Below are positions 1 to 17,315 of a stretch of 17,315 bases of DNA, in pieces. Position 1 is the first letter of the stretch, and each line of letters starts with the position of its first letter. Origin of the DNA: an uncultured delta proteobacterium (GTDB taxonomy: Bacteria; Myxococcota_A; Polyangia; Polyangiales; B10-G4). The stretch is from positions 1 through 17,315 of the forward strand of contig CAVSGI010000013.1 in assembly GCA_963727445.1 (NCBI GenBank), read 5' to 3'. A program made the translations under genes and the position numbers. The notes beneath the pieces were generated by a model. The model did not search any database. It worked only from the letters and a program-made list of their open reading frames with translations, and had not been told where the DNA came from.

Positions 1-38
1 AACCGCACATCTCAATCCGTCCGTGGAGGTAACGAGGG

Positions 39-377
39 TTAGGTCATCGATATCCCATCCACTGAGTTCATGTGGAAGAGGGCGACGTAGCTTGGGTCGA
101 CCGTGTAGTACTGCAGGGCCAACCGCGCCGGGCGCTCTCGCGTCGCATCCGCTATGAAAGCACCCAGGGGGTCTCGGACATCGATGGATGCCGTCGGCCA
201 GGTTCCTGCGGTGAGCAAAGTGCCGGCCTCGGTAATGATGTAGTCCAACAGGTGTCCAAGGCCTCGCTGTGCGTAGGCTGCGTCTGGAAGTGCGTCCACA
301 TCGTCTACCGGCGCACCGTCGTACCTGCCAACTGTGGTGTAGTACTCTGCTGGAGGCGGCTCCGGATCGCTCACCAT
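39..377 (-). CDS. hypothetical small acidic protein (112 aa), last gene of the minus-strand cluster
   Basis: Six-frame ORF with a protein-like composition (Asp/Glu-rich, no Arg/Pro bias typical of wrong-frame GC-rich ORFs). Its ATG at 377 overlaps the stop of the upstream lipoprotein gene (371-373) by 7 nt, suggesting co-transcription. Lies in a lower-GC segment. No recognisable domain. Confidence 0.4.
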   Translation of the reverse strand: MVSDPEPPPAEYYTTVGRYDGAPVDDVDALPDAAYAQRGLGHLLDYIITEAGTLLTAGTWPTASIDVRDPLGAFIADATRERPARLALQYYTVDPSYVALFHMNSVDGISMT

Positions 378-1552
378 TGCCGCGTAACGGTCAAATGTGG
401 TGAATCCACCTCCGGCAAGCTCAAAGGCGGAGCGAGCTGGTCGAGGGAGCGATCGAACGCTTGGATCTCCTGGCGTAGATAGTCTCGTGCCTCCCTGAAA
501 TCATCGACAGCGAGACCAAAACGATCCGCGAACTGGCTAGCTGTGTCCGACGACCACTCGGTTTCGTTCCACAGTTCAGTGAGTCGCTTCCTCACACTGT
601 CGAAGTTTGTATCGACGAGAATGGCCTCCGTGGATTGGAAGGTCTCCTCATTCGCGAGCGCGGATGGCTGGACGCCGGACTCTCGGTAGACATCGATGGC
701 CGCGCGCGCGCGAGAAGAGAGCGGTGGTGCAGTGCAGAGCGCCGTCGACTGAGAAGACGCACCGAGCAAGGCGTCGTACAGGCCATCCTCCCCCCCGACG
801 AGCAGATGGACCGCACTCGCGCGGGACTGAAGGGGCGCTGAGAATGCCATCGTCGCGGCGGTCCGCGACGTCGCGTGCTCCGAGAAGTAGGCGTCAGCGA
901 GGGCGAGTTCGTTGTTGGCCGCCGACGTACCAGCTTCCTTTGCGAGTTCAAATGCCTCGACGATGGCCATCGAAAGTGAACGACCAAGCGACTCATCGCT
1001 TGTGCCAGCTGGGTCGGTCAACTCTGCATCAGTACATGTCCCGGCACCACCCAGCCCGCCCGCCATGTGAAGCTCAGTCGTCGCGGTCTCCACGGCCATT
1101 CGTGCTTCGTCCATGGCCAAGCGTTGAAGCGCTGCATTGGTGGCGGTGCTTTGGGCTGGGACCTCCCATTGTATGGTCTCGAGCACCACAGGCTCGGAGA
1201 CAATCCCGGCCATCTCCATCAACAGTTGTGCGGTACAGATGTGGCGATAGGCAAGGCAATGTGCGGCTGTACAGGCCGATGTTCCCGGACAATAGGGATT
1301 GAGGGGGTCGGCCAGGTAGGTTTCGCCTAGACGGCATTCCTTGTCGACGTCACTGATTATGTCCGCGGGGTCAACGTTGCGAACCTCTCCTGTTGTGAGT
1401 TCGATGTAGCGTACGGCTTGTCGCCGACGAAGCTGCTCGAAGCCAGGCGCTTTGGATTCTCGCAGAGAGAGATCGTTCGTCGGTCCGCATGAGAGGAGCG
1501 CGCAACCACTGGTGAGCGCAACGAACGCTAGTACTCTCTTTCGCATGGTCAT
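371..1552 (-). CDS. hypothetical secreted lipoprotein (Ala/Ser/Thr-rich, about 393 aa)
   Basis: ORF 371-1576. The internal start MTMRKRVLAFVALTSGCALLSC (ATG at 1552-1550) gives a signal peptide plus lipobox and overlaps the upstream gene stop (1551-1549) as ATGA. GC is lower (about 58%) than the rest of the window. No known domain recognised. Confidence 0.55.
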   Translation of the reverse strand: MTMRKRVLAFVALTSGCALLSCGPTNDLSLRESKAPGFEQLRRRQAVRYIELTTGEVRNVDPADIISDVDKECRLGETYLADPLNPYCPGTSACTAAHCLAYRHICTAQLLMEMAGIVSEPVVLETIQWEVPAQSTATNAALQRLAMDEARMAVETATTELHMAGGLGGAGTCTDAELTDPAGTSDESLGRSLSMAIVEAFELAKEAGTSAANNELALADAYFSEHATSRTAATMAFSAPLQSRASAVHLLVGGEDGLYDALLGASSQSTALCTAPPLSSRARAAIDVYRESGVQPSALANEETFQSTEAILVDTNFDSVRKRLTELWNETEWSSDTASQFADRFGLAVDDFREARDYLRQEIQAFDRSLDQLAPPLSLPEVDSPHLTVTRQW

Positions 1553-2763
1553 CGGACTTCTCCTGAACGCGCACACCGCACTGTGAAGAACTGCTCTAGG
1601 TGGGGATCGACCTGTCGCCGGCTAACGTGAAAGTAGGCTTCGATGGCCCCTGAACGGGGCGACCCGCGCACCATGAACTCGCCAAACGTGGTGGGCCCGG
1701 TCGGATCCATCAGCGAAGCGGGATCGGAGTAATAGGACGCGCCATATACGTCCGACACGCGGTCCAAACCGCCTCCGACCATCAGGTCGACGCCGTAATA
1801 GCTTCTGACCCCCGGGAGTCCGTCAATGGCGAAGGGAATCTCCTCGACCGAAGGCGTGTAGCCGCAGGGGAACGCTGGCAGTGCCGTGCAGTCAAAGGCT
1901 GTGCCCTCCCAGGGATAGGGTTGGGCTCGGGGCGCGGGGCCTCGAGCAGCCTTCTCCCACTCTGCCTCGGTGGGAAGTCGACGCCCATCCCATTCGCAGA
2001 AGGCAATCGTCTGGGGTCGACTCAATCCCTGGACCGGATAGTTGCCACGAGTTGGATCGGCGAGAGACGTCGCGCCGGGTGAGTACGCGGGCAAGGAACA
2101 AACGCCGGAATCGACACACTGCTGATACCTGGCATTCGACACGGGAAACCTGTCGATGTAGTAGGCGGACAAGATAACTTCTGCGACCGGCTGCGCATCA
2201 TCGAACATCTCGTCGCCGCGCACGAACGGGCCGCTCGGAATGCAGAGCTCTTCTGCTTCGGCAGGGCTGGTGCGACGCGATGTCCCGCAAGGATCGACGC
2301 ACATCTCCACGCCCCAGGAGCAATCCGCCTGACACTCACGATGGCTCTCCTCATTTGGTCCGCACCCAGAGGGATTTGTTTCCATATCCCCGGGCCGACA
2401 CTCACCGTCCGGAGCAACCTCTTCCCAAGCGCCCCACTCACAGGACGATGAGCACGTCCGAACTTGCTCCCCGCAGAGCTCACTCGTTTCTGATTCGGTC
2501 GCGCCCGCTTCGCACTCTCCCTCATTCATGCAGCCGCCCGGCATCTGCCATCGACCATCGTCCCCGCAGAGCTGCTCCGCCTCTCCACACATCCCACAGA
2601 GCACACGCTGGATGGTCCCGGGAGCACAGGGGGGTAGCGCGTCAGGCGTGCTCACATCTGCCGCCGTGGTCGAGTCGGCGGCATCCGACATGCTCGAGTC
2701 CGGCAACGCGTGCGAACCGTCACCACAAGCAGTCAGCGCCGCGAGGAAGACGAGCGCACTCAT
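1549..2763 (-). CDS. lipoprotein with an N-terminal Cys-rich region and a C-terminal FGE-sulfatase (SUMF1 / formylglycine-generating-enzyme family) domain, probably non-catalytic
   Basis: MSALVFLAALTACGDGS is a signal peptide with a lipobox (start 2763, ATGA overlap with the upstream stop at 2760-2762). A Cys-rich segment (several CxxC/CGxC) follows. The C-terminal ~250 aa carry FGE-sulfatase hallmarks: RLPTEAEWEKAARG and a terminal MVRGSPRS...FTVRCA block (cf. RVxRGGSW...GFRC). The expected CxxxxC catalytic pair next to the RGGS block is not present. Confidence 0.8.
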   Translation of the reverse strand: MSALVFLAALTACGDGSHALPDSSMSDAADSTTAADVSTPDALPPCAPGTIQRVLCGMCGEAEQLCGDDGRWQMPGGCMNEGECEAGATESETSELCGEQVRTCSSSCEWGAWEEVAPDGECRPGDMETNPSGCGPNEESHRECQADCSWGVEMCVDPCGTSRRTSPAEAEELCIPSGPFVRGDEMFDDAQPVAEVILSAYYIDRFPVSNARYQQCVDSGVCSLPAYSPGATSLADPTRGNYPVQGLSRPQTIAFCEWDGRRLPTEAEWEKAARGPAPRAQPYPWEGTAFDCTALPAFPCGYTPSVEEIPFAIDGLPGVRSYYGVDLMVGGGLDRVSDVYGASYYSDPASLMDPTGPTTFGEFMVRGSPRSGAIEAYFHVSRRQVDPHLEQFFTVRCARSGEVR

Positions 2764-4067
2764 CGCTTCCTCCACCAAAGCAGCAGGAACAGCGCGAGCG
2801 TCGGCAACAGCGACAGCCCCGCTCGACCGCTCGCCGAGCATCCGGATGAAGCCGGCGGTCGACAGACCAGCTCGGCATCGACGTCACCGCATACGAGCCC
2901 TACGGGGCAGTCGGTATCATCAGCACATCCTCGCGTGCAGGTAGCTCGACCATTGCCATCGTCGAGGCAGAGATCCGACACACACTCATCTGCGGTCTCA
3001 CACGCCTCGCCGAAGACACCGCCATCGGGCATGCACACATCCCCGGCACAATGAGTCCGCGCTGGGCAATCTGAGTCACTGGCGCAATCGGCCGCGCAGT
3101 AGCCGCCTTCGGTGCAGAGCCCAGATGCACAACCATCGGCAGAGTCACATGGATCGCCGAATCCAGCACCGACGCGGGTGCAGTGGCCGAACGCACATGA
3201 GGACCCTCCGGAACAGTCGGCATCTGTCATGCACTCGGGAGAACCGAGCTGGCGCACGCAGGATCCTTCCTCGCACACCTCATCCGCCGCACAGATGCGG
3301 CCACCGCAACCGTCGACGCATCCATCGGCAGAACACGCCATCCCCGACGGACAACCCTCGACAGCGCATGCACTGGCCGGGTAGAGGAAGCATGCTCCCG
3401 CGATATCATCCGACGACAGCACGCGAGCAGTCGGGCCACGGTAAAGCGGGTACATCGTCGTTTCAGCAAACCCTTCGTCGGTCGAGCACAGAGGTGCGCC
3501 GTCTGCACCGTCCGGCTCGCAGGGATGCATCAGCCCCAGGAGGTGACCCAGCTCGTGGGTCAGAACCGCTGTGAGATCGCGTGGGTCATCGGGTCCCGCC
3601 CCACCATCCTCTCGCCATTCGTAGTCTGCGGCGTTCAGATAGACGTCCGCTTCGACGATGCGCCACTGCCCATCCGAATCCTGCTCATACAGGACGTCGG
3701 TTGTCGCCGCGCCATCGGCAGCGAATCCATGGGAGGACCAATTGGCAAAGATCCACTGAACGGTGTTGTATCCGTCGTTCGGCTCGACCTCGCGGGAGGA
3801 GATGCCCCCATAGCGGATGACGGCCGTCGAGCAGGAAACCTGCCCCCAAGTTTCGCGGGCCTGACCGAGCGCTCGCTCAACGTCCACCGTGGAGACGCCC
3901 GGAACGCTGGCTGGAAAATGGCGTAGCTCCGGGGGGTCCGACCACCCAACGGCCTGATCGTCCGGGATCTCAGCCAGATCGGCGGCCGTCCGATACGCAG
4001 CAGCCGAATTCGGTGTCGCAAGACCGACGACAACGAGGAAAGCGGCTATCCAGGGCAGCCTGCTCAT
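2760..4067 (-). CDS. secreted matrixin-like (metzincin, M10-like) zinc metalloprotease with a Cys-rich C-terminal region and a MYXO-CTERM-type sorting tail
   Basis: N-terminal signal peptide MSRLPWIAAFLVVVGLATPNSAAA. Zinc-binding motif HELGHLLGLMH (HExxHxxGxxH) followed by a Met-turn TMYP. Then about 170 aa with many CxxGxC cysteine pairs. The C-terminus GCSASGRAGLSLLPTLALFLLLWWRKR* is a Cys/Gly motif plus a hydrophobic helix plus basic residues, which is the MYXO-CTERM pattern. The ATG at 4067 overlaps the upstream stop as ATGA. Confidence 0.85.
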   Translation of the reverse strand: MSRLPWIAAFLVVVGLATPNSAAAYRTAADLAEIPDDQAVGWSDPPELRHFPASVPGVSTVDVERALGQARETWGQVSCSTAVIRYGGISSREVEPNDGYNTVQWIFANWSSHGFAADGAATTDVLYEQDSDGQWRIVEADVYLNAADYEWREDGGAGPDDPRDLTAVLTHELGHLLGLMHPCEPDGADGAPLCSTDEGFAETTMYPLYRGPTARVLSSDDIAGACFLYPASACAVEGCPSGMACSADGCVDGCGGRICAADEVCEEGSCVRQLGSPECMTDADCSGGSSCAFGHCTRVGAGFGDPCDSADGCASGLCTEGGYCAADCASDSDCPARTHCAGDVCMPDGGVFGEACETADECVSDLCLDDGNGRATCTRGCADDTDCPVGLVCGDVDAELVCRPPASSGCSASGRAGLSLLPTLALFLLLWWRKR

Positions 4068-4609
4068 CGCGCAGCGTCCAGAAGTTGCGTCACACGGGAC
4101 AGAGTCGATCGAGGCCTGTGATGAAGCGCGTCCGCAGGGGGAAGGGCCTGGAGCACAGGACCCGCGTCGCTCTCGACCATGTGCCAGACCTCACCGCCTG
4201 CACTCGTCGAGACGAACCCACCCCCATCAAGCCGGGTCAGGAACACAACGACGTTGGAGCCAACGGAGAATCGCTGGCCGTGGCTTAGAACGCGGAGCTG
4301 ATCCCCATAGCGACCGCCGGGGACCCAGAAATGCACGATGTCGCCCATCTCATGGTCTGTGGATATGGGGTGAGTGACACGGAGTTCGACGCGTGTGTGG
4401 ATTCCCGGGGTGTTGTTGGGGCCTGTTGCCTGAGCAACCGTTTCAGCAACTACCCCCGCGATGACGACGTCGGCATTTTCAACGAGGACCGCGAGCTCGT
4501 CCCGACGGTCTCTGAGGGAAACTCGACTCGTGCGAGATGCATCGTTGCACCCGATGGCGACGAGCAAAAGCAGCCCGACCGCGAGGAGGTCGCGAAGTCG
4601 ACAGTCCAT
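4064..4609 (-). CDS. hypothetical small lipoprotein (181 aa), translationally coupled to the metalloprotease gene
   Basis: MDCRLRDLLAVGLLLLVAIGCNDAS is a signal peptide with a lipobox cysteine. Its stop at 4064-4066 overlaps the ATG of the protease gene (4067-4065). No known domain recognised. Confidence 0.6.
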   Translation of the reverse strand: MDCRLRDLLAVGLLLLVAIGCNDASRTSRVSLRDRRDELAVLVENADVVIAGVVAETVAQATGPNNTPGIHTRVELRVTHPISTDHEMGDIVHFWVPGGRYGDQLRVLSHGQRFSVGSNVVVFLTRLDGGGFVSTSAGGEVWHMVESDAGPVLQALPPADALHHRPRSTLSRVTQLLDAAR

Positions 4610-4676
4610 GGACCGTCGACCATCGCACCGCTTCGGAAAACCTCTCCTATCAGATCATGTAGGTAGTCACGTGTGG

Positions 4677-4706
4677 GCGTATCACGTTCCGCACGTGCCA
4701 CCGCTC
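4677..4706. promoter_or_regulatory. pair of CACGTG hexamers (plus a CACGTT) in the promoter region of the 181-aa lipoprotein / metalloprotease sub-operon
   Basis: In the only sizeable gap inside the minus-strand cluster (4610-4707), the sequence reads gtCACGTGtgggcgtatCACGTTccgCACGTGcc. CACGTG is also the core of the 22-bp palindrome at 8740-8761. Confidence 0.3.
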
Positions 4707-4707
4707 G

Positions 4708-6936
4708 CTACGGCACTGGGTCGTTCATGCCCACGACGAAGAACTGATCGTCACTGGTCGTCTCGGGCAGGTTGATGTGCCCGACGAGCACGCCGGTGAC
4801 GTAGTAGCCGGCCAGGCCGATGTCGCCGGTGGCGTTGATGTCGATGCCGTGGACGAAACCCGCGTCGCGGCGTAGCTCGCCACTCTGCAACAGCGCCACG
4901 TAGTCGAGCGCACCGGCGGAGGTGTAACGGGCGACGAAGCCGTGATCGCGGCCCGGGGTGGTTGCCCCGTCGTAGGCGTAGTCGCCATTGCTGCCGCCGA
5001 CGACGATGGGCGCGCCACTCGAGGTGAGGACCAGGTCCCGGGGCTCGACGGTGCCGGTGCCCATCGTGGCGGGAATGGACCAGTTCAGGGTGCCATCATA
5101 CGCGTAGCTCTCGAGGAGCGCGTCGCTGGTTGCGACGTAGATGTTGGCGCTGGTCACCTCGACGCCGGCTGGGACGTCCACACCGGAGGTGCTGAGCTGG
5201 ATTTGTTGCTGGAAGGTGCCGCCGGCTGAGTAGCGGACGACGAAGCCGTCGCGTCCGTCGGGCGTCAGCGCTCCTCCACCGAAATCGGTCATCCCGTCGA
5301 AGTATCCGGCAACGAAGACCTGGCCGGCCGCATTTCGCGCGACATGCAGCGGCGTACCCGGCAGTCGCCAGCTCGCCACGTGAGCGCCGCTCGAATCGTA
5401 GTGTGCGACGAAGCCAAAGTCCGTTCCGCCAGTGGCGCGGTTGCCGCCACCGAAGTCGAAGTCGCCGGCGAGTATGCCAACAGCGAAGACGCCCCCGGCC
5501 CCGTCGGGGACGACCCCACGAACGTCGTCGGTGGAGCTCGCGGTGTGTAGGCGCTTGGCCCAAAGGGGCGTGCCCGTCGAATTGAGCTTGGCCACGATGC
5601 CGTCGACGCCCGTGGTGCTCGTCACCGTGATCCCGGCCGACCCACCGAAGCGGATGGACTGGCTGAACTTGCCACCCCAGAACATGTTGCCGCTCGAATC
5701 CAGCTCGAAGGCGTACTGCTGGATGAGCCCCGTGGACGTCGTCCGATCGATGTCGGTTCGAGTGACGTAGGTCCCACCATCATCCCATTCGATGATGTGA
5801 TGGTGGCTACTGCCCGTGAAGGTCTCGCTTCCGGCGCCGCTGGGATCGCTGTACGAGCCGCGCATGGCCACCGCAACGAGGACCGATCCGGCCGAGGTGA
5901 CGCCGACCCGCTCGTACTCGGCCTGCGGATGGGTGTCCGCGGTGCGATACCTTCGCGCCCAGGTCACCTCCGGCCGGCAGATGCTGGCGCCGCAGGTGCC
6001 GCCGACGATGCATCGGAATCCACAGGACCCGCAGTTTGCGTCGTCGGAGCTGGTGTCGGTGCAGGCGCCTGAACAGTCCGCGGTACCCGCGGGGCAGGCG
6101 CAGGTACTCGAAGCACACGTCGCGCCCGTCGAGCACGCCATGTCGCAACCGCCGCAGTGCGCTGGATCGGTCGATGTGTCTGCACAGGTGCTGCCGCAGA
6201 GTGTGGTCCCCGCACCGCATTCGCACGTTCCCGCGACGCACGTCTCGGTGGTGAAGCACCCCACCCGACATCCGCCGCAATGGGAGCTGTTGGAGGTCGT
6301 GTCCACACAACCAGCGGTTCCACAGTCCGTCAGGCCCGTGGGACACGTGCAGGCGCCGGCAACGCATTCATACATCCCCGCGCAGGTCGCGGAAGGCCCA
6401 TCCACCGTGCCATCGCAATCGTTGTCGACGCCGTCACAGGCCTCCGAGGCGCCCGGATGGACGCCAGGATCCGAATCGTCACAGTCCGTGCCGCCGCAGA
6501 CGACCGCCGGGTCCCCGTCGGCGTCACCATCGAGCGGAACGTATTGGCAGAGCCCGCGCGAGGCGTCGCAGCGTACGAACACCCGACACGGATCGGTGGT
6601 TGGGCACTCGGCGTCGGACGTACAGGGGGTTCCCGCGACGCATCCGGCCGACAAGTCGCAGACCTCGCTCGGCGCACAGAGGGTGTCATCGAGCGCGTGG
6701 ACGCACGCCCCGCTCTCGCAGCTGTCGTTGGTGCAATCGTTTCCATCGTCGCAGTCGAGGGTGAGGCAGGGATCGGTCGTACCACTGTCCATTGCGTCTG
6801 GGCCGGAGTCGGCAGAGGCCCCGGAATCCGCATCGAGCGACGCGTCCGCGTCGAGCGCTGCATCGACTGCGGCGTCGTCGCCGCCACATCCAGCGATGGC
6901 GAACAAGCACAGAGCCGCGACTCGTGTCACCGACAT
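4708..6936 (-). CDS. large Cys-rich lipoprotein: Myxococcus-type Cys repeat, MopE-like putative metal-binding motif, HCGGC-type Cys repeats, and a C-terminal SBBP beta-propeller
   Basis: ORF 4708-6972. The likely start MSVTRVAALCLFAIAGCGG (ATG 6936) gives a lipoprotein signal. Motifs present: DCDDGNDCTNDSCESGAC (Myxococcus Cys-rich repeat); DGDADGDPAVVCGGTDCDDSDPGVHPGASEACDGVDNDCDGTVDG (PF11617-like MopE motif); five ~35-aa repeats with HCGGCxxxC / NCGSCGxxC. The C-terminal ~420 aa carry repeated DFGGG...GFV(A/V)(H/R)Y(D/S)SxG blocks typical of SBBP beta-propeller repeats. Confidence 0.8.
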   Translation of the reverse strand: MSVTRVAALCLFAIAGCGGDDAAVDAALDADASLDADSGASADSGPDAMDSGTTDPCLTLDCDDGNDCTNDSCESGACVHALDDTLCAPSEVCDLSAGCVAGTPCTSDAECPTTDPCRVFVRCDASRGLCQYVPLDGDADGDPAVVCGGTDCDDSDPGVHPGASEACDGVDNDCDGTVDGPSATCAGMYECVAGACTCPTGLTDCGTAGCVDTTSNSSHCGGCRVGCFTTETCVAGTCECGAGTTLCGSTCADTSTDPAHCGGCDMACSTGATCASSTCACPAGTADCSGACTDTSSDDANCGSCGFRCIVGGTCGASICRPEVTWARRYRTADTHPQAEYERVGVTSAGSVLVAVAMRGSYSDPSGAGSETFTGSSHHHIIEWDDGGTYVTRTDIDRTTSTGLIQQYAFELDSSGNMFWGGKFSQSIRFGGSAGITVTSTTGVDGIVAKLNSTGTPLWAKRLHTASSTDDVRGVVPDGAGGVFAVGILAGDFDFGGGNRATGGTDFGFVAHYDSSGAHVASWRLPGTPLHVARNAAGQVFVAGYFDGMTDFGGGALTPDGRDGFVVRYSAGGTFQQQIQLSTSGVDVPAGVEVTSANIYVATSDALLESYAYDGTLNWSIPATMGTGTVEPRDLVLTSSGAPIVVGGSNGDYAYDGATTPGRDHGFVARYTSAGALDYVALLQSGELRRDAGFVHGIDINATGDIGLAGYYVTGVLVGHINLPETTSDDQFFVVGMNDPVP

Positions 6937-7973
6937 CCGCTGCTCCCATAACAGATCTGCCCCGCTCGACACGGCAGGCCGGAGCTACCGCAGACGCACG
7001 TGCCTGCGCGACAGCAATCCGAGGTCCACGAGCAGGAGTTCCCACACATCCCGCAATCGTCGGCCGACGATGTGGTGTCGACGCAACTCCCCGAGCAGCA
7101 CGAGAGGCCCGACGCGCACACGTTTCCGCACGCGCCGCAGTTTGCGTCGTCCATCTGCAGGTTCACCTCACATCCATCGCCCCGGGCCCCATTGCAATCC
7201 TCGTAGCCCATCCGGCACGAGCCGAAGACGCAGGTCCCGGAAACGCAGGTGCGGAAGGTCCCGGAGATGAGACAGTCGACGTTGGCGTCCTCGTCAGTCG
7301 CTCCGTCGCAGTCGTTGTCCGCCCCATCGCAGATCTCCGTTGCGCCCGGATAGGTGTCCGCGTTCGTGTCGTCGCAATCCGTCGCCGGTCGGTCTCCCCC
7401 CGTGCACGTGGCATCCAGATCCACGAAGCCGTCGTCGTCACGGTCCTCCGCCGGATCGTTGCCTCCGCCCGAGCTGCAGTCGTCGTCGAGCCCGTTGCAG
7501 ATCTCGTCTGCACCCGCATAGACATCGGGATTCGAGTCATCGCAGTCCGCGCCACCGCAGGCAGCAGCGGGATCTCCGTCCCCGTCACCATCCATCGGGG
7601 GGTACTCGCAGAGACGGGTAGCTTCGTTGCAATGATCGAGGGTGCAGCTGTCTCCATCCGTACAGTCGGAGTCGGTCGCGCAGATGCGAGGCCCCGTGTC
7701 GACACGGCGTGTGTCCGGCGCGGCATCCGTGGACGAGGCATCGGCATCGCCAGCGGTCGCGTCGGTCACGCTGGAGTCCGGGACGCTCGCGTCCATGTCA
7801 CCACAGAGACAGGGCGAGAACGTGCCTTCCGACGTGCACTGCTGGGTTCCTGTGGTTCTGCCGGGACACGGACACTCGAGAGTCCGTCCTTCTACACAAG
7901 CCGCGCTCCCGTCGCCGCACGCAGCGGCCAGCGCGGGGATGACGAACACGAGAACGACTCGCGCTTCAGTCAT
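6927..7973 (-). CDS. Cys-rich lipoprotein with three MopE-like putative metal-binding motifs and C-terminal CGxCGNxC repeats
   Basis: MTEARVVLVFVIPALAAACGDGS is a lipoprotein signal. Three copies of the DGDGDGDP..CGG.DCDD..P...GA.EICDG.DNDCDG..DE pattern are present. The C-terminal repeats NCGACGNVCASGLSCCSGSC / DCGMCGNSCSWTSDCC are paralogous to repeats in the downstream 754-aa protein. The ATG at 7973 overlaps the LuxR gene stop (8-nt ATGACTGA overlap). Confidence 0.75.
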   Translation of the reverse strand: MTEARVVLVFVIPALAAACGDGSAACVEGRTLECPCPGRTTGTQQCTSEGTFSPCLCGDMDASVPDSSVTDATAGDADASSTDAAPDTRRVDTGPRICATDSDCTDGDSCTLDHCNEATRLCEYPPMDGDGDGDPAAACGGADCDDSNPDVYAGADEICNGLDDDCSSGGGNDPAEDRDDDGFVDLDATCTGGDRPATDCDDTNADTYPGATEICDGADNDCDGATDEDANVDCLISGTFRTCVSGTCVFGSCRMGYEDCNGARGDGCEVNLQMDDANCGACGNVCASGLSCCSGSCVDTTSSADDCGMCGNSCSWTSDCCRAGTCVCGSSGLPCRAGQICYGSSGCR

Positions 7974-8628
7974 GGATCTCCATGTTGTAGAACAGCCACG
8001 TCAGCTCCTCTCGCCGCTTCACGCCGACGCGCTCGCGCAGCTGACTGAAGTGGAAGTTCTTCGTGGAGAGCTTCACGCCGAAGACGTGCTCCATGTCCGC
8101 GTAGGGGATCTCGCGGTCGAGGAGATCGATGTACTCGAGCTCTGTCGGGGTCAGGCCGTACCGTTGCCCGAACAGCTCGACCCTGGTTCGCCGCCTGATC
8201 GGGTCCTTGGCGCCTAGCACCGAGGCGTATCGGACGGCACGCCAGGTCGCGTCGACTCCGGTCTCGTGGGAGATGCATCTCGCGCGCAGGCGCAGGGCTT
8301 GCCGCCGAGTCTCGCGATCATCCTCGTGAACCACGGCCGCGCTGATCAGGTGCCGATTTAGCCGCCGGAGCGCGGCGAGTGGCTCCAAGCACGATTCGGG
8401 CGAGCCATTTTGTCGAACCACGAGACCACGAACGTCTTCGGGCGACTCGTGGAGGATTCTGGTGGCCTCCGCCGCTTTTGCGCGACGCAATCGCAGACGG
8501 TTATCCGAAAGGTCGTCGCATTCTTCGCCGAACCCATCCCCCACCAGAAGGAGGAGATGGCGCGCGACGGCACGGTGGGTCCCAGATCCGCCCTCGGGCG
8601 GGTCCGCCTCATCAATAACTCCCGACAC
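7966..8628 (-). CDS. LuxR/GerE-family transcriptional regulator (C-terminal HTH; N-terminal ~150 aa of unknown type)
   Basis: C-terminal LTPTELEYIDLLDREIPYADMEHVFGVKLSTKNFHFSQLRERVGVKRREEL matches the LuxR-type HTH (LTxRExEVL..L..G.S...IA..L.IS..TVK.H...I..KLGV..R.EL). It is the first gene of the minus-strand cluster, preceded by a ~640-bp intergenic region rich in palindromes. Confidence 0.8.
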   Translation of the reverse strand: MSGVIDEADPPEGGSGTHRAVARHLLLLVGDGFGEECDDLSDNRLRLRRAKAAEATRILHESPEDVRGLVVRQNGSPESCLEPLAALRRLNRHLISAAVVHEDDRETRRQALRLRARCISHETGVDATWRAVRYASVLGAKDPIRRRTRVELFGQRYGLTPTELEYIDLLDREIPYADMEHVFGVKLSTKNFHFSQLRERVGVKRREELTWLFYNMEIHD

Positions 8629-8739
8629 TGCCCTTCCCCTTCACTCAGAGACCCGAGGGCCTCTCCCCTTCAAACCAAGCAATCGTGTCGAGCCATGGAG
8701 AGTGCCAGAAATCGAACGGAGTGGATCACGGGCCACGAA

Positions 8740-8761
8740 GATTGGGCCACGTGGCCCAATC
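8740..8761. promoter_or_regulatory. 22-bp perfect palindrome GATTGGGCCACGTGGCCCAATC (candidate operator) about 110 bp upstream of the LuxR gene start
   Basis: The sequence equals its own reverse complement, centred on CACGTG. An extra GGGCCACG half-site copy lies 15 bp to the left (8729-8736). Located in the promoter region of the minus-strand operon. Confidence 0.5.
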
Positions 8762-8842
8762 TCACACGCGCTTCGGGAATTTGCTTGACGCCGCGTTTTC
8801 GCAGCGCGGAGTCACTCTCCCTCCGCAACGCGAAGCGTGCGT

Positions 8843-8861
8843 GTCACCCCGTGAGGGTGAC
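8843..8861. other. hairpin / inverted repeat GTCACCC-cgtga-GGGTGAC
   Basis: Perfect 7-bp stem with a 5-nt loop in the intergenic region. It shares the GTCAC/GTGAC core with the downstream 51-bp tandem repeats. Confidence 0.4.
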
Positions 8862-9078
8862 GCACCACCGCAGGAGATCGGCGACGCAGGAGATCCGAAC
8901 CAGGTTGGCGACCTCGCCTCCAGCGCGCGACGGATCCCGAAACGATCTCTGGGCGATGAGTCGCGCTCGCTGCGATGCCCATCCCGGCAAGCTGTACTTC
9001 GTCACGCGACGATGCAGGCGGCGGCACTTCGTGCTCGCGCCTGACCTGGCGGGCATCGTGGCACCTCCCCCAAGCCGT

Positions 9079-9230
9079 CCGGTCACATCGCCCGACGTCA
9101 CGCCCAACCCTGCCAGTTGTGACCGCTATCCGGTCACATCGCCGACGTCACGCCCAACCCTGCCAGTTGTGACCGCTATCCGGTCACATCGGCCGACGTC
9201 ACGCCCAACGCTCCGAGTTGTGACCGACTC
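9079..9230. repeat. three tandem direct repeats of about 51 bp, each containing an 8-bp inverted repeat CGGTCACA...(30 bp)...TGTGACCG
   Basis: Units at 9079-9129, 9130-9179 and 9180-9230. Units 1 and 2 are near-identical (1-nt indel); unit 3 has several substitutions. No unique spacers lie between units. They sit between the tRNA-Leu 3' end and the LuxR promoter region. Confidence 0.8.
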
Positions 9231-9288
9231 GACCCGATGAGGTCAGCCGCCCCAAAACCAAAGCGCCCCGGCTCATCGCCAGGGCGTC

Positions 9289-9374
<86 letters not shown>

Positions 9375-9625
9375 GTGGGGAGCGCTCAGATAGGCCGTGC
9401 TCGGGCTGCTGTCAATGTCTGCATGCGTTGGCGTGGGGAGTGCTGGGCTGCGGGGGGCGGGCTTGGCTCTCGGTGTGATTCCGCGGGGTTGGTCCGGGAG
9501 GGGGGGCCGAAAAAAATGCATAGTCCTGCAGGGGATGCGGACCGGGCCTCGTGGGAAAGGGGGAGTTCTCTTCTGATTTCGAGGGATTGAGTGCGGTATG
9601 CGCATTGCACCGACCGGCCCTCGAT

Positions 9626-10306
9626 ATGGTCCGTCCTGTAGAGAAGCGTGCGCTTGGCTTGTGGGGGGCTGCTCGCCCCCCTCACGGCCCCCCCGACCCC
9701 AAGCGGGCCGGCTTCACGCTCACCGAAATGATGATGGTGGTGACCATCATCGCCATCACGGCAGGGTTGGCGGCGCCCGCGATGTACAACGCCTTCGCCG
9801 AACGGCGCACCGCGACCGCACCCATCGACTTCATCCGGATGGTGCGGCGGGGTCGCTCCGAGGCCATGGCCTACGGTCGCGCCCACCTCATCCGCTTCTC
9901 CTCCAGCTCGCCCGGGAGCTTCATGCTCTACCGCGGGGTGAGCTCGAGCTGCGTCGGCAACGACTGGACGGCGATCATCCCGACGAGCTCCACCAACCCC
10001 TGCGGCGAGCCCGGCAGCGACAACCAGATGTGCATCGAAGAGATGCGCCTCGGCGGCTCGTACTACACCACCGGCTCCCTCTCGGTGCACGCGACCGAGT
10101 CGAGCGCGGCCAGCGACGTCGACCTCTGCTTCGAGCCCGACGGCCGGACCCTCTTTCGCAAGTCCACGAGCGCCACGCTCACCTCGGACAACACCATCAA
10201 CGGCGGCCTGATCTTCAACTTCCGCCGTTACGACAGCGGCGCGCCCATCGGCGTCGTCCGCCAGGTCGTCGTCCCCCTGGGCGGCGACGCGAGGTTGATG
10301 CGATGA
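9626..10306 (+). CDS. type IV pilus minor pilin / pseudopilin, FimU/FimT/GspH-like (prepilin-type N-terminal methylation domain)
   Basis: The prepilin motif KRAG|FTLTEMMMVVTIIAITAGLAAP has Gly at -1, Phe at +1, Glu at +5 and a hydrophobic helix. It is the first gene of the minor-pilin operon. The exact start is ambiguous: ATG 9551 and ATG 9626 give unusually long leaders, and TTG 9659 is also possible. The stop overlaps the next gene start as ATGA. Confidence 0.65.
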   Translation: MVRPVEKRALGLWGAARPPHGPPDPKRAGFTLTEMMMVVTIIAITAGLAAPAMYNAFAERRTATAPIDFIRMVRRGRSEAMAYGRAHLIRFSSSSPGSFMLYRGVSSSCVGNDWTAIIPTSSTNPCGEPGSDNQMCIEEMRLGGSYYTTGSLSVHATESSAASDVDLCFEPDGRTLFRKSTSATLTSDNTINGGLIFNFRRYDSGAPIGVVRQVVVPLGGDARLMR

Positions 10307-10881
10307 CGCGCCGCCGCCGCACGCAGGAACAGGGCTACACCCTCATCGAGGTCATGATGGCGGTCGCGATCATGACCGTCGGCTCGGTGGGCATCTTCTC
10401 GCTCCACACGGCCACCACCAACGGCAACCGCCTCGCGCGCGAGACCTCGACGGCGGTGGACCTCTCTCGCCTCTACCTCGAGCGCGCCCGGCGCGACGCC
10501 CTGATGTGGAACGCGTCGGGCAACGTCACCTCCACCGAGCTCCTCACGAACGTCGCCGTCTCGGGCCTGGGCGACTGGTTCATCCCCAGCCCCACCATCG
10601 GCTCCTACGCCTTCGACTACCAGGGCAGAGACACCAGCACCACCTCCGAGATGTACTACTGCGCCAACATCCGCGTCAGCTGGATCATCGGGCAGGACGC
10701 GGCGCGCGTGGACAGCCGCGTGTGGTGGCGACGCTCGGGCGCTTCGAACCCGCCGCCCTCGTCCTGGGACTGCGACACCGACCCGGCGACCATCACCTCC
10801 GAGCTGGCAGACACCAACCCCGCTCCCCGCATTCACGCGGTCTATGCGTCCACCGTCGTTCGTTGGACGAGGTTGAACTGA
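10303..10881 (+). CDS. PilV-like type IV pilus minor pilin (192 aa)
   Basis: MTRRRRTQEQG|YTLIEVMMAVAIMTVGSVGIFSL is a prepilin leader plus an N-terminal helix with Glu at +5, typical of PilV. The ATG at 10303 overlaps the upstream stop. Its own stop (10879-10881) overlaps the next ATG (10881). Confidence 0.75.
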   Translation: MTRRRRTQEQGYTLIEVMMAVAIMTVGSVGIFSLHTATTNGNRLARETSTAVDLSRLYLERARRDALMWNASGNVTSTELLTNVAVSGLGDWFIPSPTIGSYAFDYQGRDTSTTSEMYYCANIRVSWIIGQDAARVDSRVWWRRSGASNPPPSSWDCDTDPATITSELADTNPAPRIHAVYASTVVRWTRLN

Positions 10882-12093
10882 TGACCCGACGCGAGCACAT
10901 CCGCCGCCGGCGGCACGCAAAGAACGCCGGCTTCACCCTGGTCGAGCTGATGGTGGCGCTCGCCGCCGGCGCCATGGCCATCTCCAGCATCTACTTCGTG
11001 AGCGCCTCCTCCAGCCGGCACTTCCACGAGCAGCAGCGCATCGCGCAGAACCAGATGACCCTGCGCACCGCGATGGCCCAGCTCCGCCGCGACTTCTGCG
11101 CGCGCCGGCTACCTGGGCACGCCCAACACGGCCAAGGAAGACGCCTGCGGAACGACGCCGTCCACCTTCAACTTCGGCGCGATCCTGATCGACGACAGCG
11201 CCACCACCTGCGCGCCCAGCGTCACCTGTGGCACGTCGGTCCTGGACGAGCAGACCATCAACGGCGTCCAGGCAGACACGGTCCAGCTCACCGGCAACTT
11301 CGTGACCGGCGACGCCTACAAGGCCAGCGGCACTCAGAGCACCACCCAGCTCATGTTCTCCAAGACCTGGCAGATGTTTCGCCGGTCCTTCGGCGCCGAC
11401 GACCTCGGCGAGTACGACACGGCGCTCTTCGAGTCGGCCTTCGCGCCGGGCCGCTACGTGCAGATCAGCCACGACGCCCGGGGCTACAAGTTCTACGCCG
11501 AGATCGAGTCGGTCGACGGTGGCTCGTCCACCCCGCCCACCGTCACCATCAGCCGCCCCCTCCCCGGCTGCTTCGGCCGCTGTGAAGGATTCGGCTGCAC
11601 CGTCTCCCCCATCAGCCGCATCGAATACGCCGTGCTCGACATGGAGACCGCCGGCAGCCTCAGCGCCCTCGACGTCGGCTCGAGCTCCCCCCTCGCGGGC
11701 GTGCGCGGACCGGTCCTCGTTCGCCGCGAGCTCGACTTCGCCTCCTCCCCGACGCCGGTCGCCAACAGCGAACGCGTGGTCGCCGAGTACGTCGCGAACT
11801 TCGACGTCGACGTCATCAGCAACACCAACGTCTCCTCGGGCACCCCGACCCTGGCGCTGCAAGACGACGCGAGCGCCGCGAGCCTGACCTCGTCCAACCC
11901 CCATCGCGTGCGGAGCGCCGTCATCAGCCTCTCCATCCGCACCCCCGCCGAGGATCCGCGCTTCCCCTTCGTCTCCGGCTCCGGCCTCACCCGCTACGAG
12001 CTCGACCCCGACATCGAAGGCGCCGCCCGCGTCCGCACCAGCACCATCGAGGTGCTCCTCTCCAACGTCGCCGCGAGGGACATCCGCCCATGA
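10881..12093 (+). CDS. PilW-like large minor pilin, reading frame interrupted (frame 0 to frame +1 switch at about 11098-11105)
   Basis: The N-terminus MTRREHIRRRRHAKNAG|FTLVELMVALAAGAMAISSIYFV is a prepilin-type motif in frame 0, readable to ...AMAQLRRDFC near 11097. After that, frame 0 becomes Arg-rich nonsense. Frame 1 is open from 11059 and reads a protein-like ARAGYLGTPNTAKEDACGTT... through to the stop at 12093, joining ORF 11302-12093. The switch maps to a GCGCGCGC tract. A repaired product would be about 403 aa. Confidence 0.65.
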
Positions 12094-12776
12094 AGAAGAC
12101 CAGCCGAAGGAAGCTGCGCAGCAAGTGGCGCAGGCAGAGCGACCGCGAGGGCGCGGCGATGCTCATCGTGATGCTGCTGCTCCTCACCACCACCTCACTC
12201 GCGGTGTTCGCCGTGCAGGCGACCAGCTACGAGGTTCGCGCTTCGGGCTTCGCCCGCCAGTCGATGCAGTCCGAATACGTCGCGGAGGCGGGGCTCACCT
12301 CGGTCCTCACCGTCGTCGACAAGCTCGGGCCCCAGGCCATCCTCTACGCCATTCAGCAGCAGCAGGCGAACCCCACCACCTACCCGCCCCCGGTGATGTC
12401 GCCCTTCGAGCCGGAGCTCGCGACCAGCGCCACCAGCACCCGACCTGCCGAGGCCTATCGCATGCAGAGCGAGGACCTCTCGAGCTTCACCACCACCGGC
12501 ACCGAGCCGGTGGACCGCGCCGCCATCGGCGCGCGCCAGACCTACGAGCCTTCCTTCGCCGTCGACATCTACGACCACCACATCACGTCGCGTCCGATCC
12601 CTGGCTACCCGGTGGGCAGCGGCGGCTTGTCTTTCTTCCACGCCATCTACACGTCTCGCGGCCGCATGCGGCTCGACGGTGGTGACACCGCCGTGAGCGG
12701 CCCGGACCCCCGCCAGTACCACGAGACCGCCAGCGCCGCGCGCGCGTACGGCGTCTCAGGACCGTTCGCACGATGA
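12090..12776 (+). CDS. PilX-like type IV pilus minor pilin (PilX N-terminal domain)
   Basis: MKKTSRRKLRSKWRRQSDREGAAMLIVMLLLLTTTSLAVFAVQATSYE resembles the PilX_N pattern (basic leader, ..G(A/S)xLIVxLLLL..hydrophobic..). Position 4 in a fimU-pilVWX-pilY1 order. The ATG at 12090 overlaps the upstream TGA. Confidence 0.7.
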   Translation: MKKTSRRKLRSKWRRQSDREGAAMLIVMLLLLTTTSLAVFAVQATSYEVRASGFARQSMQSEYVAEAGLTSVLTVVDKLGPQAILYAIQQQQANPTTYPPPVMSPFEPELATSATSTRPAEAYRMQSEDLSSFTTTGTEPVDRAAIGARQTYEPSFAVDIYDHHITSRPIPGYPVGSGGLSFFHAIYTSRGRMRLDGGDTAVSGPDPRQYHETASAARAYGVSGPFAR

Positions 12777-15700
12777 AGCAGCGCCCCAGAATCCGAAGGA
12801 GTCTCGAGATGGATCGCTTGCGTCGCCTCATGCTCGCCGCAGCAGGCCTGGCCCTCGGGCTGGCTCTCGCTGCCGGCACGGCAAGCTCGGCAGAAGCACA
12901 ATCGGCGCCGGACCTCAGGAACATTCGTCCGATGGTCACGCTCCTCATCGACACCTCGGGATCGATGGAGCGCACGGCTGGCTGCACCTGCGTGACGGCG
13001 TCGTGCCGCGAGTGTCTGCCGGACTGCAGCGTGCCCGACTACAACAAGTGGTCGGTCCTCCTCGAGGCCTTCACCGGCACCTTCGACACCTTCTCCTGCA
13101 CCGAGGTCGCGCGCAGCACCTACGCCGGCGACTACGACGCGGGCTACTTCATCCCCCACTACGAGCCGCCCGTCGGCATCTCCACCCAGCAGTCCAACGG
13201 CATCATGGACGTCTACGTGGACCGCATCCGCTTCGCCCTGATGACCTTCGACGGCGTGAGCACCCTGACCACCCAGAACACCCTCGTCCCCGACTCCGCC
13301 TGGACCGTGGCCTTCGAGAACAACAGCGCCGGCGTGCTCGGGATGTACTCCTACGGTGGGTCGAAGCTCTTCAATTTCCTCGGGTGTGCGACCGACTACC
13401 GCCTCGACAACGGCGCCCGTAACGACTCCGACGACGGGAGCGGCAACTACGTCCCCGGCAATCTCATCTCGATGGGGAACAGCAGCGACGACCACACCGT
13501 CGTCAATGCCGCCATCCAGAACGCACTGCTCGGAACCCGCCCCTTCGGCCCCACTCCGATCGCGGGGATGCTCTCCGACTACGAGTACTTCCTCGCCAAC
13601 GACCCGGACCTCCAGCTGCCGACGACGGTCGGCGGCGCTGGCGACGCGTACGCCAACTGCCGCCCCCGCTTCGCCATCCTGGTGACCGACGGCTATCCGA
13701 ACGCCGACATGCGGGGCCTGCCGTACCAGTGCGATGCGTCGGGTTACACCTGCCCCTACGACCTGCCCCAGGACACGGCGGCTCGCCTCTGCGACTACGA
13801 CTCCCTCGACGGCGCGTGCACGGGTGACGTCGACGGCGTCTTCGTCGTCGGTTTCAACGTCTCGGACAGCACCGCCGTGACCACCCTCGACGGCATCGCG
13901 GCCGCGGGCGGGACCACGGAGGCCTACTACGCCACCGACCGCGACACGCTGGTCGCGGCCCTCTCGACCGCCCTCGACTCCGCGGCGCCCGGCGCCACCA
14001 GCCGTACGGTGCCCGCCTTCGTGTCGAGCGCTTCGGTGACGAGCAGCTCGGCGAAATACCAGTTCAACGCCGGCTTCAAGGTCGGCGGCATCAGCGGCAC
14101 CGATCCGTGGGCCGGCGTCATCGAGCGCAAGCGCTACCAGTGCTGCGCCGACTCCGTCTGCTCCGGGCCGGGCACCCTGGTCGTCGAGCAGGCCGTCTCC
14201 TCCGCCGACAACGACACCTTCCACGAGGTGCTCACCGCGCGCACCACCGATCGAAACCTCTACACCGTCCTGCCCACCACCAACGGCAACGAGACCGGGT
14301 GGCTGACCAACACCGCGGACGCCGACATCCCCAGCACGCGCGTCCCGGGCACCAGCGTCACCGCAGTCACCAACGGCCAGACCGGCGGCTCGCCCGACGA
14401 GGAGAACCTCGACGTCACCATCCTCGAGACCAGCACCGGCGGCGGCAGCGTCACCTACACCAACCTAGCGGCCGCCGACCTCGCGGAGGCCGACGCAGTC
14501 CTCGACTGGGTCTACGCCCGTGGCAGCGCGGCGTCGGGTCGACTCGCCAACCGACTTGGCGACATCTACCACTCCTCCCCCCTCGTGGTGAGCGCACCGC
14601 GCATCGACCGCACCGACGAGGCCTTCAACCTCTTCCGCCGCCAGGGCGACGTGGTGGCTCGGCCGACGGTCCTCTACGTGGGCACCAACGACGGCATCCT
14701 CCACGCGTTCGCGGTCGAAGAGCACGACGTCAACACCGTCTGTGGCCAGATCCGCGAGAAGTCGACCGCCTGTACCCACACGGCCTACAACTCCACCAAC
14801 CCCATCACGGCAGGCGAAGAGCTGTGGGGCTTCGTACCGCCGCTGCTCGTGCCCAAGTTGAAGGACGCGAGCGTCTCTCACCAGTGGATGGTGGACGGCT
14901 CGCCCGTCGTGAAGGACATGTACTACGCGCGCGTCCTCGGTGACGCGCCCCTGGCCAGCGAGTACCACACGGTGCTGGTGGCGGGCCTGCGCAACGGCGG
15001 CTCCGGGGTCTACGCTCTCGACGTGACCGACCCCATCACCGAGGCCTCCGGTTCGACCGCCGGCAGCCACGTCTTTCAGCCGCCCAAGTTCCTGTGGCAG
15101 TTCAGCGACTCCGACATGGGGGAGACCTACGGCACCCCGGCGCTGGCCGAGGTCCTGGTGAACGAGTCGGGCACCCTGGTCGCGCGCGCGGTCGCGATCA
15201 TCCCTGGCGGCAAGGGTTCCGCCACCGGCGACCCCTCCGCCTCGCTGAGCACCAACCAGCTCTCGGTCAGCGACGTCACCGGCGCCCGCACCGAGCGCAG
15301 CGAGTACGACACCGTCGGCCGCTCCCTCTATGTCGTCGACGTCGCGACCGGCCGCCTGCTTCGAAAGTTCGACAGCACCATCCTCACCGCGCCCATGACC
15401 GGCGCGGTCGCTGCGTACCCGGGGGACGTGGGCCAGGTCGCAGACCGCGCCTTCATGACGGACGCGGACGGCGTGATCTGGCGCCTCGACATGTCGGACC
15501 CCGATCCGGCCAACTGGAGCGTCATCGCCTTCCACGACATCTTCCACGACCAGGCCAACGTCTTCAGTCAGCCCGCCTACAACGCGCCGATCCTCTCCGT
15601 CGACGATCAGGGCGACCTGGTGGTGCTCCAGGCGACGGGTGACATCGACATCCTCGATGGCACCGACTTCAACCGCGTCGTCTCCCTCACCGAGAACCTG

Positions 15701-16237
15701 ACCTTCGACAGCGACGGTCTCATCACCGGTGTCGCCGGGACGCTCAACTGGGAGATCGACCTGGCCTCCTCCGAGCAGGTGACCGGCCCCCTGGCCCTCT
15801 TCAACGGGCGCGTCTACTTCGGCTCCTTCAAGTCGATCACCTCGACCACCGACGCCTGCCAGTTCGGCGAGAGCCGCCTGTGGGGTGTGGACTACGTGGC
15901 GAACGACGGCAGCGGCGGTCCGGCCGACGGCATCGAGTCCGTGGCGGGCTCGGGGGTGATCGACGCGACCTACGTCGGCCCCTACACCAACGAGATCATC
16001 ATGGGTGTCGCCGTGACCCAGCAGCCGAACTGCTTCCTCGGGATATCGGAGATCGACACCTACGTGGGCAACCGCTTCCGTGTCACGCAACAGGGCGGCG
16101 GCGGCTTCCAACTGGTCGCCCAGGTCGGCGGCGATGGCGCGCTCAGCACCGGGGCGAGCCTCGCGCAGATCACCCGGAGCCTGCCGGCGCCCACGCCCTA
16201 CACCGAGATCCTCGGCATGGCGGGCGCCATCGAGTAA
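12773..16237 (+). CDS. pilY1: PilY1-like type IV pilus tip adhesin (1154 aa): N-terminal vWA domain with MIDAS, C-terminal PilY1/PilC beta-propeller
   Basis: Signal peptide (MDRLRRLMLAAAGLALGLALAAGTASSAEA). vWA motifs are VTLLIDTSGSM (DxSxS MIDAS), RFALMTFDG and FAILVTDGYPN. The C-terminal region contains VLYVGTNDGILHAFAV, the characteristic (L)Y(F/V)GxNDGxLHAF signature of PilY1/PilC C-terminal domains. It immediately follows the minor-pilin genes, and its ATG at 12773 overlaps the PilX-like gene stop (alternative start at 12809). Confidence 0.85.
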   Translation: MKQRPRIRRSLEMDRLRRLMLAAAGLALGLALAAGTASSAEAQSAPDLRNIRPMVTLLIDTSGSMERTAGCTCVTASCRECLPDCSVPDYNKWSVLLEAFTGTFDTFSCTEVARSTYAGDYDAGYFIPHYEPPVGISTQQSNGIMDVYVDRIRFALMTFDGVSTLTTQNTLVPDSAWTVAFENNSAGVLGMYSYGGSKLFNFLGCATDYRLDNGARNDSDDGSGNYVPGNLISMGNSSDDHTVVNAAIQNALLGTRPFGPTPIAGMLSDYEYFLANDPDLQLPTTVGGAGDAYANCRPRFAILVTDGYPNADMRGLPYQCDASGYTCPYDLPQDTAARLCDYDSLDGACTGDVDGVFVVGFNVSDSTAVTTLDGIAAAGGTTEAYYATDRDTLVAALSTALDSAAPGATSRTVPAFVSSASVTSSSAKYQFNAGFKVGGISGTDPWAGVIERKRYQCCADSVCSGPGTLVVEQAVSSADNDTFHEVLTARTTDRNLYTVLPTTNGNETGWLTNTADADIPSTRVPGTSVTAVTNGQTGGSPDEENLDVTILETSTGGGSVTYTNLAAADLAEADAVLDWVYARGSAASGRLANRLGDIYHSSPLVVSAPRIDRTDEAFNLFRRQGDVVARPTVLYVGTNDGILHAFAVEEHDVNTVCGQIREKSTACTHTAYNSTNPITAGEELWGFVPPLLVPKLKDASVSHQWMVDGSPVVKDMYYARVLGDAPLASEYHTVLVAGLRNGGSGVYALDVTDPITEASGSTAGSHVFQPPKFLWQFSDSDMGETYGTPALAEVLVNESGTLVARAVAIIPGGKGSATGDPSASLSTNQLSVSDVTGARTERSEYDTVGRSLYVVDVATGRLLRKFDSTILTAPMTGAVAAYPGDVGQVADRAFMTDADGVIWRLDMSDPDPANWSVIAFHDIFHDQANVFSQPAYNAPILSVDDQGDLVVLQATGDIDILDGTDFNRVVSLTENLTFDSDGLITGVAGTLNWEIDLASSEQVTGPLALFNGRVYFGSFKSITSTTDACQFGESRLWGVDYVANDGSGGPADGIESVAGSGVIDATYVGPYTNEIIMGVAVTQQPNCFLGISEIDTYVGNRFRVTQQGGGGFQLVAQVGGDGALSTGASLAQITRSLPAPTPYTEILGMAGAIE

Positions 16238-16278
16238 GTCGACTGCGCGCTGGCCCGGCGTCGAGAGGCGGGGGTAGG

Positions 16279-16806
16279 ATGCGGAGCGTGATGCGCATGG
16301 CGCCGATCCTGATCGCGATCGCTTCGCTCGGCCTCGCCGCCTGCGGTGACGACGACGGGGAGCGCCCGCCGGCCCCGGTCGTCCAGGAAGTCCAGCCGCC
16401 GGCGCCCGAAGACGACCCCGAGAGCCTCTACGACCGCGAAGGCAATCTCCTCGAGAGCGACGTCGTCGTCGCCGGGCTCACGCTGCCGCGCGGTCTCGAT
16501 GCGGCAGGCGAGATGGACCGCTTCCACGCCTATCGGAGCTCGGTGCCGATCGGGAAGCTTCAGGCCTACTTCGGGCCGCGGCTCATCACCGGGCAGGTCG
16601 ATCAGCACGGCTCGGGGGCCGTCTATCGCGAGGCCGTGCCCCGCGAGGCGCGCGGCGGCATCGTGAAGATGGACGTCGCCATCATCCCGATGAGTCAGGT
16701 CGCCACCCGCATCGAGATCCGGGAGATCCCGCCGGTGCCCGAAAACCCGCCGAGCGAAGCGGACGTGGTCCAGCACTGGAACGAAGAGCAGCCGCAGCTG
16801 GACTGA
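16279..16806 (+). CDS. hypothetical small lipoprotein (about 175 aa)
   Basis: MRSVMRMAPILIAIASLGLAACGDDDG is a signal peptide with a lipobox. A G-rich candidate RBS (GGGGGTAGG) lies just upstream of the ATG at 16279. No recognisable domain. Confidence 0.55.
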   Translation: MRSVMRMAPILIAIASLGLAACGDDDGERPPAPVVQEVQPPAPEDDPESLYDREGNLLESDVVVAGLTLPRGLDAAGEMDRFHAYRSSVPIGKLQAYFGPRLITGQVDQHGSGAVYREAVPREARGGIVKMDVAIIPMSQVATRIEIREIPPVPENPPSEADVVQHWNEEQPQLD

Positions 16807-16807
16807 G

Positions 16808-17315
16808 CTAGCCCCGCATGCGCAGGATCTGATCGATCGACTCGCGGGCAGCGCCGGTCTCGTTGGCGGCGGCGCGTCTCAGCAGATTGCCGACCTCGGG
16901 CAGATCCGCGTTGGCGAGGAGCCGCCGGACGAGCTCCCGCTCGTTCTTGTCGCCGTGGCGCAGCACGTCGATGAGCAGCTCGGCGGCGTCGACGCTCTGG
17001 ATCTTCCCGATCGACTCGAGCGCCGTGCGCCGCACCGTGACGTCGCTCGACTCGCGGTAGATTCTTGCGAGCGGGTCGAAGGCGTGGCCGAAGTGGAGCG
17101 CGGCCACCGCGGCGAGGGCCTGCTTCTGAACGGCTTCGTCCTCGTCCTTGAGGCCGCGCATCACCAGGATGAAGCTCCGCTTGAAGAAGAGCTGGCGCAC
17201 GGCGCGGAGCACCGCCTCGCGCACGCGGCCGTCCTCGTGGCCGTACATCTTCTCGAGCGGCGACAGGGAGGCGTAGATCTCCACGCGGCCGAGCTCGTGG
17301 GCGAGGCCCACCAGG
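16808..17315 (-). CDS. HEAT-repeat (PBS-lyase HEAT-like) protein, C-terminal part; the N-terminus lies beyond the window end
   Basis: Repeated ~30-aa helical units with the A..ALG.IG....V..L...L.D.D..VRR.A pattern (ALESIGKIQSVDAAELLIDVLRHGDKNERELVRRLLANADLPEVGNLLRRAAANE). The ORF is open to the window edge. Confidence 0.6.
   Translation of the reverse strand, partial: LVGLAHELGRVEIYASLSPLEKMYGHEDGRVREAVLRAVRQLFFKRSFILVMRGLKDEDEAVQKQALAAVAALHFGHAFDPLARIYRESSDVTVRRTALESIGKIQSVDAAELLIDVLRHGDKNERELVRRLLANADLPEVGNLLRRAAANETGAARESIDQILRMRG

Follow-up and report, generated by a model that had tools for sequence, protein, structure and literature searches.

A perfect 24-bp palindrome as a possible operator beside an atypical NarL/LuxR-type regulator gene on a tRNA-linked island of a myxobacterium

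What might an exact inverted repeat be doing in the non-coding DNA ahead of a regulator gene, and does it do anything there at all? The question arises from a stretch of 17,315 nt, here called the window and always meant at its full length, in which the 22-bp sequence GATTGGGCCACGTGGCCCAATC at 8740-8761 is an exact reverse-complement palindrome. A preliminary description had drawn attention to this site. Indeed, the symmetry reaches further than was reported, as one more base pairs on each side of it to give a perfect 24-mer. The dyad has a spacer of zero and no loop, and when folded as single-stranded DNA it forms a 10-bp stem with a 4-nt loop. It is positioned in a non-coding stretch of 660 nt between the regulator gene and a tRNA-Leu gene, across which six ORFs were found to be without a meaningful Pfam match. 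Close by, the inner 8 nt of its left arm are repeated, so that the site comprises two elements:

8739..8762, no strand: perfect 24-bp palindrome AGATTGGGCCACGTGGCCCAATCT, CACGTG-centred, with its centre between 8750 and 8751
8730..8737, plus strand: third half-site GGGCCACG, same sequence and orientation as the inner left arm, 14 nt upstream of it

The number of GGGCCACG copies expected by chance within 30 nt on each side of the palindrome is 0.006. A duplicated half-site had been described before, and it does exist, but its coordinates lie one base to the right of the 8729-8736 first given. No more half-sites were found in the window's intergenic DNA (8629-9288 and the gap at 4.6 kb). Similarly, the 17-kb window holds no second copy of the palindrome, and about 52 kb of relatives' loci hold neither copies of it nor half-sites.

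Is such a dyad more than an accident? When the whole window was shuffled with its dinucleotides preserved, a longest perfect arm of at least 12 was obtained in 2 of 300 shuffles, and the roughly 52 kb of related Myxococcota loci held a single further perfect palindrome whose arms reach 9 or more. For a single window a 24-bp palindrome is unusual, although the screening of many windows would make it less than astronomically rare. The same figure bears on the view that the palindrome is without function, having arisen by chance or by recent mutation, for example when template switching corrected a quasi-palindrome in island DNA undergoing decay. Two shuffles in 300 are not negligible under the screening of many windows, the surrounding 660 nt look non-coding and are possibly decaying island DNA, and there is no sign of conservation. 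However, a perfect 24-mer, a third half-site with an expectation as low as that given above, and an intergenic location beside a regulator gene together make pure chance unlikely, and we judge a palindrome without function to be decidedly unlikely. As separate observations, the window also contains a 24-bp near-perfect palindrome with one mismatched pair, GTCGACAGTCCATGGACCGTCGAC at 4597-4620, which overlaps the ATG of a 181-aa ORF (4064-4609), and the related locus L048 contains a 22-bp perfect palindrome, GAGTCGAAGAGCTCTTCGACTC at 3149-3170, within a called 293-aa hypothetical gene.

If the palindrome is functional, the neighbouring gene is an obvious place to look. This gene is the first of the island's co-directional gene cluster, and is preceded by a putative ribosome-binding sequence:

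7966..8628, minus strand: 220-aa ORF, atypical NarL/FixJ/LuxR-type regulator by remote homology, profile and a low-confidence model
8631..8640, minus strand: SD-like purine-rich stretch AGGGGAAGGG, directly upstream of GTG 8628, read from the sequence

The 220-aa ORF had no match in Pfam or NCBIfam, proved to be an orphan when 5.8 billion proteins were searched through a word index, and alone gave no significant match to the PDB. A phmmer search against 1.8 billion representatives returned four matches. The first of these (P0002) is an 89-aa protein with 59% identity to aa 132-218 of the regulator, and the others (P0003-P0005, E 2e-5 to 1e-4) are GerE/LuxR-type HTH-like proteins, one of them with a precomputed Pfam GerE match. 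In a pairwise comparison the GerE protein P0005 matched aa 104-211 of the regulator with an E of 4e-9, and a four-sequence profile matched the structures of GerE, NarL, VraR, DosR, TraR and ComA. Whereas a single-sequence AlphaFold model was uninformative (pLDDT 40), a model built on a shallow alignment (mean pLDDT 59.7) has a beta-alpha, receiver-like N-terminal half followed by four C-terminal helices, and its best PDB fold matches are the full-length NarL/FixJ-type response regulators StyR, FixJ, VraR, EvgA and RcsB. From these remote similarities in sequence and predicted fold, we accept that the protein belongs broadly to the LuxR family, as had been proposed at the outset, and that it is probably an atypical NarL/FixJ-type member with a degenerate receiver, in which no obvious phospho-acceptor Asp is seen by eye, and with a GerE-type HTH at about aa 158-215.

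The distance between this gene and the palindrome depends on where translation starts. For the longest ORF model, 110 nt separate the palindrome edge at 8739 from the GTG at 8628, in agreement with the preliminary description. The SD-like AGGGGAAGGG in front of this GTG supports the long gene model. However, the codon bias of the ORF is weaker upstream of about 8260, which makes the start codon uncertain and the 110-nt distance plausible only. Therefore, the palindrome may stand anywhere from 110 to about 520 bp from the regulator gene.

Downstream of the regulator gene are the genes that it might be presumed to control:

4708..7973, minus strand: two overlapping co-directional genes, the presumed regulated genes
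6927-7973, minus strand: 348-aa lipoprotein-like protein with MopE/Stig1 repeats, overlapping the regulator gene (7966-7973)
4708-6972, minus strand: 754-aa Cys-rich protein with MopE/Stig1 repeats, overlapping the 348-aa gene (6927-6972)

These overlaps suggest that the three genes form one transcription unit. The cluster also encodes a metalloprotease-like protein and a protein with an FGE-sulfatase domain. Homologues of the window's MopE proteins are partial and cover the repeat domains only, and two loci that contain such homologues (L054 and L055) have no related regulator or palindrome. A promoter scan of 8500-9700 found no sigma-70-like promoter, a consensus that myxobacterial promoters fit poorly. 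A candidate sigma-54 promoter at 8693-8707 was discarded; TGGCAC can be read there, but its spacing to the GC element is wrong.

Given this arrangement, we tentatively propose, with confidence somewhat short of even, that the palindrome is an operator for a dimeric helix-turn-helix regulator, most simply the adjacent NarL/LuxR-type protein, and that the third half-site is auxiliary to it. In such a mechanism a homodimer would read the two 12-bp half-sites, which form a perfect dyad, while the directly repeated half-site 14 bp upstream would let one more subunit make an auxiliary contact. The binder would most simply be the product of the adjacent gene, and the bound regulator would control its own transcription together with that of the downstream island genes for secreted Cys-rich proteins. 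The anatomy of the sequence, its non-coding placement, its setting on the island and, through remote homology, the family of the neighbouring protein are observed; the binding of a protein at the palindrome, the adjacent product as its binder and the direction of regulation are inferred.

How well does the site suit such a protein? Dimers of the GerE-HTH/NarL-FixJ class (TraR, LuxR, DosR, NarL, StyR and ComA) bind inverted repeats of 16-20 bp, and the architecture of the palindrome, a dyad-symmetric non-coding site of this length or more, therefore fits. The preliminary description had likewise seen here the architecture of an operator for a dimeric factor, and in so far as this refers to a non-coding dyad upstream of a gene that remote homology places in the GerE-HTH class, it stands. 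The region upstream of the one close homologue of the regulator is without the motif. This homologue, P0002, is encoded on a 577-bp contig (L047), where its gene is preceded by another gene, and the 263 bp available upstream of it contain no CACGTG, palindrome or similar motif. Within the window, moreover, the site is not repeated upstream of other genes of a would-be regulon, the data for both comparisons being very thin. The known operators of the LuxR/NarL/FixJ family, for example the tra box, the lux box, the DosR box, the NarL 7-2-7 site and the ComA site, share with the palindrome the dyad symmetry of an 18-24-bp site and a place beside a regulator gene, which here is of the GerE-HTH class by remote homology. 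The palindrome nonetheless matches none of these consensus sites and differs from them in its CACGTG centre, its perfect symmetry and its lack of a spacer. Similarly, the adjacent regulator departs from standard family members in being highly divergent, in lacking a Pfam match and in its degenerate receiver. The outer TTGGG...CCCAA of the palindrome resembles the DosR-type TTSGGG...CCCSAA and the ComA-type TTGCGG-N4-CCGCAA, and the tripartite site of ComA likewise combines a palindrome with one extra half-site; we take these likenesses as a lead only. Natural operators are mostly imperfect, and a perfect palindrome with zero spacer is no less typical of a structural hairpin. The occurrence of an identical 18-bp core in hairpin-type repeats elsewhere, described below, was also counted against the operator reading.

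The CACGTG centre itself had suggested a further possibility, namely control by a bHLH-like or other CACGTG-binding factor, with the hexamer recurring twice in an internal gap of the cluster. Two copies are indeed present in this 98-nt gap, at 4668-4673 and 4692-4697 rather than within 4677-4706, but they belong to a single structure. An imperfect stem-loop at 4660-4700 follows directly on the 754-aa gene's stop codon, in the one gap inside the gene cluster. It carries CACGTG in each of its arms (GGTAGTCACGTG ... CACGTGCCACC) and could act as an intercistronic terminator or stabiliser. Since the two copies are complementary arms of one hairpin, a CACGTG-binding factor gains no independent support from them. 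Enrichment of CACGTG as a sign of such a factor was rejected for this reason and on the count for the whole window, which is 7 observed against 8.8 expected. The palindrome has its core hexamer or octamer in common with the eukaryotic E-box/G-box (CACGTG / CCACGTGG), which is bound by bHLH and bZIP factors, and literature matches for GGCCACGTGGCC were MYC reporter constructs only. However, the host is bacterial and the window encodes no bHLH or bZIP protein, and the likeness comes about by coincidence, the core being short and self-complementary. We know of no realistic bHLH-like candidate in bacteria, and this part of the earlier proposal is set aside.

The stem-loop in the internal gap also bears on the idea that the palindrome acts as RNA, as a stable stem-loop, carried either by the 5′ leader of the regulator operon or by the 3′ end of some unannotated transcript from upstream. 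It could there serve as a terminator without a U-tract, as a processing site or as a stabiliser, and the extra half-site could provide an alternative pairing. Minus-strand RNA of 8690-8830 folds better than shuffled sequences (z = -2.3), a modest value that is driven by the palindrome itself, and in the minimum-energy fold of this segment the left arm pairs with the extra half-site. In the cluster's other intergenic gap a stop codon is followed at once by a hairpin with CACGTG in its arms, which indicates that such hairpins occur in this cluster. However, no upstream gene or Rfam family was found in 8763-9264, neither strand has a U-tract, and the terminator scan reports the tRNA-Leu(CAG) terminator at 9264-9286 only. 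With no U-tract after it, the palindrome is not a canonical intrinsic terminator, and overall we find a role as an RNA hairpin improbable.

A different set of alternatives follows from where the palindrome sits in the genome, as the 660-nt stretch ends at a tRNA gene:

9289-9374, minus strand: tRNA-Leu(CAG), the 3′ end of which is the boundary of a lineage-specific island

GC3 is 0.65-0.81 to the left of this tRNA and 0.88-0.95 to the right of it, and the left and right halves of the window have a TETRA correlation of 0.55. To the right is a minor-pilin/PilY1 operon. Two related loci, L048 and L049, retain the synteny of tRNA-Leu and pilin operon, conserved non-coding blocks included, and similarity to them stops exactly at the tRNA-Leu 3′ end; in L049 the same tRNA is directly adjoined by the C-terminal part of a tyrosine integrase. 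The break in composition and the end of synteny at this point place the palindrome on a lineage-specific island at a tRNA hot spot. The left half of the window (1-9288) is compositionally foreign and specific to this lineage, and it contains orphan secreted Cys-rich proteins, the metalloprotease and the FGE-sulfatase-domain protein. The palindrome is about 530 bp from the island junction. No integrase is encoded in the window, and no integrase pseudogene or similarity to plasmids or phages was found in 8629-9288.

Several further features of this boundary region were noted. Three tandem 50-bp repeats, two of them identical, are located at 9078-9226, directly downstream of the tRNA-Leu terminator, in the interval that separates the junction from the palindrome. 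All three carry the inverted pair GGTCACA...TGTGACC, and their 9-mer TCCGGTCAC also occurs twice in L049 between the integrase C-terminus and the same tRNA; these repeats may be arm-type recombinase sites or iterons. On the other side of the tRNA, the DNA that separates tRNA-Leu from the minor-pilin operon includes a non-coding block, CCGAAAAAAATGCATAG...TGCGGACC (window 9480-9560, L048 5760-5820, L049 450-500), that is conserved in three genomes whose proteins share just 57-58% identity and is probably the promoter or a regulatory region of the pilin operon. The third minor-pilin (PilW-like) gene, at about 10881-12093, is split by a frameshift near 11096. Searches by tblastn with the L048 and L049 homologues place the frame switch at about 11096, with 83% and 59% identity on its two sides, and either the gene is a true pseudogene or the long-read assembly has an indel error there.

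Does the palindrome occur elsewhere? Its 18-bp core, TTGGGCCACGTGGCCCAA, was found at 23 places in 185,579 GTDB representative genomes and at 23 places in JGI metagenome contigs; among the representative genomes, the MAG 5N171 is the only member of the Myxococcota with a match. The 20-mer with the window's own flanks had no match in the JGI metagenome contigs, and the sole match to the window's 22-mer in the representative genomes falls inside an unrelated YidB-like gene of an alphaproteobacterium. Many of the 18-mer matches are coding coincidences of the same sort (in DUF1016, cytochrome c, 3HCDH, HEAT and YidB genes); for example, in the Opitutus DUF1016 gene family the 18-mer encodes "IWATWPKL". 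An 18-bp palindrome has nine free positions (1 in 262,144), and chance identity is therefore expected in about 600 Gb of sequence, so matches elsewhere are not evidence of homology. A neighbouring protein common to the 18-mer loci was also sought, and the idea was dropped: no match resulted from a BLASTP comparison between window ORFs up to 3 kb from the palindrome and the ORFs surrounding the 18-mer in other loci, the contexts are heterogeneous and many matches are coding chance matches.

The genuine palindromic elements among the 18-mer matches fall into three groups, the repeats of 5N171, a Desulfomonilaceae-type element and another 26-bp version. In the Myxococcales MAG 5N171 the core is part of a 60-80-nt intergenic repeat of the form CTACTTGGTCCACG-GCAC-CTACTTGG[G/T]CCACGTGG[C/A]CCAAGTTGCC..., with 7 full palindromes in 24 kb, all of them intergenic. 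Copies of the repeat are located as follows:

L007: 4660-4740 and 7100-7170
L008: 2600-2700, 3800-3870 and 4840-4950
L021: 3550-3610

This repeat also has a directly repeated extra half-site, always of the T-type, and in its arm variants (TTGGGCC.../TTGGTCC...) both arms always change together. A 2.4-kb segment of lower GC3 on L007 is enclosed by two copies that have additional repeated flanks, and a truncated, IS91-like zinc-finger ORF on L008 directly adjoins another copy.

These copies give substance to the view that the palindrome in the window is a REP/MITE-like hairpin repeat, perhaps solitary or decayed, with no specific link to the regulator. The shared 18-bp core, the extra half-site as in the window, the symmetric arm changes, which point to a constraint from hairpin formation or templated correction, and the bracketed 2.4-kb segment all speak for it, as do Opitutaceae loci with paired, CCACGTGG-centred intergenic palindromes. 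These pairs are found at L002 1256-1310, L006 1772-1828, L005 and L019. In one example ATTGTCGCCACGTGGCGACAAT is followed 13 nt later by TTTGGGCCACGTGGCCCAAA in a module of about 55 nt that is conserved in several genomes, and one pair is positioned between a GNAT gene and a sugar-binding-protein gene. The window copy, in contrast, is on its own and lacks the flanking consensus of 5N171, its flanks being unrelated; it has ATTGGG where the 5N171 copies have CTTGGG, and its half-site spacing is 14 rather than 18. Tetranucleotide z-score correlations are 0.49-0.63 between the window and 5N171 as compared to 0.62-0.74 within 5N171, and lend no support to a derivation of the window from this MAG. 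Absence of the 20-mer from metagenome contigs, the coding nature of the only genome match that shares flanks, and the coincidence with some repeat family that is expected for nine free positions in about 600 Gb weigh in the same direction. With REP, REPIN and MITE-type repeats in general, the palindrome has in common that these are GC-rich, extragenic and hairpin-forming. REP and REPIN elements are imperfect palindromes with a GTAG-like head and family-wide flanks, whereas the palindrome is a perfect, loop-less hairpin that is present once in the window, with no GTAG head and no shared flanks, and the window encodes no RAYT (Y1 transposase). The preliminary description had named a widespread, REP-like repeat as the finding that would speak against an operator. 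Judged indirectly, through the collections searched, the 20-mer and 22-mer are not multi-copy, but the 18-bp core is dispersed in 5N171. We consider a REP/MITE-like origin unlikely, though worth keeping in mind.

The second group of elements leads to mobile DNA of another kind. On Desulfomonilaceae-type contigs (about 51-57% GC) a 26-bp perfect palindrome, GTACTTGGGCCACGTGGCCCAAGTAC, is invariant while its flanks diverge:

L010, a Desulfomonilaceae MAG and the locus with a taxonomic label: 2357-2382
Metagenome loci: L025, L026, L032, L033, L037, L038, L040, L041, L045 and L046

It is always located between an ORF of about 300 aa and a C5 cytosine methylase gene, followed by genes for a TPR protein and an HTH_17 protein, and probably functions as a regulatory or structural site within a mobile methylase module. 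The ORF of about 300 aa gave a weak ParB-HTH hint (E 9e-4, below the cutoff), which PHROGs and the PDB did not confirm. The third group, the other 26-bp version, is present on two contigs and adjoins a DDE transposase on one of them.

Such neighbours, and the position of the palindrome on the island, raise the question of whether it is a cis-acting DNA site of an integrated element, that is, a recombination site, an oriT-type site or a ParB-like partition site. Its distance of about 530 bp from the tRNA-Leu 3′ end that bounds the island, the integrase C-terminus at the same tRNA in the relative L049, the three iteron-like 50-bp repeats between tRNA and palindrome, and the related 22-26-bp palindromes that adjoin the C5 methylase module and the DDE transposase in other phyla all favour this. 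In addition, its inner CCACGTGG is the core of the Myxococcus xanthus parS consensus, TGTTCCACGTGGAACG (PMC3899335). The likeness to parS consists of a CACGTG-centred palindrome, an identical inner CCACGTGG and an outer TG/CA. However, identity as parS was rejected, as the match to the M. xanthus consensus is just 12/16 and the mismatches fall on the conserved GTT/AAC positions, where the palindrome has GGG/CCC. By comparison, the T-variant of the 5N171 repeat is identical to M. xanthus parS at 14/16 positions. The comparison with the M. xanthus consensus also speaks against a match to the 16-bp parS consensus tGTTNCACGTGNAACa. Instead of clustered sites near parAB or an origin there is a single site, with no parAB nearby, on a tRNA-linked island rather than in a known ori-proximal region. 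The window encodes no integrase, relaxase, ParA/ParB or replication gene, the non-coding stretch shows no similarity to plasmids or phages, there were no viral matches, and the window has no protein family in common with any other locus that carries the core. A cis-acting site of an integrated element is in our estimation quite improbable.

A bolder proposal would unite these observations by placing the palindrome in a cross-phylum class of perfect, CCACGTGG-centred palindromes with the core TTGGGCCACGTGGCCCAA, as parS-derived or hairpin-recognition sites of mobile DNA. If so, the 5N171 repeats, the 26-bp palindrome of the Desulfomonilaceae and the copies next to a DDE transposase would be facets of one mobile-element system, and the copy in the window would mark the end of an integrative island. 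We regard this as highly improbable.

What, then, would the palindrome mean for its host? Perfect-palindrome operators beside HTH genes and hairpin repeats are both commonplace, and under any of the readings considered here the palindrome is a well-known kind of feature. Should it be an operator, as we tentatively favour, it would be the binding site for a very divergent NarL-type regulator that is probably independent of phosphorylation. This would be of local use and would leave the general picture unchanged: a regulator and its operator, easy to test as a pair, would be at hand for a gene cluster that is orphan and horizontally acquired, encodes a metalloprotease and secreted Cys-rich proteins, and belongs to a little-sampled, Polyangia-like lineage of myxobacteria.

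Follow-up and report, generated by a model that had tools for sequence, protein, structure and literature searches.

A three-unit tandem repeat array beside tRNA-Leu(CAG) in a Polyangiales-like myxobacterium and its putative origin as a minisatellite

Introduction

Several described bacterial systems combine tandem repetition with palindromic sequence. The minisatellites of the VNTR/MIRU type consist of head-to-tail repeats of 40-100 bp, present in few copies in intergenic, non-coding DNA, and the near-identity of their neighbouring copies indicates ongoing slippage or unequal recombination. REP elements and the BIME clusters formed by them are based on an extragenic, hairpin-forming palindromic unit (an imperfect palindrome of 20-40 nt) that is found downstream of terminators and may be clustered in tandem. 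The lux and tra boxes of LuxR-family regulators are perfect inverted repeats of about 20 bp that may occur in multiple copies upstream of a GerE-type gene. The antitoxin arrays of type III toxin-antitoxin (TA) systems, such as ToxI, CptI and TenpI, are spacerless direct repeats of about 35-50 nt ahead of an ORF on the same strand. Finally, in CRISPR loci a palindromic repeat recurs at regular spacing.

Here, an array of three abutting repeat units is described from a window of 17,315 nucleotides, the term window being used throughout for the whole stretch of DNA that was analyzed. The array resembles each of the above systems in some respect, and in form it is closest to VNTR/MIRU-type minisatellites and REP/BIME clusters. 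It shares with minisatellites the direct repetition of a unit of about 10-100 bp (period 50) and the non-coding nature of the repeated DNA, and with REP/BIME elements the hairpin potential, in the form of a perfect palindrome of 21 nt and a 46-nt unit with 8-bp inverted repeats. However, the mycobacterial MIRUs are dispersed over about 40 loci, often inside operons, and are polymorphic in copy number between strains, as is characteristic of minisatellites, while the present array is represented by one locus in one strain. REPs differ from it in occurring in tens to hundreds of copies per genome, in usually alternating in orientation within BIMEs and in being associated with RAYT transposases. 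The array is thus a new instance of a feature type that is already known and would not surprise a specialist.

Structure of the repeat array

Direct reading of the sequence and Tandem Repeats Finder (9078-9226, period 50, 2.9 copies, 93% matches, score 263) both confirmed the three tandem repeats of about 51 bp that an earlier note had placed at 9079-9230, and a separate repeat search of the window recovered the same three copies. The units abut head to tail, with no strand assigned, and read from the sequence they measure 51, 50 and 51 nt. Unit 1 (9079-9129, CCGGTCACATCGCCCGACGTCACGCCCAACCCTGCCAGTTGTGACCGCTAT) and unit 2 (9130-9179) differ solely by a single 1-nt indel, namely an extra C in unit 1, whereas unit 3 (9180-9230) is a diverged copy, as had been proposed, with 91.5% identity to unit 2 over a core of 47 columns; it lacks the CTAT linker and its final 4-5 nt (ACTC) are different. 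The internal motif GACGTCAC is present once per unit, at 9094, 9144 and 9195. What is repeated is the entire 50 bp, including the linker and the positions outside the motifs, and the recurrence of a 50-mer with at most three mismatches had an expectation of 0.00 in shuffled sequences. A further copy of the unit's internal box (CGTCACGC) was seen at 8999-9006, on the left side of the array at a distance of 73 nt; an 8-mer match of this kind could be due to chance.

The period of 50 bp and the regularly spaced palindrome are reminiscent of CRISPR. However, the intervals of 29-30 nt that would have to be spacers are the same sequence, with no difference between units 1 and 2 and about 90% identity in unit 3. 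There are two full palindromes, and no cas genes were found. The view that these directly abutting units are not a CRISPR array therefore holds. Iterons of plasmids and phages (17-22 bp) were also considered and rejected, as the unit measures 50 bp, the region has a GC content of 65-67% and no rep gene is present. In a comparison by eye with consensus sequences, none of integron attC, DnaA box, parS and dif fitted the array.

With regard to origin, we give about an even chance to the explanation that a hairpin-bearing segment has given rise to a young minisatellite, specific to this lineage and situated at the border of an acquired accessory block. A segment of about 50 bp, already containing the 8-bp inverted repeat, would have given rise to head-to-tail copies, with slipped-strand mispairing or unequal recombination as the most likely mechanism. 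Unit 3 would represent the first duplication, and the second would be very recent, because units 1 and 2 still differ by one indel only. Duplication is preferred over selection for a motif because these two units are near-identical over their full length, linker included.

Every unit carries the arms CGGTCACA-N29/30-TGTGACCG, at 9080-87/9118-25, 9131-38/9168-75 and 9181-88/9219-26. The 8-bp inverted repeat reported earlier for each unit is accordingly present, but the constant spacer of 30 nt is not, since the arms are separated by 30, 29 and 30 nt in units 1, 2 and 3, respectively. Moreover, the long-spacer arrangement is just one of two registers, because the same arms form palindromes across the unit junctions. 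In this other register there are two identical, perfect palindromes of 21 bp, TGTGACCG-CTATC-CGGTCACA, whose arms flank a centre of 5 nt. They span the junctions of units 1 and 2 (9118-9138) and of units 2 and 3 (9168-9188), again without strand. As RNA, each would form a stem of 8 bp closed by a loop of 5 nt (-12 kcal/mol). The outermost arms remain as half-sites: CGGTCACA at 9080-9087 and TGTGACCG at 9219-9226, the left and right ends of the array, lack a partner on their outer sides, and the limits of the array coincide exactly with these outer arms. A perfect inverted repeat of at least 8 bp was obtained in 0.9% of shuffled 50-mers treated as tandem units (P = 0.009), a figure for which the three inverted repeats count as one observation because the units are copies of each other. 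The inverted repeat of the unit is thus unlikely to have arisen by chance, and the segment from which the array arose may have served as a functional hairpin or a binding site. In contrast, the GTCAC/GTGAC core that the array was said to have in common with a hairpin at 8843-8861, in the adjoining non-coding DNA, proved to be at chance level, since the window as a whole has 3.6 of these pentamers per kb (with four in the 450 bp to the left of the array).

The neighbouring regulatory gene and possible operator sites

The next gene on the minus strand (7966-8628) starts 450 nt from the array and encodes a near-orphan protein of 220 aa whose C-terminal part is a putative, divergent HTH of the LuxR/GerE type. 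The gene opens a series of seven ORFs, co-directional and for the most part overlapping (from 8628 down to 371), which includes two MopE/cysteine-rich proteins, an M10-like metalloprotease and a protein with an FGE-sulfatase domain. The array had been described as lying between tRNA-Leu and a LuxR gene. Its position is as described, while the assignment of the gene is more remote than the name implies. A search of 5.8 billion proteins with the 220-aa protein returned only the protein itself, no Pfam, NCBIfam or PADLOC assignment was obtained, and a direct match to Pfam GerE (PF00196) was lacking even at E up to 10. When 1.84 billion cluster representatives were scanned in full with phmmer, four relatives were obtained, three of which (P0124, P0125 and P0126; E = 2e-5 to 1e-4) are GerE-positive above the Pfam cutoff in the aligned C-terminal region, and for this reason the label LuxR is acceptable as remote homology. 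The AlphaFold model of the regulator, computed without an alignment, was unusable (pLDDT 40). Within the cluster, the adjacent cysteine-rich MopE/Stig1-like ORFs share internal repeats (6410-6552, 7303-7382 and 7471-7613) with 65-71% DNA identity, so domain repeats appear to have been duplicated both within and between the two genes.

GerE-family proteins bind inverted repeats as dimers, and the palindromes and half-sites of the array could accordingly be bound by a dimeric HTH regulator, most plausibly the neighbouring LuxR/GerE-type protein, serving as distal or titrating sites for the seven-gene cluster. This we consider unlikely, although several features speak for it, namely the perfect 8-bp arms with a 5-nt centre, the recurrence of the palindromes every 50 bp, the low probability of the inverted repeat under chance and the identity of the next gene on the same strand, a putative, divergent GerE-type regulator that leads a series of co-directional, overlapping ORFs. 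However, lux and tra boxes measure 18-20 bp, are close to the promoter and are repeated as the motif alone, while the array is 450-600 nt away from the start codon and the whole unit has been duplicated. The earlier proposal of three phased sites for a dimeric regulator overstated the independence of the sites for the latter reason, and a spacing of 50 bp corresponds to 4.8 helical turns, so that the sites would not be on one face of the helix. The array is also not conserved in any other genome. Furthermore, a perfect palindrome of 24 bp (AGATTGGGCCACGTGGCCCAATCT) is located at 8739-8762, about 110 nt upstream of the start of the LuxR-type ORF at 8628, and it is a stronger operator candidate than the array. 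The same non-coding stretch of 450 nt contains the hairpin at 8843-8861 and, adjoining it, an exact direct repeat of 11 bp (CGCAGGAGATC; 8869-8879 and 8885-8895, 16 bp apart).

The tRNA-Leu locus and its relatives

On the minus strand the order of features is tRNA-Leu with anticodon CAG (9289-9374), which passes the Rfam threshold, followed by its intrinsic terminator (9254-9286; a 9-bp stem with eight G-C pairs, then CTTTGGTTTT), a block of 23 nt (9231-9253), the array, 450 nt of non-coding DNA and the ORF 8628-7966. Because the intrinsic terminator stands in between, the array is downstream of the terminated tRNA transcript; it occupies the promoter-distal part of a non-coding stretch of 660 bp. 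To the right of tRNA-Leu lies a type IV minor-pilin/PilY1 operon. Composition changes abruptly at the tRNA: GC3 is 0.65-0.81 in the seven ORFs to the left of the array versus 0.88-0.94 in the pilin and PilY1 genes to the right (9551-16237). This sharp break suggests either acquisition or a different mode of evolution of the left block (1-9230).

According to its PilY1 homologues, the window belongs with marine Polyangiales-like Myxococcota. Four syntenic loci were compared, two with 73-74% PilY1 identity (L007 and L009) and two with 64-65% (L103 and L104). In all four, the pilin operon is preceded by tRNA-Leu(CAG) on the minus strand, and the array, which the earlier note had suggested looking for at orthologous tRNA-Leu loci, is missing from every one of them. 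The DNA downstream of the tRNA gene is different in each of the four. Synteny with the window in tblastx ends at 9232 for L009 and at 9285-9289 for L007. Base-level alignment showed that L009 has kept the tRNA-Leu terminator and shares the 23-nt block beyond it (GACCCGATGAGGTCAGCCGC..., minus strand) but nothing further to the left, and the edge of the array is thus at most 5 nt from the L009 homology breakpoint. Synteny and composition together place the array at the tRNA-proximal end of an accessory block that is lineage-specific and compositionally atypical, and the closeness of its edge to the breakpoint hints at a link with the recombination event that would have brought in this block.

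Two further observations concern the conserved side of the locus. CGATGAG, in the block past the T-run of the terminator (9233-9242), is complementary to CTCATCG in the loop and stem of the terminator (9273-9279), and with both sequences conserved in L009 the block may be able to pair alternatively with the terminator. In addition, a non-coding block, CCGAAAAAAATGCATAG...GATGCGGAC, is conserved between tRNA-Leu and the minor-pilin operon in the window (9507-9542), L007 (about 5774-5810) and L009 (about 3166-3205). Partial copies are found in L103 (about 439-475) and L104 (about 767-803), where only the half with the A-run and ATGCATAG recurs, together with TGCGGAC. The block is probably the promoter or a regulatory site of the pilin operon.

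The proximity of the tRNA gene had also led to the suggestion that the repeats are remnants of an attachment or recombination site. In a more explicit form, the array would be a remnant or terminal cluster of binding sites of a mobile or integrative element inserted downstream of tRNA-Leu, and the repeated arms would be bound by a recombinase or transposase at the end of the element. Circumstantial support comes from the breakpoint within 5 nt of the array, from the adjoining tRNA gene, a classic integration hotspot, from the neighbouring 9.2 kb with foreign-looking GC3 and near-orphan genes, and from the presence of different DNA at this site in all four relatives, as is seen for insertion-specific DNA next to tRNA genes. 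The palindrome might also be read as a 7-7-7 core resembling the core sites of tyrosine recombinases. Nevertheless, we regard this explanation as quite improbable. No integrase, transposase or recombinase domain was detected in the 9.2 kb, and no integrase domain in the window as a whole. Neither the tRNA 3' end nor the junction sequence is present a second time in the window, which contains 9227-9320 in a single copy. The breakpoint is 57 nt beyond the tRNA, past the terminator, rather than inside the tRNA, and the identity of units 1 and 2 over their full length points to recent duplication rather than to conserved binding sites. The outermost bases are not the 5'-TG...CA-3' of Tn7/Mu-type termini, and a Tn7-like end was rejected on this ground and because there are no tns genes nearby. 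The suggestion of an attachment site retains its positional argument, while the expected integrase and tRNA duplicate are missing from the window, beyond which the far border of the block is located.

The variable regions of the relatives have features of their own. At 2696-2750 of L009, about 120 nt beyond the orthologous tRNA-Leu, there is an unrelated tandem palindromic array (TTCCGCGGAA / GTTTCCGCGGAAA; period 14-15, 3.7 copies), and a gene for a weakly MarR-like HTH protein follows 377 nt later. The layout is that of the window, the sequence differs and the two regulators are unrelated. This second array between tRNA-Leu and an HTH gene may be counted in favour of operator sites, while the lack of relationship between the two regulators counts against them. 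It could also be taken to mean that the array is the terminal protein-binding module of an uncharacterized element or cassette that inserts past the tRNA-Leu(CAG) terminator in marine Polyangiales-like Myxococcota, each lineage having a cassette of its own whose tRNA-proximal end is formed by a particular tandem palindromic array and then a particular HTH regulator, as in the window and L009, and the arrays being cognate operator or recombination sites. We find this broader proposal very doubtful, and with two cases the parallel is indistinguishable from coincidence. In L007, an ORF of 293 aa in the variable region (2827-3708, minus strand) has a sub-threshold match to an IS200-like Y1 transposase (E = 0.0034), a family that includes the REP-associated RAYTs.

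Distribution of the repeat unit

The unit was sought in several collections. There was no further copy in the remainder of the 17-kb window, even with three mismatches allowed, and none in 62 kb of related loci. A three-motif pattern (GGTCACA-N3-8-GACGTCAC-N16-24-TGTGACC) gave three single matches in 185,579 species genomes, a collection that does not include the source genome, versus about four expected by chance; none is a relative of the unit, and one falls in a coding region of a Nannocystaceae MAG. The pattern had zero matches in 2.9 million viral contigs, where the palindrome with a free loop had three, all attributable to chance. BLASTN against plasmids and phages gave no match to the unit, and a composite six-frame peptide of the array had none among 5.8 billion proteins. 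Local alignments of the unit with its flanks and with the tRNA scored no better than those with shuffled flanks, so a derivation from these sequences was rejected. A search of the literature on myxobacterial REPs or tRNA-linked repeats yielded nothing relevant.

Matches to the three-motif pattern were more numerous in the JGI metagenomes, where 92 stretches were found. Ninety of these belong to one satellite of 43% GC and the remaining two represent a coding chance match, and a family of the unit was therefore rejected. The satellite matches are 50-52 nt long, not 43-44, and are located on contigs without long ORFs; the satellite is unrelated to the array and is probably eukaryotic host DNA. 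It is found on L011-L102 (Ga0209367, Ga0209781, Ga0209680, Ga0056114 and others) with the core ATGGTCACATGACCGATGACGTCACGTGACC..AAAGGTCAA..TTGTGACCCCAAT. This abundant family is itself repetitive on a scale of a few hundred bp, with copies of the core motif spaced some 130-200 bp apart in its consensus.

These results bear on the idea that the unit belongs to a family of REP/MITE-like palindromes dispersed in the source genome and was tandemly amplified at this locus, in the manner of BIME/MIRU clusters. The unit can indeed be described as a 46-nt element bounded by 8-bp inverted repeats, the array ends exactly at the arms, and both the size and the extragenic location downstream of a terminator are typical of REP-type elements. 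However, no second copy was detected in the window or the related loci, and none in the species genomes or JGI metagenomes (the source genome being outside both). Furthermore, no predicted protein overlaps such a sequence, and no RAYT/Y1 transposase is encoded in the window, Y1_Tnp having no match among its ten largest ORFs. We therefore rate a dispersed family as improbable.

Coding potential and RNA structure

The array is non-coding. A coding repeat was rejected because the unit lengths of 51, 50 and 51 nt shift the frame and no protein matches any frame, and GC3 across 9040-9310 gave no coding signal. As for transcription, no sigma-70-like promoter was found in 8300-9800, no sigma-54 promoter within three mismatches in the intergenic region that holds the array, and on inspection no site fitted the ECF-type AAC-N16/17-CGT spacing.

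The repeats had also been regarded as a possible small-RNA or structured-RNA element. Such an element could be a small RNA, a repeat RNA like the type III antitoxins or a stabilizing 5' leader, expressed from the minus strand. The region of 201 nt around the array does fold better than shuffled sequences on both strands, with z-scores of -3.2 on the minus strand (-93.9 kcal/mol) and -2.8 on the plus strand, and in form, a tandem array with units of about 50 nt is similar to the antitoxin arrays of the ToxI/CptI type. However, values of this kind on either strand are produced automatically by tandemly repeated inverted repeats, and the single units are not significantly structured, their z-scores ranging from -1.1 to -2.35. 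Only the tRNA passes the gathering threshold in Rfam 15; nothing was assigned to the array even at E up to 10, the best matches over it being miRNA models with 18 bits versus thresholds of 60-74. In addition, the array comes directly after an intrinsic terminator with no promoter-like site, and there are no homologues of it from which covariation could be derived. Type III antitoxin arrays immediately precede a gene for a ToxN-type endoribonuclease and are themselves flanked by a promoter on the upstream and a terminator on the downstream side, while the next ORF here is 450 nt away and encodes a helical HTH protein of putative GerE type with no ToxN/AbiQ-type or other toxin match in Pfam or PADLOC. 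A CsrB-like RNA was likewise discarded, given that a hand count of GGA on the minus strand was about at chance level. Taken together, a function as structured RNA is highly improbable.

Origin and significance of the array

Our preferred explanation remains a recent tandem duplication of a hairpin-bearing segment, and it is also favored because the array is missing from the relatives and from every collection searched (the source genome not being part of these) and because no signal of transcription or structure was obtained. The stretch of 660 bp constitutes the border between a conserved core, comprising tRNA-Leu, its terminator and the minor-pilin/PilY1 operon, and an atypical accessory block without counterpart in the relatives. 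What we infer from these features is how the duplication came about, that the array is young and that it has no dedicated function. The array as such is probably without selected function; at most, the hairpins or palindromes at the unit junctions may form a structural barrier that separates the tRNA gene from the LuxR-led cluster, or may be bound there incidentally by proteins.

For the biology of these bacteria, the array as such is of little importance: it adds a further lineage-specific tandem repeat to the intergenic DNA of a GC-rich myxobacterial genome and would be of use at most as a marker for strain typing. It does, however, mark to within a few bases the border between the conserved tRNA-Leu/pilin core and a variable accessory block, and the tRNA-Leu locus is therefore a candidate hotspot of gene acquisition in this clade. 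If the palindromes should be the operator of the neighbouring, divergent LuxR-type regulator, they would provide a handle on how the seven-gene cluster for secreted cysteine-rich, protease and FGE-sulfatase-like proteins is regulated.

Follow-up and report, generated by a model that had tools for sequence, protein, structure and literature searches.

The window (the whole stretch of DNA analysed, 17,315 nt) contains a normal PilW-position minor pilin gene within a fimU/gspH-pilV-pilW-pilX-pilY1 operon of an uncultured Polyangia-like bacterium of the Myxococcota. The GC content of the window is approximately 61–70%, with 68% for the genome. The genes of the operon and the features of the interrupted pilW-like gene are these:

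9626–10306, plus strand: GspH/FimU-like minor pilin, intact; has the N_methyl motif and matches GspH weakly; 37 related loci match it in a single frame
10303–10881, plus strand: PilV-like minor pilin, intact; weak match to TIGR02523 (PilV); single-frame matches to related loci
10881–11096, plus strand: N-terminal 72 codons of the PilW-like minor pilin, from the frame 0 translation, ending ...AQLRRDF
11098, plus strand: extra G, the lesion itself; the sole gap in a 3,614-column alignment with the independently assembled contig L044
11098–11105, plus strand: (GC)4 tract, GCGCGCGC, within the codons of a conserved [S/A]-R-A
11099–12093, plus strand: C-terminal 331 codons of PilW, in frame +1, reading RAGYLGTPN...ARDIRP and a stop
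11302–12093, plus strand: annotated ORF of 263 aa (P0002), from the gene caller of the source record (NCBI and ENA, contig of 505,600 nt)
11583–11585, plus strand: premature TGA in frame 0, from translation, closing the ORF 10506–11585
12090–12776, plus strand: PilX-position gene, intact; its product (P0121) is identical in L044
12773–16237, plus strand: PilY1-like protein, intact; Pfam T4P_PilY1 (PF05567) at 40.7 bits; matched in a single frame by 34–38 loci
16279–16806, plus strand: predicted lipoprotein after the PilY1-like gene; in-frame matches in 22–25 related loci

The overlapping start and stop codons suggest that the genes are translationally coupled from the GspH/FimU-like gene through to PilY1. 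The stop codon of the PilV-like gene overlaps the start of pilW (TGATG, 10879–10883) and the ATG of the pilX-position gene overlaps the pilW stop (ATGA, 12090–12093), with overlaps of the same two kinds at the other operon junctions (10303–10306 and 12773–12776), so that they are present at all of them. The gene order fimU/gspH-like, pilV-like, pilW, pilX, pilY1 is kept in L001, in L044 and in approximately 35–40 related loci; the gene call at 278–958 of L044 corresponds to the GspH/FimU-like gene. The 427 aa ORF at 9598–10881 is over-extended: the PilV-like gene is the one real gene in that frame, and the GspH/FimU-like gene is read in another.

Immediately upstream of the minor pilin operon there is a tRNA-Leu(CAG) gene on the minus strand (9289–9374), inside which L044 ends. 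The same stretch is matched at 70–84% in several of the related loci (L007, L013, L023, L030, L031), which marks the tRNA gene as a conserved neighbour of the operon. At the other end, directly after the PilY1-like gene, the predicted lipoprotein (MRSVMRMAPILIAIASLGLAACG...) has no Pfam or NCBIfam family in the profile searches and may be an uncharacterised accessory protein of the myxobacterial minor-pilin/PilY1 cluster. It is followed on the minus strand by a HEAT-repeat protein (16808–17311, HEAT_2 at 68 bits), which is cut off by the end of the window.

The left part of the window carries other genes on the minus strand. Two overlapping genes at 1549–4067 encode an FGE-sulfatase-domain protein (approximately 404 aa as called on L045, a second independent contig), in which the domain match covers profile positions 3–138 of 255 only, and an M10/metzincin-like metalloprotease of 435 aa. 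The adjacent genes at 4708–6972 and 6927–7973 encode Cys-rich predicted lipoproteins with STIG1-like repeats and putative metal-binding motifs of the MopE type. The larger of the two proteins (4708–6972) has a long C-terminal region without a family match. A GC-frame plot for further frameshifts proved too noisy to be informative in this half of the window. That the minus-strand ORFs between 4708 and 8628 are fragments of one split gene was considered and rejected, as 4708–6972 and 6927–7973 each have a lipoprotein-type signal peptide; 7966–8628 is a separate ORF with no signal peptide.

The name PilW-like is positional and rests on the position, size and N-terminus of the product, since no PilW-specific profile was matched above its cut-off. 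Read in frame 0 from the ATG at 10881, the protein begins MTRREHIRRRRHAKNAGFTLVELMVALAAG...LRRDFC. This is a typical prepilin N-terminus (MTRREHIRRRRHAKNAGFTLVELMVALAAGAMAISSIYFVSASSSRHFHEQQRIAQNQMTLRTAMAQLRRDF), in which a hydrophobic alpha-1 helix comes after the prepilin motif (G|FTLxE; NAGFTLVELMVALAAGAMAISSIYFV). The segment 10881–11096 carries the prepilin cleavage/methylation motif and the alpha-1 helix, and it is 100% identical to L044. Residues 14–38 match Pfam N_methyl (PF07963) at 28.1 bits, against a cut-off of 21.2, and TIGR02532 is matched at 23.4 bits, against a cut-off of 16.3. In the Pfam profile search no PilW family was found at E<=0.01, and the best NCBIfam match, PRK10557 (prepilin peptidase-dependent protein), covers the N-terminus only and scores 25.6 bits against a cut-off of 120.

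The reading frame of the PilW-like gene (10881–12093) changes at 11097–11100, at the 5' edge of the GC tract. Past the Cys codon, frame 0 gives Arg/Pro-rich nonsense up to the TGA at 11583–11585. Frame +1 reads ARAGYLGTPNTAKEDACG... and continues uninterrupted to the stop TGA at 12091–12093. When ORFs from the related loci were compared with the window by tblastn, 42 of the 43 gave two collinear HSPs that pass from window frame 3 to frame 1 at 11093–11101, and a frame break of this kind is far beyond chance. Each of the neighbouring operon genes, and the downstream lipoprotein, is matched in a single frame by 22–42 loci in the same searches. An earlier, sequence-only reading had described a break from frame 0 to frame +1 at the (GC)4 tract and had held that the PilW-like gene alone was affected; the translations and the tblastn matches bear out the break, and the single-frame matches of the other operon genes bear out its restriction to pilW. 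The annotated P0002 is a headless C-terminal fragment, with neither a signal peptide nor an alpha-1 helix.

A search with the repaired protein returned 133 homologues, nearly all of them full-length at 370–430 aa. They come from Myxococcota, Polyangiales or Sandaracinaceae MAGs, and several are named 'PilW family protein' by NCBI. The protein alignment has 20 rows, made up of 19 full-length homologues and the window's own C-terminal fragment (P0002). In every homologue RRD[FIV] and RAGY are separated by a single residue, which may be S, A, G, E or Q. A single codon is likewise seen at this place in 42 related loci, all 42 of which read across the junction in frame. Ser occupies this position in about a third of the related loci and is among the commonest residues there. 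In the closest relative (L001/L002), which has approximately 79% amino-acid identity, there is GGT where the window has TGCG. The frame +1 half of the window gene is 78% identical to P0001/L001 over residues 81–407, and the two halves are 79% identical to P0001, with no other frame break. The coding segment of the frame +1 half (11099–12093), which opens with the last two bases of the Ser codon, has no other lesions and is identical to L044.

The lesion is an insertion of one nucleotide rather than the loss of a GC unit, since the window has 4 nt where the homologues have one codon. Two repairs had been put forward from the window by itself. The restoration of a GC unit gives DFCARAGY, which opens a one-column gap in all 19 full-length aligned homologues and has one residue more than any of them or of the 42 loci, and the loss of a unit was rejected because the repair adds a residue absent from every homologue. 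The deletion of the T at 11097 (DFARAGY) is, from the window alone, equally parsimonious and matches L028. This proposal was right as to the kind of change, a single base, but L044 shows that the base in question is the G at 11098 and that the sequence is DFSRAGYLGTP, in a product of 403 aa. The alignment with orthologues that had been suggested as a check, having one residue per homologue at the junction, shows a one-base repair to be the conserved one.

The intact form of the gene is found in an independent assembly. Contig L044 of the Logan collection (3,613 nt, run ERR11594398) was found via the exact protein of the window's PilX-position gene, and is 99.945% identical to positions 9349–12962 of the window, with exactly two differences. 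One is a synonymous G/A difference at 10368 (Ala GCG/GCA, in the PilV-like gene), where the window has G and L044 has A. The other is a one-base gap, L044 being without the window's G at 11098. The window therefore has TTC T[G]CG CGC GCC where the intact allele has TTC TCG CGC GCC (F-S-R-A); with the extra G the junction is TTCTGCGCGCGCC and without it TTCTCGCGCGCC, and the placement of the extra base within the alternating tract is unique in the comparison of the two. L044 reads on as TTC TCG CGC GCC GGC TAC (F-S-R-A-G-Y, in RRDFSRAGYLG) and encodes an uninterrupted PilW of 403 aa. Both halves of the window's pilW are otherwise identical to this allele.

A second contig from the same run, L045, is 100.000% identical to positions 1387–5715 of the window (4.3 kb). 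Since L044 and L045 are near-identical to the window, the same strain or population carries an intact pilW. Look-ups for the window proteins gave ERR11594398 as the only Logan run beside the source contig, and the source assembly may have been built from the reads of this run. The reverse case, in which L044 is wrong and the window right, was rejected, as an error would have to involve the exact 1–4 nt that restore the frame and also leave an orthologue-like residue. An exact-pattern search of JGI metagenomes for the junction, with or without the extra base, gave 0 matches. Position 10368, which is the only non-indel difference from L044, is the G of a GATC site, and the difference there could be strain variation or a methylation-linked difference in base-calling.

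The tract itself is unremarkable. GCGCGCGC occurs at chance frequency in the window, which has 6 copies where 4.1 +/- 2.1 would be expected; 6 or more were obtained in 49 of 200 shuffles. GCG CGC GCN is present in frame at the same position in 8 intact relatives (L006, L022, L025, L028, L033, L035, L036, L040), other relatives having TCG CGC GCN at the junction, and among the related loci there is no expansion of the tract and no frameshift at the junction. The alternating tract is a by-product of [A/S]-R-A codons in a GC-rich genome rather than a hypermutable repeat.

It had been suggested from the sequence that the break might be a slipped-strand switch, that is, a contingency locus in which a hypermutable GC tract toggles pilW, and via polarity the operon, between ON and OFF. 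The presence of an ON allele (L044) and an OFF allele (the window) in near-identical backgrounds, differing at the edge of the tract, is what such a switch would produce, and there is a precedent among pilus genes in Neisseria pilC, a PilY1 homologue that phase-varies by means of an intragenic homopolymeric G/C tract (PMC5953494). However, the alleles differ by 1 nt and not by a 2 nt unit, and with one more GC unit the protein would have a residue absent from the full-length aligned homologues and from the 42 related loci. The 4 units are also fewer than the dinucleotide cut-offs of 6 to 8 or more applied in PhasomeIt analyses (PMC5953494), the tract is at chance frequency, and the 8 intact relatives carry a tract of the same length, in frame, as plain Ala-Arg-Ala codons, no relative being expanded or frameshifted. 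The dinucleotide tracts examined in Neisseria showed no repeat-number changes and were excluded for insufficient evidence of phase variation (PMC5953494). A contingency locus is therefore very unlikely here. The allele comparison is one of two consensus sequences, from the window and from L044, and there is similarly little chance that both alleles co-exist in one population and that the single-base indel is a reversible ON/OFF switch of a non-canonical kind, with polar effects on pilX and pilY1. If this were true, the co-existing alleles would switch one minor-pilin/PilY1 set out of the several that this uncultured Polyangia-like myxobacterium has. It could also be supposed that full-length PilW is produced from the sequence as written, by programmed +1 ribosomal frameshifting or transcriptional slippage, given that each half is intact in its own frame and that the shift is +1. 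The probability of this is negligible, and it is effectively refuted by the lack of conservation, as the 42 related loci and L044 are all in frame. On direct reading the sequence has neither a slippery nor a 'hungry' site, since UUC UGC is followed by 160 open codons, and it lacks an in-frame stop, a Shine-Dalgarno-like stimulator and a homopolymer run for transcriptional slippage.

This leaves the origin of the base itself, and on balance the extra G is probably a consensus or polishing error in the 505.6 kb metagenomic source contig. The true gene would then be the intact 403 aa form of the independent assembly, and the superfluous base would have arisen at the 5' end of a short run of alternating C and G that encodes the conserved Ser-Arg-Ala. 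An error is favoured because a near-identical independent assembly carries the intact gene, because this intact allele fits the orthologues in having one residue at the junction, because the lesion is single and there is no secondary decay, and because the source is a very long contig of a type that comes from long-read metagenomics. Polishing with short reads is needed for Nanopore bins of less than approximately 40-fold coverage (PMC9262707), and many supposed pseudogenes of bacteria have turned out to be artefacts of assembly (PMC11017572). Against an error, there is one indel only in the 7.9 kb compared, with no sign that the assembly is generally error-prone. Homopolymers are the classic failure mode of Nanopore sequencing, but the extra G does not lie within one. 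That the G is instead a real and very recent one-base insertion, making the gene a young pseudogene or a strain-level variant, is possible although rather doubtful. The frameshift is present in the deposited consensus, the synonymous SNP at 10368, 730 nt away, fits two closely related haplotypes, and the loss of one minor-pilin/PilY1 cluster would be tolerable. In M. xanthus, cluster_1 or cluster_3 alone suffices, with PilW essential within a cluster (PMC7541494). Two co-existing strains, one of them truly frameshifted, could also be envisaged, since the SNP shows two different consensuses. A real insertion must, however, be set against an intact allele in sequence whose identity to the window, over 7.9 kb, is 100.0% or 99.97%, and against the fact that gene-breaking single-base indels are a known class of artefact in long-read and low-coverage assemblies (PMC11017572, PMC9262707). 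Secondary decay is absent; by the usual signs of a pseudogene, pilW is disrupted relative to intact orthologues but, in comparison with L044, shows no further degenerative changes. Fixed loss of PilW should soon bring decay of the neighbours, given that PilW is essential in its cluster (PMC7541494), and these are all intact.

If the extra G is an error, as favoured here, the public record holds the headless 263 aa P0002 in place of a 403 aa minor pilin. Headless fragments of this kind contaminate protein databases, and because of them a pilus priming operon may seem defective when it is in fact complete. Should the G be real, translation would end at 11583–11585, after 73 native and 161 nonsense residues and 505 nt before the pilX ATG, and this copy of PilW would be inactivated. 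The expression of the translationally coupled pilX and pilY1 would then probably be lower, because the pilX ATG normally overlaps the pilW stop. The allele would in that case be a loss-of-function allele of an ordinary kind and of very recent origin, in a gene family of which myxobacteria often have several redundant sets. Whether it is an artefact or a trivial young mutation, the frameshift is ordinary and raises no new question.

Three known systems can be compared with the locus. The operon resembles that of the FimU-PilV-PilW-PilX-PilY1 priming/tip complex of type IVa pili, as in Pseudomonas aeruginosa and Myxococcus xanthus, in that the protein has the prepilin N-terminal motif and a length of approximately 400 aa, and in that its gene lies between the PilV-like and PilX-position genes and is followed by that of a PilY1-domain protein. 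It differs from type IVa PilW in that no PilW-specific profile is matched above cut-off and in that the family is specific to Polyangia/Sandaracinaceae-like Myxococcota MAGs. Neisseria pilC is the only pilus-related simple-sequence repeat switch worth comparing. As in pilC, a change in length beside a simple-sequence tract disrupts the frame within the coding sequence of an accessory gene of type IV pili, but the window differs in every defining respect: the pilC tracts are homopolymers of at least 9 bases that vary by whole units between isolates, whereas the tract of pilW in the window has 4 units of a dinucleotide, differs between the alleles by half a unit (1 nt), is not expanded in any relative, and occurs at chance level. 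The frameshift matches a well-known class, the gene-fragmenting indel errors of long-read and low-coverage assemblies: here too a gene that is in all other respects perfectly conserved is split by an indel of one base, the gene caller annotates a headless product (P0002, 263 aa), and the gene in an independent assembly is intact. It is unlike the usual errors in that the indel is found beside a run of alternating C and G and not in a homopolymer.
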